64,000 bases of DNA from Candidatus Heimdallarchaeota archaeon (GTDB lineage Archaea > Asgardarchaeota > Heimdallarchaeia > Hodarchaeales > Hodarchaeaceae), in the NCBI GenBank assembly GCA_011364965.1, contig RDOB01000002.1, positions 512,001 through 576,000 of the forward strand, given 5' to 3'. This document shows positions 1 through 64,000 of this stretch, in pieces (the stretch's first letter is position 1; every line of letters begins with the position of its first letter). The notes below the pieces were generated by a model. The model was not told where the DNA came from and ran no database searches. It worked only from the letters and a program-made list of their open reading frames with translations. Position numbers and translations under genes: made by a program.

Positions 1-525
1 GGTGTTTTAATAGGGCTTACAGGAGTAACAGCCATTGCTGTAATTATAGGAATTATTTTGAAAACAACCTTTGAGTATGAATTACTAAAACCTGTTATTG
101 CAACCCTCTTTATTTTGGGGGGGATTTTACTATTATTTCATGAGATAAAGAACCAGAAAAATGATTCCATTCGTATGTGTCCGGTTTCATTAGAAAAATG
201 TGAAAAATCTAAAGAAAATTGTTCTGAAATCGAAGAATGTGAACTATATTTAGATGAAGTAGTTAGAAAAGGGGCTTTATTTAACTCTGCTGTGATCATG
301 TTTTTTGCTGAATTAGGTGATAAAACAATGCTTATGGGTTTAGGACTCGCTACCCAATTTGATCCTCTCGGGGTTTTTGTAGGTGCAGTTATCGCGTTAG
401 CTTTAATCAATTCAATTGGTGTTTTTATGGGAGACAAAATTGCGCAAAAAGTTCCAAGAAAAATTTTAGGATATGCAAGTGCATTGCTTTTTCTAATTAC
501 AGGGCTCTTCATTTTATTACTTTGA
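1..525 (+). CDS. TMEM165/GDT1 (UPF0016) family Ca2+/Mn2+ antiporter, 5'-partial
   Basis: Frame is open from base 1 (GVLIGLTGVTAIAVIIG...); family motif FFAELGDKT; hydrophobic helices. Confidence 0.9.
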   Translation, partial: GVLIGLTGVTAIAVIIGIILKTTFEYELLKPVIATLFILGGILLLFHEIKNQKNDSIRMCPVSLEKCEKSKENCSEIEECELYLDEVVRKGALFNSAVIMFFAELGDKTMLMGLGLATQFDPLGVFVGAVIALALINSIGVFMGDKIAQKVPRKILGYASALLFLITGLFILLL

Positions 526-545
526 CCATCTTGATAGTAAATAGA

Positions 546-1364
546 TCATTTGGAAATAACTTTAGCCGCTGTTTCCTTTGGAAGAGCAAAAAAACCCGCA
601 AAAATGAATGCTAGAGATACTAGGAATAAGTTAAAGCAAATAAAGTAAATATAAGTTAAATTTGGTTCTTGAAAATGCCAAGGAGCCCAAGCAGCATACG
701 TTAATGCTAGTAATGAAAATCCAAGGGTTAAAAGACGGGCTGAAGACAAATCTAGATCCTTGCTATAATTATAAAAGAGATAAGCTATAATTACGCAAAT
801 CGGGATGAAAAACCAAAATAAAAATCCATACATCGTTTGTTCAATTGAATTTTGATCCAAAACCCATAATAACCTCCATGTAAACCACCCCTCTCCAATC
901 AGGAAGATTAGAAACCCTGGAAGATAAATTAACTTTTTATTATTCGTTAATAACATCATTGTGCCAATTATCATACCTGCTACCCAGAATATCATAGGAT
1001 TTCTCCAAATAAAAAATAAAGCAGGATTATTCATATTTGCTAAATCAAAGGCCAAAGCTTGTAAACAAAGTCCGATAAAAGTGATTCCATATAGAAGGAA
1101 GGAAATTCCCCATATTAACTGGTATTTAGCTGCACTTCGCGGTGGAGATTTTGCAAAATATCTATAGCAGAGATATCCACCAATGGAGAATATTAAGATA
1201 AATGCTGATATCGATGGGCCGAAGAGGACAAAACTTTGTTCTAAGATGGGGATTTCAAATCCCTTTGGTGTGGTTGTGACTGTTATTGCAGATAGAATGT
1301 AAATTATTATCAGTGTAAAGATAAAAAATTTATGTTTTGTAATTGGGTCAGACTTTTGTGACAA
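546..1364 (-). CDS. Hypothetical polytopic membrane protein (7-8 TM)
   Basis: 272 aa ORF with repeated hydrophobic segments; no recognised motif. Confidence 0.7.
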   Translation of the reverse strand: MSQKSDPITKHKFFIFTLIIIYILSAITVTTTPKGFEIPILEQSFVLFGPSISAFILIFSIGGYLCYRYFAKSPPRSAAKYQLIWGISFLLYGITFIGLCLQALAFDLANMNNPALFFIWRNPMIFWVAGMIIGTMMLLTNNKKLIYLPGFLIFLIGEGWFTWRLLWVLDQNSIEQTMYGFLFWFFIPICVIIAYLFYNYSKDLDLSSARLLTLGFSLLALTYAAWAPWHFQEPNLTYIYFICFNLFLVSLAFIFAGFFALPKETAAKVISK

Positions 1365-1485
1365 TTGTATGCCTCAAATTGTCTTCTAACAGGTAATAGG
1401 AAGATTGAAAATAATATTTCGTTTTACAATTAAATTGACTTTATAAAGTTGGCGTCATACAAAGGAAAATAGGTGCGTCAATATT

Positions 1486-2538
1486 TTGACCGATTTAATT
1501 GTGGATTTAAGATCAGATACTGTAACTAAACCCTCTCCAGATATGTGGAATGCCCTCAAATCACTGACTAATGACGATTTAGGTGATGATGTTTTTGGTG
1601 AAGATCCAACAGTTAATGAATTGGAGAAAATTGCTGCAAAGATAACTGGAAAAGAAGCAGCATTATTAGTAACATCTGGGACTCAAGGAAATCTCATTTC
1701 TCTTTTAAGCTCCACTTCTCCTGGAGACGAGATTCTTATAGAAGAACAAAGCCATATTTTCCATTATGAAGTTGGTGGTGCTGCACGGATTGGTGGATTA
1801 ACTTCTCGAACATTCAGCACACTTCGGGGGACTCCTAAACAGGAAAACCTTCAACCTCTTATAAGGGAACGAAATGATCTCCATCAAGCTTGGACAACTT
1901 TACTAGCAGTAGAGAATACGCATAACAAACATGGTGGTACTATTGTTTCCCCATTGGACTTAAAATTACTTAAAGAATTCTGTACAGAGAATGATCTTAA
2001 GTTTCATATGGATGGAGCCCGAATATTCAATGCTGCTGTAGCTTTAGGTATGAAAGTTAAGGATTTTGCTCAATATGTAGATAGCCTCACCTTTTGTTTA
2101 TCCAAAGGATTATCTTGTCCAGTTGGTTCAATTATAGTCGGAGACCTTGAATTTATACAAAAATCAAGGAAATATCGAAAAATGCTTGGAGGAGGTATGA
2201 GACAAGCTGGTATCCTTGCTTCCATGGGTTTAATTGCATTAAAAGCAAACTGGATAAAAAGGCTAGCAGAAGACCATCAAAATGCCAAACTCTTGGCAAA
2301 AGGCCTTCAAGAGTTAACAGGATCGATCATTGCTAATATACCTGAGACCAATATTGTAATTGCTCATTTTGATGAATCGATTCCAATAAACGAATTCGTA
2401 AACTCAATCCGAAAGAAAGGAGTTCTCGTTTTACCAATGGATTCTCATTCAATTCGCTTGGTAACTCATTATGGCATAACAAAAGCTGATATAGATTTTG
2501 CAATTCAAGAAATAGTTGAATCAATAAAATTAATATAG
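1486..2538 (+). CDS. ltaE: Low-specificity L-threonine aldolase (PLP)
   Basis: DLRSDTVT, GDDVFGEDPTV, HMDGARIFNA, CLSKGL (PLP Lys), GGGMRQAG. Confidence 0.93.
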   Translation: MTDLIVDLRSDTVTKPSPDMWNALKSLTNDDLGDDVFGEDPTVNELEKIAAKITGKEAALLVTSGTQGNLISLLSSTSPGDEILIEEQSHIFHYEVGGAARIGGLTSRTFSTLRGTPKQENLQPLIRERNDLHQAWTTLLAVENTHNKHGGTIVSPLDLKLLKEFCTENDLKFHMDGARIFNAAVALGMKVKDFAQYVDSLTFCLSKGLSCPVGSIIVGDLEFIQKSRKYRKMLGGGMRQAGILASMGLIALKANWIKRLAEDHQNAKLLAKGLQELTGSIIANIPETNIVIAHFDESIPINEFVNSIRKKGVLVLPMDSHSIRLVTHYGITKADIDFAIQEIVESIKLI

Positions 2539-2554
2539 AATCACTTAAATTAAA

Positions 2555-3385
2555 TTAACGATTATGCTTTTGGAGAAAATATACGACTTTTTCATTAAAT
2601 TCTAGTGAATTCTCCATGTTAGATGTATGTCCTGCGTTTTTTATAATATCTACTTCACAGATAGGAATCAAATTTTGAATTTTCTCTGCGTGTTTGAATA
2701 TAGATTTTTCTTCAAATTCTCCATTTAATACAAGAGTGGGAACGGTAATTCGAGATAATTTCTGAAGAGTAAAATCATATAAGGATCCAAATACCTTTAA
2801 ATACTCTTTTTTATCTAATTTAAGCATCTGATTTCGTTCGTATTCAACGATTTCCTCATTTCCAATCCATTCTTTACTTCTTGTTGATTTTGCTAGCCAG
2901 AAAGAGAATTTAATGAATCTATGAACTCCCAGTAATCGTAAAGTTAGTAACATTATCCATTTTGGCCCAACTAGATATCGCATAAAATAATCCCAAGTCG
3001 TTAGGGTTATTGTCGCAGCTGTATCTGCTAGAATTAGTCCAGACAATTTGTCTGGATATTTTGTTGCGTAAACTTGAGCAATCATTCCTCCTAAACTTAA
3101 TCCACATATTATTGGTTTTTTGATATTTAATTCAGTGAGGAGGCCATACAAGTCATCTGCATAAAGTTCTACTGAGTATTTCTTTAAAGAGGATCCCCCT
3201 GTTTTTCCATGCCCCCTAATATCGTATATTAGCGTTTGGTAATCATTAGAGAAAAATTTTACCTGTGATTCCCACATAGAAGAACTAACAAATGCTCCAT
3301 GGATGAATACAAATGTTTGCCCTTTTCCTTGAACATCATAATTAACATTGAGGTCTCTAACTTGAATGTATGGCATATTTATCAA
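2555..3385 (-). CDS. Alpha/beta hydrolase
   Basis: FIHG, YDIRGHG, nucleophile GLSLGG, NAGH catalytic His. Confidence 0.9.
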   Translation of the reverse strand: MINMPYIQVRDLNVNYDVQGKGQTFVFIHGAFVSSSMWESQVKFFSNDYQTLIYDIRGHGKTGGSSLKKYSVELYADDLYGLLTELNIKKPIICGLSLGGMIAQVYATKYPDKLSGLILADTAATITLTTWDYFMRYLVGPKWIMLLTLRLLGVHRFIKFSFWLAKSTRSKEWIGNEEIVEYERNQMLKLDKKEYLKVFGSLYDFTLQKLSRITVPTLVLNGEFEEKSIFKHAEKIQNLIPICEVDIIKNAGHTSNMENSLEFNEKVVYFLQKHNR

Positions 3386-3477
3386 CTTTAAGATTGATTC
3401 TTATTTTAAAATCAATGGATTTTATTCCTTGTCAATACAGAGTTTCATAGAAACAAGAGATTCATGATTCAAAAAAG

Positions 3478-4737
3478 CTATTTTAGTAAGTATTCAATAT
3501 AATTCTTTTTATATTTAAATTTCTGTTTTTTAGCGACGCGTGATAATAATTTACTAGTACAGCTGCCAAATTGAGTTGCTTTATTATTTTGAAAAGCAAT
3601 TTTCGGTGGTAATCCCAAACTTTCACCCATTCTTCTCCAAATGTACTTTTTAATCCCATTATTGACCTTTAACAACGTTGGGAGATTCAATGCAATTTTG
3701 TATAATTCCGAGCAAATAAAAGGTGCTTTCATATCGCATTTGAAGTATGATGCCAAGCGATAATCCTTATACAAATCACGAGTATAAATAGTATCGAATT
3801 TTTCTTTAGAAATTTCTTCAAGTGTTTTGTTTGGATCTAAATGTCGTGCTTCTAAGGAAAATCCCATAAATAATTCTTCTGTACCTATTGCAGTAAGAAT
3901 TACATCAGATTTATCGAATACGGCCTTTTTAATACCATGGTAAAGAACTATGGCAACTTCCAGAAGTACAACACGAGGAACTGTCTTTACAATGTTACTA
4001 AAGAAACCTGTTTGTACAATCTGTTCAATCTCAAATAGGGAATCTTCGATCATGGATTCGGATAATGGAACTAATTTTAACTCAATACCAAGTAAATTAG
4101 CATTTATTTTGGCAGCAATTACATCGTGCGATTTTAAATCTCCCACCACATATCCAATAAAAGGTATATTATTTCTTTTTAATATTTGAGCAATAATTGA
4201 TGAATCTACACCTCCTGAATATAACAGTGAAATTTTTTGGTAACCTTTGATGGATTTAAGAACGGTTGCTTCACTAACTTGAGCTAGTAATTGTACAATT
4301 TGTTTTTCGTCAACAAATGTCGCTTTGTGATTTATAGGAAGTTTATCAATAATTTGAACTTGTGTAGATTTCATATTGATTTTAACATAAAGACTAGGAT
4401 TCAAGAGAGAATATTTAATCTTGATTTTGCCATTTAAATCAGTTGTAATCTGGAATTTTCTGTTTGAAGAATACCAAAATAGCGGAATTTTTCCAAATCG
4501 GTCTGTTAATATGAAGAGATGCTCCCCCTTAGAAAAAACCAATATAAACGGTTCAGATATGGTGGAAAGCTTACTAATAATATCATTTTTTCCAAACCTT
4601 AAAATATTGAGAAGCTCTTCGTGGATATTCTTATGAGAATAGATATAAAAGCCTTGTAAAACCTCTCCAATATTATAAAAAAGGTTAATTCCCTCTTCCA
4701 TCTCCCATTTCTGGGAATATTCCGTTTTTGATGCCAC
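3478..4737 (-). CDS. Asparagine synthase-related PP-loop protein
   Basis: TDRFGKIPLF, SGGVDSS PP-loop, GTEELFMG, KYIWR; no N-terminal Ntn Cys. Confidence 0.75.
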   Translation of the reverse strand: MASKTEYSQKWEMEEGINLFYNIGEVLQGFYIYSHKNIHEELLNILRFGKNDIISKLSTISEPFILVFSKGEHLFILTDRFGKIPLFWYSSNRKFQITTDLNGKIKIKYSLLNPSLYVKINMKSTQVQIIDKLPINHKATFVDEKQIVQLLAQVSEATVLKSIKGYQKISLLYSGGVDSSIIAQILKRNNIPFIGYVVGDLKSHDVIAAKINANLLGIELKLVPLSESMIEDSLFEIEQIVQTGFFSNIVKTVPRVVLLEVAIVLYHGIKKAVFDKSDVILTAIGTEELFMGFSLEARHLDPNKTLEEISKEKFDTIYTRDLYKDYRLASYFKCDMKAPFICSELYKIALNLPTLLKVNNGIKKYIWRRMGESLGLPPKIAFQNNKATQFGSCTSKLLSRVAKKQKFKYKKNYIEYLLK

Positions 4738-4757
4738 TGTGAAGTTGGATAGAAAAA

Positions 4758-5111
4758 TTACTCCTCACCAGATTTTTCAAAACTATATCGTGTTGCTACG
4801 ATATCTATAATAACACCATATGCAATACCAGCAAAAAAACTTAGAATATCTCTAAATTCTGATGTGAAAAAAATTGCAGATGTGACTAATAATCCTAATA
4901 TTGCTCCTCGAATAATTACATTCGAATAATTCTTAGCAAATGTTAAATCACTTGCGAAACCGATCATTAGACCCATAATTACTCGATTATACCACATAGC
5001 GAATAAGAATATCTCATTTCCTTGGTAACCAATTCTCAAGCCTATCCCAATAATACATAGAATTCCTAAGATAACACCCAGCCCTGTACTGATTATTAAA
5101 CGTCTATTCAT
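4758..5111 (-). CDS. Small 4-TM membrane protein
   Basis: 117 aa, four hydrophobic helices, WYNRVIMG motif. Confidence 0.75.
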   Translation of the reverse strand: MNRRLIISTGLGVILGILCIIGIGLRIGYQGNEIFLFAMWYNRVIMGLMIGFASDLTFAKNYSNVIIRGAILGLLVTSAIFFTSEFRDILSFFAGIAYGVIIDIVATRYSFEKSGEE

Positions 5112-5178
5112 GGTTAACTGCCCCAGTGGAAGTTATATGTCTTTATTTTTGAATTTTTTTCAATTAGATCCGACAGTT

Positions 5179-6132
5179 TTATTTATAAACCTCATTGAAT
5201 CGTGATAAAATCTCATCTTCTAAAGGCATAGAATTTTGAGCTCCTCGACGAGTAACTGCAATAGATGCAGCAGTATTTGCATATTTTGCAGCAGTGAATA
5301 TGTCATAACCTTTAACCACATAACTAGTAAGTACTCCATTGAAGCAATCTCCTGCACCAACAGTGTCGACTGGATTTACTTTAATCCCAGAAATAAGGCT
5401 AGCTTTCCCGCTTTTGGCCTGATAAACAAAACACCCTCTTTGTCCAAGAGTAGTAATAACATTTTCAACCCCAATTCTCGAAATATCTCTTGAAATGGAG
5501 ATTAATGCGTTTTCATCAAGTAAATTTGGATTGTTTAATCCTAATGAAGAATGGAGTTCGAGTAGCTCATTTTCATTAGGAGTAATAATTTTTAATTTTT
5601 TCAATATTTCTTCTGGTATAGGTTTAAAAGGAGCTGGATTTAAAATCGAAAGTGTAGAATCTTTCGTGTTATTAAATATTTCAGTAATGATATCCATATG
5701 GATTTCCATTTGTACAACAACAGCAGATGCGTCTTCAATAATCGTTTTTATATTAAAAATTTCTTTCAGTGATACTAATGCATTTGCTCCAGGGGCAACA
5801 CTTATCATATTCTGCCCTTGAGCATCTAATAATATAAAAGCCACACCACTCGGATTTGTTTGATCTATTATAATATTTTTTACATCTATACTTTCTTTTT
5901 TGAGATTAGAAATCATTTGGTTCCCAAAATTATCATTTCCTACCCTTCCTATGAACTTTACTTTACTACCTGACCTAGCAGCCGCAACTGCTTGATTTGC
6001 ACCTTTACCTCCAAAAGATTGAGTAAATTTGCCTCCTGTGACCGTTTCGCCAGGTTTGGGAAACCTTTTTGAATAAATGTTTAAGTCTATATTACTAGAA
6101 CCGATAATAAGTATGTATGGATCGTTCTTCAT
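5179..6132 (-). CDS. rbsK: Ribokinase (PfkB family)
   Basis: GSSNIDL, GGKGANQAVAAAR, TPNENE, VDTVGAGDCFNG. Confidence 0.92.
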   Translation of the reverse strand: MKNDPYILIIGSSNIDLNIYSKRFPKPGETVTGGKFTQSFGGKGANQAVAAARSGSKVKFIGRVGNDNFGNQMISNLKKESIDVKNIIIDQTNPSGVAFILLDAQGQNMISVAPGANALVSLKEIFNIKTIIEDASAVVVQMEIHMDIITEIFNNTKDSTLSILNPAPFKPIPEEILKKLKIITPNENELLELHSSLGLNNPNLLDENALISISRDISRIGVENVITTLGQRGCFVYQAKSGKASLISGIKVNPVDTVGAGDCFNGVLTSYVVKGYDIFTAAKYANTAASIAVTRRGAQNSMPLEDEILSRFNEVYK

Positions 6133-6399
6133 TGTAGAATACTATATTTTTCCTATCAGATAATAATTTTATGGAGCTCGTCCGACACAGGGTTTAAAAA
6201 AAGGCATATATTTAGGAATTTAACCTATGACAAGGGGAGGATCCAAAACGCCTAAAGTAATAACAAACTGTCATGTCTGTTAGATATTATGTCATATTAG
6301 CATTGAAATCAATTATTGGTGAACCTTAAATAAGTAACAGAAAGCAAAATTCTTATTTTTCTAGGTCAATAGTAATTTTACATCAAGATAGTTGAAAAT

Positions 6400-6858
6400 A
6401 TGATGACATTGATAAGAAGAGCAGTAGGTGCTATAATTCAATATAAAACGCAATATATCCTCATACATAAGGTTAAACTAATGGAATTGGCAGAAACACC
6501 AAGGGAAATAGAGGGAGAATGGGATTTTGTAAAAGGAGGAGTGGAACAAAGCGACATCAGTCTAAATGAGACTTTGTTCAGGGAGTTAGAAGAAGAAACG
6601 GGTTCAATTCAATATACTATTTTAAAAAAATATCCTGAAAAACTTCGATTTCAATTTTCTAAACAGGTAGAGGGTTTAACTCATCAAGAAACGACAATGT
6701 ATTTAGTGAAATATATCGGTCATTTGAGGGATTTGCAACCACGAGATCAAGAGATTGATCAAATTGGGGTTTTCTCTGTGAATGAAGTTATTGAGAAGCT
6801 AGCGCATACAGAAACAAAACAATTCTTCCTAAATAACATCTTAGTCAAAGAAAAATAA
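6400..6858 (+). CDS. Nudix hydrolase
   Basis: Nudix box KGGVEQSD..LFRELEEETG. Confidence 0.88.
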   Translation: MMTLIRRAVGAIIQYKTQYILIHKVKLMELAETPREIEGEWDFVKGGVEQSDISLNETLFRELEEETGSIQYTILKKYPEKLRFQFSKQVEGLTHQETTMYLVKYIGHLRDLQPRDQEIDQIGVFSVNEVIEKLAHTETKQFFLNNILVKEK

Positions 6859-6882
6859 GATGTGATCACTTAACGATCAGTT

Positions 6883-7506
6883 TTAGAATGTATATCCTAT
6901 ATCTTTTACTACGTAATTATACCATTTTAACTGATAACCGACAATTACTGGTAATTTTGATAGAGACACCCAGAACAGTTTAAATTTATGGTTATCACCA
7001 AAAACTTCCCATTCCTCCTGAACTGCTTCATTAGACCATACATGGAAAAAATGTTGTATCGATGTTTTTGCCAAGATTCTAGTCGGAACCCATCCTGTTA
7101 TTTGGTAAGTAATATATTTAGGGTGGGGAAATTTGTCATACTCAATATAGGTAACTTGGGTGAAGTTCACATGAGAACGTTGCGAAGTCACAGTAATTCC
7201 TTTCCTGAAATTGACCCAATTAAAGCTGGTTAAATCAGGACGGGAATAAACATTAGATTTTTCGCTAATAAGATATTCATTCTCCCTGGTCTTACTTTCA
7301 AGAGATCCTATATATTGTTTAATCTCAATGTCGTTCAATCCTGTTTCTTCATATATCTCTCTCATTAAAGCTTCTTCTACAGTTTCATTTGCTTCAATAG
7401 TTCCTGAGGGAAATTGGATGCCTGCATAAGGATGCTGAAGTACAAGGATTTCCTTGGTATTATCTTTTTCTCGTGCAATAAACGCAGTAACTTTCCCAAT
7501 AGCCAT
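6883..7506 (-). CDS. Nudix hydrolase with inserted beta domain
   Basis: PSGTIEANETVEEALMREIYEETG; ATG at 7506 preceded by GAGGAGG SD. Confidence 0.85.
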   Translation of the reverse strand: MAIGKVTAFIAREKDNTKEILVLQHPYAGIQFPSGTIEANETVEEALMREIYEETGLNDIEIKQYIGSLESKTRENEYLISEKSNVYSRPDLTSFNWVNFRKGITVTSQRSHVNFTQVTYIEYDKFPHPKYITYQITGWVPTRILAKTSIQHFFHVWSNEAVQEEWEVFGDNHKFKLFWVSLSKLPVIVGYQLKWYNYVVKDIGYTF

Positions 7507-7781
7507 GCTATTAATAACCTCCTCTAAATTGGTAAATAATATCACATAAGAGAAAGAATTAGAAAGTATATGGTATTATTCTTTTAATAATAATTTCTGT
7601 GATGGCAAGACAAGGGATTATTCTACTTAGTAAAGTGGAAAAATTACCGAAAAAACTACCAAAGCAATTGCATGGACTTCTAGGCTGGAACCAGAGGAAT
7701 ACAATCCTATTATTGAAACATAATTGTGAATTGGTGTGCACGCAAAATTACTTTTAAAAGAGGTATTGTTTTTTAATTTCT

Positions 7782-9842
7782 TTATCTTTCATCATCCTTG
7801 TAAAAGTCTAACTCTTCTCCAAGAAAATGATGGAGGAACCAACGATAGTTTTGTGTCAGAATAGCGTAATTTTCTCTAGGTTTATTGATACTATGCCCCA
7901 TTTCAGGAAATACAAATAACTCTGTCTGAACTCCTTTTTCTTTGAGAGCTCTATAGAGCATTTTTGAGCTGTATAATGGGACTCTTTCATCAATTTCGCC
8001 ATGTTGTAATAACATTGGAGTATTAGAATTCTCTAATCCAGTAATAGGTGCTGTTTTCTCGAAAATTTCATCCATTCCATTTTCAAAGGGAGCTCCGCTT
8101 CGATATGTCTTAGAACCAGAGAAAGGGATTGAATATCTCATATCTGAACCATAAAAGTATATTACCCAGCTAGAAAGAGTTGAACAACCACTTGCAGCAC
8201 AAAACCGATTTGAATGCATTGCTGCAAACGCACTGATATAAGCTCCCTGACTTCCTCCACATATACCTATCTTTGTTTCATCAATATACCCGAGATTAAT
8301 AAGATGATCAATAGCTGATTCTAAATCCCATAGATCTCCGACTCCAACATTATTAACAAGGAGTTCTTTAAATGCTTGTCCCTTTCCCAAAGACCCCCGA
8401 TAGTTTATTTTAAGGACAAGAATGTCTTTAATAGAAAATTGGACAACTGGATAATAAAATTGATCCATTCCTTCCAGAAGAACATTAGCAGATGCTGCGT
8501 GTGGTCCACCATGTATATTGAATAAAATAGGATATTTTTTGGTATGATCAAAATTTGATGGTTTCCTTAAAATACCTTCGATTTCCGTTCCATCTTTGCT
8601 TGTCCATTTTATAGATTCTACTGTACCCAAATCCCAATTTTCAACCGTTTTATTAAAATCGGTCAATTGTGTTAATTCTCTTCCTCGTGTTGTTAAACGA
8701 CTTAAATAAACATCATTTATTGAAGTCGAAGAGACACCAGGAAAGCTCACATCTCCAGCATCATTAACATGAAACCAATAATCTGGCATAAACCCCTCTA
8801 AATCTATTTCCTCTATTTTACCATTCTCTGATAACTTTGCTATCACTTTTCTACTCTCTTTCCAAAAGATAAAATAGATACCAGCTTTAGTCCAATAAAT
8901 TCGGTTGGTTAATGGATCATGATCAAATTTATCAGTCAAACAAATCATATGATCTTGACAATTAGGTTTCTCAAGATCTGAATGAGAAAGAATCCATAAA
9001 TCTGCTTGAGTAAAATCACGATTATCACGTTTTTTACTAAGAATAAGAAGTTTAGAGCCATCTGGAGAAACAGCAACAATTTTAGCTCCTTGAGGGAGAT
9101 TGAGTTGTGAAATAATTGGCACCTGATTAGGTTCAGAAGAGATTATTCCTGATTTAAATTGAATCTGAAAATTACTTGCATCATATTCGAACACGAGATC
9201 ATCCTTGCAACGACAATTCAAGAATATCATATCATTATTTGGTGAAGGAACTATTGAAACAATTTTTACAGTTTCAGGAAGAAATTTACCTAAATCAATG
9301 ATAGCTTCATTAAAAGTATTTTTTAACAGTTGTTGGCGTTTGATTTTAGTTGCATTTATATAGAAAGCAGAGGATGTGCTTTTTTCTTCTTCAACATGAA
9401 TAAAATTGCCAAACTTCTCTTTTCGATTTTTTCTTTCTTGATTCAAATTATTAGCTAGATACACAAAGCCTTCAGCAAATGGAAAAAAATCCTCTATTCC
9501 CCCTTCATGAGCAGTAACCTGAAGTCCCTCTCCAATAAGGTTTTCAAAAATAAATATTTGAAATTCATTGTTTTTATTTGCTTTCATAACTGCTATTGTC
9601 TCTTCATCTAGCCAATGAAATGTAAAAGGTCTTCCTGTTCTCGTTAGATAATAAGAAGAAGATTTAGCGACGTCATAGATCTGAAGATAAATATCTAATT
9701 TATTCTCAGACAAATTCATTGTTCCACTCCGAAAAGCTACTTTTGATCCTGTAACATTTACTTTTACGTCCCCAACTAATGGTAATAGAAGAATATCCTT
9801 GATTGTTGGTCTGTACTTTTCGGTTATGTGATTATCATCCAT
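7782..9842 (-). CDS. S9 family peptidase (acylaminoacyl/dipeptidyl peptidase)
   Basis: N-terminal beta-propeller-like region; HGGP, NYRGS, GGSQG nucleophile, HGEIDERVP, GH. Confidence 0.9.
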   Translation of the reverse strand: MDDNHITEKYRPTIKDILLLPLVGDVKVNVTGSKVAFRSGTMNLSENKLDIYLQIYDVAKSSSYYLTRTGRPFTFHWLDEETIAVMKANKNNEFQIFIFENLIGEGLQVTAHEGGIEDFFPFAEGFVYLANNLNQERKNRKEKFGNFIHVEEEKSTSSAFYINATKIKRQQLLKNTFNEAIIDLGKFLPETVKIVSIVPSPNNDMIFLNCRCKDDLVFEYDASNFQIQFKSGIISSEPNQVPIISQLNLPQGAKIVAVSPDGSKLLILSKKRDNRDFTQADLWILSHSDLEKPNCQDHMICLTDKFDHDPLTNRIYWTKAGIYFIFWKESRKVIAKLSENGKIEEIDLEGFMPDYWFHVNDAGDVSFPGVSSTSINDVYLSRLTTRGRELTQLTDFNKTVENWDLGTVESIKWTSKDGTEIEGILRKPSNFDHTKKYPILFNIHGGPHAASANVLLEGMDQFYYPVVQFSIKDILVLKINYRGSLGKGQAFKELLVNNVGVGDLWDLESAIDHLINLGYIDETKIGICGGSQGAYISAFAAMHSNRFCAASGCSTLSSWVIYFYGSDMRYSIPFSGSKTYRSGAPFENGMDEIFEKTAPITGLENSNTPMLLQHGEIDERVPLYSSKMLYRALKEKGVQTELFVFPEMGHSINKPRENYAILTQNYRWFLHHFLGEELDFYKDDER

Positions 9843-10155
9843 ATTTTATCATTTCCATCAGTAAAAATAATAGTATTAAATTGAATCAAATAGCAGATAA
9901 ATGAATTTATAAAGGAGATTCTTGTGGTAAAACTTTCTAGCTAAACCTATAAACCATTCAGTTAATTATAATTCAGGTTATAAGGAATAATATACAAATT
10001 AGCTTTGGACCTGATATTTTTCGCTGATTTCATCTCCACTGTATTATGTAAAAGTAAATAAATTATAAGAGAGTACGATAATCATAGCTCAAAGCATTTG
10101 ACAATTTATTAAAGACAGATCTAGAGAAGATAAAAAATAAGGAATTCTCAGTGTC

Positions 10156-10182
10156 GTCAAAGTTTCATTTTGCGACTTTGAC
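10156..10182. other. Perfect 8-bp inverted repeat GTCAAAGT-N11-ACTTTGAC (terminator or operator)
   Basis: Read directly; about 60 nt downstream of the 10243 stop. Confidence 0.4.
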
Positions 10183-10242
10183 AAGTTATATATTATAAAC
10201 AGGGTATTCTAAGTACATCGTTCTATTAGAATCTACTAAGAA

Positions 10243-11478
10243 TTATCTCTTTTCTATCTTAGTGGAGAATTGATTTAGCCAATTTTGGATGTAATCTAAT
10301 GCTAGTCCCACATTGCCAGCTTGACAATGATGAGAAGCATTATCCTCCTTAGTGAAAATTCTCCCTGTTATAGATTTTGCATTCTTCAGCGCTTCTACTT
10401 GTTTTTTGTAGAAAAACCGCGCTTTTCCATCTATATCATCTTCACCTATCAAAATTAGTACATCTTGTTTTATAAGATGAGAAATATTTTTGGTTGTATA
10501 ATTCTCGCTAGCTTCTTTTAAATAATCATATACACTCTCACAACCCGTGTTAAATAAAGCATGACTAAAGAACCACTCTGAATGAATCCTTTTGGGGTCA
10601 GATGGACTTCTCTTGTTTATTATTCTATTGAATAAACGGTTTGTTTTCGATTTAGCTTTAAATTTAAACAATATTTTGAGTAGTAATCTTGTAGAGAGCT
10701 TGTTTTGTCCTATCAAATCGTAGATAACACCCCATAACACTACACGCGCTACCCTTGGTTCAAAGGCCGCAGCACGCGGAGCTAGGAATCCCCCTAAAGA
10801 CATTCCGATAAGAGTTACTTCATTTAAATTGAAATAATCAAGAATCGCTTTGGTAGGGGTCTCCCAATGAGGATCCATTTTTAGATTGTAATGATGAAGT
10901 GGACGACCCTGTCCAGGGCCTTCAAACATAAAGATTTCGTATCCTATATTAGCGAAAAACGTAGCAATTGGATATAATTCTTCAATAAAAGAATCAAAGC
11001 CTCCGTGAAATAGAATGACACCTTTATTTTCATTAGCTGGAGTTAAATGCATTACTGATAAAAATCCGTCTTTATAGGGAACTTCCAACCTTTCAAAAGG
11101 CTCTGTTTGGAATGTTACATCGAATAAATCCAGAAATTTATTGTAAAAATTTTCTTTGTCTTGATCTGCTGGATTCGTGTAAAATTCTGCCGCTCGGTAT
11201 AGGATACAGGCCTCTTTGAATTGTTTCTTTGCTTCAGCTTGTTCAGCAAATCTATTCATCTCTTGTTTCCAAGAATTGAAGTCCTCTATATTGGAGGAAA
11301 CCTGCTTCAATAATTCTGGTTCAAGCCACCCCAATGTGTAATATCTATTTAGCTGAAAATTAAATGCAAGGAGATATTTTGCAGGATGAAAATCTTGTAA
11401 GCCAATAGGAAATTTAAAATCAAAATATTTTTTTGTTTCATCCTTCGTATTGGGATTATTTAATGTTTGATCCTTCAT
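10243..11478 (-). CDS. Alpha/beta hydrolase (FrsA/2,6-dihydroxypseudooxynicotine hydrolase-like)
   Basis: YRAAEFY, HGGFDS, FEGPGQG, GMSLGG, HCQAGN. Confidence 0.85.
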   Translation of the reverse strand: MKDQTLNNPNTKDETKKYFDFKFPIGLQDFHPAKYLLAFNFQLNRYYTLGWLEPELLKQVSSNIEDFNSWKQEMNRFAEQAEAKKQFKEACILYRAAEFYTNPADQDKENFYNKFLDLFDVTFQTEPFERLEVPYKDGFLSVMHLTPANENKGVILFHGGFDSFIEELYPIATFFANIGYEIFMFEGPGQGRPLHHYNLKMDPHWETPTKAILDYFNLNEVTLIGMSLGGFLAPRAAAFEPRVARVVLWGVIYDLIGQNKLSTRLLLKILFKFKAKSKTNRLFNRIINKRSPSDPKRIHSEWFFSHALFNTGCESVYDYLKEASENYTTKNISHLIKQDVLILIGEDDIDGKARFFYKKQVEALKNAKSITGRIFTKEDNASHHCQAGNVGLALDYIQNWLNQFSTKIEKR

Positions 11479-11550
11479 AATTTTTCCTTTCTTTATTAGA
11501 GAATTTTAAGGCAATTCAAAGTTTTTTAAATACTAAGTATTCTTTTCGAA

Positions 11551-11574
11551 TTTATTGCCTAAATAGACAATAAA
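11551..11574. promoter_or_regulatory. Palindromic operator candidate TTTATTG-cCTAaaTAGa-CAATAAA
   Basis: Inverted repeat between divergent hydrolase and regulator genes; AATTTATTGCCT recurs at 11704-11715. Confidence 0.5.
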
Positions 11575-11752
11575 ATATTTCTATGTTATAAGTTTTTAGA
11601 TTGATGTAGAGAATAGATTAAATTTAGCAATACGATTATTTTTTCCTATTGCAATAAAATAAAGCAAATTTAAACGTTTTAGTTATATTTATTAAGAAGA
11701 AATAATTTATTGCCTTACAAGAATTTAAATTCCTTTAGGATAGATTTCATAA

Positions 11753-12262
11753 ATGAAAGATGAAGCTATAAACCTAAAAGACGCATTTCTAATGATGATG
11801 GAAGAAAGAGCGGTACGAGGAGGATCTAATGTTTCACTAGGGAGAATTCTAGGATTGTTTTTGATTGAGGATCAACCAATGGATCAAAAAGAACTAGCAA
11901 ACCTTAGTGGGTACACAAAAGCTCATGTAAGCAAAGTATTACGGCAATTATTACTAACAGGAATCATAAATAAAACAGTGGTTACCACATCGTCCCCAGG
12001 AAGGCCCCGAATGATTTATAACTTAGATAAACAAGGATATGATATTGCACAACCAGGGATTTTGACTAATATTCGAAGTCTTACTCATACTAAAGAGAGA
12101 TTGCTGGAAATAAAACTTGGTTCATTTAAAGGAAAGAAAATCAGAAAAAGCGAAGATGATATTCAAATTATGAAAATTATAGAGATTTACATCGATTACA
12201 TAACCAGAATGGTAGCAATACTAGAAGAAGCTTTAAAAAAACAAATGTCAAAGGAGAAATAG
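11753..12262 (+). CDS. GbsR/MarR-family wHTH transcriptional regulator
   Basis: GRILGLF..PMDQKELANLSGYTKAHVSKVLRQL...GRPRMIY, followed by a coiled coil. Confidence 0.82.
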   Translation: MKDEAINLKDAFLMMMEERAVRGGSNVSLGRILGLFLIEDQPMDQKELANLSGYTKAHVSKVLRQLLLTGIINKTVVTTSSPGRPRMIYNLDKQGYDIAQPGILTNIRSLTHTKERLLEIKLGSFKGKKIRKSEDDIQIMKIIEIYIDYITRMVAILEEALKKQMSKEK

Positions 12263-12329
12263 AAATGCTCCATATTGAGAGTAAAGAAAAAAATTACTGC
12301 TATCTGAGATGATGAAAGCATATTCTCTT

Positions 12330-13178
12330 TCATTTTAAAAATGTTCCATTTCTGTACTCTTTGAAGGCATATTCTATTTCTTTTTTGGTATTCATTACAA
12401 TTGGTCCGTACCAAACAATAGGTTCATTAATTGGTTTACCTGAAACCAGTAAGAATCGTACTTTCTTGCTCGTAGTTATGATATTAACACTATTCCCTTT
12501 ATCAAATACAATCAACTGTTCTTTTGAGTAATTTTTACTCTTCTCTAAATCAAAAAATCCTGATCCTTCTATTACATATGCGAAAACGGTATAATTTTCC
12601 TTAATTATGTGTTCATGGGATGAATTTGGGGGAACTGATATATCTAGGTATTCGGGGTCTGCAATAATGTTTTTCACCGGTCCTACTATTCCATTTATTG
12701 TCCCAGCCAATAATCGGATTTCTGTTCCCGAATCTAATTTTATATGTGGAATCTGGTCGTTAGTTATGTCTTGATAGCGTGGAGGCATCATCTTGTGTTT
12801 TGCAGGTAGATTTACCCATAGCTGGAAACCCCATAGCAGTCCATTTGTCTGTATTGGCATCTCCGAATGAATAATACCACTACCTGCGGTCATCCATTGA
12901 ATATCTCCACCCTGAATTATTCCTGAATTTCCCAGACTATCCTTATGATTCATCTGGCCATGAAGCATATAGGTTACAGTTTCAATCCCTCTATGTGGAT
13001 GAGTTGGGAAACCAGCTATATAATCATCAGGATTATCAGAATGGAAATCATCTAGTAGGAGAAACGGATCAAGTAACTTCACTTCGTTGTGAGCAAAGGC
13101 TCGTTTTAAACGCACACCTGCCCCTTCTAATGCCGGTTTGCTCTGAAAAGTTTTATAAATTTTCCTTGGTTCATTCAT
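12330..13178 (-). CDS. Pirin family protein
   Basis: DPFLLLD, GFPTHPHRGIETVTY, WMTAGSGIIHSEMP, GPIVMN. Confidence 0.95.
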   Translation of the reverse strand: MNEPRKIYKTFQSKPALEGAGVRLKRAFAHNEVKLLDPFLLLDDFHSDNPDDYIAGFPTHPHRGIETVTYMLHGQMNHKDSLGNSGIIQGGDIQWMTAGSGIIHSEMPIQTNGLLWGFQLWVNLPAKHKMMPPRYQDITNDQIPHIKLDSGTEIRLLAGTINGIVGPVKNIIADPEYLDISVPPNSSHEHIIKENYTVFAYVIEGSGFFDLEKSKNYSKEQLIVFDKGNSVNIITTSKKVRFLLVSGKPINEPIVWYGPIVMNTKKEIEYAFKEYRNGTFLK

Positions 13179-13289
13179 AAGAGATCCTTTGTACAAATTT
13201 ATATATATCTACTATTCGAGTTTTCGTATTCGTTTGTAATATCTATTTAGATGGAAATTGAAGATTTCTTTGTCAAATGAAATTCATCA

Positions 13290-13745
13290 AATGGACAAGA
13301 TCATATCCACCCTGTGATATATGTGACACAAATCATTTAGCTTCGTCTCAACTTCCTGAATTTAGTATATTAGAAATTCAAAGTACATTTAAAAATTGAA
13401 AAATTAGTTTCACTCCTGTTAGAAAGATACCACAAACGATTTTAGACATGATTGCACCTCATGCACTAAATACGCATAATGTGTTAAAGCTGCGGTCACT
13501 GGAGATCCAGGTGACTTACTGGAAGCGTTTATGGCTGAATATTCGATAAAATTTCTTAATTCAGATATTATAGAGGATTTAATGTAGAATATACTTTATT
13601 ATGAACTAAAATGGTTACCCCGATTTCAGGAAATCACTCCAATAGAAAAAGCCCTCTCAAAAATACAAAATTGGGTTAAACCACTAGAATTAATCCCAAA
13701 AAATGCCAGGATAATAAAAAACCCATCAAAAAACAAACTGAGACA
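13290..13745 (+). pseudogene. Remnant of glycoside hydrolase family 4 C-terminal domain
   Basis: Manual translation QLPEFSILEIQSTFKN*KISFTPVRKIPQ../VKAAVTGDPGDLLEAF...LM*NILYYELKWLPRF; stops at 13397 and 13585, frameshift near 13481. Confidence 0.55.
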
Positions 13746-13769
13746 GTTCTCACTTGTTTATTGAATCAT

Positions 13770-14156
13770 TCATATTATTTGATTGACAACATTGATGGAA
13801 TTTAAAAATTCTTCGATTTGCTTTAATAGGTTGGCACTTCTAATAGGTTTTCCCAGAAATCTAACTGCTCCCGTATCAAGAGCTCTGCTCTTAATAGATG
13901 AATCAGCACTTATGAAGAAAATTTTTGCATGAGAATCATAATGTAAAATTTCTTTTGTGGTATCAAGTCCATTTTTAAACGGCATCCTATGGTCCATTAA
14001 TATAATATCTGGTCGAGGTTGAATATTTTTATATTTTTCTAAAGCCTCATCTCCATTAAAAGCTTTCCCAACAACTTCATGTCCCCCCCATTTGAGAAGC
14101 TCCTCAAATAGGAAAATAATATCCGGATCATCTTCAATAATAAAGATACGTGCTAT
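13770..14156 (-). CDS. Stand-alone response regulator receiver (CheY-like)
   Basis: Extended frame reads (I)ARIFIIEDD...PDIILMDHRMP..G..FISA..FLGKP; the only start candidates after the in-frame TAA are ATT/ATA, downstream of GAGGGA. Confidence 0.8.
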   Translation of the reverse strand: MARIFIIEDDPDIIFLFEELLKWGGHEVVGKAFNGDEALEKYKNIQPRPDIILMDHRMPFKNGLDTTKEILHYDSHAKIFFISADSSIKSRALDTGAVRFLGKPIRSANLLKQIEEFLNSINVVNQII

Positions 14157-14597
14157 AATTTATCCCTCGATATTTTTTGGATTAAAGCTTCTTGTAGATG
14201 ATCCTAACTTCATTAATTCTTTTAAATCTACCTTAATGGTATATCCTCTTGGAGTATCCGAATTATAGAAATATGGGTGAAATAGGGTTTTCTGAAATAA
14301 TCCTTTGATTTATATTTTCAAAATTTACCAAATTCAATAAGTATTAGGATAGGGTCAAAATCATCCTGTTTTATTCCTACTGAATTAGGTTTCCTTTCGA
14401 AAGAGAAGATTTAGTTTTAAAAATTCCTTTTTTATAACAATTTTTTTTAAGGTAAATTTCCTTTTATATTCTTAAATATATTCGAAAGAAAACTTTACCT
14501 TACTATCTTTGAAATTAAAACCAGAATTTACCTGTTTAGCTTATATTTTTGACTTTATTCATACAATACGAGCAATTAGGTTCATAAGGTGCATGTA

Positions 14598-15284
14598 ATG
14601 AGTAAATCTATGATTCAAATAGCAGGTCTTACGAAATTCTATGAACAGGGGGAAGTAGCAATTCCTGCTTTAAATGGAATTGATTTAATAATTGAGAAAG
14701 GCCAATTTATTGTAATTTTAGGTCCTAGCGGATCAGGGAAAACCACATTGTTAAATCTCGTTGGAGGTATTGATTATAAAACTGAGGGATCTATTATCGT
14801 GAACAATCAAGAGATTACCTGTTTGCGTGAGAAAGAATTAACAGAATATAGAAAAAGGGAAATTGGGTTTATATTTCAATTTTATAATCTTATTCCAACA
14901 TTAACAGCTTCGGAAAATGTTGAAATTGCTGCACGATTGAAATTTTCTCAGAATGCACGCAATAAAGCTCTCGCTATGCTTGCTGAAGTTGGTTTGGCAG
15001 AAAAAGCTCATAAATTTCCATCACAATTATCTGGAGGAGAGCAACAGCGGGTTGCGATCGCCAGAGCATTAGTAAAAGAACCAGATTTAATACTCGCTGA
15101 TGAACCAACAGGTAACCTAGATTCTGTAACTAGTGATAAAATTTTGTCAGTAATGGTTAAAGCCTGTAAAGAGAGAAGTACAACCTTTTTGATTGTAACT
15201 CATAATAGATCTATCTCTAAACTTGCGGATAAAATCATCTATTTAAAAGATGGTAAAATTTTTGGAACTTCCGACTCCGAATAA
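14598..15284 (+). CDS. ABC exporter ATP-binding protein (LolD/MacB type)
   Basis: [34 protein letters not shown]. Confidence 0.95.
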
Positions 15285-15304
15285 TTCTAGAAAGGTGTTT
15301 TATT

Positions 15305-17725
15305 ATGCTTTTTGTAAAAAAAATAATCCGAGACTTATCAACAAATAAAAGTCGTTCCGTTCCAGTCATTATCTTAATCATTGTAAGCCAAATGGCAAGT
15401 GTCCTATATATCGAATTTGGTATAATCATAGATGTTTCAAAAGATAGATATTATGATGAAGTGAATCTTGCTGATGTTTGGATTGATACACTACCTATTA
15501 CATCTGCAGTTTTTAATGAAACAATTATAAATAATTGGAAAGATGGATTCGACATTGATTATGTTCAAACTCGCCTTTTTTTCCAAGGAAATATTGAAAT
15601 AGAAGGAGAAAAGATACCTATTGATATTATTGGTCATCCAGAGGATCAACAAGCTGCTGTTAGTAGAATTATAACTGCTGATGATAGTTATTTTGATGAT
15701 GTTCAGAACTTATCAAATGCTGTGTTCATTGAACGCGCATATATGAAATATTATAAAATATCTAGGAATTCTTCACTCGCTGTCAGATGTTCGTGTGGGA
15801 TTGAGACATTTAACTTTACATTAAAGGTCTTAGGTGGGGCAAATAGTGCAGAATATCCGCTTACGCCTGGTGAAGGTGCGTTACAGTTTGCTAATTCTGC
15901 AAATTTTGCACCTTTCTTGAGAATGAGTGTTTTTGTGCGAAATGATTTTCTTCAGGAACACATCTTTGAAAGTAAAGAATTCTACAATCAAATCTGCGTA
16001 TCAATTCAAGAAAAGGAGAGTATTCCAGCTTTCATTAGGTCTCTTAAACAAGATTCCTCAAATTTTGGGTACTCTATTTTGGCCATAAGAGAATACCCAA
16101 ATCTAATGGAAGATATGATTGATATGATGGTTGGAGTAGGGTGGGGATTAGCCCTTTTCTTTCTTATAATCAGCTTATTTGTGACATACACAATTATTAA
16201 TAGATTTATAAAAGAACAGCGTCCTCATATTGGGATAATGAAAGCGTTAGGTTATAATAATACTTCAATTTATATTAGAACCTTCTATTATGGTCTGATT
16301 TTAGGTTCTTCATCAATAATTGGAATAATTATTGGTGTGCTTCTCAGTTTTGGAATTATCGACTTAGGAATAGATACTTGGCTTTCTCTGCCATATAAAA
16401 TTATTTCTATCCCATTTTTACAATATATTGTATTAGTACTTGCAACAATCATCTGCTCACTAATAGCATGCTTCTTTTCAGCTCGGAATGTTGTTAAGAT
16501 AAGTCCTCAAGCTGCAGTTCGGCCTGAGATAGCAGAAAGAGATGTTAAGAGTTTTTTTGTTGAGAATTTTATTCAGAAGATCTTCCGTTGTCAACTCAAT
16601 CCACAAATAAAATATTCTATTAGAAATGTCTTCACAAATCCTAAACGATCCATCAATACCACGATCATTCTACTCATGGCTGTTTCACTTTTTGGAGCTT
16701 TTTTCACAATTATAGCAACTGTGAGTGGAGGAAGTACTCAAATGTTTATCTATGAGCAATGGGATGCACAGATCAATTTAAATCAACCCCAACAATTCTC
16801 AGATTTTGAATCATCTCTATTGAACAAATTAAACATAACCAAACCAATTATCATAGAACCTATGCTTGTTGATATAGCAAGATTATATCAAAAAGATACA
16901 TGGAGTAAAATCACTTTCACAGCTCTTATAAATCAGTCTCGATTAAAAAGATTTGAGGGGATAGATACTGGATTTAGAAACAATTTGTCAGCAATAGTTT
17001 CTCCTGACCTAGCTACACTCTATGGTCTCAATGAAGGAGAGAATTATAAAATTGGAGGTAGAAATGGAACTGAGTATCAGATAACAATACAAAAAGTACT
17101 ATCTACCCAATTAAGCTCAGGTTTCTTTATTCCACTTGAAATAGGACGTCTTTTATCTTTTGGTAATGATATAGATGATCAAGTAAATATGGTATTGATG
17201 GGGGATATAGAAGATTCTTTTTTTGAAAATTCAGTTATATTAAGTATGAGCGAAATTCAATCTATAATTCTAAAATCTGAACTAATAGATGAGATGGATG
17301 TATATAATTTCAGGATTCAAGCCGTAATGGCTGCAATATTGGGATTATTGATTATAATAGCTGCAATCATAATCTATAGCATCATGACAATAAATATTGC
17401 AGAAAGAAAGATCGATTTGATAATTCTTAAGACCCTTGGAGTTCATAATCGCGTATTATATCTTTGGGGAGGTGTTGAAGCTTTATTCTATTCACTTCTT
17501 GCAAGCTTAGGATATTTCATAGGTTATTTAGCCTCAAATTGGTATATGGGGATTCTTCAGGATCTAATGGAGCGCCCTCTTGTTACTCCGTTATTATCAT
17601 TCGAACATTATATCCTATGCTTAATTTTGGTAATAATAGCTGCTTATGCTGGCCAGTTCTTTGCTCTATATCAAGTATTGAAGCAGAGAATAGCCTTAGT
17701 TGTTAAAGAAAAGCTATTTGCCTAG
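15305..17725 (+). CDS. FtsX/MacB-like ABC permease (two repeats)
   Basis: EQRPHIGIMKALG and ERKIDLIILKTLG repeats; TM pattern; follows the ATPase. Confidence 0.88.
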   Translation: MLFVKKIIRDLSTNKSRSVPVIILIIVSQMASVLYIEFGIIIDVSKDRYYDEVNLADVWIDTLPITSAVFNETIINNWKDGFDIDYVQTRLFFQGNIEIEGEKIPIDIIGHPEDQQAAVSRIITADDSYFDDVQNLSNAVFIERAYMKYYKISRNSSLAVRCSCGIETFNFTLKVLGGANSAEYPLTPGEGALQFANSANFAPFLRMSVFVRNDFLQEHIFESKEFYNQICVSIQEKESIPAFIRSLKQDSSNFGYSILAIREYPNLMEDMIDMMVGVGWGLALFFLIISLFVTYTIINRFIKEQRPHIGIMKALGYNNTSIYIRTFYYGLILGSSSIIGIIIGVLLSFGIIDLGIDTWLSLPYKIISIPFLQYIVLVLATIICSLIACFFSARNVVKISPQAAVRPEIAERDVKSFFVENFIQKIFRCQLNPQIKYSIRNVFTNPKRSINTTIILLMAVSLFGAFFTIIATVSGGSTQMFIYEQWDAQINLNQPQQFSDFESSLLNKLNITKPIIIEPMLVDIARLYQKDTWSKITFTALINQSRLKRFEGIDTGFRNNLSAIVSPDLATLYGLNEGENYKIGGRNGTEYQITIQKVLSTQLSSGFFIPLEIGRLLSFGNDIDDQVNMVLMGDIEDSFFENSVILSMSEIQSIILKSELIDEMDVYNFRIQAVMAAILGLLIIIAAIIIYSIMTINIAERKIDLIILKTLGVHNRVLYLWGGVEALFYSLLASLGYFIGYLASNWYMGILQDLMERPLVTPLLSFEHYILCLILVIIAAYAGQFFALYQVLKQRIALVVKEKLFA

Positions 17726-17766
17726 AAAGAGTAGGAATGATTTGTTTATTAAAAAGCAAAAATAAC

Positions 17767-17791
17767 GCTCAGTTGAGATTTCTAACTGAGC
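17767..17791 (-). terminator. Hairpin GCTCAGTT/AACTGAGC followed by T-rich tract, 3' of histone gene
   Basis: Perfect 8-bp stem about 12 nt after the histone stop, between convergent genes. Confidence 0.6.
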
Positions 17792-17803
17792 TTGTTTCTA
17801 TAT

Positions 17804-18070
17804 CTAGATTTTGGACATTGCTAACTTAATATCATCACCCTTAACGGTTTTTCGACCAGAATTATTAGTAATTTCAACCGCATATTTTGCGATTTTTCCA
17901 CCATGCTCTGTAATAATTTCGTTCAAGGCACTAACAGCATCTGCTGACACTCGAAATGCACCTGCATCACGAATGATACGTTCAACCCTCGCGCTAGCAA
18001 ATCCACCTGCTCCAGCCTTCGCAGGAGCCTTTTTTGCCGTTTCTTTTTTAGTAACTTTCTTTTTTGCCAT
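17804..18070 (-). CDS. Archaeal histone with Lys-rich N-terminal tail
   Basis: Histone fold ARVERIIRDAGAFRVSADAV...GRKTVKGDDIKLA preceded by MAKKKVTKKETAKKAPAKAGAGG. Confidence 0.95.
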   Translation of the reverse strand: MAKKKVTKKETAKKAPAKAGAGGFASARVERIIRDAGAFRVSADAVSALNEIITEHGGKIAKYAVEITNNSGRKTVKGDDIKLAMSKI

Positions 18071-18297
18071 TTTGTCATCAATTCCAATTAGTCAAATCAA
18101 GCCAGAAGCTTAAAGAACTATTGCCTTAATAAACTTGTTGCTTTTTTTATTTAGGTGATACCTTTGGAGTTAGCTCATACATGGGATATCAAGAGCTAGT
18201 ACTAAACCTATCATCCTTTGCATCATAGTGAAATCAAATTAACACCCTTCACAAGATGGTACGTGAGTTATTTGGGAAGATATTCAATTCTATTATT

Positions 18298-18921
18298 TTA
18301 AGAAAATTGGTCAGCTATGCACCTATCACAGAGAATAATTCTCTCTCCTCCTCGCTTATCAATGATATCAGAACAATTTTGACATATATAATGTTTACAA
18401 TTTGAGCATCTAAGGATACCAATGTTAGATCTACATAGATTGCATCTAAAGAAACTTAAGTCTGTTTCAAGTTTTGAAATCAGAGATAGAAGTATCTTCT
18501 TAATTGTACTGGGAGTTTTAATAGAGCTATTAGTCCATATAGATTCCATCAGCATTTTAATTGATTTATCGGATATCTCTTTTGGTAAGGCTATATTCAA
18601 GTTTTCAGTTTCTAAGGGGGCAATGATTATTTTCCAAACCGCTTTGGGATAGATAAATACATGTTTCCGATTATTTATTTTGATATCAATCGATCCGATT
18701 AGTCCTGCATCCTCCAAAGCTGATAAATGAAAATCTAATCCCGCTCGTTGCAGATTAAATTCGCTTAATAGCTCTGATTTAGTTAAGAATATGTTTTTAT
18801 TAATGTAAGTGAGGATTTCCAGACGTTTAGTATTTGCTAAAGCTCGAATTAGTTCGAATTGTTGATCTGTAATTATCTTGGAATTTATTTTATGATCGTT
18901 TTCGGAATGAGGATTGCTCAT
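18298..18921 (-). CDS. ArsR-like wHTH protein with C-terminal 8-Cys zinc finger
   Basis: RALANTKRLEIL...LDFHLSALEDAGLI; CNLC-CSNC-CQNC-CDRC. Confidence 0.8.
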   Translation of the reverse strand: MSNPHSENDHKINSKIITDQQFELIRALANTKRLEILTYINKNIFLTKSELLSEFNLQRAGLDFHLSALEDAGLIGSIDIKINNRKHVFIYPKAVWKIIIAPLETENLNIALPKEISDKSIKMLMESIWTNSSIKTPSTIKKILLSLISKLETDLSFFRCNLCRSNIGILRCSNCKHYICQNCSDIIDKRGGERIILCDRCIADQFS

Positions 18922-19069
18922 ACATAAAGTATTACTGGAAACATAATAAATTTCACGGTTAAGTACGAAGGAGTTGGCCTAAAGTAAGTCGATTTACTAA
19001 AGCTCGAAAAGAATTTATAGCTCAACTAATAAAAAATGAGGAAGATAATTAGATTGGAGATGAGAAATT

Positions 19070-20806
19070 TTGGTAAAACCCGAAGATATACCATTATACC
19101 CTCAAGATGTTCCCAAAACGATCGATTACCCCGTATTTCCTCTTTATCAATACTTAGACGATGCAGAAAGAGACTTCCCTAATAATGAAGCGTTTATTCT
19201 AGAAACTCAAAGCTTCGATAAAATTGCTAAGGTAACTTATGCAGAATTAGGTAAATATACAGATATATTTGCAGCATTCCTTGCAGCTAAAGGAATTGGT
19301 CCTGGAGATAAGATTGGAGTCTTTCTACCAAATATGATTGAGTTTGTTATTGCTTATTACGGTATTCTGAAAGCAGGAGCGACAGTGGTTAGTTTAAACT
19401 TTCAATACCCTCCGAGTGAATTGAGAGGACAGCTAAAGCAAAGTCAAGCAAAAGGAATTGTCTGTGCGGATATGATAACACCTGCTGCTCAACCCTACGA
19501 AACCTGCAAAGAAATAAGAGATCAAGTCGGGTTCATTGTCGTAGCAAGCATTAAACCCTATTTATCAGGCATAAAAGGTATCTTGGGGTCACTTCTTGGA
19601 AAAATCAGCAAAAAAGATTCCCGTGATTATTATTTACATGAAATATATGATCAATATGGAAGAGATCAAAGGCCAAAAATTCAAGCACCGAAACCAGAAG
19701 ATGTAGCAGTAATAATGTTTACAGGAGGGACAACTGGGACTCCCAAAGGTGCAATGTTAACACAGAAGAACCTTGTTTCAAACGTGGTGCAATGTTCTGT
19801 ATGGATGCAACCACCACTAGAGCGAGGGCAAGTGAATGGTATTGGTTCATTGCCTTTTTACCATTCGTACGGAGCTACTACATCTATGAATCTTGGGATA
19901 TATTTGGCCAGCAGAATGATATGTATGATGGATCCTCGAGAAGATAAATTCAACCAAATCTTATATCTTTTAGAAAAATATAAGGTGCATCTCTTTAATA
20001 CTGTTCCCACTCTTTATATTGCACTGCTAAATCATCCTCGTTTACGCGAATTTGATTTGAATAATTTAATGTACGGAACAAGCGGTGCTGCCCCGTTACC
20101 TATCGCGGTTATTGAGGAATTCGAGAAAAGGACAGGCGCAAACATTGCTGAAGGATACGGACTTACAGAAACAAGCCCCGTTACTCATATAAATCCAATG
20201 GCTCCTGCTCCAGGAAAGAAAAAACCTTGGAAGAAAAATGGGTCAATTGGATTACCTATACCTGATACAGATGTGGTTGTTGTAGATATTGGGACAGGTA
20301 ATAAGCTCTTGGAGCAAAATGAAGAAGGGGAAATTGCAATCCATGGTCCCCAGGTCTTTGCTGGTTATTATTTAAACGAAGACGCCACAAAAGAAGTCAC
20401 AAGAGTATTCAACGGAAAAAACTATTTTTTAACAGGTGATATTGGGAAATTCGATGAAGACTTTTATTTCTATATTACAGACAGAAAGAAAGATATGATT
20501 GATGTTGGCGGTTTCAAAGCATATCCGAGAGAAATTGAAGATGTTCTTATAGCACATCCCAAAATTTCCAATGCTGCATGTATTGGAGTCCCTCATCCGA
20601 AGGTTGGGGAGACAGTAAAATTATTTATTGTGCCTAAACCTGAGACTGACCTTACTAAAGCTGAGGTTCTATCTTACTGTCAAGAAAAGCTTGTGAAATA
20701 TAAACAACCTCATAGTGAGGAATATATCGAATTTCGAGATGAATTACCAATGACTCAAGTTGGTAAAGTATTACGACGTGCTTTAAAAGAAGAAGAAGGA
20801 CAATAA
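19070..20806 (+). CDS. Long-chain fatty-acid--CoA ligase
   Basis: FTGGTTGTPKG, EGYGLTETSP, TGDIG, DRKKD, VGKVLRR. Confidence 0.92.
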   Translation: MVKPEDIPLYPQDVPKTIDYPVFPLYQYLDDAERDFPNNEAFILETQSFDKIAKVTYAELGKYTDIFAAFLAAKGIGPGDKIGVFLPNMIEFVIAYYGILKAGATVVSLNFQYPPSELRGQLKQSQAKGIVCADMITPAAQPYETCKEIRDQVGFIVVASIKPYLSGIKGILGSLLGKISKKDSRDYYLHEIYDQYGRDQRPKIQAPKPEDVAVIMFTGGTTGTPKGAMLTQKNLVSNVVQCSVWMQPPLERGQVNGIGSLPFYHSYGATTSMNLGIYLASRMICMMDPREDKFNQILYLLEKYKVHLFNTVPTLYIALLNHPRLREFDLNNLMYGTSGAAPLPIAVIEEFEKRTGANIAEGYGLTETSPVTHINPMAPAPGKKKPWKKNGSIGLPIPDTDVVVVDIGTGNKLLEQNEEGEIAIHGPQVFAGYYLNEDATKEVTRVFNGKNYFLTGDIGKFDEDFYFYITDRKKDMIDVGGFKAYPREIEDVLIAHPKISNAACIGVPHPKVGETVKLFIVPKPETDLTKAEVLSYCQEKLVKYKQPHSEEYIEFRDELPMTQVGKVLRRALKEEEGQ

Positions 20807-21158
20807 AATCATTTTTCTTTATTTTCTTATTTTATCTAAAATTAGATTGATTATTGTTCAATAATCTCCAGTAACTAAAGTCCATCTCCCAGATTATAGA
20901 GATTGGTGTGTAGTTATTCCTTTCTTTTCGATGATATACAAACATAATTTTTGTCTTTCAAAAAATAAACCTAAAAAAACCCAATCTTCTTCTACTAATC
21001 ATATTTGCATCTTCAAATGCCAATGGAGAATAGATTTTCCACAATTTAGCTTAACAAATAATAAATGATAGCGTTCAAATTTAGGGAGAATGTCAGGAAT
21101 CACCTCTCAATTTGAAAGTGCTTTCCTGAAATTTTCATCATAATTCATTTGGGAAGGC

Positions 21159-23888
21159 CTACGAGAGAGGATTGAGGGGATGATGAACAGATTTTACGGG
21201 GAATAAAAGCTGAAATTCATTTCCCTTAGGATCTAAAGGGATAATCTTCAATGTTCCGTCGTAACGTTTCATAATAACAGAAGAAAGGGCAATAGGAAGA
21301 TAATGGCCTCTTGACTCCCATTTCTCTGTAATAGGTGAGGTGAGCTGAGTACTGATTAATTGAGGTATTGGCTGTGAATAGTTGTCACGAATCGATATAC
21401 AAAAGTTTGAGGGAAGTAATGAAGCTTCAATTAGAATAAGCAATTTTGATTTTTTAGTATCTAGATCACTATAATTAGAATTGAGAATAAAGAACAATAA
21501 TTCATAAAATGCATCGTATAGATAATTATCTCCCTCTAGTCTGATACTTGAAAGAGTTGATTCATTTACCTCAATTACCTTGAGATGCGATAAAGATGTA
21601 AATTTTTCCACAGTTTCATTAATTAATTCTAAAATATTTAATTTTTCAGCTTTGTAGGGGAGTTCTGATTGAAGTACAGCAAAAATTTTACTTACTAGCT
21701 CAATTTTTCTAGATGATTGGTGAACTATCTTCCGCAATTGCTTGATAATTTCGTGATCCAATTCATAACTTGTATTATACTTGTGTAATAATAAATCTAA
21801 GGCAAATAAAATTTTTTGGAGATCATTATTAAGGAAATGGCTGGACATTGCATGGTAGCGTTCTTCTTCAAGTTTAATTTGATGGATTCTTTTCTCAGAC
21901 TCCCAGAGTCTTTGCTCCACCTCTTTGATTTTGGTTATATCAGTGAATACTGATAAAACCCCCTCAAAATCTCCTTCCTTGGAATGAAGAGGTGTAGCAG
22001 AAATTATTAACGGAATATGCTGGCCATCTTTCCCTAAAGCTACTGTTTCATATCTGCTACTTATACCTTCTGATCGCTTAGATGTCTCATTTCTGACCAT
22101 TTCCAAATAGTCTGGTACAATAAAATTGGACCAATGTTTATTAAGCAATTCTTCTTCCGTATATCCTAACAGGGTGACAGTTTGTGGATTAGTAAAGGTG
22201 AAAAAACCTTCAACATCTTCTAAAACAACACCTTCTTCCATCTTCTCAATGAGCATTTGATATTTTTCTTTGGCTTCTTGCAATGCGATTTCTGCTCTTT
22301 TTCGTTCTGTGATATCCCTCACGATACTTTGAATAACCTTCTGACTACCAATCTTAAATAAACTTGAGGATACTTCAGCAGAAAATGTTTTTCCCTCCTT
22401 TTTCATGAAGTCTATCTCAAAATTTACAAATCCTTTTTGTATAATTGTTTCAAAAGCCTTTTTTGATGCCTCAAGCATGACTGGAGGATGAAGATCAGCG
22501 ATCTTTAATGAAAAAATGTCTATTTTGGTGTATCCAAAGAGTTCTAGCACCTTTTGGTTAACATCAAGGATATTTCCTTTAAGATCATGTAGAAAAATCG
22601 CGTCATTTGAATAATGGAAGAGGTTACTATATTTTTCCTCACTTTCACGTAATGCTTCCTCGGCTTTCTTCTGGCTTGTAAGATCTCGAAATGCCGTAAT
22701 TCTAACAGTCTTGCCCTCATATTTTGCAAGTTTTGCTTTAATTTCTACTGGGAAGGTTGTGCCGTCTTTTCGTAAAGCAAGAGCTTCATAAGGTTCTTCT
22801 GATCCACTTAAAATATTTTTGAGAATTAGTTCACGAGACTTAGGAGCTGCATGTTCCAGACCATTAGAACCAAGAATTTCAGAGAGTTCATAACCTAGCA
22901 GATTAGTATACATTTCGTTAGCTTCAATGATTACTCCCTGATCATGAATTATTAGTCCCTCAAACGCTGCTTCAGATAACCTCCGATATCTTTGTTCACT
23001 CTCACGTAAGGCTCTTTCTATTTGCCTGTGCTTTGTAGTATCATGGCCGATTATTTGAATAGCTTCTATTCTATTATTTTTCATTAATAGGGTGGGTACA
23101 ATTTCAAAATTATGTTTCACACCCAAACTATCATTCAATTCTAGATCAATTGGTTTAATATCTGATTTACTCGGTAATTCAGAAAATTGTTCGTCATATT
23201 TCCTTTTGTCTTTCTCAGTTAATATATTTAGCTCAATAAAATGTTTACCTATCAATTCTTCTTTAGGATAGCCAATGAATTCACTCACTCGATTGTTACA
23301 GTCAATAAGATAACCATTTAGATCCATTAGTGCCATTAGATCGGGTATTGATTCAAATAGCGTCCTGTACTTCTCTTCGCTCTCTTTTAGAGCCATCTCT
23401 GCTTTTTTTTGATCTGTAATATCCGCTAGAACCATTGTAGCTTTTTCTGCATTCCCTTGATTATCCAAAGTAAATTTAGTTCTTGCTGAAATCCAAAATA
23501 AGGTGCCATTTTTTTTCCTAATTTTAAAATTAGCATGCCTGGGGGTAATGTCTTCACCAGAGAGTAGTGACATTTGTCTTTTGATAAAATAGTCTTTGCT
23601 TTCCTCTTCTAATAGATCAAAAGGGTCAAAAGATAATAATTCTTCTTTCGTGTATCCCGTCCGTTCACATACGATGTTATTCACAGATATAAATTTTCTT
23701 TTTGTAATATCCACTTCGAGAATTCCTGCGGGAGATTCTTCGATTAGTTCCTTAAGTTGTTGTTTAATTTTCTTTATTTCTTTTATACGATTTATATATG
23801 AGGTTCTAAATTTCTCTAGCGTTATTCTCGCATCCTCCGGGATATCCTTCCGATCTATTAATGTAGCAATTTCTGCTTGCATATTCAT
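21159..23888 (-). CDS. Multi-PAS sensor with degenerate histidine-kinase module
   Basis: Five PAS/PAC repeats with DIT..K.AE.AL.ESEE linkers; H-box-like SHFLNNDLQ; divergent HATPase. Confidence 0.85.
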   Translation of the reverse strand: MNMQAEIATLIDRKDIPEDARITLEKFRTSYINRIKEIKKIKQQLKELIEESPAGILEVDITKRKFISVNNIVCERTGYTKEELLSFDPFDLLEEESKDYFIKRQMSLLSGEDITPRHANFKIRKKNGTLFWISARTKFTLDNQGNAEKATMVLADITDQKKAEMALKESEEKYRTLFESIPDLMALMDLNGYLIDCNNRVSEFIGYPKEELIGKHFIELNILTEKDKRKYDEQFSELPSKSDIKPIDLELNDSLGVKHNFEIVPTLLMKNNRIEAIQIIGHDTTKHRQIERALRESEQRYRRLSEAAFEGLIIHDQGVIIEANEMYTNLLGYELSEILGSNGLEHAAPKSRELILKNILSGSEEPYEALALRKDGTTFPVEIKAKLAKYEGKTVRITAFRDLTSQKKAEEALRESEEKYSNLFHYSNDAIFLHDLKGNILDVNQKVLELFGYTKIDIFSLKIADLHPPVMLEASKKAFETIIQKGFVNFEIDFMKKEGKTFSAEVSSSLFKIGSQKVIQSIVRDITERKRAEIALQEAKEKYQMLIEKMEEGVVLEDVEGFFTFTNPQTVTLLGYTEEELLNKHWSNFIVPDYLEMVRNETSKRSEGISSRYETVALGKDGQHIPLIISATPLHSKEGDFEGVLSVFTDITKIKEVEQRLWESEKRIHQIKLEEERYHAMSSHFLNNDLQKILFALDLLLHKYNTSYELDHEIIKQLRKIVHQSSRKIELVSKIFAVLQSELPYKAEKLNILELINETVEKFTSLSHLKVIEVNESTLSSIRLEGDNYLYDAFYELLFFILNSNYSDLDTKKSKLLILIEASLLPSNFCISIRDNYSQPIPQLISTQLTSPITEKWESRGHYLPIALSSVIMKRYDGTLKIIPLDPKGNEFQLLFPVKSVHHPLNPLS

Positions 23889-24268
23889 TACCTTTTTTTA
23901 TTTCATGATTAAAATGGATTGGGTATGATGTTTTATTGATTTAATCCCGTAACTATTAATCAATATGAAGAATAAGATCCCCGCTCCATGCAAAAGCATA
24001 AGTAGCTCAAATTCTACTAACATTTTAAATCCTGCGTGAAATATGTAGTTTATAATTGTAAATACCTATCTGGTATTAAATATTAACTTTGCTAATTTGA
24101 AGGAATAATTATAATTGGAGATCTATTATCAAACCAAAGGTCAATATCTAAATATTGCCACAAAATTAGAAAACAGAAAGAAAAAAACATATAGTATAAA
24201 TCTGATTTATGGGATTAGTCGAAATAAAGGTCTTTTTCATCAGATATTTAAATGTGAGAAAGATTGAA

Positions 24269-25120
24269 ATGCTGGTTCTCCTAACGAGCTTATTGTTTCT
24301 GCTTCTTCTTTATTTCTTAATTACTTTGTTAATAGTCTTAATTTTTGCGAATTTTCCTCGTAATTCAATGAATGATGTACCTGAGTGGGGATTTGTGACA
24401 GAATACAGAATTCCAACAGTTAAGGGAAAATCCTTGGAAGCGTGGGTGGTAATCCCGAATTTAAATTCTCTTGATCCTAGTAAGCCTGCAATTGTCCTTC
24501 TCCATGGATGGGGGCGTAATCGTGGACGTATGGTGTCACGTGCTCGTATTTTTGGTAATAAAGGGTATAAAACGATTTTATTTTCCGCAAGAGATCATGG
24601 TTCTTCTGATAAGGAACGTTTGGGAATGACGATAGTTCGTTTTTCACACGATCTAGAGTCGTGTGTGAATTGGTGGAGTAAACCAGTTGTTTTAGATGGT
24701 CATTCGATAGGAGGTGGTGCTTGTCTCCTTGTTGCTGCACGAAATCCTCTTGTAGTTGGAGTAATTGGAGAAAGTGTTCCCCTCTCAATACCTGGGAGTT
24801 TAAAGTATATTTATCGTCCTGTTATGAAATGGTTCACCCCTTTATTTTTACCTGGAATTAGAGTAATAACCTCTATTAAATTTCGAAAATATAATAAATC
24901 GCATTATAGTCCTCAGGATGCTGCTTATTTGATAAAAGTTCCAACATTACTCATTCATGGCAAATCAGATGAATTATTTCCCTATACAGACACAGAAATA
25001 TTAGCTAAGAGCATTAAAAAGTCGCATTTATGGCTTCCGCAAAACGTGAACCATTATAATATTGAGGAACATCCTGAGTATTCAAATCGCGTTCTTAATT
25101 TTTTGGAATTGATAAAATAA
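24269..25120 (+). CDS. Membrane-anchored alpha/beta hydrolase
   Basis: N-terminal TM; LLHGWG, GHSIGG, IHGKSD, NHY. Confidence 0.85.
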   Translation: MLVLLTSLLFLLLLYFLITLLIVLIFANFPRNSMNDVPEWGFVTEYRIPTVKGKSLEAWVVIPNLNSLDPSKPAIVLLHGWGRNRGRMVSRARIFGNKGYKTILFSARDHGSSDKERLGMTIVRFSHDLESCVNWWSKPVVLDGHSIGGGACLLVAARNPLVVGVIGESVPLSIPGSLKYIYRPVMKWFTPLFLPGIRVITSIKFRKYNKSHYSPQDAAYLIKVPTLLIHGKSDELFPYTDTEILAKSIKKSHLWLPQNVNHYNIEEHPEYSNRVLNFLELIK

Positions 25121-25132
25121 GAGCGCATTCAG

Positions 25133-26074
25133 TTAAAGAAGCGGGAGGACCTCGTCTTTAAAAGTCGATAAGGGATCCGCAAAGCTACACTGAAAATGGG
25201 AGATGAATTTGTATACTCCTGTGCTTTCAATAAATTCTTTCAGTTTTTCTGCCAAAGTTTCTGGTGTTCCCCATGGCATTTCCTGAACTAAATCTGAGGG
25301 ATTTTTATCAGAAAACCGTTGATTGTTAGTAATGAGATCTTTGGCATGCGTAAAGACTTCATTTTCAGTTTTAAATATATACATTCCACCAAAAGCTGAT
25401 TTAATTATATCCGAAGGATTTTTACCGAGATTTTGAACTTCTTCATCGAATTTATGATACACTCTGATTGAATCTTTAAAATTTAATCCAGTATTGAATC
25501 CATCTGCTATTCTTGCTGCCATTTTTAAAAATCGTGGTTTAGATCCCCCAAGATGAATTGGAATCGGATTACTAGGTTTAGGAAAATTACGGTTATCTTT
25601 TAAAGTCCAAAATTCTCCTTTGAAGTCCCATTCTTCGATATTCGGGTTAAGTAACGCTTTTATAATAGTCACAGTTTCCTCTAGTTGCCGTAACCTTACA
25701 CTTGGAGGTGGAAAAGGGTATCCATATGCGAGATATTCATCTTCTTTCCATCCAGTCCCTAGAAGTAATTCAAAGCGACCTTTTGAAAGAAAATCAATTG
25801 AAGCTGTCATTTTCGCAAGAATAGCTGGATTTCTGAAAGATTGACATAATACAGTATGTCCACCATGTATCTTTCGAGACCACATAAGTACAGCTGTAAT
25901 GAAAGTCCAAGCATCTAAGTAAGGTTCCTTTCCATTTATTTTATCGTCGAATCCAGTTAAATGATCATTAGTATAGATGCCATGGTATATTCCTAATGAT
26001 TCTACTTCTTCAACAAAGGATCTCAGTTTCTCTACTGACCAAGAGGGCTCGCGAAGATATATCCCCCATTCCAT
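25133..26074 (-). CDS. LLM-class (luciferase-like, probably F420-dependent) oxidoreductase
   Basis: NDHL, RNPAILAKMTASID.LSKGRFELLLGTGW, IPIHLGG; start moved to MEWG to avoid overlap with Grx. Confidence 0.88.
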   Translation of the reverse strand: MEWGIYLREPSWSVEKLRSFVEEVESLGIYHGIYTNDHLTGFDDKINGKEPYLDAWTFITAVLMWSRKIHGGHTVLCQSFRNPAILAKMTASIDFLSKGRFELLLGTGWKEDEYLAYGYPFPPPSVRLRQLEETVTIIKALLNPNIEEWDFKGEFWTLKDNRNFPKPSNPIPIHLGGSKPRFLKMAARIADGFNTGLNFKDSIRVYHKFDEEVQNLGKNPSDIIKSAFGGMYIFKTENEVFTHAKDLITNNQRFSDKNPSDLVQEMPWGTPETLAEKLKEFIESTGVYKFISHFQCSFADPLSTFKDEVLPLL

Positions 26075-26189
26075 TTTATTCAAATTCCGAATCTCCGTTT
26101 TCGAAATTTCATTGGTATCTATAAAGATAATGACTGCGAACAATCCGCAATCCTTTTGAGTTTTATTAAGAAAGGAGGTCTGAGGAAAG

Positions 26190-26516
26190 ATGTCGCTGAA
26201 TTCAATAACAAAACTATCTGAACTAAAAAACCACATCGTTTCTGTTGAAGGAACTCGTACCTCGCACCCAAAAATATTTACTTTCACGATTTCTACTTGT
26301 CAGTGGTGTAAAAAGGGGAAAAGCTGGTTAAAAGAGAATGGTTTTGCTTATGATTATATTGACATTGATAAAATACCAATTGAAGAAAAAAATGCACTAA
26401 AAACGGAATTACAGGAAGTTTTTGGAGTACGGCCTCGATTTCCATTTTTAATTGTTGGTAGTACAGAATTTCTAGTTGGTTTTAGTGTTAAGAACTGGGA
26501 GGAATTACTATTATGA
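26190..26516 (+). CDS. Glutaredoxin (NrdH-like)
   Basis: STCQWC active site, RFPFLIVG. Confidence 0.88.
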   Translation: MSLNSITKLSELKNHIVSVEGTRTSHPKIFTFTISTCQWCKKGKSWLKENGFAYDYIDIDKIPIEEKNALKTELQEVFGVRPRFPFLIVGSTEFLVGFSVKNWEELLL

Positions 26517-26839
26517 GTGATAATAAAAAAGCATTGAATGATGTAAAATCGTATGTGGAAAAAATTGCAGAGCGAAATAACTGGATATTAAATCCAGATA
26601 AGGAAACCCTTCAAAATCTAATCGAGGGTTTAATGGTCAATATTAATCGGTATGGTTATTATAACTGCCCATGTAGGGATTCTCAGGAAGATCGTAATTT
26701 GGATAAGGATATTATATGCCCTTGTCGATACAGTGAACCAGATATAAGAGAATTCGGCCACTGTTACTGTGCTCTTTATTTTGATGAGGATTATGATTTC
26801 TCCAAATCAGTTGAGATGATTCCCGAAAGACGTGAGTGA
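26513..26839 (+). CDS. Ferredoxin:thioredoxin reductase catalytic subunit family
   Basis: CPC...CPC...HCYC motifs; ATGA overlap with Grx. Confidence 0.92.
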   Translation: MSDNKKALNDVKSYVEKIAERNNWILNPDKETLQNLIEGLMVNINRYGYYNCPCRDSQEDRNLDKDIICPCRYSEPDIREFGHCYCALYFDEDYDFSKSVEMIPERRE

Positions 26840-27106
26840 TATTCTCCCTAGATTTTTATTTTTCCTTGCAGGAATAAACTACCTTACATCATCCGTTATA
26901 TACCTTCTTAGGTGTTACTGAACTTCCCAATCTAGCGAAAAAACACATTCTGAAGTTAATTATATCATCTACAGTTATAAGAATGGAAATAAGACCGTAA
27001 AAAGGCCGTTTTCTCAGATAAATGAAACAGGCTTGGTATAATATTCTTTTTATAGGTTAATTATTCTCTCATTTTTTCAGTTTTTTCCCTTTTGGAAGTA
27101 ATTTAT

Positions 27107-27709
27107 ATGGCGGATACTGATATATCATATGATGCTCCCTCTTGGGAGTATATTGAAACTTTAACAGTAAAATTATTTCAAAAATTAAAAGAAAATGCCT
27201 TTCACCCTGATATTATTGCTGGGATTAGTCGGGGTGGCCTAGTTCCAGCGAGAATAATCTCGGATCTATATTTAACTTATGGAGAAAAGCCCACTCTATC
27301 GGTGATGCAAATAGGTTTGTATGCAGGCGTGGGAAAAACATTTAAAGAACCAATAATATATCAAGATCTCCCTGGACATATCCATGGGAAAAAAATTCTT
27401 CTGATTGATGATGTAGCGGATAGTGGAATTTCCTTAGACTTTGCATTACAATATCTTAGTATGAAAAAACCTGCTGCAGTAAAAATCGGCACTTTATATT
27501 ATAAACCATGGTCAAAAATTAAACCTCATTATTATGTGGAAGAAACCGAGGCGTGGATAATTTTTCCTCATGAAAGATATGAATTCATGCAAGAGCAAAT
27601 GAAAAAGAAAGGACTTTCAATGCTAGAAGCGCGGAAATTTTTCATAGAGGACATACATCTCCCCACTTATTCTGTTGATAATTTCCTTAGTATCAAAAAC
27701 AATGGTTGA
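27107..27709 (+). CDS. Purine phosphoribosyltransferase
   Basis: GISRGGLVPA, ILLIDDVADSG PRPP motif, WIIFPHE. Confidence 0.88.
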   Translation: MADTDISYDAPSWEYIETLTVKLFQKLKENAFHPDIIAGISRGGLVPARIISDLYLTYGEKPTLSVMQIGLYAGVGKTFKEPIIYQDLPGHIHGKKILLIDDVADSGISLDFALQYLSMKKPAAVKIGTLYYKPWSKIKPHYYVEETEAWIIFPHERYEFMQEQMKKKGLSMLEARKFFIEDIHLPTYSVDNFLSIKNNG

Positions 27710-27857
27710 AAATATAAGAAAGTGAGGAGTGAATCAAGAACATAAAAATACCCTTTTTATTAGGGAAAGAATTTTAATTACTATACCATAATACTAATGG
27801 ATTATCTCTTTCAGAGATGTAATTTTCCCTAATTAGTTATTCAGTGTAATAGAAGGT

Positions 27858-28820
27858 ATGTATGATATGAATCCTTTTAGGAAAGGTAAAAAATCTGATC
27901 TCGAATTATTAGATGAAAAAATTGATCAGAGATTACATGATATAGAAAAACAGGTTGAAGGGATGGCTTCTCGGGTTAGTTCTCTGACAAGTTCAGTAGA
28001 TCAAAAGGAAGTAGATATCCGAAAATCCGCCACGAAGGAGTTTAAGCATCAATTAGATGAAGTTAGGACCTCTTTGGAACAACTAAGTCTAGAACTAAAT
28101 AATCAAATACTCGATGTGAGTAATCGAGTTGAAAACCTTGACCAAAATTCAAGTAATTGGTCTTTCGCAATCAATGAGCAAGTTGAAGAATTTCGATCCA
28201 AATATGTAGATGTTTTAGAGGAATTACGTCAAGCTAAGAATATAGCGGTTGAGAGAGAAAAAATTATTACCGAAAAATACGAAGAATTGGTAAAACAGTT
28301 GAAAGAAAAGGAAAAGCTAGCATTAGAACGCGAATCTTTATCAACTGAACGAATTAGTTCCCTTCAAGGTGAGGTGGAAAAGAGAGAGCAAGAACTTGGC
28401 AAAAATCAAACTAAGCTGACTGAACTCGAGGCAGATTTGAAAGAGACAAGAACCTTAATAGATGAGCTACAAAAAGCGAAGTTTGATGCCAAGGAATTGG
28501 AAATTAATCATAAAAAGGCATTAGAAGAGATTGAGGATCAAAAGTATGAAATTGAAAGACTTAGATCTCAGATTAATACAATGGTGGAGGATAATAAACA
28601 ATCTATTGCTACAACTAAAGCTGTTAAAACTTTCCTCGCAGATAGTGAATCGGGTAGGATATTAAGTCTTTTACTGAACTCAGAACGGATAACAATTGAT
28701 GAATTGTCTTCTTTGACTGGAATTGCTACCTTTACAGTCCATCAAATTATTCAACGATTCAGTGGTCTGGGAATTGTTACTTATGATGAAGGTGCAAGAA
28801 AAGCAAGGCTTCATGATTAA
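27858..28820 (+). CDS. Long coiled-coil protein with C-terminal winged helix
   Basis: E/K/Q-rich heptads over about 250 aa; ITIDELSSLTGIATFTVHQIIQRF..LGIV. Confidence 0.75.
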   Translation: MYDMNPFRKGKKSDLELLDEKIDQRLHDIEKQVEGMASRVSSLTSSVDQKEVDIRKSATKEFKHQLDEVRTSLEQLSLELNNQILDVSNRVENLDQNSSNWSFAINEQVEEFRSKYVDVLEELRQAKNIAVEREKIITEKYEELVKQLKEKEKLALERESLSTERISSLQGEVEKREQELGKNQTKLTELEADLKETRTLIDELQKAKFDAKELEINHKKALEEIEDQKYEIERLRSQINTMVEDNKQSIATTKAVKTFLADSESGRILSLLLNSERITIDELSSLTGIATFTVHQIIQRFSGLGIVTYDEGARKARLHD

Positions 28821-28837
28821 ATCTAAGGTCGTCATCT

Positions 28838-29383
28838 TTGGCAATGGAGTTCAAATTTGAAGAAAGGACAATAGCACTCGTGAAGGGTGATATTACCAAA
28901 CAAGAAGTTGATATAATAGTTAATGCTGCCAATCCTTCATTAAGAGGAGGTGGAGGAGTCGATGGAGCAATTCATCGAGCAGGAGGGGAGGTGATTTTAC
29001 AAGAATGTATTCAAAAGTATCCTCATGGATGTAAAACGGGCGAGGCTAGAATTACAACTGCAGGAAAAATGGCTGCAAAGTGGGTTATTCATACTCCTGG
29101 GCCAGTCTGGAAAGGAGGACACGTAGGAGAGGTTTCGTTATTAGAAAGTTCTTATCGTAACTCTATCTCATTAGCTAATGAGTATAAAGCTGATTCTATT
29201 GCTTTTCCCTCAATTTCAACAGGAGTATATGGTTTTCCAATACATCTAGCAGCAAAAATTGCTATAAAAACAGTTTTATCTATGTTTTCTCGGACTACTC
29301 TTTCTCGGGTCCATTTTGTTCTATTTAGCGAGAAAGATTTTCAAATATATTTCAAGGAGCTCAAGAATTTCATAATAAACTAG
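28838..29383 (+). CDS. Macro domain O-acetyl-ADP-ribose deacetylase (YmdB-like)
   Basis: GDIT, IVNAAN, GGGGVDGAIH, VIHTPGP, FPSISTGVYGFP. Confidence 0.93.
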   Translation: MAMEFKFEERTIALVKGDITKQEVDIIVNAANPSLRGGGGVDGAIHRAGGEVILQECIQKYPHGCKTGEARITTAGKMAAKWVIHTPGPVWKGGHVGEVSLLESSYRNSISLANEYKADSIAFPSISTGVYGFPIHLAAKIAIKTVLSMFSRTTLSRVHFVLFSEKDFQIYFKELKNFIIN

Positions 29384-29409
29384 TATACGTTGAAAAGAAA
29401 AAGAAGGTT

Positions 29410-30642
29410 TTACTCTTGGGAGTAATTTTTGGCCATCTCAGCTCGTGAAATTACGATTCGTTGAACTTCATTTGTGCCTTCATATATGGGTGTAATCCTG
29501 GCATCTCGATAATGACGTTCCACATCGTACTCTCTAATGTATCCATAGCCACCATGCATTTGTATTGCTTCATATGTTACTTCTTGAGCAATTTCTGATG
29601 CATAAAGTTTGGCGATGCTGGCATATTCCGCAAAATCCATTTTCTTATCTTTCATTCTGGCAGCTGCAATATATGCGAGTCTTGCAGTATGAATTTTGGT
29701 AAAGAGGTCAGCCATTTTAAATTGGGTAACTTGGAAGCTTTCTATGGTTTTCCCGAATTGCTTTCGTGTCTTTACATAGTTTACTGCTTTTCTGTAAGCA
29801 GCATCTGCAATTCCCACACTTTGAGCTGCAATTCCTATTCTTGCAGCAGACAGCTCATATAATACCACACTGAATCCTTTGCCAATTTCTCCAAGAACAT
29901 TACTTTTAGGTATAACTGCATCTTCTAAAATGACTTCTCCTGTCGCATTAGAATGTAAGCCCAATTTTTCCTCGAGTCTAGAAATTTTAAAACCTGGATT
30001 ATCTTTACTGTCTAGAATAAATGCAGTTAGACCTCTAGAACCTTTTTCAGGATCAGTTGATGCTAGAAAGAGAAAGGTATCTGCAATTCCAGAGTTAGTA
30101 ATAAAATTTTTACTTCCATTTATTATATAATGGTCACCGTGATCAACTGCTTTTGTTTTTAAAGAACCTAGATCCGAGCCTGATCCTGGCTCTGTAAAAA
30201 GCAATCCTCCAATTTTTTCACCATGAGCAAGCTTTGGTAGGTAATATTCTTTAGCTTCCTCTTTTCCAAAAGCTTCTATAACATCACTTGAAGAATTTTG
30301 TAATCCAAAGAGTAGAGACGTTCCTGCATCAGCTCGTGAAATTCGTTCATAACACGCATTTACTAGAGAAAAGCTCAATCCTATCCCATCATACTTCTCC
30401 GGTATCGCTAATCCCATTAAATCATTTTCACAAAGTAATTTTAGTATTTTGTATGTCTGAGGTGGATAAGCTACTTTTCCTGTTTCTACATCAAAAGAAC
30501 ATCCTATTTCATCCATTTCCTGGGCATACGGTTCAATATCCTTTTTACAAATCTCATCGAGAAGCTCTAGTATCATTTCATTCTGTTCTTGTTCGTCTTT
30601 ATCAAATCCATGCGTTCCAAATACTTGTAACAAATCTTTCAT
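29410..30642 (-). CDS. Acyl-CoA dehydrogenase
   Basis: TEPGSGSD, NGSKNFIT, RKQFG, QMHGGYG, IYEGTNEVQR. Confidence 0.95.
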   Translation of the reverse strand: MKDLLQVFGTHGFDKDEQEQNEMILELLDEICKKDIEPYAQEMDEIGCSFDVETGKVAYPPQTYKILKLLCENDLMGLAIPEKYDGIGLSFSLVNACYERISRADAGTSLLFGLQNSSSDVIEAFGKEEAKEYYLPKLAHGEKIGGLLFTEPGSGSDLGSLKTKAVDHGDHYIINGSKNFITNSGIADTFLFLASTDPEKGSRGLTAFILDSKDNPGFKISRLEEKLGLHSNATGEVILEDAVIPKSNVLGEIGKGFSVVLYELSAARIGIAAQSVGIADAAYRKAVNYVKTRKQFGKTIESFQVTQFKMADLFTKIHTARLAYIAAARMKDKKMDFAEYASIAKLYASEIAQEVTYEAIQMHGGYGYIREYDVERHYRDARITPIYEGTNEVQRIVISRAEMAKNYSQE

Positions 30643-30804
30643 TTAATCCAATCCTTCTAAATCTCAAAAATTGGTTTTTTTATCCTTCAAATTTTCAAAT
30701 GAGTGTACCTAGCAGGATATTCCCTACTAGCTTACCGAATGCAAAATTACTTACTAAAAAATAAAAAAATTCTGGCAGAATATTGGTTAAGATGTAGCTA
30801 TTAT

Positions 30805-31083
30805 CTATTTTTTACTATCAAATTCACTAAAGGTTGTGAAGATTGTCGATAATTTTTTGCTGTAACCTTTCGAGATGTTGAATTTTTGCCTTACTTTCCA
30901 TATTCCCTCTTTATTTTTTTGCCAACCATAGAGTCTTAATTGGTGTTTATTTCCAGTTTCTACCAATACAATAGCTTTAAGCCAAGAAGATGTTTTTGCT
31001 AATCTTTTCCCAGCGAGTACTTTTATTGTTTTACTTACAGGAAATTCTACTGTATCATCATTCAATAATTCCATTAAACCCAT
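30805..31083 (-). CDS. Small basic hypothetical protein, possibly PC4-like
   Basis: 92 aa; QLRLYGWQKNKEGIWKVRQKFNIS. Confidence 0.65.
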   Translation of the reverse strand: MGLMELLNDDTVEFPVSKTIKVLAGKRLAKTSSWLKAIVLVETGNKHQLRLYGWQKNKEGIWKVRQKFNISKGYSKKLSTIFTTFSEFDSKK

Positions 31084-31292
31084 AATTTTTCACTCATTTG
31101 ATTTACTTCGCAGAAAATTGAATCTGCCTTTTTTGATAGATTCATGTCTTAAAAAAACCTTTCGGTTATTTTAGAAAGTACTGGCTTTTTTATTTAGGTT
31201 AAATTATTTTCTATAGTTTCAATTAATATATAAAAGCATCTCGTTGAAGTTAGGAAGATTTATAGTTTCCATTTAACCATAAAATCATTAAA

Positions 31293-33275
31293 TTATTTAA
31301 ATAAAAGTTTGGATGTTCTTTTTTCTTCTAAAAATGTTTCTTTTACTAATTTAATAATCTCTTCGTTTTCCGAAAAATCCATTTGAAATTTACTTTCACC
31401 AATTGTATAATCAGGGAATTTTTCTGTTAATTGAAGAAGTTTCAATCTTAAGCTCACTGTAACATGCTCATCACATACTATCGCAAAAATTAGTGGATCA
31501 CGGTGCCCTACTAGAACAATAGAATCACGATAATGTATCTCATCTAGCTCTTTTAATGATAATGAACGAGACATTGTATTCATTGCAGAAATAAGACCGG
31601 AGAGTAATAAACGGTCAATTTTAAAAGACTCATCAAAATAATAAACAAAAACAGGAAGAGAAGATTCTGAATCTAATACAATAAGGGATAGTAGTCTAGT
31701 TTCGCGGTCTTCAATTGTCCATCGTGATCTATGAGGTAGTAAATTTGTAAGGAAATCTATAGATTCTAGAGCTATTGATTTTAAATTCGGAACTTCAGCT
31801 AAATTTAATTTTAATAACCGTATGTTTTCTTCGGAGAAAAATTCCAAATCTTTGCTCTGTTGGGCGTCATTTACTAATTTATTTGCCTCTGTCAATTGAT
31901 TTGTAAAAGATTTTGTGATAGCGAGTGTAACTTTAGAAATATATGACCATCCAACTACTTCTTGGCCTTCAACCAGTACTCTGAGTTCATCTGCAGTAAT
32001 ATTTGCTAGTTCGAGCTTTGAATCCTGTCTTCTCCAGTAAAATATTATAAGATAGAGAATTACAAGTTCCATTAAACATTCAAAGATGTTATTTAGATCT
32101 TTTGCTTTTTTAAACCTTCTCAATGCTTCTAAAAATTGATCTATTGCTATAGAAAAATTACATGCGTATTTTTCAATTGTAGCGAGCGCTCGGAAATATT
32201 CTGGCTGTTCTATCTCAGTTTCAGGAATCCACCTGACTGATAATCCATTTTCAATGGTTCTTGTCGCTTCCTCAAGAAGTCCATTTGCTGCATACAGCTC
32301 TGCTAGGGTGTAAATTGCATCTACTAAAGGGATTCTTTTCTCATAAAATAAATTTTCAGCTTCCTTCGCGTACTTCAGTGCCTCTTCTAAATCACCAAGA
32401 TTGTAATAAAGATTCGCAAGATTATTTTCAACGCGATAAATACTTAATGAGTCAGGCATCTGATCTTTGATTGTCAATAACCGTGTGAACATTTGACAGG
32501 CTTTATCATAATTCCTTTCTTTTTGAGCGAGTAATCCTAGATTTTCTCCTATTTGAAATAAAAAATAATAATTCGAAAAATTTTCCAACTTTCTCCAACT
32601 AGATTCTAAGTATCTTTGAGATTCTGCTTTATCTCCAAAATAATTCTCCCACACACCTATTCCCATTTCTAATAACCCAGAGAAATACCTATGGTCGTAA
32701 TACACGGATTGTACGAGAAGAGATTTTGCACTTTCTTTCCAATGACTCGCTTCTTCTATTGTTCGGGTTTCAATGGTGGAAATCAATAGAATAAAGATAT
32801 AGATCACTACTAATAGAGGATCCTCCTCTTCTGAAGTAAAATCAAAAGATAAATTAGTTAATAGTCCATTAACTCGATCATACCTTCCATCTCGAAATTC
32901 TTGCCATGCCATAATAATGATAAGTTCTGTGTTACTCATTATTGGAGCAGATGAATTCAATCGCGGAAGAGATTCTTCTAGTGTTGACAGTAATAAATAT
33001 CCGAGTTTAGAAAGAATGACATCCGCAGATATTTCAATTAAAATCTGCGAAATAAAGTTCTTATTTGCCATGAAGAATGCAGATTTTGCGAGAAATATAG
33101 ATGTTGATACTTCAGGTAATAAATTAGTAGCTAAGGAATATTCAAAGAATTTAAGCAATAATACATCATATTCGCAATCATTATGATATTTATTCAGAAA
33201 ATCTGATGCTGTCTTAGGGAGAGATTGAAATTCCTCTTCTAATTCTTTATAATGATCAATAAAAGTCTTATACAC
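31293..33275 (-). CDS. TPR-repeat protein with C-terminal longin-like domain
   Basis: NNLANLYYNLGDLEEAL TPRs; C-terminal LIVLDSESSLPVF...DRLLLSGLISAMNTMS. Confidence 0.8.
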   Translation of the reverse strand: MYKTFIDHYKELEEEFQSLPKTASDFLNKYHNDCEYDVLLLKFFEYSLATNLLPEVSTSIFLAKSAFFMANKNFISQILIEISADVILSKLGYLLLSTLEESLPRLNSSAPIMSNTELIIIMAWQEFRDGRYDRVNGLLTNLSFDFTSEEEDPLLVVIYIFILLISTIETRTIEEASHWKESAKSLLVQSVYYDHRYFSGLLEMGIGVWENYFGDKAESQRYLESSWRKLENFSNYYFLFQIGENLGLLAQKERNYDKACQMFTRLLTIKDQMPDSLSIYRVENNLANLYYNLGDLEEALKYAKEAENLFYEKRIPLVDAIYTLAELYAANGLLEEATRTIENGLSVRWIPETEIEQPEYFRALATIEKYACNFSIAIDQFLEALRRFKKAKDLNNIFECLMELVILYLIIFYWRRQDSKLELANITADELRVLVEGQEVVGWSYISKVTLAITKSFTNQLTEANKLVNDAQQSKDLEFFSEENIRLLKLNLAEVPNLKSIALESIDFLTNLLPHRSRWTIEDRETRLLSLIVLDSESSLPVFVYYFDESFKIDRLLLSGLISAMNTMSRSLSLKELDEIHYRDSIVLVGHRDPLIFAIVCDEHVTVSLRLKLLQLTEKFPDYTIGESKFQMDFSENEEIIKLVKETFLEEKRTSKLLFK

Positions 33276-33449
33276 TCAGAACCACTACTCTCGTCTATAT
33301 AATAGAATAATCTAGTACCTTAAATATTTGATTCAGTGAATTAAGCAAACTGATGGATATTTTTCGAAGGTATTTCAAATATCCTCGTAGTAAGGTTCAT
33401 TATCAGAACGAAATTCATCACAACAAACAAACTTCTAGAGTGTATTTCT

Positions 33450-34697
33450 ATGAAATTACTAATAGCAGGTGGAGCAAGGGGCATGGGATCTTATATTGTA
33501 AAAGATGCTGTTCAGAGGACTATTTGGACAGATATAACTATTGCTGATATAAATGAATCGCGATCAAAGAGACGGATTTCTGAATTAAATGATTCTAGGT
33601 TATCCTATACTAAAATTGATGCTTGTAATCACGAAGATATGGTAAAAATCATCCAAAAATTTGATGTGGTTTACTCTGCAATCGTTCCATTCTATATATT
33701 TGGACCAAAAGTTGCACGGGCATGTATTGAAGCAAAAGTTCCCCTCATCGATATCCGTGATGATTCTGGACCCACAATCGAAATATTAGAAATGAACGAA
33801 GATGCTAAAAAGGCTGGAATTCCCATTTTTTTGGGATTTGGGTGTAATCCTGGTCTAACCAATTTGATGGTTAAACATGCATATACTAGATTGGATAAAA
33901 ACTCTCCTATGACCTTTGATATATCATGAGCAGGAGGTGCAGCAGACTCGGAAGGTTTAGCAGTCATCATGCATGTTTTATACGCAATTACAGGGAATTT
34001 TCCTTCATATCAAAATGGTTTGTTCATTGACGTTCCTGCAGGAGAAGGAAATTTGAAAATCGATTTTCCTGCACCATTAGGTACTATTGGGGTGTTTGAT
34101 TGTGGGCATCCAGAGCCTGTAACAATCCCTAAGTTCCTTGATTCTAATGTTGAGAGAGTTACATTGAAGGGAGGATTGACACCAGATTGGAATAATAAAT
34201 TTGCTACTTCAATGAAGCAATTACACCTAACTCAAGGGAAAAATCGGAAAAAGATTCTTGCAAAACTTGTACATCTAACCGAGAAAATATTTGAAACAGG
34301 AGGGGTCGCTGCTTCCTCTGCTCGAGTTGATATATATGGCTTTAAGGATAATAAAAGAGTACATTGGGTTTATTGAACACCAAGTATTGTTATGGGAGAA
34401 TTAACTGGGTATCCTGCGTCCATTGCAGCACAGCTCTTCACTGAGGGAAAAATCCAAGGAGTAGGTATAATCCCTCCTGAATCATTACCTGAGGGAACAG
34501 CTAAATTATTTTTTGAGGAGTTAAAGAAGAGAAATATAGAGCTAATATTTGATGAAAAAGAACCTTTAGAGTGGTTCAAAAACCCAGTTCCCTATGTTCT
34601 TGGGTTTTTTTCGAATTATGGATTTATTATTTTGAAACTTATTGGATTATGCTCCATTTTTGTTATTATATATCAGCTTCTAGCAATTCTATTCTAA
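33450..34697 (+). pseudogene. Saccharopine dehydrogenase-family oxidoreductase interrupted by two in-frame TGA codons
   Basis: Three ORFs in one frame; TGA at 33927 and 34374; GGARGMG Rossmann motif, GHPEP, MGELTG. Confidence 0.8.
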
Positions 34698-34850
34698 GAA
34701 CCTGTTTCAAACGCTAAATTCGGAAAGAATGATCCATAAAATCAAGAATTTTAAAGGAGTAGTATTTTATTGTGAATATCCTTCTCTTCCTTTTGAATTC
34801 TATATTCAAGATAGAATGGTAATTTAATCTCTTAGTAGGAGTTAAAAATC

Positions 34851-37634
34851 ATGGAAAAGCAATATTATTCCCTCGATATCAATAAAATTGCTGAGGAGCT
34901 AAATACAGACCTAAATATCGGATTAACCTCAGAGGAAGCTCAACTACGCATGAAGCAATATGGACCAAATGAGTTGATATCTACCAAGAAAGTATCCCCT
35001 TTTATGATGTTCCTTCTTCAATTCAAGGATTTCATTGTATTTCTCTTAGTCGGTGCAACACTAGTTTCCTTGCTCTTTGGAGATTATATTGAAGCTTTTA
35101 TCATTATTATAATAGTTTTATTAAACGGATTGTTAGGATTTATCCAGGAATACCGTGCTGAGGCCGCATTGGAAAAACTAAAGGAATTGACTGGTGACGA
35201 TACATTAGTTATTAGAAACGGTCAGGAAACCAGAATTGACACGCGAAATTTAGTGCCTGGTGACGTACTACTTATGTATGAGGGAGAAATTATTGCTGCG
35301 GATGGAAGAATCTACGAAGCAAGTCGATTACGAGTGGAAGAAGGATTATTGACTGGAGAATCAATTCCTGTAGATAAAACAATTCAATCCATTGAAGGAG
35401 AGTTCCTTCCAATTGCTGATAGAACAAATTTTGTATATATGGGAACCACTACTGTAAAAGGAAGAGGTAAAGCCCTCGTTACTGGAACTGGCATGAATAC
35501 GGAAATGGGAAAAATTGCAAAATCGACCATTGAGTCAGAAGAGCAAGATACCCCTCTTCAAGTTCAATTATCTCGTTTAGGAAAATTATTAGGAATTATC
35601 GTTCTAGTAGTTGTTGGTATTGTTTTAATTGCACAAATAGGGAGAATTGAAGAGAATATCTTAGAAGTGATTGAAACAGCAATCGCTTTGGCGGTCTCTG
35701 CGGTACCAGAGGGGTTAGCAGCAGCAATAACGCTCACTCTAGCAATAGGGGTTCAAAGAATGGCTAGAAAGAAAGCTGTTATACGAAAACTCCCTGCTGT
35801 TGAGACCTTGGGTTCAGTAGAGGTAATATGTACTGATAAAACAGGAACTTTAACCCAAAATAAAATGACTGTGAAGAGAGTATGGACTCTAGATCGGGGT
35901 TTAATAGAAGTAACTGGAACAGGTTATATTCCCCGTGGATCCTTCATTGATATGGAGAAGAATGAAAGAATTAATCCAGGGGAAGATAAAGGAATATATG
36001 AAGTTCTTAAAGCTGGATCCCTATGTAATTCAGCTTCCATTAATTACAATAGTATATTAGGTGAGTGGGTTGTTGAAGGAGATCCGACTGAGGGAGCTCT
36101 AATAGCCCTAGCTATGAAAGCTAATCTTCATTCAAAGTGGGATGAGATCTATAACTTTCAAAAAGATGGAGAAATTTTCTTTGATTCCGATCGAAAAAGG
36201 ATGACCAAGGTTTACAAGACATTGAAAGCTCTTAAAGAAGAAACTTGGGCATATACAAAGGGTTCTCCTGCAACAATACTTGAAATTTGTACTCATGCCT
36301 TAATAGGTGAAAAAGAGGTACCATTAGATAATGAAATGCGAGAGAGAATATTGAAATCGAATTCAGCATTAGCAGGAAAAGCAATAAGAGTACTGGCTTT
36401 TGCACGGAAACAAATATCTAATGATTTACTCGAATTCAGAGAAGATAACATTGAAAAAGAAATGACGTTTGTTGGACTCACTGGGATGATTGACCCTCCA
36501 CGTGAAAAAGTAGCAGATGCAATCCGAAAGTGTAAAAACGCGGGGATTCGAATAATCATGATTACTGGAGACCAGAGGGATACAGCTTTAGCGATTGCAA
36601 AGGAGCTTGATTTAAAACCCTTTGAGGACGCCCATTATACGGTTGCTAATTCTAGTGAACTTGAAAAAATGGATGATGATGAATTTAAAGAAATTTTAAA
36701 GGATTTAGATGTTTGTGCCCGTGCTTCTCCTAGTATAAAGAAAAGAATTGTAGAAACTTTACAAGAAGAATTTGGATTAGTTGTTGCTATGACGGGTGAT
36801 GGAGTGAATGATGCTCCTGCATTGAAAAAAGCAGACATAGGAGTAGCCATGGGAATAACAGGGACTGATGTGGCGAGAGAAGCATCAGATATGGTATTAA
36901 TGGATGATAATTTTGCTACAATCGTTGCTGCAGTAGAGGAAGGACGGACTATATATGATAATATGAAGAAATTCATCAGGTACCTATTGAGCTCAAACTT
37001 CGATGAAATTCTTGTCGTTTTTACCGCAACAGTCTTACTCGGATTGAAATCGCCTTATTTAGCTTTAGGAATTCTGTGGATAAATCTCATGACTGATGGG
37101 TTGCCAGCATTAGCCCTCTCCGTTGATCCAGGTGATCCTGAAATTATGAATCGATTACCAAGGGGTAGAAAAAGTGGAATGTTGACCGAAATATTAATAT
37201 TTTCTATAGCAGCAGGAATTATATCCTTTTTTGCTACTATGATCATGTTCCTATCATTTCCACTAGATATAATTGGTGTAAATGCAGAAAATAGCGTTCA
37301 ATTGCAGATCGCTCGTACATTGGCATTAACTGTTTCTGTACTATTTGAATTATTCCAGGTATTTGTTTCTAAAGCTCCTGATAATAAAAGTATATTCCAA
37401 TCCAATCCTATGAACAATCTCTATTTAATTGGGGCTGTTGGATTAGCATTTATCCTACATTTATTCATAATTTATGTCAAACCACTCGCGGATATCTTTG
37501 GAATGTATGCTTTGTCATTTCAGCATTGGATTTTCATGTTTGTGGTTGTAATTATTGGAATTATTCTGCTCGATGCAATTAAACTGCTTCAATTTAAAAT
37601 TATATCAAGAAGAAACTCAAAGAATAGACATTAG
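34851..37634 (+). CDS. P-type ATPase IIA (Ca2+/cation transporting)
   Basis: LTGES, PEGL, ICTDKTGTLT, MITGD, MTGDGVNDAPALK, NLMTDG. Confidence 0.95.
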   Translation: MEKQYYSLDINKIAEELNTDLNIGLTSEEAQLRMKQYGPNELISTKKVSPFMMFLLQFKDFIVFLLVGATLVSLLFGDYIEAFIIIIIVLLNGLLGFIQEYRAEAALEKLKELTGDDTLVIRNGQETRIDTRNLVPGDVLLMYEGEIIAADGRIYEASRLRVEEGLLTGESIPVDKTIQSIEGEFLPIADRTNFVYMGTTTVKGRGKALVTGTGMNTEMGKIAKSTIESEEQDTPLQVQLSRLGKLLGIIVLVVVGIVLIAQIGRIEENILEVIETAIALAVSAVPEGLAAAITLTLAIGVQRMARKKAVIRKLPAVETLGSVEVICTDKTGTLTQNKMTVKRVWTLDRGLIEVTGTGYIPRGSFIDMEKNERINPGEDKGIYEVLKAGSLCNSASINYNSILGEWVVEGDPTEGALIALAMKANLHSKWDEIYNFQKDGEIFFDSDRKRMTKVYKTLKALKEETWAYTKGSPATILEICTHALIGEKEVPLDNEMRERILKSNSALAGKAIRVLAFARKQISNDLLEFREDNIEKEMTFVGLTGMIDPPREKVADAIRKCKNAGIRIIMITGDQRDTALAIAKELDLKPFEDAHYTVANSSELEKMDDDEFKEILKDLDVCARASPSIKKRIVETLQEEFGLVVAMTGDGVNDAPALKKADIGVAMGITGTDVAREASDMVLMDDNFATIVAAVEEGRTIYDNMKKFIRYLLSSNFDEILVVFTATVLLGLKSPYLALGILWINLMTDGLPALALSVDPGDPEIMNRLPRGRKSGMLTEILIFSIAAGIISFFATMIMFLSFPLDIIGVNAENSVQLQIARTLALTVSVLFELFQVFVSKAPDNKSIFQSNPMNNLYLIGAVGLAFILHLFIIYVKPLADIFGMYALSFQHWIFMFVVVIIGIILLDAIKLLQFKIISRRNSKNRH

Positions 37635-37864
37635 AAACAATTCCTTGGATATATTCTTCGATAATAAAATAAATTGACTCTAAATTCGATTTCCGAGTTG
37701 AAAATGAAACTGATTCAAATACCTTGAATTCTCGAAAATCTCTCCATCGAACAATAGACTCCTTTACTCCATTCCCTCTTACGATGAGGGTAAATATACA
37801 GTCGAGTATTATTATTATTAAATATTCGGTCGAGTAGTAGCAACAATTTTGCGATTCAAAATGT

Positions 37865-37878
37865 AAAACCTTTTAAAC
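37865..37878 (+). promoter_or_regulatory. Putative BRE/TATA element for the histone-doublet transcript
   Basis: AAAACC-TTTTAAAC about 200 nt upstream of the ATG. Confidence 0.4.
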
Positions 37879-37895
37879 TGTCGAGAAAGAGATTC

Positions 37896-38043
37896 AACTA
37901 GACTTTCTAGTTCTAAATAGCGAACTGGAAGCTAACATCCTACATTCAATCCATTAACGTCCTAGCGTTTATATAATGGCTCCCACGGCCTTTAAAAGCG
38001 TTGCTATAAAGAAGGACGTTTAAAAAAAGTTAGAATTAGGAAA
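37896..38043 (+). ncRNA. Candidate structured 5' leader or sRNA upstream of the histone doublet
   Basis: Nested complementary segments 37904-37916/38030-38042 and AACGTCCT/AGGACGTT (37956-63/38013-20), inner TTTATA/TATAAA, plus alternative hairpins. Confidence 0.45.
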
Positions 38044-38077
38044 AAAAGTAAATTATAAGGAGAAAAGGTGAAAAATT

Positions 38078-38500
38078 ATGGGTACTTTTGCTAAAGCCCG
38101 AATTGAAGCTATTATGAAGTCGGCTGGCGCCGAAAGAATCTCTGCTAACGCAATATCTCGAATGGATGAACTTTGTGCCGAATTTGGTGAGAAAGCTGCG
38201 AAAACTGCAATCAACCTTGCCTCAACCGCAGGAAGGAAAACTGTTCAAGCAGATGATATTAAATTGGCTGTCTCCAAGATAGGAGACCCGAAATATTCTC
38301 CCACAAAAGGTAAAGCATTCGCAAAGGCTCGCGTGGAAAAAGTGATAAGAGAAGCTGGCGCTTCTCGGGTTTCTGCAGACGCTGTCGATTATTTAAACCA
38401 AAAAATCGAAGCTCAATGCTATACTCTTGCGAAATCAGCCATTGAGATAGCCCGTCATGCCAAACGCAAGACTATTAAAGACACTGACATAATTCCTTAA
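38078..38500 (+). CDS. Tandem (doublet) archaeal histone
   Basis: Two histone folds FAKARIE..GAERIS..GRKTVQADDIKLA and FAKARVE..GASRVS..HAKRKTIKDTDI; AGGTGA SD. Confidence 0.95.
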   Translation: MGTFAKARIEAIMKSAGAERISANAISRMDELCAEFGEKAAKTAINLASTAGRKTVQADDIKLAVSKIGDPKYSPTKGKAFAKARVEKVIREAGASRVSADAVDYLNQKIEAQCYTLAKSAIEIARHAKRKTIKDTDIIP

Positions 38501-38507
38501 GGAAAAC

Positions 38508-38555
38508 TGGATAACCTATTTGGTTAGACCATTTTTCTTTTCCTTCTCTTTTTTC
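38508..38555 (+). terminator. Hairpin (TAACC-TATTT-GGTTA) plus T-rich tract after the histone doublet
   Basis: Read directly. Confidence 0.5.
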
Positions 38556-38637
38556 TATAAGCTTTTTTTTAATCACCTCTCAATCAAATCTGTAAAAGAC
38601 ATTAATAGCTTTATGAAAACTAAATGATTGAAAGGCC

Positions 38638-40584
38638 TTGAAACTCCATTCGCTGGCTCAATTTTATACTCCAAGTTGGATCGCGAAATATATTGTTGAA
38701 AGCGCTATTAATACATATATTCGATCAAATCCGAAAATTGAGGAAATAAAGGCGCTTAAAATTTTAGATCCGTCCTGTGGAGAAGGTATATTTCTACATA
38801 CAGCACTAAAGTATTTGATTCAACAGATTTCGAATCACCCAGACAATAATTGGACTTCAAGCAAAATTTCACATCATATTCTAATAAATCAGCTCTATGG
38901 AATAGATATCGATCCATCACAGGTGGAAATATGCTGTAAAAACCTCAATTGCGAAAAATTTAACTTCAACTTGCGCAAATTCAATGCTCTTATCCCGCCT
39001 CCGAATTCAGTTCAACCTGTCCAAAATGCAATTCATGAGAAAGTTCGAAAAGAAATAAAAATTAAATTCATTAGACAATTTTATTCTGAAGAAGCTGACT
39101 CTGACTTTAATTCATTAATGAAATTGGAAAGTCAAATTTTTCGAGATGTGAGTAGAGATCATCAATTCGCTTTGAGTCTACCTGATAAGTCAATAGCAAT
39201 CCCTTGGAGAGTGGCATTTCCCGAATGTGAGGGAAAATTTGATATTATTATAGGAAATCCTCCTTGGGGAGGAGATTTAGTCCCCTCCCATCTACTGGAG
39301 AAATATATAGTTGGTAGTCATCAGGTGGATACTTGGTCGCTCTTCATTGAGCGATCTATGGAAGCTCTTAAGAATAATGGAATATTAGGATTTGTAATTC
39401 CTAATAGTTTATTGATGAATGAGAATTACATAAAAACGCGAGAATTAATATTAAAAAGCTCTCAAATTAAAGAAATAATTAATCTAGGTGATGCTATATT
39501 CCCTGGAATTACCCAACCCTGCATGATTATTATTCTAGAGAAATTAGAGGAAGTTACTAAAGGTAATATCAAGATTATTCCACATCTTGGATATGAATTA
39601 GTAAACCAAGTCCGTGATGAGAAAACCAATCTATCATCTATAAACTATAATTCTTGTTTACAAGAAAGATTCGAAGATAATTTAGATTATTCTTTTGATA
39701 TATTCAGTATTGGATATGACGATTTCCTGAAGGAAGTTGAAAGAGATGTTGAATCCACACAAAAACATTGTAAATATTTAGGTGACTTAGTTGAAAATGG
39801 AAGGGGGGTTGAAATTAATCGTAATGGTATTATTATAATCTGTTCACAATGTGGATGGTGGAATCCCCCCTTTTCTCAACGAAATCTAAATTCCAAAGCT
39901 TGTGTGAATCCTAATTGTAAAGGGATAATTTTTCAGGTAGATAAATCTATTAATATTGTTTCAGATGAGAAAGTTACTTCTCAATCTAAACCAATTATTT
40001 CAGGATATCAGGTGTCAAGATATTATATTAGAGGACATAGGTTCATTAATACGAACGGAAAGGGGATTAATTTTAAATCTGAATCTCTTTACCAAGGTAA
40101 AAAAATACTTTTACGTAAAACTGGTTTTGGATTTAATGCTGCAATTGATTATGATAATCGTTTTACAACTCAAGTTGTTTACATTTTTAAACTGAAGAGA
40201 AGCGCCAATATATCCTTAGAATACATTCTGGGCTTGTTAAATTCCAATGTCATTCATACCTATTATTATTCGAAGTACGCTGACCTTAACCGTCGTGAAT
40301 TTCCTCATTTTACCCAAGGAAAAGTATTGAAACTCCCTATTAAAATCCCTGAATCTACATTAGAAAAAAGTATCGTCTTAAATATTGAACACAGAGTTAA
40401 AACCATCACAGACTTGTATAAATTGCAAAATGACTTAAAAGAAGAGAATCTTTCAATACTCATAAAATTGAAGCAGCTAGATAAGGAAATTCACGATTTA
40501 GTGTTTGATTTGTATGATATTAACGAAAAATACAGAGATTTTGTGTTTCAAAATTTTCATATTTCGGAAAAACATAAGGGATAG
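38638..40584 (+). CDS. N6-adenine DNA methyltransferase (Eco57I/TaqI-like, gamma class) with C-terminal TRD
   Basis: QFYTP, ILDPSCGEG, YGIDID, IIGNPPWG, KILLRKTG, YILGLLNS. Confidence 0.9.
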   Translation: MKLHSLAQFYTPSWIAKYIVESAINTYIRSNPKIEEIKALKILDPSCGEGIFLHTALKYLIQQISNHPDNNWTSSKISHHILINQLYGIDIDPSQVEICCKNLNCEKFNFNLRKFNALIPPPNSVQPVQNAIHEKVRKEIKIKFIRQFYSEEADSDFNSLMKLESQIFRDVSRDHQFALSLPDKSIAIPWRVAFPECEGKFDIIIGNPPWGGDLVPSHLLEKYIVGSHQVDTWSLFIERSMEALKNNGILGFVIPNSLLMNENYIKTRELILKSSQIKEIINLGDAIFPGITQPCMIIILEKLEEVTKGNIKIIPHLGYELVNQVRDEKTNLSSINYNSCLQERFEDNLDYSFDIFSIGYDDFLKEVERDVESTQKHCKYLGDLVENGRGVEINRNGIIIICSQCGWWNPPFSQRNLNSKACVNPNCKGIIFQVDKSINIVSDEKVTSQSKPIISGYQVSRYYIRGHRFINTNGKGINFKSESLYQGKKILLRKTGFGFNAAIDYDNRFTTQVVYIFKLKRSANISLEYILGLLNSNVIHTYYYSKYADLNRREFPHFTQGKVLKLPIKIPESTLEKSIVLNIEHRVKTITDLYKLQNDLKEENLSILIKLKQLDKEIHDLVFDLYDINEKYRDFVFQNFHISEKHKG

Positions 40585-40656
40585 ACCATTTTGGGGTAAT
40601 GTTGTGTTTTTGAGTTCTTTAATACTCATTAATTAAGCTAATGAAGGGAAAAATGA

Positions 40657-41289
40657 ATGACACAAAATAAAAAACCACAGAATCAAATCAAGTCGGCTTA
40701 TTACTTTGAAACTGTTGATTTAGTAATCATTGCATTATTTGCTGCTCTTGGCGGGGCCTTCAGCGCTTATATTGGCAATCTAGGGAGAATAATCTTTGGA
40801 TCTTCCCTCCCAGGTGGAGGCCAGTTATTTTCTGGTTTACATATTTTTTGGTATGTACTTATCTTTTATTTCACAAATCAGAAGAAAGGCGTTGTAACAA
40901 CAACAGGAATAATTAAAGGGTTTATAGAAATATTTTCAAGTAGTTCACTTGGAATTATGGCTTTGATTATAGCTTTTGCAAGTGCATTGATTTTTGAAGT
41001 CTGCTTTTTCGTTTTTTCAAATTTTATGAAGACCAAACGATTAGATCATCTCTTAATTGCAATTTCTGCCGGCTTTGCGTCTGCAAGTAACGTTATTATT
41101 CAATTGGAAACATTTTTTGCAAGTTTTACTACTAGTAATATTCCATCCGAATGGATTTTCGTGATGTTCGCGTTTAGCTTCATTTCTGGTGTCGTACTTG
41201 GTGGGTATCTAGGATATATAGCATTTAAGTTATTTGAAAATTCAAATTTGCTAACTTGGAGGAAGATTAAAGAAAATTCACTGAAATAG
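40657..41289 (+). CDS. ECF transporter S component
   Basis: FETVDLVIIALFAALG, KGFIE, about 6 TM. Confidence 0.7.
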   Translation: MTQNKKPQNQIKSAYYFETVDLVIIALFAALGGAFSAYIGNLGRIIFGSSLPGGGQLFSGLHIFWYVLIFYFTNQKKGVVTTTGIIKGFIEIFSSSSLGIMALIIAFASALIFEVCFFVFSNFMKTKRLDHLLIAISAGFASASNVIIQLETFFASFTTSNIPSEWIFVMFAFSFISGVVLGGYLGYIAFKLFENSNLLTWRKIKENSLK

Positions 41290-41466
41290 TCACAATTATA
41301 TTACAAACATTCCCAATGGACAAACGACCCCATTTCCCCATGTATATTCTTCGCACATATTAATACTTATATAATAGGCCAGATCATATAGTTTTATATT
41401 CAAATACAAGGAATCCTTCTCATATTCAAGAAACAAGGTGATTCTTGATAGAAATTGTAGGAAAAC

Positions 41467-44454
41467 GTGGGATTGTTGGCTTTCCAAGCACATTTCAACA
41501 AAATCGTGGATCTCATCGTCGTTTCGACTGAGGTAGTTTTAGCAGCAAGACGGATGATTTTTGCAACACTTTTTGGTTTAATCATTGCTCTTACAGTAAT
41601 TTCTCAAAGTTCAATTCTAATAGAATCTTATCGACAAAAAATATTCGAGGAACTAATGGATCAGGGGTCTTACTATAGTGATGAGGGTGATGTTACGATA
41701 TATGTGCCCTATGGAAGCCTTCAATCAGAAGAATTTTCACGAATAGGGGGATCTAAATTCTTTACTAACTTCACAGAGTTTGATCAATTAATAAATAATA
41801 GTTTAACCATTAATAATTATACTGATTATCTAGATGAAAGATTATGGTTTAGTGAAATCGTAATAGGAGTCTGGTTAAATAGAACTGATTATCGTTATGA
41901 ATCTTCGGATGTATTTCCCCAGCAAATGCTTTTTTATGCCTCATCAAATGATTATTTTTATGAAGTTATCTCATCATTAGTTAAATCACAAGGAAAAGGA
42001 AGATTTCCGCAAATTTCATCGGAGCTATTACTTATTCGACCTCGTGGATTTCCAGAATATGAATGGGATCGAGATAGAGAAGAGATTTTTGAAAATCTTA
42101 CTGTTGGAACTGAAATTAATTTAACCTTTACTGAAATTTATAATGATAATTCACTTGATTCTGCAAATCAAACAGCTAAAATTGTTGGAGTACTAGAATA
42201 CAACCGTGAATACATGGATCGGGCATCACCATATAGCGATGATCTCTCCAATATCATAAAATCATATCTAACTCCTTATTTTCCTTGGGAAGGCTATTTT
42301 TTTCTTTATAATCGGACTAACTTCCCGCAAATGATAGATTTATTGCTTGAAAACGTACATTTCGGTGAATACTTTTCGATTAATGGTGAGGTTAATGGAA
42401 GACTCACTTTTGATCGATCCAAATTTAATGTGTATAATATAAACCAAGAAATAACTCATTTTGAGGATTTTCTCGATTTAGTAGAACGGCAATTATATAG
42501 TATAACATCTTATTCTTACATTTTTTCTTCTTTATTACAACAAATGCGCATGTACGAAGGAAGAATTCAAGAATTGAATATCTTTCTACTACTTATTAGT
42601 ATTCCAATCCTTGCAATAGCTTTATATTTAGTAAATTTCTCCTTTGAGTTAATTAAAAGACAGAAACAGGAACATATTGGCATTATTAAGACTCGGGGAG
42701 GCTCTTGGGTTCAATTGCTTATAATTTTATTAGGAGAAATGCTTTTGTCAACATTAATAGCAGTTTTCATCGGATTTCTTTTCAGTACGTTGCTAGCTGA
42801 ACTAGTGATGCGATCAACAGACTTCCTAGAATTCTTAGGCCCTGGAATACCAGTTATTGCCCCTGTTCAAACCCTGAGGACTCTGATTATGATCGGGGTG
42901 GTTATTGCACTCCTCTTGAATTTTCGACGAATTTTTAAAATGAGTAAAATGAAGATAACTGATACTTTAGACTCTACAAAGGAAATATCGCCATTTTGGA
43001 AACGATTCTACTTGGATGTTGTAATGTTTGCTTTTGGCACAGTTGTTTGGTTAATCCTTATGAGTCTCTTAGAATCAGTTATGACTCCATCCGAGGAGTT
43101 TAATCCCATTATTTATATTCTTTACCCGATATTTTTCCTTCTAGGTATTCCTGCACCTTTTCTGATGCTTTTTGGCTCATTGATGATGGTTTCTCGGATT
43201 TTTCCGATATTAATTGATCGTATTGGGAACTTTATGTGGAATATCAAAGGGGGAATAAACGCTTTCTCAGTTCGTAATATAATACGTCATAAACGCGCAG
43301 CAAATCAGGCCGTTCTATTGATTACTTTTGCTATTGCTTTTGCTATTTTATCTGCATCTTTGGTATATTCTCTTGAAGAAACCCAACGATTAAGGTATTA
43401 CTATGAAGAAGGTAGCGATTTAAGTTTAACTACAGGCCAAGAGTTCAATAATAGTATAAAAACAGTATTAGAAGAAAATATATCTGATATTTCCGAGATA
43501 ACAGAAATTTATCTAGTTCAAGAAAACTCAATGGGATATATTGGAATCAGTTACACAATGATGTTTTTAGATCCCATTACTTTTCCAGGAACGATTTTTA
43601 AGAGTCCAGTTTATGGATTGAGCGATGCCATAAATAACCTAATGGAGGAATTGCAGGATAACAATTCAATTTTGCTTCTAGAATCCAATTTTCAGAAATC
43701 AGTCTCAGTAAATGAGATTGGAGACAACCTCTCTCTCTCTTTCAGTAACGATACTGGAGTTATAGCTATTTCACCTCGTATTGCTGGAACCTTTAACTAC
43801 TGGCCTTCTATGTATCCTACTCCTTGGTTGGATTATGACCGTGAATATTTCCTAGTTGGAAGTCTTGGCATGTTTGAAAAATTGGATAGAGCTTATTTTA
43901 CCGATGTGAGAGCGAAGTATTTAATGAAGCTATCTAGCCAAGGTAATGTCGAAACTGTTTATGAAGAGATTAAAAACAAAACAGGTATATCTCCAAATTG
44001 TCCCTTACTTAAGTTTGAGGAGTATAAAGAATCTTTTGATAGACACTTCTCTCTTTCGATTCTCAATTCAGATTTAATTGTAACAGGTACTATCTCGATT
44101 ATTGGGGTAGTCATGTTTGGCTTTTTCACTCTTATAGAACGAAATAAAGAAATTGGGGTAGAACGTGCTCTTGGTATGACGCGTAAACAAACTGCACAGT
44201 CTCTAGTAGTTGAGGCAATTACTATTTTAGATTTTGGTCTAATTATAGGATGCATTGCAGGCACTTACTTTGTGAGTATGTTTCTAAAAGTTCTCTCGGT
44301 TGGATATCTGGTTCCTCCTTCAATTGTGAGCTATCCAATAGAAATTCTCATTCGATTAATCACTGGTATCGTCTTATTGGCAGTTTTGGGAACAATTGGT
44401 CCCGCTTTTTATGCAACTCGTCGAGATATCAGTCGTATTTTGAAAGTTGAATAA
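41467..44454 (+). CDS. Large FtsX-like ABC permease
   Basis: RQKQEHIGIIKTRG, ERNKEIGVERALG, C-terminal ISRILKVE. Confidence 0.88.
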   Translation: MGLLAFQAHFNKIVDLIVVSTEVVLAARRMIFATLFGLIIALTVISQSSILIESYRQKIFEELMDQGSYYSDEGDVTIYVPYGSLQSEEFSRIGGSKFFTNFTEFDQLINNSLTINNYTDYLDERLWFSEIVIGVWLNRTDYRYESSDVFPQQMLFYASSNDYFYEVISSLVKSQGKGRFPQISSELLLIRPRGFPEYEWDRDREEIFENLTVGTEINLTFTEIYNDNSLDSANQTAKIVGVLEYNREYMDRASPYSDDLSNIIKSYLTPYFPWEGYFFLYNRTNFPQMIDLLLENVHFGEYFSINGEVNGRLTFDRSKFNVYNINQEITHFEDFLDLVERQLYSITSYSYIFSSLLQQMRMYEGRIQELNIFLLLISIPILAIALYLVNFSFELIKRQKQEHIGIIKTRGGSWVQLLIILLGEMLLSTLIAVFIGFLFSTLLAELVMRSTDFLEFLGPGIPVIAPVQTLRTLIMIGVVIALLLNFRRIFKMSKMKITDTLDSTKEISPFWKRFYLDVVMFAFGTVVWLILMSLLESVMTPSEEFNPIIYILYPIFFLLGIPAPFLMLFGSLMMVSRIFPILIDRIGNFMWNIKGGINAFSVRNIIRHKRAANQAVLLITFAIAFAILSASLVYSLEETQRLRYYYEEGSDLSLTTGQEFNNSIKTVLEENISDISEITEIYLVQENSMGYIGISYTMMFLDPITFPGTIFKSPVYGLSDAINNLMEELQDNNSILLLESNFQKSVSVNEIGDNLSLSFSNDTGVIAISPRIAGTFNYWPSMYPTPWLDYDREYFLVGSLGMFEKLDRAYFTDVRAKYLMKLSSQGNVETVYEEIKNKTGISPNCPLLKFEEYKESFDRHFSLSILNSDLIVTGTISIIGVVMFGFFTLIERNKEIGVERALGMTRKQTAQSLVVEAITILDFGLIIGCIAGTYFVSMFLKVLSVGYLVPPSIVSYPIEILIRLITGIVLLAVLGTIGPAFYATRRDISRILKVE

Positions 44455-44535
44455 GCTTCATCCAAACATTTATTTAACTTGAGTGTCATTTTAGCTATTG
44501 AAATATAAGTCCCTGAAGATTAGGATTCAAAAAAA

Positions 44536-44688
44536 ATGGGAGAAACACTAGGACCATGTCGAAGGTGCGGAAAACTTATGATCCAACCTCATCCGACTGG
44601 ATTATGTCGTGAATGTCGTGAGAAAAGTGGTTTAAGAGCACCTCCAGACAATCCTGATATACCAGAACCATTAAGATTTGAAAAATGA
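44536..44688 (+). CDS. 50-aa zinc-finger microprotein (not in ORF track)
   Basis: MGETLGPCRRCGKLMIQPHPTGLCRECREKSGLRAPPDNPDIPEPLRFEK. Confidence 0.7.
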   Translation: MGETLGPCRRCGKLMIQPHPTGLCRECREKSGLRAPPDNPDIPEPLRFEK

Positions 44689-44788
44689 TATTGTGGTATT
44701 TTGTATTCAATTCTTAATATCACAAATCTTTTCATCCAATTCATTTATGATTCCAGTTAAATAAAATTATGCTTAAGGAGATAAAAAT

Positions 44789-46126
44789 ATGAAAGATGAT
44801 ATTTTTTCACAATATGATCCTCTAGAAGAAGCTTTGCAAGAGGGTATCAATCCTGAGGAGTATATTATCGGGAGTTACATGGTTCAACTTGGTCCCAGAA
44901 TGGATCCATGGTACCTGGGTCGTGCAGCAGCTTGTGAACAGTCTACAGGTACTTGGGTTCCTGTACCAGCTAATACTCCTGAGCTTCGTGCGAGATTTGG
45001 AGCAAAAGTTATCGGAATTTACGAAGTTCCCAGTTATGAATTTGAAATCCCTAAAGATGTTGAAGAACGTAATTATATTTATCAAATTGCATTTCCTGCG
45101 CTGAATCAGATTAATTCTATAGGTTTAATGTTAACAGCGGTTCATGGAAACATCAGCATGGGCGGAAAACTTAAATTATTGGACATACGTTTCCCTAAAA
45201 AATGGATAAAACAATTTCAAGGTCCAAAATTTGGTATTGAGGGAATTCGAAAACTTTTGAAGGTACCTGACCGTCCATTACTTAATAACATGATAAAACC
45301 TTGCTCTGGTTGGACCCCAGAAGTGGGAGCCCAACTTTTATATTCTGCTGCGTTAGGAGGCTGCGATGTAATAAAGGATGACGAATTAATAGCTGATATG
45401 GATTATAACAGGATTATAGATCGTGTACCACTGATGATGGAGGCAATAGACAAAGTTAGAGATGAAACTAATGAAGAAACTCTGTACACGTGCAATATTA
45501 CCGACAATTTAACCAAACTCAAACAGAATGCACTTGCTGTTCAGGATGCAGGGGGCAATGCACTCATGCTTAATTATCTTGTTGTCGGACTTCCTGCCTT
45601 ACGTATGCTAGCTGAAGATCCAGATATTAAATTACCGATTCTAGCTCATATGGATTTTGCAGGAGCTTTTTATGAAAGTCCATATTCAGGTGTTTCTTCT
45701 TTTCTAATCATGGGAAAATTTGCTCGACTTGCAGGAGCAGACATTGTTGTTTATCCCGCCCCATATGGCAAAGCACCTTTTTTAAAAGAAAAATACATGG
45801 GTTTAGCAAAAGCGCATCGTTATCGAATGCACCATTTAAAACCAACCCTACCAATGCCCTCTGGAGGGATTACACCTGGGATGGTCTTACGAGTGATGCA
45901 AGATCTTGGAAATGATGTCATGATAGGCTCAGGTGGAGGAATACATGCACACCCAGATGGACCAGTAGCTGGCGCAAGAGCATTTCGGCAAGCTATTGAG
46001 ATTGGGATGAATGACATGGTCAAAGCGAGTGAGGATTTTGAGGATTACGTTGAGGATCATGAGGATAGCTACCCTGAACTAGCTCGAGCGATGGAAACTT
46101 GGGGAGTCGCAGATACGAGATTCTAA
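44789..46126 (+). CDS. RuBisCO-like protein (form IV)
   Basis: EQSTGTW, GPKFG, IKP, IKDDE, PMPSGG, GGGIHAHPDG; K177, R295 and H327 positions substituted. Confidence 0.9.
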   Translation: MKDDIFSQYDPLEEALQEGINPEEYIIGSYMVQLGPRMDPWYLGRAAACEQSTGTWVPVPANTPELRARFGAKVIGIYEVPSYEFEIPKDVEERNYIYQIAFPALNQINSIGLMLTAVHGNISMGGKLKLLDIRFPKKWIKQFQGPKFGIEGIRKLLKVPDRPLLNNMIKPCSGWTPEVGAQLLYSAALGGCDVIKDDELIADMDYNRIIDRVPLMMEAIDKVRDETNEETLYTCNITDNLTKLKQNALAVQDAGGNALMLNYLVVGLPALRMLAEDPDIKLPILAHMDFAGAFYESPYSGVSSFLIMGKFARLAGADIVVYPAPYGKAPFLKEKYMGLAKAHRYRMHHLKPTLPMPSGGITPGMVLRVMQDLGNDVMIGSGGGIHAHPDGPVAGARAFRQAIEIGMNDMVKASEDFEDYVEDHEDSYPELARAMETWGVADTRF

Positions 46127-46225
46127 GCTTCATCCTTTTTTTCCCTCTCATGATTCAATAGGAGAAGCATTGATAAATATCACTAATGATTAAGTAAACA
46201 GTATTAAAATTCCGTTTCACTAAAG

Positions 46226-47989
46226 GTGAATTTAATTTTGAGATTTAATGGTTACATTTTGTTTGGAATAACGTTAATTTTACTTTCAAATATATCCATG
46301 AATTCATATATAGAAATATCTGATGATTCATTTTCTAAATTTCACGTTAACGGTTATATTTCGTCTGAAACGATAGCACCAAAGGTTGAAATCGAAATTG
46401 CTCTGATAGATCAGGAAACCAACCAAATTATGGCTGAACCAACAGTAGTTAAGGTTCTAGTAATTAATGTTCAAGATAGTGGAACAGCTAATGATTGGAT
46501 TGAAATCGCCAAAATCGAAAATGCTGATATAATAATTGCTGATGAAACAGGATTATGGGGAAAAGATAACGATGCAATGCTTAATGAAATCCTTGCAGAA
46601 CTGAATGCCAATTTTCCTACAGAAACACCCTATACTGGATATGCTTTGCATGGTCAAGAACGAGCAAGTGAGGGTGAGGCTGTTATTACGCGTTTTCCTA
46701 TTGTGAGAGCTACGGAAGTTAAAGAATTTATTGCAGACGATGGAACCATAATCAATCCATATTATCATGTTATTGATGTTGAAATTAATATCAGTGGTGT
46801 CGTTACTCACGTAGTGGGGGCTCGATTGCAGTGTTGTGGAGATGAAAGAGGTTATATGGATAGTAAAGATCCTCCCAAACGCCGTGCTATAGATCATGAG
46901 GGATATGTAAACTATCTTGACTCGCTTGGCTCAGTGCCAATTCTCTATGGTGGGGATTTAAATTCTTATTCACCTTATGATGTTGGTGAGATTGCGCCTA
47001 GCGAAGCAAATTTAGGAGCTGCCCCAATATCAATGCTTGTTAATTCTTCATATCCAACTGCATCTGAAAATCATTCTTGGGTAGATGTATATCGTGAGAC
47101 CAATCCTTACGATAAAGGGTATACTTATGTTGATTGGCAATATCAGAGTCGCATAGATTATCTTTTTGTTAATGATTTCTTTCACGATAAACTAATCAAC
47201 TCCACTGTTTTACCCTTTCCTCCTGATATTACTCCTCCTGATCATTTTCCTCTTGTCGCATTCTTTAATATGAATCCTGAGCTAGCAGATCTACGTCCCC
47301 CTATTAAAATACATAATATTAGGGGAACAATAATTAATAGTACGAGTATCAATATAACCTGGGATTCTAATCCTGAAGTAGATTTAACTGAATATATTAT
47401 TCATAAAGATGATTTAGAAATCGATCGGGTGACAACTCCTAACTATGTTGATAGCACGCTAGTTCCTGGTCAAATTTACCGATTTCGTGTATCTGCAATA
47501 GATACTAGCAATAATATTGGAGCTAAATCCATTCTTTTCATTCTTAATACGACTTTCGGGATTTGTCGGACACCTGGACCCCCTGTATTAACAGCTACAG
47601 GAGGAATAAATAACAATACGTTATCTTGGATTTTGAATGATAATGGAGGTCTTCCAGTAACAGGATATCAACTATACAGAATTTATACATATCCCTCATC
47701 TGGTTATGAATTGATTCATCGTTATCCTACTGGTATTTCCGCTGGAATCTTCCCACCTGAGCAAACTACTTTTATTGATACAGGAGTTGCACCAGGAAGG
47801 ACGTATCGCTATTTAATTACTGCTCTCAATGAGCTGGGAGAAGGAGTAAAATCTGAGATTGCCTTTGGGACAGTTTTAACCTCCCCTACGACAACAACGA
47901 CTGATGGGGCTCCTACATTTGGTTTCAGTATAATTCCGATTGCTTTTACACTAACTTTGATTACGATTTATAGAAAAAAAAGAATTTAG
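46226..47989 (+). CDS. Surface-anchored endonuclease/exonuclease/phosphatase with two FN3 domains
   Basis: N-terminal signal; GGDLN, SRIDY, DHFP; FN3 repeats; Thr linker, TM and RKKRI tail. Confidence 0.85.
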   Translation: MNLILRFNGYILFGITLILLSNISMNSYIEISDDSFSKFHVNGYISSETIAPKVEIEIALIDQETNQIMAEPTVVKVLVINVQDSGTANDWIEIAKIENADIIIADETGLWGKDNDAMLNEILAELNANFPTETPYTGYALHGQERASEGEAVITRFPIVRATEVKEFIADDGTIINPYYHVIDVEINISGVVTHVVGARLQCCGDERGYMDSKDPPKRRAIDHEGYVNYLDSLGSVPILYGGDLNSYSPYDVGEIAPSEANLGAAPISMLVNSSYPTASENHSWVDVYRETNPYDKGYTYVDWQYQSRIDYLFVNDFFHDKLINSTVLPFPPDITPPDHFPLVAFFNMNPELADLRPPIKIHNIRGTIINSTSINITWDSNPEVDLTEYIIHKDDLEIDRVTTPNYVDSTLVPGQIYRFRVSAIDTSNNIGAKSILFILNTTFGICRTPGPPVLTATGGINNNTLSWILNDNGGLPVTGYQLYRIYTYPSSGYELIHRYPTGISAGIFPPEQTTFIDTGVAPGRTYRYLITALNELGEGVKSEIAFGTVLTSPTTTTTDGAPTFGFSIIPIAFTLTLITIYRKKRI

Positions 47990-48161
47990 TGATGTGATCC
48001 TGAAAACAAATCTTTTTTTTTATTTTATCAATAATGAGACTAAATTACCTTCTCACGGATTAGGATTCGCTAAGTTGATGAATTACGAGACGTAGTGGAA
48101 TTTAAACCCCATTTTTTGGTAAAAACAATTCTAACACTTATTTAACTCTAAAGGGATCGAG

Positions 48162-48607
48162 ATGAAGAAAAACATAAGATTAACTCTTCTACTCAATTTA
48201 ATGGTTATCATTTTGCTCTTTTCGAGCTCAATTGATAATCCTTATGGTGCACGTGTGAATATTGTTGAAACTAATTCCCTTTTAACTATGTTTTTGCTAA
48301 TAATATCGATGAAGATCCTGATTGGCGGACTAATACCCTTTTCGATAGAAGAATTGCTTGTTATATTCGCAAGGATGATATTTACGTTAGAGATATGCTC
48401 CTTTTAAGTGAGGTTATAGAGCGATTAAATGCTACCTGAAGATTTCCTTTTATAACACCAACAATTCCAAGAATAAAAAATCCTAGTCCTCCCAGAGACT
48501 CAACATCAGTAACCAATAAAACAAATGAGCCATCTCCGGGGTTTCTGGTGATATTAACTGCCATTAATTTAGTTATTGCGTCAAAGAGGAAGAGAAAAGG
48601 AATTTAA
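48162..48607 (+). pseudogene. Remnant of secreted protein with PGF-CTERM-like anchor
   Basis: Signal peptide in one frame; a second frame ends EPSPGFLVILTAINLVIASKRKRKGI; in-frame TGA at 48437. Confidence 0.55.
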
Positions 48608-48624
48608 TAAATAAATTCACACTC

Positions 48625-48918
48625 TCATTCTCTCCCTCCTGCAACTGGGGGAAAAATTGATATAATATCATTATCTAGTATGACAGTGTTTAGTCCTTGA
48701 AGATATTTAATATTTCTCCCGTTGATTAATATATGATTCCATTCTTTGAGGGAATAGTCTTCATTGACTAGAATATCTTTTATTTCGGGTAATTTATAAC
48801 AGATTACTTTCAATAAATGCAAAATGGTGGAATTTTCGTCTAATGCCAAGGTTAACTGGTTATTTTTAGTAAGGTGTCTAAAAGTAGCAAAAAAATTGAC
48901 TTGAACCAGAATGCTCAC
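48625..48918 (-). CDS. MoaD/SAMP ubiquitin-like sulfur carrier
   Basis: VNFFATFR, ILINGRNI..LQGL.T, IFPPVAGG(RE). Confidence 0.9.
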   Translation of the reverse strand: MSILVQVNFFATFRHLTKNNQLTLALDENSTILHLLKVICYKLPEIKDILVNEDYSLKEWNHILINGRNIKYLQGLNTVILDNDIISIFPPVAGGRE

Positions 48919-48951
48919 AATTAATTCTCTCTGAATATTTTTTTCAACGAT

Positions 48952-50655
48952 TTAGCTTTCTGATTTTGCTTGCTCTTCTCGTCTTAGTTTTTTCTTATCA
49001 AGCTTCATGACTGATGTTAGGGGTAATTGATTTCTAAACTCGACGCTTTTTGGAATTGCATACGGAGGAAGTTTTTCTTTGCAGTAATTAATAATATCCT
49101 CTTCAGTAACCTGATCGTGATCGGATTTTAAAACTAAAAATGCTTTCACTCGTTCACTCCCAGGTCGTTCTGGATCTGGAATACCTATAACTCCTGCGAC
49201 ATTAACAGCTGGATGAGCATATAACACATCATCAACTGTTTGAGAATAAACTTTCATTCCAGAAACATTAATCATGTCTTTGATCCGATCTACGATATGA
49301 AAGTATCCCTCTTCGTCAATTTTTCCGATATCGCCTGTAGCAAGCCAACCTGCGTCATCTAAACCCGATCCTGGAGTCGGCCAGTAACCTTTCATCACCT
49401 GAGGTCCGCGAATCCATAATTCTCCTGGATTTCCAGGACTACATTCTTCTCCAGTATCGGGATCAATCAACTTTACTTCAGTATCTGGAATAGGAATTCC
49501 AATTCCTACTTTTACCTTGGGGATAAATCCAGTAACCTTTGACAATCCAGATAGATTTAAATGAGTACATGCAGTCGCTTCACTCATTCCATATCCTTCT
49601 CCTAATGGAATCCCAATTTTCTTTTCCCATTGTTTTGCGACGTCTCTCGGAAGAGCTGCTGCTCCAGAAAAAAAGAAAACAGGCATTTTTGGGAGATCTG
49701 AATTTAAGAGAAGGGTATAATGGGTAGGAACGCCTCCAACCATGAATGGGCGATATTTTTTGATGGTTTGAGTAATTGTATTTAAGTCTCTTGCGTCAAC
49801 AAGTAAAATCCTCAATCCCCATGATATACACGCATGCATCATCCAATGTCCCATTTGATGGAATATTGGAACCATGATCACAACAGCAGCTTTTCCAATA
49901 ACTCCAGTCCGTAAGGGATGAACCATCCAATGGAATGCTTGTACAACATTGGTCGTAACATTTGCGTGAGTCAACATTGTTGCTTTTGGCATTCCTGTTG
50001 TACCCCCAGTAAAGGGTAAAAGGGCTAAATCTTCCTGAGGAATAATTTTTAAAGTGGGTGGAGGTAATTTGTCATAATACTTTTCTGTTAACTCTTTCAT
50101 TGAATGCAAATTGCTTATACTCGGTAAGACAGTAGTATCTGGTATTGTATAATCAGGAAAACTCGGAACTTGTGTATAAATTACGTGATCGATCTGGATT
50201 TGTTCTTGTATTGCTACAATTCTATCCAATCGCCTATAAGAACAAATTATTATCCTAGATCTCGTTTGTTGTACTTCATATAGCAATTCAGGAGCCTGAT
50301 GCAATATACTTAATGGAGCATGGATTCCACCAGCTTTCATTATTGCATAATCAGCAATTATGAATTGGGGGCAAGAGGGAAGAATTGTAATAACTATATC
50401 TCCTTTTTCTACTCCGATGTCTACTAAAGCTGCAGTAAAAGCATCAACTTCATTCTTTAGCTCTTTATAAGTCATTTCGGACAGAAAATTTTCTCCTAAG
50501 AATGTACATGCGATATTGTCTGGGTAAGTCTTTGAAGAATCATCTAAAAATTGATAAACTGGGATATTGGGGTAAGGAGCCATTGAATGTGGCAATTTAA
50601 AAGGGCCAATTTTATAATTTTTTAACCAAGGTTTCTCAACAGACAAAAATTTCAC
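48952..50655 (-). CDS. Long-chain fatty-acid--CoA ligase
   Basis: FTGGTTGMPK, EGYGMSE, TGDIG, DRIKDMINVSG. Confidence 0.9.
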   Translation of the reverse strand: MKFLSVEKPWLKNYKIGPFKLPHSMAPYPNIPVYQFLDDSSKTYPDNIACTFLGENFLSEMTYKELKNEVDAFTAALVDIGVEKGDIVITILPSCPQFIIADYAIMKAGGIHAPLSILHQAPELLYEVQQTRSRIIICSYRRLDRIVAIQEQIQIDHVIYTQVPSFPDYTIPDTTVLPSISNLHSMKELTEKYYDKLPPPTLKIIPQEDLALLPFTGGTTGMPKATMLTHANVTTNVVQAFHWMVHPLRTGVIGKAAVVIMVPIFHQMGHWMMHACISWGLRILLVDARDLNTITQTIKKYRPFMVGGVPTHYTLLLNSDLPKMPVFFFSGAAALPRDVAKQWEKKIGIPLGEGYGMSEATACTHLNLSGLSKVTGFIPKVKVGIGIPIPDTEVKLIDPDTGEECSPGNPGELWIRGPQVMKGYWPTPGSGLDDAGWLATGDIGKIDEEGYFHIVDRIKDMINVSGMKVYSQTVDDVLYAHPAVNVAGVIGIPDPERPGSERVKAFLVLKSDHDQVTEEDIINYCKEKLPPYAIPKSVEFRNQLPLTSVMKLDKKKLRREEQAKSES

Positions 50656-50727
50656 CCCAAGAAGATAATTCTCGTAGTTTATTAATTTAAAACTTTGCAG
50701 ATAAAAAGAATGGGATTAGGTTTTTGT

Positions 50728-52584
50728 TTAAATCTTTACCCAATCCAAATTAAGTCTCTCGAGGGTGGCTGAGGTTGGTTTACCATCAATATCCCACCCT
50801 CGATATTCATAATAGGAGTCTAAAAGGGGCTCTAAATCTACAATATGGCCCTTTGCAGGCCCTTCGGGAAGAGGTTCCTCAAGTAAACGCTTTGGGAGGG
50901 TATCGTTAGCTCTAGTTAAACCTTCACGTATATTGTATAGTCTCTGAAGATTAAAAATACGTTCGCCCAATATCCTAAAATCAGATTCCGAAAATTCATA
51001 TCCCATAAGTGTTTCAATCATTTTAGCCCAATCCTCTCCAGTGAGGACCATACCCATGAATTTACATCCCCCTATGGAATCAAATACACCAAAAGCGTTT
51101 TCATAATCCATAAGAATTTTTGTATCTTCTTTGCTTGCTTCTAACTCATCACTAAGTTCTGCGTCTACAATCAGAAAAGGCATTGAAAGAAAAGTTGGGC
51201 CTTCTATAAAAGAAGTCATGTGATCTCCCCCTCGATTCGCTGTTGCAAAACCCAAACCAGTAATTTTTGCTGCTCGGCTATCATATGCAGGTAGTTCTAA
51301 ACCTTTTACATGCATAGCAAAAGCTTCTGAACCATGACCGAGTTTTTCAGACATTTTTTTAGAACCTTCTGCAAGTAAGTTCCCAATTCCTTCTCTCTTG
51401 GCTATCAAATGTACCATTTTAATTAAAACATCCGAATCACCAAATTTAATCTCTATATTCTCTGTTTCTTTGAGAGTTAAGATTTTTTTCTCAAAACATT
51501 CCATAGAGAAAGCAATTGTCGCACCTGCAGAGATAGTATCTAATCCATACTCATTACATAAGAAATGGGCGAATGTTATAGCTTCTAGATTATCAATATC
51601 ACACATACTTCCGAGGGAGCAAAGAGATTCATATTCAGGTCCTTCACCTTTGCTTTGATAGGTACCTTCCTTAATCTCTGATATACGGCCACAATGAATT
51701 GGACAAGCGAAACAAGGTTTTTGATCTACTAAAATATTATCATTAATTGCAGTACCATTTATATTGTCAGCTCCTTTAAACACACCAGTTTGAAAGTTTC
51801 GTGTAGGGAATCCTCCTTTAACATTTACCATATCAAGCATAGTTGCTGTCCCAAAAACTTCCAAACTCATTTTTAGCAGACTTTGGTTCACCCAATCAAA
51901 TCTTAATTTAGCTTCCTCACGATATTTTTCATTATCAGCCACCTCAATCTTCGCAGTCCCTCTAACAGCAATTGCTTTTAATTTTTTGGATCCCATTACT
52001 GCTCCTAAGCCACATCTACCCGCAGCACGTCCCCAATGTGGTTCATCAGCGTCATTAATAATTGCAGCATATTTTACTAGGTTTTCCCCGCCAATCCCGA
52101 TTGTCGCAACATTAAATTTTCCTCCTAATTCCTGTCTAATTAATTTAGTAGTTTCAGAAGTATTTTTTCCCCAAAGGTGACTAGCATCCATTAACCTGGC
52201 TTTTCCTTCATCTAATACTAGAAAAACTGGTGTTTCTGAAATACCTTCAAAAATCACTCCATCAAATCCAGCTCTTTTAAAATCACGTCCCCAATAGCCT
52301 CCTGAATTTGCGTGCCCCCATAGTCCAGTGAGAGGGGATTTGGCCACGACTGAATATCTCCCTGTGCTAGGAGCTGATGTTCCCGTCATTGGACCAGTCA
52401 TGAATATCAATTTATTTTCAGGACCCAATGGGTCAATTCCTGCTTTTACCTCATCGAATAAATATTTTGTGGCTAACCCACATCCCCCTAGATACAGTTT
52501 TAACGTTTCTTCGTCAGGAAATTCCTCTGTTATAGTTCCAGCGGTTAGGTTTACACGTAATAATTTTTTCATATAACCATACAT
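50728..52584 (-). CDS. aor: Aldehyde:ferredoxin oxidoreductase (W/Mo-pterin AOR family)
   Basis: KSPLTG, AGRCGLGAVMGSKKLKA, CFACPIHC, EGPEYES, GLDTIS, RGGDH, YYEYRGWD. Confidence 0.93.
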   Translation of the reverse strand: MYGYMKKLLRVNLTAGTITEEFPDEETLKLYLGGCGLATKYLFDEVKAGIDPLGPENKLIFMTGPMTGTSAPSTGRYSVVAKSPLTGLWGHANSGGYWGRDFKRAGFDGVIFEGISETPVFLVLDEGKARLMDASHLWGKNTSETTKLIRQELGGKFNVATIGIGGENLVKYAAIINDADEPHWGRAAGRCGLGAVMGSKKLKAIAVRGTAKIEVADNEKYREEAKLRFDWVNQSLLKMSLEVFGTATMLDMVNVKGGFPTRNFQTGVFKGADNINGTAINDNILVDQKPCFACPIHCGRISEIKEGTYQSKGEGPEYESLCSLGSMCDIDNLEAITFAHFLCNEYGLDTISAGATIAFSMECFEKKILTLKETENIEIKFGDSDVLIKMVHLIAKREGIGNLLAEGSKKMSEKLGHGSEAFAMHVKGLELPAYDSRAAKITGLGFATANRGGDHMTSFIEGPTFLSMPFLIVDAELSDELEASKEDTKILMDYENAFGVFDSIGGCKFMGMVLTGEDWAKMIETLMGYEFSESDFRILGERIFNLQRLYNIREGLTRANDTLPKRLLEEPLPEGPAKGHIVDLEPLLDSYYEYRGWDIDGKPTSATLERLNLDWVKI

Positions 52585-52863
52585 AAATTATGCACCTTTT
52601 GTCAAATTTAACAGTTAATTTTTGTGTGATTTTCGTTTTGAGTTTATTAACATTCCTGTTACAAATATCGCTTTAGATTTCCCTAATCTTGGTAATATAT
52701 TATCAAGAGGTAGATTTAAGATCGAATTTCTAAAGCTCTCTCTAGCACTAATTCACAAAATTATCTCAATGTCTCGGTGATTCTAGTGCCGGGAAACGAT
52801 AATTATGGGATTAATTCTAGGAAAACAATAGTACATGAACAAACCAAGGTAAAGATGATTAAT

Positions 52864-53301
52864 ATGAGTGAAAAAGTAATATTTCCATCCAAAGAATGGG
52901 TAGCTAAATTTAAGGATGTCGTTAATTCTAGTAAAGATTATGAAGAAGCAGCTAAAACTTGGGAAGGTGATTTCATTTTTGAGATCATTCCTGATGGAAC
53001 TAGAAATTTATCCGAAAAACATCAATTATATTGTGATTTATGGCATGGAAAATGTCGTGATGCGTTTCTAGTATCCACTGAACAACCAGCTCCTGAAAAA
53101 GTAGAATATATATACTCTGGAAAATATAATAATTGGCTAGCTCTCTTTGATGGAAAGGTGGGCCCTCTAAAAGGAATTATGCAAAGAAAATTTACAGTAA
53201 CTTGCTCTCCTGGTGCAATGGCAAGATTAATGAAGGCTTTAAAAGCAGCTCAAGAACTGGTTAAATGTACTACAATGGTAGAAAATGTGGAATATATATA
53301 A
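52864..53301 (+). CDS. SCP2 sterol/lipid carrier domain protein
   Basis: FPSKEW, YEEAAKTWEGDF, DLWHGKCR, GPLKGIMQRKF. Confidence 0.8.
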   Translation: MSEKVIFPSKEWVAKFKDVVNSSKDYEEAAKTWEGDFIFEIIPDGTRNLSEKHQLYCDLWHGKCRDAFLVSTEQPAPEKVEYIYSGKYNNWLALFDGKVGPLKGIMQRKFTVTCSPGAMARLMKALKAAQELVKCTTMVENVEYI

Positions 53302-53316
53302 CGGAGAAATTTTGAC

Positions 53317-54495
53317 ATGTGGGATTTTACATCTCCGAGGAAAGTTATTTTCGGAGAAGATGCATTAGAATACTTGTCTGAGTTATGTTTCGAAAATGTA
53401 TTCATTGTTACAGATCCTACGATTAAAACCATGCATCTAGAAAAAATTTTGGCCCAATTAGGAGACTCAAAAGTAACTGTTTTTGACAAAGTATCAGGTG
53501 AACCCTCCCTTGATACAGTAAAAGATGGGGCGTGTTCCATGATTGAAGCAAAACCAGATGTCATTATTGCTCTAGGTGGTGGTAGTGTACTCGATTCTGC
53601 TAAGGGAATGTTTCCTATCTATTCACAACCCGACATCCTGATAGATGGCTTGTCTCCTTTTGAAGTCTTGGACATGCGGAAGAAAACAAATTGCATTTTA
53701 ATTAACATTCCTACTACAAGTGGAACAGGAGCTGATGTGACTTGGGCGATTGTTCTAACTGATTTATCTGAAGGTACTCCTAGGAAGATATCCCTAGCAA
53801 ATCGCGAATTGGTAGCTGATATTACTATCTTAGATCCGGTATTAACTAAGACAATGACACCCCGTTTGATTGCAGGAACTGGTATGGATGCAATGTGTCA
53901 TGCTATAGATGGTTATCTCTCAACATGGAGAAATGATTTTTCTGATGCATTATCATTGCATGCTTTCAAACTTTTATGGAATAATTTACCAATAGCATTC
54001 GAGCAAGCAAAAGTAGGAGAGGTAGATTTCGCAATTCGTGAAAAACTCCATAATTCTGCAACTATGGCTGGTTGGGGTTTCGGGAATTCCCAGATTATTC
54101 TTTCTCATTCATTAGCACATACAATAGGAGCTGTTTTCAAAATCCCTCATTCTGTGTGTATTGGTGCAATGTGCTGGTATTCTCTCATGTTCAATCAAAA
54201 TTATGAATCCGAACGAATCTGTGATCTTGCGAAATTGGTTGGATACACTGGAACAGCAGGAGAAATAGTTACAAATTTCGTCAGTTCTTTCAAAGAACTT
54301 TTGTTGAATTTGGAACTTCCGTTATCATTACTTGAAATGAAAGTCACCGAAGAAGAATTTCAATCGAATCTTGAAGATCTAATTGCTTTTGCAGAAAATG
54401 ATTCTGGAACGCTATCCAATCCGAGATCTATTGCTCATGATGATTTTATCACAATCTTCAAATGTGTTTTCGAAGGAAAAGATATCGATTTTTAA
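53317..54495 (+). CDS. Iron-containing alcohol dehydrogenase
   Basis: IALGGGSVLD, IPTTSGTG, DAMCHAID, HSLAH..PH. Confidence 0.92.
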   Translation: MWDFTSPRKVIFGEDALEYLSELCFENVFIVTDPTIKTMHLEKILAQLGDSKVTVFDKVSGEPSLDTVKDGACSMIEAKPDVIIALGGGSVLDSAKGMFPIYSQPDILIDGLSPFEVLDMRKKTNCILINIPTTSGTGADVTWAIVLTDLSEGTPRKISLANRELVADITILDPVLTKTMTPRLIAGTGMDAMCHAIDGYLSTWRNDFSDALSLHAFKLLWNNLPIAFEQAKVGEVDFAIREKLHNSATMAGWGFGNSQIILSHSLAHTIGAVFKIPHSVCIGAMCWYSLMFNQNYESERICDLAKLVGYTGTAGEIVTNFVSSFKELLLNLELPLSLLEMKVTEEEFQSNLEDLIAFAENDSGTLSNPRSIAHDDFITIFKCVFEGKDIDF

Positions 54496-54601
54496 CCCGT
54501 ATTACTTTGAAATTTGGCAATATACTTCATTAGACTTATAGATATAAAAGAATAATCCAAAATTGATGTAATTGATTCATCTTTAGGAGTGTTTAATACA
54601 A

Positions 54602-54979
54602 ATGGTAAATGAGGATCTATTAAGAACATTATTTGTTAAAAAATCGCTTAAAAATACCGAAAATGGTTTCCAGATGCAGATGCAAAACAGTATTAGTGAT
54701 GCTACTATCATTGAACCAATAAAAGTTGAAATTTCAGGTGAAGGAGTAGATAAAGAGAAGTATAAGGATTTTATAATCGATTTAAATGGCGAGAAAGTCG
54801 AGAATAAAACAATTAGCGAATCCAATCCCGCTAAATTCTCAGTTAAAGCTCTAGCGACTTTAATATTCAATAGAGACAGTCCATTGCCAGAAGGGAAATA
54901 TAAAATTCGGTTTACAAAGCTTCTGACTGAAGAATATGGTGATATTCCTTTCACAATGAAGGAAAGAATACGAGACTAG
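54602..54979 (+). CDS. Hypothetical beta-sandwich protein (possibly DUF6379-like)
   Basis: SLKNTENGFQ...N..SDATI...LPEGKYKI pattern. Confidence 0.6.
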   Translation: MVNEDLLRTLFVKKSLKNTENGFQMQMQNSISDATIIEPIKVEISGEGVDKEKYKDFIIDLNGEKVENKTISESNPAKFSVKALATLIFNRDSPLPEGKYKIRFTKLLTEEYGDIPFTMKERIRD

Positions 54980-55178
54980 CTAATCTCTTTATTCTATTTT
55001 TTTATTTCAATTTACTTGATCCTTTTCAACTTCAATAAGCAGAAATTCTAGATAAAAATCTTGAATTTTGATTTATTCATTCAAATCTTAGATCCCTAGA
55101 AATATTCTTAAGACTAGACTCCGTGTTCATCCTTCAATTTATTATATTATTTTTAGTTTCAGAGGTTGAATTATTAAA

Positions 55179-56555
55179 ATGGACCACAAGCAAAAAAGAT
55201 TATTTTCAGATGAAGAGATTTTATCTTGGATCGGGGAAGTTACTGATCAAGAAATAAATGAGGTACACCAAAAATCATTAGTTCCATTTTATGATCAGAT
55301 TTGGGAATCTGGAGATAGCTCTTATCTTAAGCAATATAAAACAGACAAAGAGTTTCTTGATTGCACTTCCCAAGCATGGACATCAAATATCGGTTTCTCT
55401 AATCCAGATGTTGCGTTTGCAGTGAGCCATCAACTAAAAACGTTAAGTCATGTTCGTTATGGATTTGCTACAAAACCCCGAATTAAATTCATCCATAAAA
55501 TCACAAGTTTAACCCCAGGTAACTTGAAAAAAGTAGCAGCGAATGCCATGGGTGGTGGAGCTAGCATAGAGGCTGCATTGAGGTTAGCAATGATAAATAA
55601 ACCTGGAGCTCAACAGTTCTATACCTATACAAGAAGCTACCATGGTAGTTCCTTAGCGACAATGTCTCTTTCAACACGTTTTGCAGGAGTAACTAGATTC
55701 AAACCCTGGGGTCTTGATAGAGTGGCAAAAATACCTTTTCCCTATTGTTACAGATGTCCTATGGGACAAGAAGGTGAGAATAAGTGCAATTTAGAGTGTT
55801 TAGAATTAGCTCAAAATTTAATTGAATATGGATCTGTGGATAAAGTTTGCGGAATTTTAATGGAACCTATACAAGGCCCAGGAGGACATGTTCCAGCTCC
55901 GAAACGATATATCAGAGAGTTGCGAAAATGGACTGAAAAAAACGAGATTTTCTTTATCTGGGATGAAAGCCAGCTATTCACTCGGATTGGCCATTGGTTT
56001 ACTTCTGAATATTATGAAGGTGTGACTCCAGATATAACATGTCTAACGAAGGCAATAGGAGGATCCCTTCCAATGGGGGTTACAATAGCTCGTGAAGACA
56101 TCAATGGTTTTAATTCTGCCGAGGAACATAGTACATTTGGAGCGAATCCTTTAATGTTTGCTGCTAGTATGGTTTTTATGAATTATGTAGAGCGAGCAGA
56201 CTTATTGAAAAACACTCGTGAACAAGGAGATTACATAACTTCTAAACTTCGAAATTTACAGAAAAGATATGATTATATTGGGGATATACGGTGCCCCGGA
56301 TTAATGATTGGGATAGAGCTAGTAAATGATCCAGAAACTAAAACTCCTGGAAATACTCTGGCAGCGGACCTAGTAGAAGAAGCTATGGATCAAAGGGTAA
56401 TTTTTGGACTTATGGCTCCAATATCAACTGATTCAGGCAAATTATTTAGGAATGTGGTCAAAATTAAACCCCCTCTAATAATAACTCGTGAAGAGTCAGA
56501 TCACATTCTGAATGTCTTTGAATCTTCCTTAGAAGAAGCCATTGATTATCTTTAG
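55179..56555 (+). CDS. Class III PLP aminotransferase-family protein
   Basis: FLDCTS, SYHG, MEPIQGPGG, IWDESQ, LTKAIGG, STFGANP, IKPPL. Confidence 0.9.
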   Translation: MDHKQKRLFSDEEILSWIGEVTDQEINEVHQKSLVPFYDQIWESGDSSYLKQYKTDKEFLDCTSQAWTSNIGFSNPDVAFAVSHQLKTLSHVRYGFATKPRIKFIHKITSLTPGNLKKVAANAMGGGASIEAALRLAMINKPGAQQFYTYTRSYHGSSLATMSLSTRFAGVTRFKPWGLDRVAKIPFPYCYRCPMGQEGENKCNLECLELAQNLIEYGSVDKVCGILMEPIQGPGGHVPAPKRYIRELRKWTEKNEIFFIWDESQLFTRIGHWFTSEYYEGVTPDITCLTKAIGGSLPMGVTIAREDINGFNSAEEHSTFGANPLMFAASMVFMNYVERADLLKNTREQGDYITSKLRNLQKRYDYIGDIRCPGLMIGIELVNDPETKTPGNTLAADLVEEAMDQRVIFGLMAPISTDSGKLFRNVVKIKPPLIITREESDHILNVFESSLEEAIDYL

Positions 56556-56579
56556 TAAAATTTTTTTGAGGTGATATAA

Positions 56580-58184
56580 ATGAGTAATGGATTGTTTTTA
56601 TCTTATGATTTAGGTACCACTGCAACAAAGGCTGTTCTTATATCCAATAATATCAAGTTTCTTGCGTCTTCAGTTGCGCAATATGATACAATTTTTCCTA
56701 AACAAGGTTATGCAGAACATGACCCGAAGGATTGGTGGCGTACGCTGAAATCTACAACTATCGATCTTGTATCAAAGACAAACACCAATCCTGAGGATAT
56801 TGCAGCAATAACTTTTAGTTCTCAAATGCAAGGTCTGTTACCAGTTGATAGAAACTGCAATCCTTTGATGAATGCAATGATCTGGCTTGATGGTCGTGGA
56901 GTGAAATATTTAAAAAAGGTATTTCCATGGCCAAGAATAATGGGATATAATCCTTATCGTCTATTCCTTAAATTCCTTAAAATAACTGGTGGGTCTCCTG
57001 GGTTATCTGGAAAAGATCAGATTCCCAAAATTATATGGTTAAAGCACGAAGCACCCGACATATACGATCAAACGTACAAATTTTTGGATGTAAAGGATTA
57101 TATCATATACAAACTGACTGGCGAGGTAGCTACTTCAACTGATCTTGCATATGTCTGGTGGTTAATGGATTCTCGCAAAAAAGATGGTAAGCCAATTAAT
57201 GAATGGTCAAAAAGTTTATGTGAAATGTATAAAATCGACATGGATAAATTACCTGAGATTAAAAGGCCTACCGACATTATAGGTAATGTATCAGCTTCAG
57301 CTGCCCAAGAATTAGGGCTCAGTACAGGTATTCCAGTTGTCTGTGGCGCAGGGGATATGACTTCAGGTGCAATTGCCTCGGGTGCTTGTCTAGATGGAGA
57401 GCTACATTGTCAGATTGGCACATCAGGTTGGGTTGCAGGTCATGTTCGTGAAAGAAGAGTAAATATCACCGCATACACTGGATGTGTGGGTAGTGCGCTT
57501 CCAGATCAATTTTACCTAGTTACTGGCCATCAAGAAATCGCAGGTGCATGTTTGGAATGGGTAAAAAACAATATTCTATATTTTAAGGAGCAATTAGAAG
57601 AAACAGAGAAGAAAGAAGTATATCAGATCTTTGATAATCTTGTCTCAGAATGCGAACCTGGTGCCAAAGGAGATGGTGGAACCTATTTAATGTTCCTCCC
57701 GTGGTTGCATGGAGAAAGATGTCCTTTAGATGATGATAATGTAAGAGGTGGTTTGATTAATCTCAGTTTAGATCATGATCGTCGTCATTTACTTAGAGCA
57801 GTTTTTGAGGGAGTAGCAATGAATGCTCGATGGGCTTTAGATACTGTTGAAAACCTATATTCCTCCGTTGATTGGCTTGCGATTATTGGAGGAGGAGCTA
57901 AATCAGATGTTTGGTGTCAGATATATGCAAATGTCATGAATCGCCAAATCAAACGTGTTGAAAATCCTCAAGAAGCTGGAGCATTAGGAGCTGGGATAAT
58001 TGCTAAACTCGCACTTGGAGAAATACGTGATGTGTCCGGGATCAAAGAATATTGTCATTATGATCATGAATTCCGACCTGATCCTAAGTATAGAGACCTT
58101 TATGATAATCTTTACAAAGAATTTAAACAAATATACAAACAGAATAAAAATTGGTTTAAGAGGATGAATAAAAACAAGAGTTAA
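56580..58184 (+). CDS. FGGY-family carbohydrate/polyol kinase (xylulokinase-like)
   Basis: YDLGTT, SSQMQG, IWLDGR, GAGD, IGTSGW, FLPWLHGERCP, GGGAKS. Confidence 0.92.
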   Translation: MSNGLFLSYDLGTTATKAVLISNNIKFLASSVAQYDTIFPKQGYAEHDPKDWWRTLKSTTIDLVSKTNTNPEDIAAITFSSQMQGLLPVDRNCNPLMNAMIWLDGRGVKYLKKVFPWPRIMGYNPYRLFLKFLKITGGSPGLSGKDQIPKIIWLKHEAPDIYDQTYKFLDVKDYIIYKLTGEVATSTDLAYVWWLMDSRKKDGKPINEWSKSLCEMYKIDMDKLPEIKRPTDIIGNVSASAAQELGLSTGIPVVCGAGDMTSGAIASGACLDGELHCQIGTSGWVAGHVRERRVNITAYTGCVGSALPDQFYLVTGHQEIAGACLEWVKNNILYFKEQLEETEKKEVYQIFDNLVSECEPGAKGDGGTYLMFLPWLHGERCPLDDDNVRGGLINLSLDHDRRHLLRAVFEGVAMNARWALDTVENLYSSVDWLAIIGGGAKSDVWCQIYANVMNRQIKRVENPQEAGALGAGIIAKLALGEIRDVSGIKEYCHYDHEFRPDPKYRDLYDNLYKEFKQIYKQNKNWFKRMNKNKS

Positions 58185-58206
58185 TCGTTAATTATTTGTT
58201 TTTATT

Positions 58207-59235
58207 TCATATGCTAGCTTTTGCTAAATCGTTTGGAAATTTCATCTGTAAATATCCATGTATTTCCGAGCTATCCACGATCTCAGGTTTTATATCAAAG
58301 TCAGGGAAGTGCATCCTTGTCCAAAGGACAAGATCTTTTCCGATTTGAACACTTTTTCTCATTGAATCTGATTCCTCAACAATTAAAATCACTGAGAAAT
58401 CAGCTTCTTCGACTCTTACTAACTTATAATTGTCCGAAACTTCATCATCACCAGCACTTTCACTGCGTTTCATTAGAATTTCTCTAACTCCAGCTCCAAG
58501 ACTTGCTTGTGCGAATGTATTTACTGCAGAAAACATGCTAGTAATAAGAGAGGGATCTTCCATGAGATGTCCGTGGTTTGAATTTGTAGAGCTGCTTCCT
58601 ACTAATAATCCAGATTCAGTTTGATAAATGCAAACATTATGGATGTTAATTGTGGGTAGAATTATCTCACCTGTCATTGTTTCAATAAGCCAATCAAAAG
58701 CTTGGTACAGGTTACTTCCAGTCTTTGCGCTCATATGAAAAATGTTAACAGCTCGGAATCTACCTTTTTGTTGAATATCGTACAGATCAAAATGCTTTAA
58801 AAGTAATACATAAGGGTCTACACCAGATATGTCTGCTTTATTCGCAGCTATAAGAAGAACTGCTTTTTCAGGAATATCTGGAAGTGCTTTATATAGCGCC
58901 GTTTTACTCTCTTCAAAATCCTCCGGTCTTGAACAATCTACAACAAATACAACAGCTCCTGAAAGCCTTACGTAATCTGGCCAAATTTCTTGAAATGTAG
59001 TCTGCCCACCTAAGTCGAACGCTTGAAATATGATATTTCTGTACTCAAATCGTTCAACGTTCAGTCCCATGGTTCTAAGAGAATCGGCATAAAACTCTCC
59101 CGTACGCAATCGGTGGAGAATGGTAGTTTTACCTGCATAAGCTCGACCGATGAAAGTTATTAGCTCGTTCTTTCCTGCATTAGAGGATTGGATTTTTTTA
59201 GAATGTCGGCGGAATAACCTTTTCAGTAATGAGAT
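58207..59235 (-). CDS. Arf-family small GTPase fused to a C-terminal longin-like domain
   Basis: Extended frame supplies G1 GRAYAGKT; G3 DLGGQ, G4 NKAD, G5 SAK; longin-like DPSLITSMFSAVNTFAQ; start inferred at ATC 59235. Confidence 0.88.
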   Translation of the reverse strand: MSLLKRLFRRHSKKIQSSNAGKNELITFIGRAYAGKTTILHRLRTGEFYADSLRTMGLNVERFEYRNIIFQAFDLGGQTTFQEIWPDYVRLSGAVVFVVDCSRPEDFEESKTALYKALPDIPEKAVLLIAANKADISGVDPYVLLLKHFDLYDIQQKGRFRAVNIFHMSAKTGSNLYQAFDWLIETMTGEIILPTINIHNVCIYQTESGLLVGSSSTNSNHGHLMEDPSLITSMFSAVNTFAQASLGAGVREILMKRSESAGDDEVSDNYKLVRVEEADFSVILIVEESDSMRKSVQIGKDLVLWTRMHFPDFDIKPEIVDSSEIHGYLQMKFPNDLAKASI

Positions 59236-59490
59236 TTATTATTCCTCCTTGGAGGTTTCGAAAATTTCAGATTTCTTTGCATGTAGTATTCAATCATCAT
59301 TTTCTATAATTGTTTCTAGATATTCTGTCTGTATTTTTATAGTAGGTTCATCCTATATAAGGCGTGGGGAAAGGATTGAAGAGGTAATTTAAATAACAAT
59401 AGATAAGTTGCGCGAAATGAATTTGATTGACATCATTTCAAACTTTTTTTTGCCAGTAATTGAAAATTGCAACAGCTAGACGGTGTAAAA

Positions 59491-60282
59491 ATGCTAAAAA
59501 TTGAGAATCTAAAGGTTGAAGTTACTGATGAACCTGATAAGGTGATATTGGATGATTTAAATCTAAATATACCCGAAGGAGAAGTACATGTACTATTTGG
59601 GCCAAATGGATCTGGCAAATCGACTCTTCTACAAACTATCATGGGTTTCCCAGCATATAGAGTGCTTGAGGGTTCTATTCTATTTCGAGGTGAGGATATT
59701 ACAAATAAATCAATTACAGAGAGAGCAAAGCTCGGACTAGGAATCAGTATGCAAAGACCTCCAAACATTCCTGGATTAAAATTACAAAAACTTGCTGAAT
59801 TCTTAGTCAATCAGCGAAGAGAAACTACTGCTGAAATCGGATACATTGCTAAAAAGTTGGAAATGCGAGAATTTCTCTCTCGAGATTTAAATGTACACTT
59901 CTCAGGAGGTGAAATTAAACGTTCGGAGTTATTACAACTCCTTTTGCAAGCACCTAAATTCATTCTCCTAGATGAACCTGAATCAGGAGTTGATATTCAG
60001 GCACTTAAGCTAATTGGGGAGATGACCAATGTTCTTCTTGGTACTTCTCCAAGACAACCCACTTATCCATGGGATAAAAGTCGAGGGGGACTAGTTATTA
60101 CTCATACAGGTCATATTCTGGATTATATTCATGTTGATCGAGGCCATGTAATGTGTCATGGTCATATTGGTTGCTCGGGAACACCATCGCGACTTCTAGA
60201 CGATATTCGTAATTTAGGTTACCCTGAGTGTGCTAAATGTCATCGATTCACATCTAAAGACTTAAGTTTAAAAATAACTTGA
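59491..60282 (+). CDS. sufC: Fe-S assembly ATPase SufC/SmsC
   Basis: GPNGSGKST, FSGGEIKRSE, DEPESGVD, ITHTG, C-terminal CAKC. Confidence 0.92.
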   Translation: MLKIENLKVEVTDEPDKVILDDLNLNIPEGEVHVLFGPNGSGKSTLLQTIMGFPAYRVLEGSILFRGEDITNKSITERAKLGLGISMQRPPNIPGLKLQKLAEFLVNQRRETTAEIGYIAKKLEMREFLSRDLNVHFSGGEIKRSELLQLLLQAPKFILLDEPESGVDIQALKLIGEMTNVLLGTSPRQPTYPWDKSRGGLVITHTGHILDYIHVDRGHVMCHGHIGCSGTPSRLLDDIRNLGYPECAKCHRFTSKDLSLKIT

Positions 60283-60294
60283 AGAGGAATTTCA

Positions 60295-61512
60295 TTGGAT
60301 CCAAAAAACAGCTTTAAGCAAAAAGCAAAAGAAGCTAGAGATAAAAAAGCAATTTACGGTGATGATATTGATCTTACAAAGTATTCTAATCCTCAACCTC
60401 ATATCCATAAGGAAATTGACGACCTTTCCGATTTAAAAAGCCATAAGAATCTCAAAATCCTCAGAAAATCTGGATTTTCAGAGAACGATAGCCGTGTATC
60501 TGGTAGTTATCTGCAATATGATTTTGATACAATTTGTCATAAAAATAATGATTCTGGAGTTGAAGTTTTACCTATTGATGTTGCTCTTGAGGAGTATTCA
60601 GATTGGATCCAGGATTATTGGTGGAAAAATATTGCTATTGATACTGATAAATTTACAGCTAACACCGAATTAAATATGACTCGTGGCTATTTTATCAGAG
60701 CTAAGGCTGGTGCTAAGATAACATATCCGTTACAGTCATGTCTTTTTATATCCCGTAACTTTGGAGCTCAAAATGTTCACAATATTGTTATTGCAGAGGA
60801 AAAAAGCGATATACATATAATTACTGGATGTGCAACTTCAGCAAAAGCAGGTTTGCATATTGGTGTATCAGAATTTTATGTAAAAGAGGGAGCAGCATTA
60901 ACATTCACAATGGTTCATAATTGGGCTGAGAATTTTTATGTTCGCCCACGAACGGTAACAACAGTCGCTGCTGGAGGGAAATTTAATAGCAATTATATCG
61001 CTCTTGAGCCTGTGAAGTCTTTACAACTTTTTCCAACAACAATACTCAAAGAGGACGCCACAGCTCGATATAATAGCATATTATATGGACATCCAAATAC
61101 TATAATGGATGTGGGTGGTAAAGTAATTTTGGAGGGAAACGGAGCCCGTGCAGAAGTTCTTTCTCGAGCGGTAAGTGCTGGAGGGAAAATTATAGCGAGA
61201 GGGATTCTTGATGGAAAAGCTTCAGGTATAAAAGCCCATTTAGCATGTGATGGATTAATATTGGCCGAAAGCGGAATTATCCATGCTGTTCCTGAATTGA
61301 TTGCTGATAGACCTGACCTTGAAATGTCTCATGAAGCTTCAATTGGTAAGATTGGAGAAGATCAGTTAAATTATCTAATGGCTCGTGGAATGACTGAAGA
61401 AGAAGCAACTGATGCGATTGTAAGGGGATTTCTAAGCATTGATATAACAGGATTGAGACCCGAAATAGCAGCAGAACTTGAAAAGATGACAACATTACCT
61501 AAAGGATACTAA
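60295..61512 (+). CDS. sufB: Fe-S scaffold SufB/SmsB
   Basis: QNVHNI, ITGCAT, H.GVSEFYV, HLACDGL, SHEASIGKI, YLMARG. Confidence 0.92.
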   Translation: MDPKNSFKQKAKEARDKKAIYGDDIDLTKYSNPQPHIHKEIDDLSDLKSHKNLKILRKSGFSENDSRVSGSYLQYDFDTICHKNNDSGVEVLPIDVALEEYSDWIQDYWWKNIAIDTDKFTANTELNMTRGYFIRAKAGAKITYPLQSCLFISRNFGAQNVHNIVIAEEKSDIHIITGCATSAKAGLHIGVSEFYVKEGAALTFTMVHNWAENFYVRPRTVTTVAAGGKFNSNYIALEPVKSLQLFPTTILKEDATARYNSILYGHPNTIMDVGGKVILEGNGARAEVLSRAVSAGGKIIARGILDGKASGIKAHLACDGLILAESGIIHAVPELIADRPDLEMSHEASIGKIGEDQLNYLMARGMTEEEATDAIVRGFLSIDITGLRPEIAAELEKMTTLPKGY

Positions 61513-62786
61513 TTATTTCTCTGTTGAGATGTTATTTTCCTAAATATTATCATGAATAGAAGGATAAGAAGCCAACAAACAATTGCAACAATACTCAGAA
61601 AAAGAAAACTTGCATTGAATCCAATTTCATCTGCTAAATAACCAAAAATTGTTGGTGCAATCGCTCCTGTAAGCGTGGCGCCTGAAAACAAAAGACCAAA
61701 AGCTGCTGCCATTCCATGTGATGTCCCTGTAATTTCTGCTAAAATTGTTGGCAAAATTGCAGCCCCCAAAAAAAAGAAAAAGGTTAAAGTAACATATTCC
61801 GCCAATAGTAGAGGTGATTCGTGTGTGGGAGTGAGAATTAAGAGAAATAGTAAAAATGCGGCAACTGTGTTCGAAATAAAGATGGTTTTCGCTCGAAATT
61901 GAATTCGTTGATTCCTAGTTGCTCCACGAAGAGCTTTTCGATTATTTAAAACACCAATTATGAAGGTTGCGAATGCTCCTATACCTAAAACAACACCTGA
62001 AAACAGTGAAGCTTCAATATTAGAAAATAAAAATGCATCAGAGAAAACAACTGTTGTAAAATAGGAAAGCGATCGAAAGACTGGTGCCCGCGCGGCTGAA
62101 ATAAATACCAGCAATAAACTTAGAATGAGTACCTGTTGATTTGTGAATTTTATTTCATTTATTTGTTCGTTTTTAGTATAGTTATTCAAAGATTCATGAA
62201 GTTCTGGGGAATTAGGGAATATGAAACCAAACAAAAATCCTGCTATTAATTGGTAAATTGAGAATAGTATAAATGCAATTCTCCAATTAAATAGAACTGC
62301 AAAAACCATAGCAATAACTGGAGTGATGGCAGATCCCATATTGCCAGATACTGCATTCACCCCCATATTTCGATCTTTATTGGGCATGGTATTCAAAAAG
62401 TTAAATGCAAGTGGATGATATGATGAAAGTGCCACCCCTAAAATAATTGTTGCTATTGCTAGGTCAGTGAAAGAGTTAGCTAGCGACATCAAGAATCCAA
62501 AGAATCCAATCAAAATCATTCCAATCCAAATTAAATGCTTTCTCCACACTGGTCGATTATCCCCAATATACCCTATAGCAGGTGACAGAAAAACAAGCAT
62601 GATCATAGGGATTGATCCTAGTATTCCCCGTTCTGTTTGAGTAAGAAGAATATCTGTTTGAAGATATATCAACAGAGCTGGTGTGAGATAATTTCCAACG
62701 TGATTAGAAAAATGCCCTATGCTCGTCCAAAGTAGAATATGCCTTTCCATTGAATGAGAAGTTTCCGAACTCTGTGTTATTGCCAA
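61509..62786 (-). CDS. MFS transporter
   Basis: GHFSNH, GYIGD, YHP, GYLADEIG; about 12 TM. Confidence 0.88.
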   Translation of the reverse strand: MAITQSSETSHSMERHILLWTSIGHFSNHVGNYLTPALLIYLQTDILLTQTERGILGSIPMIMLVFLSPAIGYIGDNRPVWRKHLIWIGMILIGFFGFLMSLANSFTDLAIATIILGVALSSYHPLAFNFLNTMPNKDRNMGVNAVSGNMGSAITPVIAMVFAVLFNWRIAFILFSIYQLIAGFLFGFIFPNSPELHESLNNYTKNEQINEIKFTNQQVLILSLLLVFISAARAPVFRSLSYFTTVVFSDAFLFSNIEASLFSGVVLGIGAFATFIIGVLNNRKALRGATRNQRIQFRAKTIFISNTVAAFLLFLLILTPTHESPLLLAEYVTLTFFFFLGAAILPTILAEITGTSHGMAAAFGLLFSGATLTGAIAPTIFGYLADEIGFNASFLFLSIVAIVCWLLILLFMIIFRKITSQQRNN

Positions 62787-62993
62787 ATTAGATCCACTCT
62801 AAGATACTGAATATTCATATATCAAGTTTAAAATCGAAAACGACACTTTAAGAAAGGTTTTAAAAAAACACTGCGTGTTTATGCAATGAATTTCTTTTAT
62901 TCTGTTGCTTAAATGATTGGTTCGATTAAAATAACCGTAAAAAATACACAAAATTGAATTTTTGCTATTCTAACATTTTAGAGCGAGGAAAAA

Positions 62994-63695
62994 ATGAACA
63001 AAGGAAGAGCTTTAGCTACCATAATGGTTATATTGGGCGTTTTATGTTTAATTTTTGGTATTCTTAGCATTACTTTTCTTCAGGTGTCAATAGCTGAAGT
63101 AGATGCGACTGAATCTAACACATCTGATTATTTCTATCTAAGAGGAAAAATTAGTTATTATATAACAATAGTTGGTTCAAAGTCACCGTGGGGATATGGT
63201 TCTGGTAATCTTGAAATAATCTCCACAACCAGGATTTATTCTGAAACTACATTAATTACCTACAGTTTCGATGGTACAGCAGATTTGTCAATCATTACTA
63301 TTGGATCGATAACTGTACCGATATCTGGCCAGTATCAGCTTATTTTTACTCCTCTAGAAACATATCTTTCAGGGGGAAGTGTAAAAATAGCGATTCAAGA
63401 ATCCTTAATCCATTCATTAATCGGAATTGATGATATTCAGCTGATAATTCTCGCATTTCCTTTAATTATTGGCGGATTAATTTTAAGGTTCGCTATAGGG
63501 AAAAATATTTCTACTTCAGAAGTTCATTATACACATGATATCAACAATGAAGATAAACAAACATGGGATAATGATATTGACTTAGATTTCAATCATAAAG
63601 AACTGATATTTAAAAAAGTAAAGTGTCCAACATGTGGAATCCCATCTGACAGTCTTTACTGTCATAATTGCGGTACTCAAGTAAGGGAATATTAA
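62994..63695 (+). CDS. Membrane protein with C-terminal zinc ribbon
   Basis: Two TM segments flanking an extracellular beta domain; CPTCG...YCHNCG. Confidence 0.75.
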   Translation: MNKGRALATIMVILGVLCLIFGILSITFLQVSIAEVDATESNTSDYFYLRGKISYYITIVGSKSPWGYGSGNLEIISTTRIYSETTLITYSFDGTADLSIITIGSITVPISGQYQLIFTPLETYLSGGSVKIAIQESLIHSLIGIDDIQLIILAFPLIIGGLILRFAIGKNISTSEVHYTHDINNEDKQTWDNDIDLDFNHKELIFKKVKCPTCGIPSDSLYCHNCGTQVREY

Positions 63696-63717
63696 ATGAC
63701 AGGTTTACTGAAATCAA

Positions 63718-64000
63718 TTAGAAAAAATCATCAAGCTTTCTATCTTCAAACTTCTCTAGATTACTACAATCCGAGAAATACCTGTTTAAAATGGGTAGAT
63801 TTAAATCTAATTCCTTTAACGTCTCTTTTAGAATCTCTAACTCAACTTGTTCTTTTTTTGTGAATTTAAAAGTGCATGATTCCTTTAAAAAGTCATAATC
63901 GAGTTTTTGACACAACTTTGTCAAAATTGAAGCTGTTAATTCTAAATGAGGAAGTAGAATCGTAGGTGTTAATCTTGGTTGAGCATTCAAAACTGTATTT
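63718..64000 (-). CDS. Hypothetical protein C-terminus, 5'-partial
   Basis: Frame is open to the window edge; ends RKLDDFF. Confidence 0.55.
   Translation of the reverse strand, partial: NTVLNAQPRLTPTILLPHLELTASILTKLCQKLDYDFLKESCTFKFTKKEQVELEILKETLKELDLNLPILNRYFSDCSNLEKFEDRKLDDFF

Follow-up and report, generated by a model that had tools for sequence, protein, structure and literature searches.

The window, that is, the whole stretch of 64,000 nucleotides analyzed here, encodes on its minus strand a short archaeal histone whose fold is preceded by a lysine-rich N-terminal tail. The gene, its parts and the signals around it lie as follows.

17804-18070, minus strand: complete reading frame of the tailed histone, 88 aa and a stop codon (ORF translation and profile matches)
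18002-18070, minus strand: N-terminal tail, residues 1-23 (composition, low pLDDT, conserved head)
17807-18001, minus strand: histone fold, residues 24-88 (AlphaFold2, Foldseek, phmmer against PDB)
17846-17866, minus strand: NNSGRKT, residues 69-75 (read directly and mapped via PDB alignments)
18124-18133, minus strand: TATA-box-like TTTATTAAGG, putative promoter, 54-63 nt 5' of the ATG
18075-18085, minus strand: purine-rich GGAATTGATGA, putative Shine-Dalgarno-like element, ending 5 nt before the ATG
17751-17790, minus strand: hairpin, 14 nt past the stop codon, with a U-rich run after its 8-bp stem (GCUCAGUU/AACUGAGC)

A preliminary description of this DNA had placed an archaeal histone at 17804-18070, and the profile searches bear this out. 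The protein matches the NCBIfam family archaea_histone (NF043032) with 84.2 bits (cut-off 50) and Pfam PF00808 with 57 bits (cut-off 21.4); the eukaryotic core-histone profile PF00125 gives 31.2 bits, just above its cut-off of 26.4 and far under the PF00808 score. The hairpin beyond the stop codon has a calculated folding energy of -13.2 kcal/mol (z = -3.4), matched by none of 200 shuffled sequences, and together with the U-run it likely marks the end of the transcript; T-runs also follow the stop codon in orthologs of the tailed histone. Orthologous loci were taken by searching genomes of the same order, and 11 of them carry TTTATAAAG or TTTTTAAAG boxes 55-85 nt 5' of the ATG, while in L020, L021 and L024 GGAATTGTGAT or TTGTGATC stretches occupy the site equivalent to the purine-rich element. 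A separate search of genome contigs for related loci returned seven, three of them from Asgard archaea. The genes that neighbor the histone in the window (for an ArsR/zinc-finger protein, an ABC permease and an acyl-CoA ligase) lack counterparts up to about 1.5 kb from the 11 orthologs, which indicates that the tailed histone is a free-standing gene without a conserved operon. The ArsR-type HTH protein, which has an 8-Cys finger, is encoded directly 5' of the histone on the same strand (18298-18921, minus strand), but given the lack of a counterpart at these loci a conserved functional link between the two is unlikely.

Whether the tail belongs to the protein depends on the start codon, and the preliminary description had left room for a true start downstream of the tail. 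An in-frame TGA lies eight codons 5' of the ATG at 18070, and none of the seven intervening sense codons is a start. Between codon 1 and codon 41 there is no ATG, GTG or TTG in frame, and codon 41 is past helix 1, inside the fold. As this is the next candidate start, ordinary initiation cannot produce a tailless histone from this gene, and a start downstream of the tail can be set aside. The layout recurs in the order: at 11 orthologous loci an in-frame stop lies 2-25 codons 5' of the ATG of an M-[A/P]-K-K-K head, and this ATG is the first start to follow the stop, the exception being one alternative TTG at one locus, and the same head begins the proteins of 12 orthologous loci and of about 74 database relatives. 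Judging from the reading frame and its conservation, the 23-residue tail must be translated. The public calls for six relatives (P0009, P0016, P0023, P0034, P0039 and P0049) start 5' of MAKKK, with MIKMAKKK, MKQGFMIKMAKKK or a 116-aa call among them, and these over-long starts are probably mis-calls; P0049 also contains an internal duplication of 19 residues.

The tail (MAKKKVTKKETAKKAPAKAGAGG) contains 8 Lys, 6 Ala, 3 Gly and 1 Pro, so its length and lysine count agree with what had been described, and the glycine hinge noted earlier takes the form of a small-residue hinge, AGAGG, ahead of Phe24. An M-A-K-K-K head and a K/A/P-rich middle precede this hinge. The tail has a net charge of +7, a pI of 10.5 and 35% Lys; the fold alone carries only +3. 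With Lys at 6.6% of the residues in the window's 40 long ORFs, the chance of finding at least 8 Lys in 22 residues is P = 5e-5, and no long ORF of the window has more than 5 Lys among its first 23 residues. The conservation of the tail is, from the sequences compared, more telling than this probability. A search of 5.8 billion proteins gave as its best 50 matches relatives of 80-116 aa, nearly all with M[AP]KKK at the N-terminus and, after it, a stretch rich in K, A and P and a hinge of Ser, Gly or Thr. When 46 of them are aligned, M1 and K3 do not vary, conservation of K4 and K5 is at least 90%, and residue 2 of the tailed relatives is always A, P, S or V. Among the 12 orthologous genes the tail varies in length from 14 to 28 residues, with every length change in frame, and its Lys fraction stays between 0.32 and 0.41. 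Synonymous differences are near saturation (pS 0.61 in the tail and 0.74 in the fold), and the tail's pN of 0.22 is supporting rather than decisive evidence, because the alignment of low-complexity sequence biases it downwards. As judged by this comparison of orthologs, the M-A/P-K-K-K head and a lysine content of about 35% are maintained by selection. In the AlphaFold2 model residues 1-20 are without secondary structure and have a pLDDT below 50, and the tail is predicted to be disordered. A DNA-level pattern that joins the tail head to FAxARVE, with 7-17 residues between them, matched 8 of 400 Asgard genomes, all in the window's own family; a search of representatives at 50% identity placed all the tailed relatives in one cluster and added little.

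The remainder of the protein has the standard fold. The AlphaFold2 model, built on the 46-sequence alignment, has helices at residues 26-35, 43-71 and 78-87 (short, long, short) with a pLDDT of about 91. Foldseek returned HHoB (9qv6_A; TM 0.90, 66% identity) as the best match and HMfB, HMfA and HPhA next (TM 0.87-0.91, 45-51% identity), while NF-YB and the histones of viruses and eukaryotes followed at a clear distance (TM 0.5-0.7, 17-31% identity). In a phmmer search of the PDB, 9qv6 was found at E 3.8e-23, and only archaeal histones reached E 1e-5. With HMfB numbering mapped by an offset of 21, taken from the 1a7w match, the residues that anchor DNA in HMfB (R10, R19, K53/T54 and the R52-D59 pair) are present as Arg31, Arg40, Lys74/Thr75 and the Arg73-Asp80 pair. 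They are invariant in the 46 relatives, and the RKT DNA-binding loop is intact within NNSGRKT. These data show that the protein is an archaeal nucleosomal-type histone with the usual three helices.

A phylogeny with Asgard histones, as suggested in the preliminary description, was calculated from the fold only (tails removed, 140 rows, 65 columns, a quick IQ-TREE search). It unites the tailed forms: 73 long-tailed rows group with one row whose tail has 11 residues in a single clade (SH-aLRT 98), apart from the untailed MAGNFANARVE (HHoB-like) group and the short-tailed MTKKPKRKAGF group. The protein from the window (P0001) is sister to P0002 (support 96, 85% identity). The named closest relatives are from Hodarchaeales, Hodarchaeota and Heimdallarchaeota B3_Heim, and the B3_Heim protein (PWI46740.1) is encoded in G002, a genome of the same order; the genome of the window thus belongs to Hodarchaeales (Heimdallarchaeia, Asgard). 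Histones occur in all 24 genomes of the order that were searched and a full-length tailed match in at least 15. Within the tailed clade the forms with Asn-Asn before SGRKT are nested, and basal members retain the His as GH, SH or NH, so the change from His to Asn arose within an already tailed lineage. The short-tailed sequences (P0069, P0075, P0083, P0089, P0096, P0101, P0103, P0109, P0112, P0117 and P0120) form a clade of their own (SH-aLRT 85) that adjoins the long-tailed clade. Their tails of 7-12 residues are mostly basic (MTKKPKRKAGF..., MAKKGKSKRKAGF...) and their His is kept; they may represent an intermediate or a parallel form of the tail.

The replacement of the tetramer His had been recognized in the preliminary description, and a direct reading and the PDB alignment confirm Asn70 at this position. 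NNSGRKT stands here where HMfB has RHAGRKT and HHoB has RHSGRKT: Asn69 takes the place of a stacking residue (HMfB R48, HHoB R50) and Asn70 that of the dimer-dimer His (HMfB H49, HHoB H51). We set the 74 tailed sequences against the 63 untailed or short-tailed relatives closest to them, and four columns separate the two groups.

Position 48 (HHoB K29): R/K in 55 of 63 outside the clade; S, A or G in 70 of 74 in the tailed clade
Position 69 (HHoB R50, HMfB R48): R/K in 59 of 63 outside; N, G or S in 66 of 74 in the tailed clade
Position 70 (tetramer His): H in 63 of 63 outside; N in 55 of 74 in the tailed clade
Position 88 (extra C-terminal hydrophobic residue): absent in 61 of 63 outside; present in 73 of 74 in the tailed clade

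As the sequences are related, these columns amount to one signature of a clade and not to 74 independent observations. The structures of HHoB provide a map on which the changes can be read (Ranawat 2025, 10.1101/2025.05.24.653377): stacking involves Q16, K29, E32, D36, R50 and K63, and the dimer-dimer face Y44, E47, I48, H51, R54, D61, K68, L64 and Q67. Three members of the charged stacking set are kept or conservatively replaced in the protein studied here (Glu51, Glu55 and Lys82) and three are changed (Lys29 to Ala48, Arg50 to Asn69 and Gln16 to Asp35). At the dimer-dimer face seven of the nine residues are kept (Y63, E66, I67, R73, D80, L83 and K87). The corresponding set by which Henneman 2018 (PMC6136690) recognizes canonical hypernucleosome formers (L46, H49, D59 and L62) reads Ile67, Asn70, Asp80 and Leu83; with its His replaced, this set is not conserved. 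Gly37, the equivalent of the stacking residue Gly16, is present and is invariant in the tailed clade. In HHoB the triple mutant K29A/E32A/D36A still forms hypernucleosomes, but these are loose and have a long pitch (10.1101/2025.05.24.653377). With two of six HHoB stacking residues lost and seven of nine dimer-dimer residues retained, the tailed clade looks built to stack more weakly while it still binds DNA and keeps the greater part of its dimer-dimer face. Residues mapped onto the structure of a relative support such weaker stacking rather than prove it. The clade-wide loss of two basic HHoB stacking residues is the small addition made here.

Several other explanations of the gene have to be weighed. 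If the start had been mis-called, the real protein would be an ordinary tailless histone, and over-long calls do exist among the database relatives (MIKMAKKK..., the 116-aa call). However, no ATG, GTG or TTG is available in frame between codons 1 and 41, a purine-rich stretch and a TATA-like box precede the ATG, and the identical start is kept in 12 loci; the chance of a wrong start appears negligible. A genuine tail may still be a neutral by-product, added without function when an upstream start in AT-rich DNA brought AAA/AAG-rich codons into the reading frame. Hocher and Warnecke 2024 (PMC10919886) argue that tails are easily gained and lost in this way, and the wide variation of the tail in sequence and in length (14-32 residues across the relatives) fits their argument. 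Nevertheless, the long-tailed forms constitute one well-supported clade rather than scattered gains, their M-A/P-K-K-K head is invariant or nearly so, the orthologs hold their Lys fraction and change length in frame despite near-saturated synonymous sites, and tail peptides with modifications have been measured in a relative (10.64898/2026.07.02.735847). A tail devoid of function is very unlikely.

The remaining alternatives concern the role of the protein. The NCBI name of a close relative, P0050, is NFYB/HAP3 family protein, and NF-YB chains are among the structural matches, as would be expected of a low-abundance histone-fold transcription factor resembling NF-YB or the Haloferax histone instead of a component of bulk chromatin. 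However, the similarity to archaeal nucleosomal histones (TM 0.87-0.91, 45-68% identity) exceeds that to NF-YB (TM 0.6-0.7, 28-31%), the full set of nucleosomal DNA-binding residues is present, and homologous tailed histones occur at percent-level abundance, which makes a dedicated transcription factor highly improbable. The other alternative overlaps the explanation that we prefer and puts that idea more sharply, with termination of growth as the chief role: a capstone variant would join the end of a hypernucleosome of untailed histones and stop its extension, through a dimer-dimer face without His and a stacking face without two basic residues. The His to Asn change at residue 70 and the loss of R/K at 48 and 69 across the clade are compatible with this, Henneman 2018 (PMC6136690) grades LC_3 HA as '+/-' for hypernucleosome formation, and Ranawat 2025 (10.1101/2025.05.24.653377) suggests other LC3 histones as possible capstones. 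Yet seven of the nine HHoB dimer-dimer residues are kept, Asn would still be able to hydrogen-bond Asp80, and the basal members of the tailed clade retain His, from which it also follows that the tail is independent of the His loss. We regard termination as the main role as unlikely, though less so than the other alternatives.

The preferred explanation is a composite, to which we assign a probability of about 0.78: the gene encodes a tailed nucleosomal histone of the published Hodarchaeales clade (LC_3 HA/HHoA, HMpB) that wraps DNA, has a modifiable tail and stacks more loosely. The assignment to the LC_3 HA/HMpB family rests on taxon, architecture and clade rather than on a direct alignment. 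A tail combined with the exchanged His is not novel, as both were published in 2018 for HA of Heimdall LC_3 (PMC6136690). Henneman 2018 (PMC6136690) described two tailed histones in LC_3, modelled their tails between the DNA gyres, judged that H49N in HA 'likely weakens' a dimer-dimer hydrogen bond, and predicted less stable hypernucleosomes for it. LC_3 HA/HHoA and the protein studied here come from the same order and share a Lys-rich N-terminal tail on an archaeal fold and H49N; unlike HA, for which Henneman's table gives an R48 stacking contact, the latter carries an Asn there too. Hocher and Warnecke 2024 (PMC10919886) reported both tailed histones and doublets from Hodarchaeales and emphasize that the tails of Asgard archaea and eukaryotes are not homologous. 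In the Cho 2026 preprint (10.64898/2026.07.02.735847), HMpB and HLoB are abundant, the tail lysines of both are methylated or acetylated, HLoB co-localizes with DNA, and in vitro acetyl groups are added to the tail by GNAT and removed from it by SIR2 enzymes of Asgard archaea.

HMpB, from Ca. Margulisarchaeum peptidiphilum HC1, is similar in its disordered tail. HMpB-type tails have 16-32 aa, more than 30% Lys and a pI of about 10.5 (10.64898/2026.07.02.735847), and the tail in the window, with 23 aa, 35% Lys and pI 10.5, fits these ranges. The HMpB peptide detected by mass spectrometry has KKK at positions 3-5, as here, but the rest of the tail differs (KKKATKPAPKTDAPKKR vs. KKKVTKKETAKKAPAK). 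The back-translated HMpB.1 peptide had no match in 83 genomes of the class, among which the HC1 genome is apparently not included. For HMpB, abundance and methyl or acetyl marks have been measured. HLoB of Lokiarchaeia (Cho 2026) likewise has a Lys-rich tail starting AKKK on a nucleosomal histone, but the histone sets of Loki and Hodarchaeales diversified independently (PMC10919886). HHoB (PDB 9QV5, 9QV6, 9QV7), the untailed Hodarchaeales histone that Ranawat 2025 (10.1101/2025.05.24.653377) solved in closed and open assemblies, shares about 66-69% of the residues of the fold (TM 0.90). The two proteins have the DNA-binding residues in common, and Tyr44 and Glu47 of the HHoB 'open' interface are kept as Tyr63 and Glu66. 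Unlike the tailed histone, HHoB has no tail, carries Lys29, Arg50 and His51 where Ala48, Asn69 and Asn70 are found here, and is shorter by one C-terminal hydrophobic residue. HMfB of Methanothermus fervidus (PDB 1A7W, 5T5K) is more distant (TM 0.88-0.91, 45% identity) but has the same fold, with equivalents here of its Gly16, Arg10, Arg19, Arg52-Asp59 pair and Leu62; it has no tail, and its Arg48-His49 corresponds to Asn-Asn in the protein studied here.

The tail had been called eukaryote-like. This holds for its composition, since the H4, H3 and H2B tails of eukaryotes are also disordered, net positive and Lys-based, with alternating small and basic residues; it does not hold for descent, as the tail has no known or detectable homology to eukaryotic tails (PMC10919886), and it is shorter than these. 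Eukaryotic core histone tails are substrates of acetylation and methylation. The fold is only 17-24% identical to that of eukaryotic core histones (TM 0.5-0.7), and none of these reached E 1e-5 by sequence in the PDB search.

The genome, a 2.97-Mb assembly that is 87% complete, contains two intact SIR2 genes, two HDAC-family genes and about 35 GNAT matches; a SIR2 gene lies at C9:608576-609109. We found no SET-domain methyltransferase in this 87% complete genome. This set agrees with the published picture, in which writers and erasers of acetylation are present and the methylation pathway is incomplete. One further SIR2 match (G000:C14:201170-201586, minus strand) is broken by three TGA and one TAA codons and may be a pseudogene or reflect a problem in the assembly.

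From its relatives we infer how the preferred explanation would work. The histone would pair with itself or with an untailed paralogue, giving histone-fold dimers that wrap DNA. The initiator Met would be removed, as the small residue always found at position 2 (A, P, S or V) suggests, and the tail would emerge near the DNA gyres, where its +7 charge per monomer may provide extra contact with DNA, in cis or in trans, and neutralize charge. Accessible lysines of the tail may be acetylated and deacetylated by the GNAT, SIR2 and HDAC enzymes of the same genome, or methylated, and Asn70 together with the lost basic residues (K29 to Ala48, R50 to Asn69) would make stacks or oligomers less tight than those of the untailed HHoB type. 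Modification of the tail lysines is a candidate role, supported through analogy by the marks on HMpB and by the SIR2, HDAC and GNAT genes; altered stacking is another candidate, to which the residues lost across the clade point.

No known archaea are closer to eukaryotes than the Hodarchaeales, and histones with tails that can be modified are a distinguishing mark of eukaryotic chromatin. The gene in the window adds a clean case, its start codon secure, to the archaeal family of tailed histones; no new question arises from it, as the family, H49N, the abundance and the tail modifications are already in the literature. That tailed histones give looser assemblies is a published idea, which the loss of stacking residues refines in a way that can be tested. 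A more tentative possibility, which we consider doubtful, is that the gain of the tail was coupled to the loss of the stacking residues (K29, R50), with the tetramer His lost as well in the larger subclade, and that tailed histones form a distinct functional class. If this were the case, the class would favor open particles that are non-stacked or limited in size, control would shift from stacking to the charge and modification of the tail, and the tailed histones would represent a step, taken in archaea, in the direction of size-limited nucleosomes regulated through their tails.

The histone set of the genome consists of the tailed histone, an HHoB-like paralogue (C11), a doublet, a divergent singlet (C13) and a histone-fold protein with an insertion (C11); a set this small is a minimal system that could be convenient for reconstitution. 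The HHoB-like paralogue (L001 1414-1689; G000:C11, plus strand; untailed form at G000:C11:176694-176870) is a 91-aa ORF whose upstream 24 residues lack the MAKKK head, and its start is probably an internal Met (67 aa), since it groups in the tree with sequences starting MAGFASARVE. The divergent histone of 72 aa (C13:183827-184015, covered by L004) is preceded, about 2.7 kb 5' on the same strand, by one of the two HDAC-family genes (G000:C13:180218-181069). The doublet has 140 aa and lies within the window at 38078-38500 on the plus strand; in its N-terminal half ST replaces the Arg-His before AGRKT, and its C-terminal half keeps RH but stops short within helix 3. At least 15 genomes of the order contain open frames of 145-158 aa in which histone profiles match twice, and this type of doublet has already been published (PMC10919886). 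The histone-fold protein with the insertion (L006 1480-1836, G000:C11:605218 region, minus strand) has 118 aa; the insertion is long, and PF00808 matches the C-terminal half only, with 22 bits.

Follow-up and report, generated by a model that had tools for sequence, protein, structure and literature searches.

Histone doublets have been reported in the Hodarchaeales and are absent from the Lokiarchaeia. They have a high pI, and nothing is known of them functionally (Hocher and Warnecke 2024, PMC10919886; Genome Biol Evol 16:evae029). In large surveys, archaeal doublets are described as acidic (median pI 4.7) and as confined to the Halobacteria and Methanopyrus, and the family described here is untreated (PMC13260811). 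The cultured Hodarchaeales archaeon Ca. Margulisarchaeum peptidiphilum HC1 has six histones that fall into the classes HMpA, HMpB and HMpC, and the word doublet is never used in its description (10.64898/2026.07.02.735847).

The best solved relative of each fold of the present doublet is HHoB (PDB 9QV5/9QV6/9QV7), the tail-less histone of Hodarchaeales LC_3. HHoB is a 68-aa singlet whose symmetric homodimers retain an intact stacking surface and two intact junction faces. In its cryo-EM study (10.1101/2025.05.24.653377), the dimer-dimer residues are Y44, E47, I48, H51, R54, D61 and K68, with L64 and Q67 added in the closed state, and the stacking residues are Q16, K29, E32, K39, K43, E47, R50, K63 and Q67. 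That study also includes the triple mutant K29A/E32A/D36A, which is taken here as aimed at the stacking interface. It also states that HHoB can form an open fibre via a minimal junction, names Tyr44 as key to the open state, and suggests that other paralogues may cap fibres.

Two further groups of histones resemble one or the other fold. In the capstone histones of the Methanobacteriales, loss of the His at position 49 is a marker, an acidic or hydrophobic residue takes its place, and the loss is proposed to stop oligomer extension (Stevens et al. 2020, PMC7776873); an unstable dimer-dimer interface, in simulation or experiment, is a further trait of that group. In the alpha3-truncated histones, of the face-to-face and bacterial dimer types, helix 3 has 3-4 residues and helix 2 is shorter by 4-5 (Schwab et al. 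2024, PMC11390915).

The doublet described here is encoded in a window of 64,000 nucleotides from a Candidatus Heimdallarchaeota genome (GCA_011364965.1, RDOB01000002.1:512001-576000). It belongs to the same family as the Hodarchaeales doublets of PMC10919886, with which it shares tandem folds, a Hodarchaeales genome and a high pI, and there is no difference in kind. The family is thus already published, which the initial annotation of the window missed. The additions over PMC10919886 are the complementary decay of the two junction faces, the truncation of helix 3, the restriction to one genus-level group, the RNA evidence and the synteny, which is conserved. What is new in the asymmetry at residue level is modest, and no description of the complementary decay was found in the literature searched, most subscription journals lying outside that search. 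The features of the locus, and the tailed histone gene of the same window, are as follows.

37987-37999, plus strand: promoter-like BRE/TATA element (GGCCTTTAAAAGC) with a TATA-like TTTAAAA at 37991-37997; a putative promoter.
38018-38077, plus strand: probable 5' untranslated leader, beginning at the start of an RNA contig, with a Shine-Dalgarno-like AAGGAGAAAAGGTGA (38058-38072).
38078-38500, plus strand: coding sequence of the histone doublet, 140 aa, with the stop codon at 38498-38500; the sole long ORF there.
38078-38281, plus strand: fold 1 (residues 1-68), a complete histone fold with a degenerate four-helix-bundle face on helix 2.
38282-38317, plus strand: linker (residues 69-80, GDPKYSPTKGKA), 12 residues, basic, with a conserved G.PK.SPT.(P)K core.
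38318-38497, plus strand: fold 2 (residues 81-140), with helices 1 and 2 of full length and a helix 3 of one turn.
38532-38570, plus strand: T-rich tract TTTTTCTTTT..TCTTTTTTCT..GCTTTTTTTT in the gap between the doublet and methyltransferase genes; a likely archaeal terminator.
17804-18070, minus strand: tailed histone, 88 aa, Lys-rich, with a FASARVE start and Asn-Asn at the usual Arg-His of the four-helix-bundle face.

Positions 38078-38500 are a real and conserved gene of a Hodarchaeales (Asgard) archaeon, and its product joins two histone folds in one chain. The protein has two independent matches to PF00808 (CBFD_NFYB_HMF), one at residues 5-65 (52.7 bits, E 5e-14) and one at residues 83-138 (47.6 bits, E 2e-12), against a Pfam cut-off of 21.4 bits. 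These matches, with the linker at residues 69-80 between them, confirm the two joined folds that had been read from the sequence at the outset. The pI is 9.66, and fold 1, fold 2 and the linker are each basic separately, unlike the acidic doublets of Methanopyrus and the Halobacteria. In 21 aligned orthologues, G69, P75 and K77 of the linker are invariant and P71, K72, S74 and T76 are nearly invariant. The linker of the window genome is 2 residues shorter than in the 142-aa orthologues.

The AlphaFold2 model, built with 22 relatives, has a mean pLDDT of 93.9, and the lowest values are in the linker (81 for the block 71-80). In the DSSP assignment of this model, the helices of fold 1 span residues 6-15, 23-50 and 58-68, and those of fold 2 span 83-92 and 100-127, followed by a single turn at 135-137. 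The closest solved structure is Methanopyrus HMk (TM 0.82, rmsd 2.5); the next matches are single-chain H2A-H2B constructs and Melbournevirus doublets. On these matches, the doublet chain is therefore a folded-back intramolecular histone pseudo-dimer. HMk (PDB 1F1E) likewise carries two folds on one chain as a pseudo-dimer, but it is 28% identical to the doublet, is reported as acidic and has a longer linker. The claim of a fused, asymmetric pseudo-heterodimer of Asgard origin is borne out by the modelled intramolecular dimer, by the assignment of the organism to the Hodarchaeales and by the conservation of the asymmetry described below.

The eukaryotic H2A-H2B pair and the giant-virus doublets are analogies only: in these pairs the bundle His is on one partner, and the viral versions are single-chain. 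The doublet has no tails or extensions and no class-specific similarity to eukaryotic or viral histones. Weak H3/H4 matches are present for fold 2 (E 6e-4 to 8e-3) and none for fold 1. The HAKRKT motif of fold 2, which H4 shares, is found in unrelated archaeal singlets as well.

The element GGCCTTTAAAAGC aligns with AAAAnCTTTTAAA, which stands about 80 nt before the ATG in the orthologues and is the one block conserved upstream of their genes. Immediately 5' of the ATG, GAAAAGGTGAAAA is conserved in all orthologues, and oligo-T tracts lie 3' of the stop codon in all orthologous loci. Four contigs of low depth, from the RNA libraries of two metatranscriptome runs of one study, map to 38018-38486 (the ORF plus about 60 nt of leader). 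One of them (X20 record 3) covers 38018-38211 and starts 24 nt downstream of the TATA-like element. The doublet gene is probably expressed, and the contigs are compatible with a monocistronic mRNA, without proving one. No RNA contig lies on the flanks at 37700-38017 and 38487-38900, where missing contig cover does not equal absence of transcription. With the RNA contig beginning at 38018, and with only the TATA-like block and the ribosome-binding region conserved in the orthologues, most of the stretch 37896-38043 probably lies upstream of the transcript.

The gene that follows (38638-40584, plus strand) encodes a 648-aa Eco57I-type N6-adenine methyltransferase with a TaqI_C specificity domain, and there is no nuclease or restriction partner nearby. 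In 13 of 13 orthologous loci the methyltransferase lies 3' of the doublet in the same orientation, even though their synonymous divergence is saturated. The other conserved neighbours are a P-type ATPase (12 of 13 loci) and an ECF-type permease (9 of 13). A coupling of doublet and methyltransferase, or an operon of the two, was considered and rejected: the two genes are separated by the T-tract terminator, and conservation as a neighbour extends to the unrelated ATPase and ECF-type genes. The locus is read here as a conserved block and not an operon. At 33450-34697 (plus strand), three successive ORFs of 159, 135 and 101 aa carry N- and C-terminal saccharopine-dehydrogenase domains. These ORFs correspond to one 412-aa gene in an orthologous region (L031), and the frame breaks come from a pseudogene or an assembly error.

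Interface residues were tabulated for 21 orthologues and 32 canonical singlets, with the register taken from the alignment to HHoB (fold 1 is numbered as HHoB minus 1, fold 2 as HHoB plus 76). In both folds, the DNA-contact residues (HMfB R10, R19, K53 and T54; HHoB R9, R21 and R54-K55-T56) and the L1 Gly are invariant across the 21 orthologues. These residues are held in common with HHoB, as is the FAxARVE start. The start reads FAKARIE in fold 1, FAKARVE in fold 2 and FASARVE in the tailed histone. The initial annotation correctly described this start as shared by the three folds but called it atypical; it is unusual only beside HMfB and is the norm in the Hodarchaeales, including HHoB (FANARVE). 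All 32 singlets classed as canonical carry a FAxAR(V/I)E start, but the start was itself a sorting criterion.

The junction face of fold 1 is replaced and variable. This fold reads ...LASTAGRKT, with Thr50 at the place of HMfB His49 and HHoB His51. In the window copy, Thr43, Asn46, Leu47 and Thr50 replace Tyr, Glu, Ile and His. Across the 21 orthologues, the positions of HHoB Y44, E47, I48 and H51 are occupied by T/S/N/G, N/D/A, F/L/A and A/T/S, respectively. The bundle-His position is Ala in nine orthologues, Thr in seven and Ser in five, and never His; the preceding residue varies too. Among the dimer-dimer residues, R53, D60, a hydrophobic residue at 63 and K67 are kept, and the stacking residues are mostly kept (R28, E31, E35, K42 and K62).

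Fold 2 reads ...ARHAKRKT (His127) and has the C-terminal end KDTDIIP-stop. In the 21 orthologues, the pattern ARHAKRKT.KDTDI(M/I)P-stop is nearly invariant, and the positions of HHoB E47, I48, R50, H51, R54 and D61 are invariant or conservatively E/D. The dimer-dimer residues kept are E/D123, I124, R126, H127, R130 and D137. A Ser occupies the Y44 position, the chain stops where L64 would be, and the equivalents of Q67 and K68 are absent. The stacking positions K29, E32, D36 and K39 have become Y, K, A and Y, and K63, Q67 and K68 are changed or absent; the set is replaced by Y105, K108, A112, Y115 and M139. In helix 2 of this fold, Tyr105, Lys108, Ala112, Cys114 and Tyr115 are newly conserved. 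Cys114 is at the site of the mid-helix Gly of the singlets, and fold 1 retains the Gly there.

Neither fold of the doublet has an intact dimer-dimer interface. Compared with HHoB, both folds are without Y44; fold 1 has also lost H51, and fold 2 has lost L64, Q67 and K68. Helix 3 of fold 1 (58-68) has the length of about ten residues, and that of fold 2 (135-137) does not. The early description of a first fold with a full helix 3 and no tetramer His (STAGRKT, Thr50) and of a second fold with the His (RHAKRKT, His127) and a truncated helix 3 ending in DTDIIP is therefore accurate. This asymmetry is conserved and stable across saturated divergence. Fold 1 and the capstones both lack the His at position 49; the capstones are singlets with Glu or a hydrophobic residue there, whereas the doublet has the change on one of two fused folds, to Thr, Ser or Ala. 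Fold 2 is like the alpha3-truncated family in its three-residue helix 3 and in a weak match to Bd0055/HBb (E 6e-4). It is unlike that family in its helix 2, which has 28 residues as in fold 1, and it belongs to the nucleosomal Hodarchaeales group by sequence and in the tree.

Close relatives of the doublet form about 35 clusters of 141-148 aa with 70-85% identity, and their sources name them as histones of Candidatus Hodarchaeales or Hodarchaeota. The named genomes with a full-length copy are Hodarchaeota or Heimdallarchaeota MAGs, including B3_Heim and the closed chromosome CP070695. Of the 22 genomes in one Hodarchaeales genus-level group (the window genome counted), 17 have the full-length gene as a single copy, and all eleven genomes of this group that are estimated to be at least 90% complete carry it. 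The doublet is absent from five genomes of the group with an estimated completeness of 70-86%, two of which are single contigs, and from both genomes of a second Hodarchaeales family. In a scan of 400 genomes from 85 genera, no doublet is present at E 1e-18 or better in the 378 Asgard genomes outside the group. In a library of 1.8 billion representatives, the family consists of one cluster and one outlier, P0039.

Among 15 distinct orthologous coding sequences, the overall dN/dS is about 0.04 and the synonymous sites are saturated (pS 0.74), so the fusion is old. The pN of fold 2 is half that of fold 1 (0.078 vs 0.149). Since this difference is present despite the saturated synonymous sites, the surface of fold 2 is constrained.

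In the maximum-likelihood tree of histone folds (60 rows and 65 columns, which give little power), the FAxARVE-type Hodarchaeales singlets, the doublet halves, the P0039 halves and six FA.AR-type singlets form one clade (95/90). The C-terminal halves of the doublet form a clade (100/98), and the N-terminal halves form a weaker one (92/10). Halobacterial-type and other doublets fall outside the Hodarchaeales histone clade. In a search of the PDB, each fold matches HHoB best (E 2e-16; for HMk, 1e-8 to 1e-10). The part of HMk to which they align is in both cases its C-terminal fold, so the Hodarchaeales and HMk fusions appear to be independent. Fold 1 is 48% identical to the canonical singlet of its own genome and 54% identical to the tailed histone; fold 2 is 60% and 53% identical to these, and the two folds are 40% identical to each other. 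A sister relation of the two folds, as in a tandem duplication, is neither shown nor rejected (p-AU 0.39 on 65 columns).

On our reading of these results, the two folds were fused within the Hodarchaeales histone radiation, independently of the known doublets, at the little power that 65 columns give. That the doublet was acquired horizontally from the doublet lineage of Methanopyrus, Halobacteria or DPANN, all of them non-Asgard, is extremely improbable. The HMk C-terminal half does float inside the large Hodarchaeales histone clade, as a long branch, and an AU test leaves a single clade of all doublet halves formally unrejected (p-AU 0.069 on 65 columns). However, that constraint makes the tree 31 log-likelihood units worse, and the Hodarchaeales FAxARVE signature is common to both folds. 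The identities to the singlets of the same genome (48-60%) stand against 23-35% to HMk and 23-42% to the halo-type doublet, and the HHoB matches and the shared HMk alignment of both folds point the same way. An origin by transfer from the Methanopyrus or haloarchaeal doublets is thus unlikely. The placement of the separate folds among Asgard histones mostly holds: both lie in the Hodarchaeales singlet clade, with an AU result that is only borderline.

Besides the doublet, the window genome has three singlet-type histone genes and a weak fifth fold, and canonical singlets with intact interfaces are present beside the doublet in the same genome. An ORF of 128 aa (L006, G000:C11:605218-605304, minus strand) has a weak histone-fold match of 22 bits, and its fold is seemingly interrupted. 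In three related Hodarchaeales genomes, a conserved pair of singlet histone genes lies about 0.5 kb apart (G010:C1:745777-746672, G018:C6:161268-162084 and G015:C9:12250-13061).

The initial annotation tied the doublet to the tailed histone as one specialised system. This part is not upheld: the genes are 20 kb apart, the two are not joined in the tree, and their identities are unremarkable. Five genomes were read for the tailed histone, and all five carry the doublet. The tailed histone lacks the His in two of them (the window genome and G002) and has Gly-His at the bundle position in the other three (G010, G015 and G018). The spacing, the tree and the five genomes give no evidence of a dedicated two-gene system.

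The outlier P0039 is a 150-aa doublet on an unplaced 3-kb metagenome contig (L080, 797-1249, plus strand) and is 46% identical to the window doublet. The identity between its halves is 57%, and neither half lacks the His or a full helix 3. The linker shares a G..SP..K pattern with the window doublet. Fold-wise identities between the two doublets show no preference for N-terminal with N-terminal or C-terminal with C-terminal folds, and fold-by-fold orthology is neither rejected nor supported by AU tests (p 0.31 and 0.25). P0039 is either a less derived (basal) relative or an independent fusion, and its two complete folds may represent the state before the asymmetry arose. The 188-aa protein that adjoins it has no match in 83 genomes of the class. 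In two metagenome doublets from other genomes (P0053 and P0054), the halves are nearly identical and are very recent internal duplications; histone doublets therefore keep arising independently.

The reading preferred here, drawn from sequence only and with a probability of roughly 0.38, is that the doublet is a polar DNA-wrapping unit that joins canonical dimers by fold 2 and weakens extension at fold 1. To judge from its conserved residues, the doublet very likely binds DNA as a whole unit. Like the dimers of canonical archaeal histones, this single-chain dimer would bind and bend about 30 bp of DNA, and its two ends would be hard-wired as different. The core that fold 2 keeps (Glu/Asp123, Ile124, His127, Arg130 and Asp137) would let this end dock onto a canonical HHoB-type dimer, where both His-Asp pairs would be possible. 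The fold-1 end, having lost the His and three other helix-2 contacts, would offer half a junction only, and extension beyond it would be weakened. Missing from fold 2, too, are the portion of helix 3 and the charged residues on which gyre-to-gyre stacking depends in HHoB. Docking at fold 2, the weak fold 1 and the loss of stacking would together make a one-sided end piece or a weak joint. Such an end piece would limit or loosen the hypernucleosomes of the singlet histones of the same cell, and the fusion is what would make the cap one-sided. This reading matches the capstone idea (PMC7776873) and the paralogue-cap suggestion in the HHoB study (10.1101/2025.05.24.653377).

Several results are congruent with a polar end piece. 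The protein has a pI of 9.66, and neither its DNA contacts nor its L1 Gly vary in either fold; the interface is replaced and variable in fold 1 and invariant or conservative in fold 2; and fold 2, with its stacking residues changed, has half the non-synonymous rate of fold 1. The position 49 His loss is the capstone marker (PMC7776873), with Ala there in 9 of 21 orthologues. Canonical singlet partners with intact interfaces are encoded in the same genome, and the gene is independent, with its own conserved promoter block and terminator and with RNA contigs on the ORF. Other results are less congruent. The Thr of the window genome (or Ser) at the His position differs from the acidic or hydrophobic residue of the capstones, and fold 1 retains Asp60, Leu63 and Lys67, so a half-junction with a canonical dimer is still possible there. 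The junction of fold 2 is trimmed too (the Leu64, Gln67 and Lys68 equivalents are missing), and a strong end against a weak end may therefore oversimplify. Decay lies at the helix-2 end in fold 1 and at the helix-3 end in fold 2, the two elements that would meet in a head-to-tail junction, and this pattern fits a head-to-tail self-polymer equally well.

That polymer is the strongest rival, although itself somewhat unlikely. Every junction would be between fold 2 and fold 1, only half of the two-fold symmetric contact network would be kept, and the result would be a polar, loosely joined fibre of the open type without stacking. The four-helix bundle packs helix 2 of one partner against helix 3 of its counterpart. 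The half-junction that this arrangement would use is conserved (H127 and D60 are invariant, position 123 is E/D, and K67 is present in 19 of 21 orthologues), and the reciprocal half is decayed on both sides (Y44, E47 and H51 in fold 1; L64, Q67 and K68 in fold 2). The decayed elements sit at opposite ends of the molecule, so they would be in contact only across a head-to-tail junction. HHoB itself is able to form an open fibre by a minimal junction, but the Tyr44 named as key to that state is replaced by Ser in fold 2 and by Thr/Ser in fold 1. Only two evolutionary events are involved, so the co-decay may be coincidence. The prediction of a two-copy doublet complex (alignment A1) gives an ipSAE of 0.00 and speaks neither for nor against self-association.

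With both junction faces altered, the doublet could instead be a stand-alone DNA-bending or regulatory protein, non-oligomerising and of low abundance, which is an unlikely reading. The model for it is the haloarchaeal doublet HpyA, which is reportedly a low-abundance, site-directed architectural or transcription factor. The gene is single-copy, and the conserved fold-2 surface (Y105, K108, C114 and Y115) and the SPT-containing linker could bind another partner. Haloarchaeal histones have been reported as low-abundance regulators (10.64898/2026.07.02.735847). However, the doublets of the Halobacteria and Methanopyrus are acidic and this one is basic, it retains every sequence-independent DNA-contact residue, and the invariance of the fold-2 His/Asp pair would be difficult to account for if no dimer-dimer contact were made. 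The retained contacts and L1 Gly, the place of the doublet in the nucleosomal Hodarchaeales histone clade and most of the stacking residues of fold 1 (R28, E31, E35, K42 and K62) would also suit an ordinary hypernucleosome former, in which the fusion fixes stoichiometry only, the substitutions are tolerated and DNA is packed as by HHoB. This is quite improbable: helix 3 of fold 2 has three residues against about ten in nucleosomal histones (PMC11390915), and the five changed and two absent stacking positions of fold 2 and the loss of the fold-1 His are stable across saturated divergence. A long shot, ranked just below it, is a closed, non-growing particle of four folds and about 60 bp, in which two doublets would be joined by their fold-2 faces with the His-less fold-1 faces outward.

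The question touched by the doublet is how symmetric, endlessly polymerising archaeal histones gave rise to obligate one-sided heterodimers and a particle of fixed size. The Hodarchaeales are the archaeal order placed nearest to the eukaryotes. Natural fused folds with diverged ends are what the 'tethered intermediate' idea of Malik and Henikoff (see PMC10919886) calls for, and the window doublet provides them. It does not establish ancestry for any eukaryotic histone. As a small expressible protein, beside the solved singlet HHoB of the same order, the doublet allows a direct test of the hypothesis. It is an old fusion kept by strong purifying selection, and the unlike, complementary decay of its junction faces could illustrate how one-sidedness arose in histone pairs. 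If the fixed-size particle is true, a size-limited, nucleosome-like unit made of an obligate asymmetric pair would have evolved in this order, the archaeal one nearest to the eukaryotes, with an origin separate from those of H2A-H2B and H3-H4.
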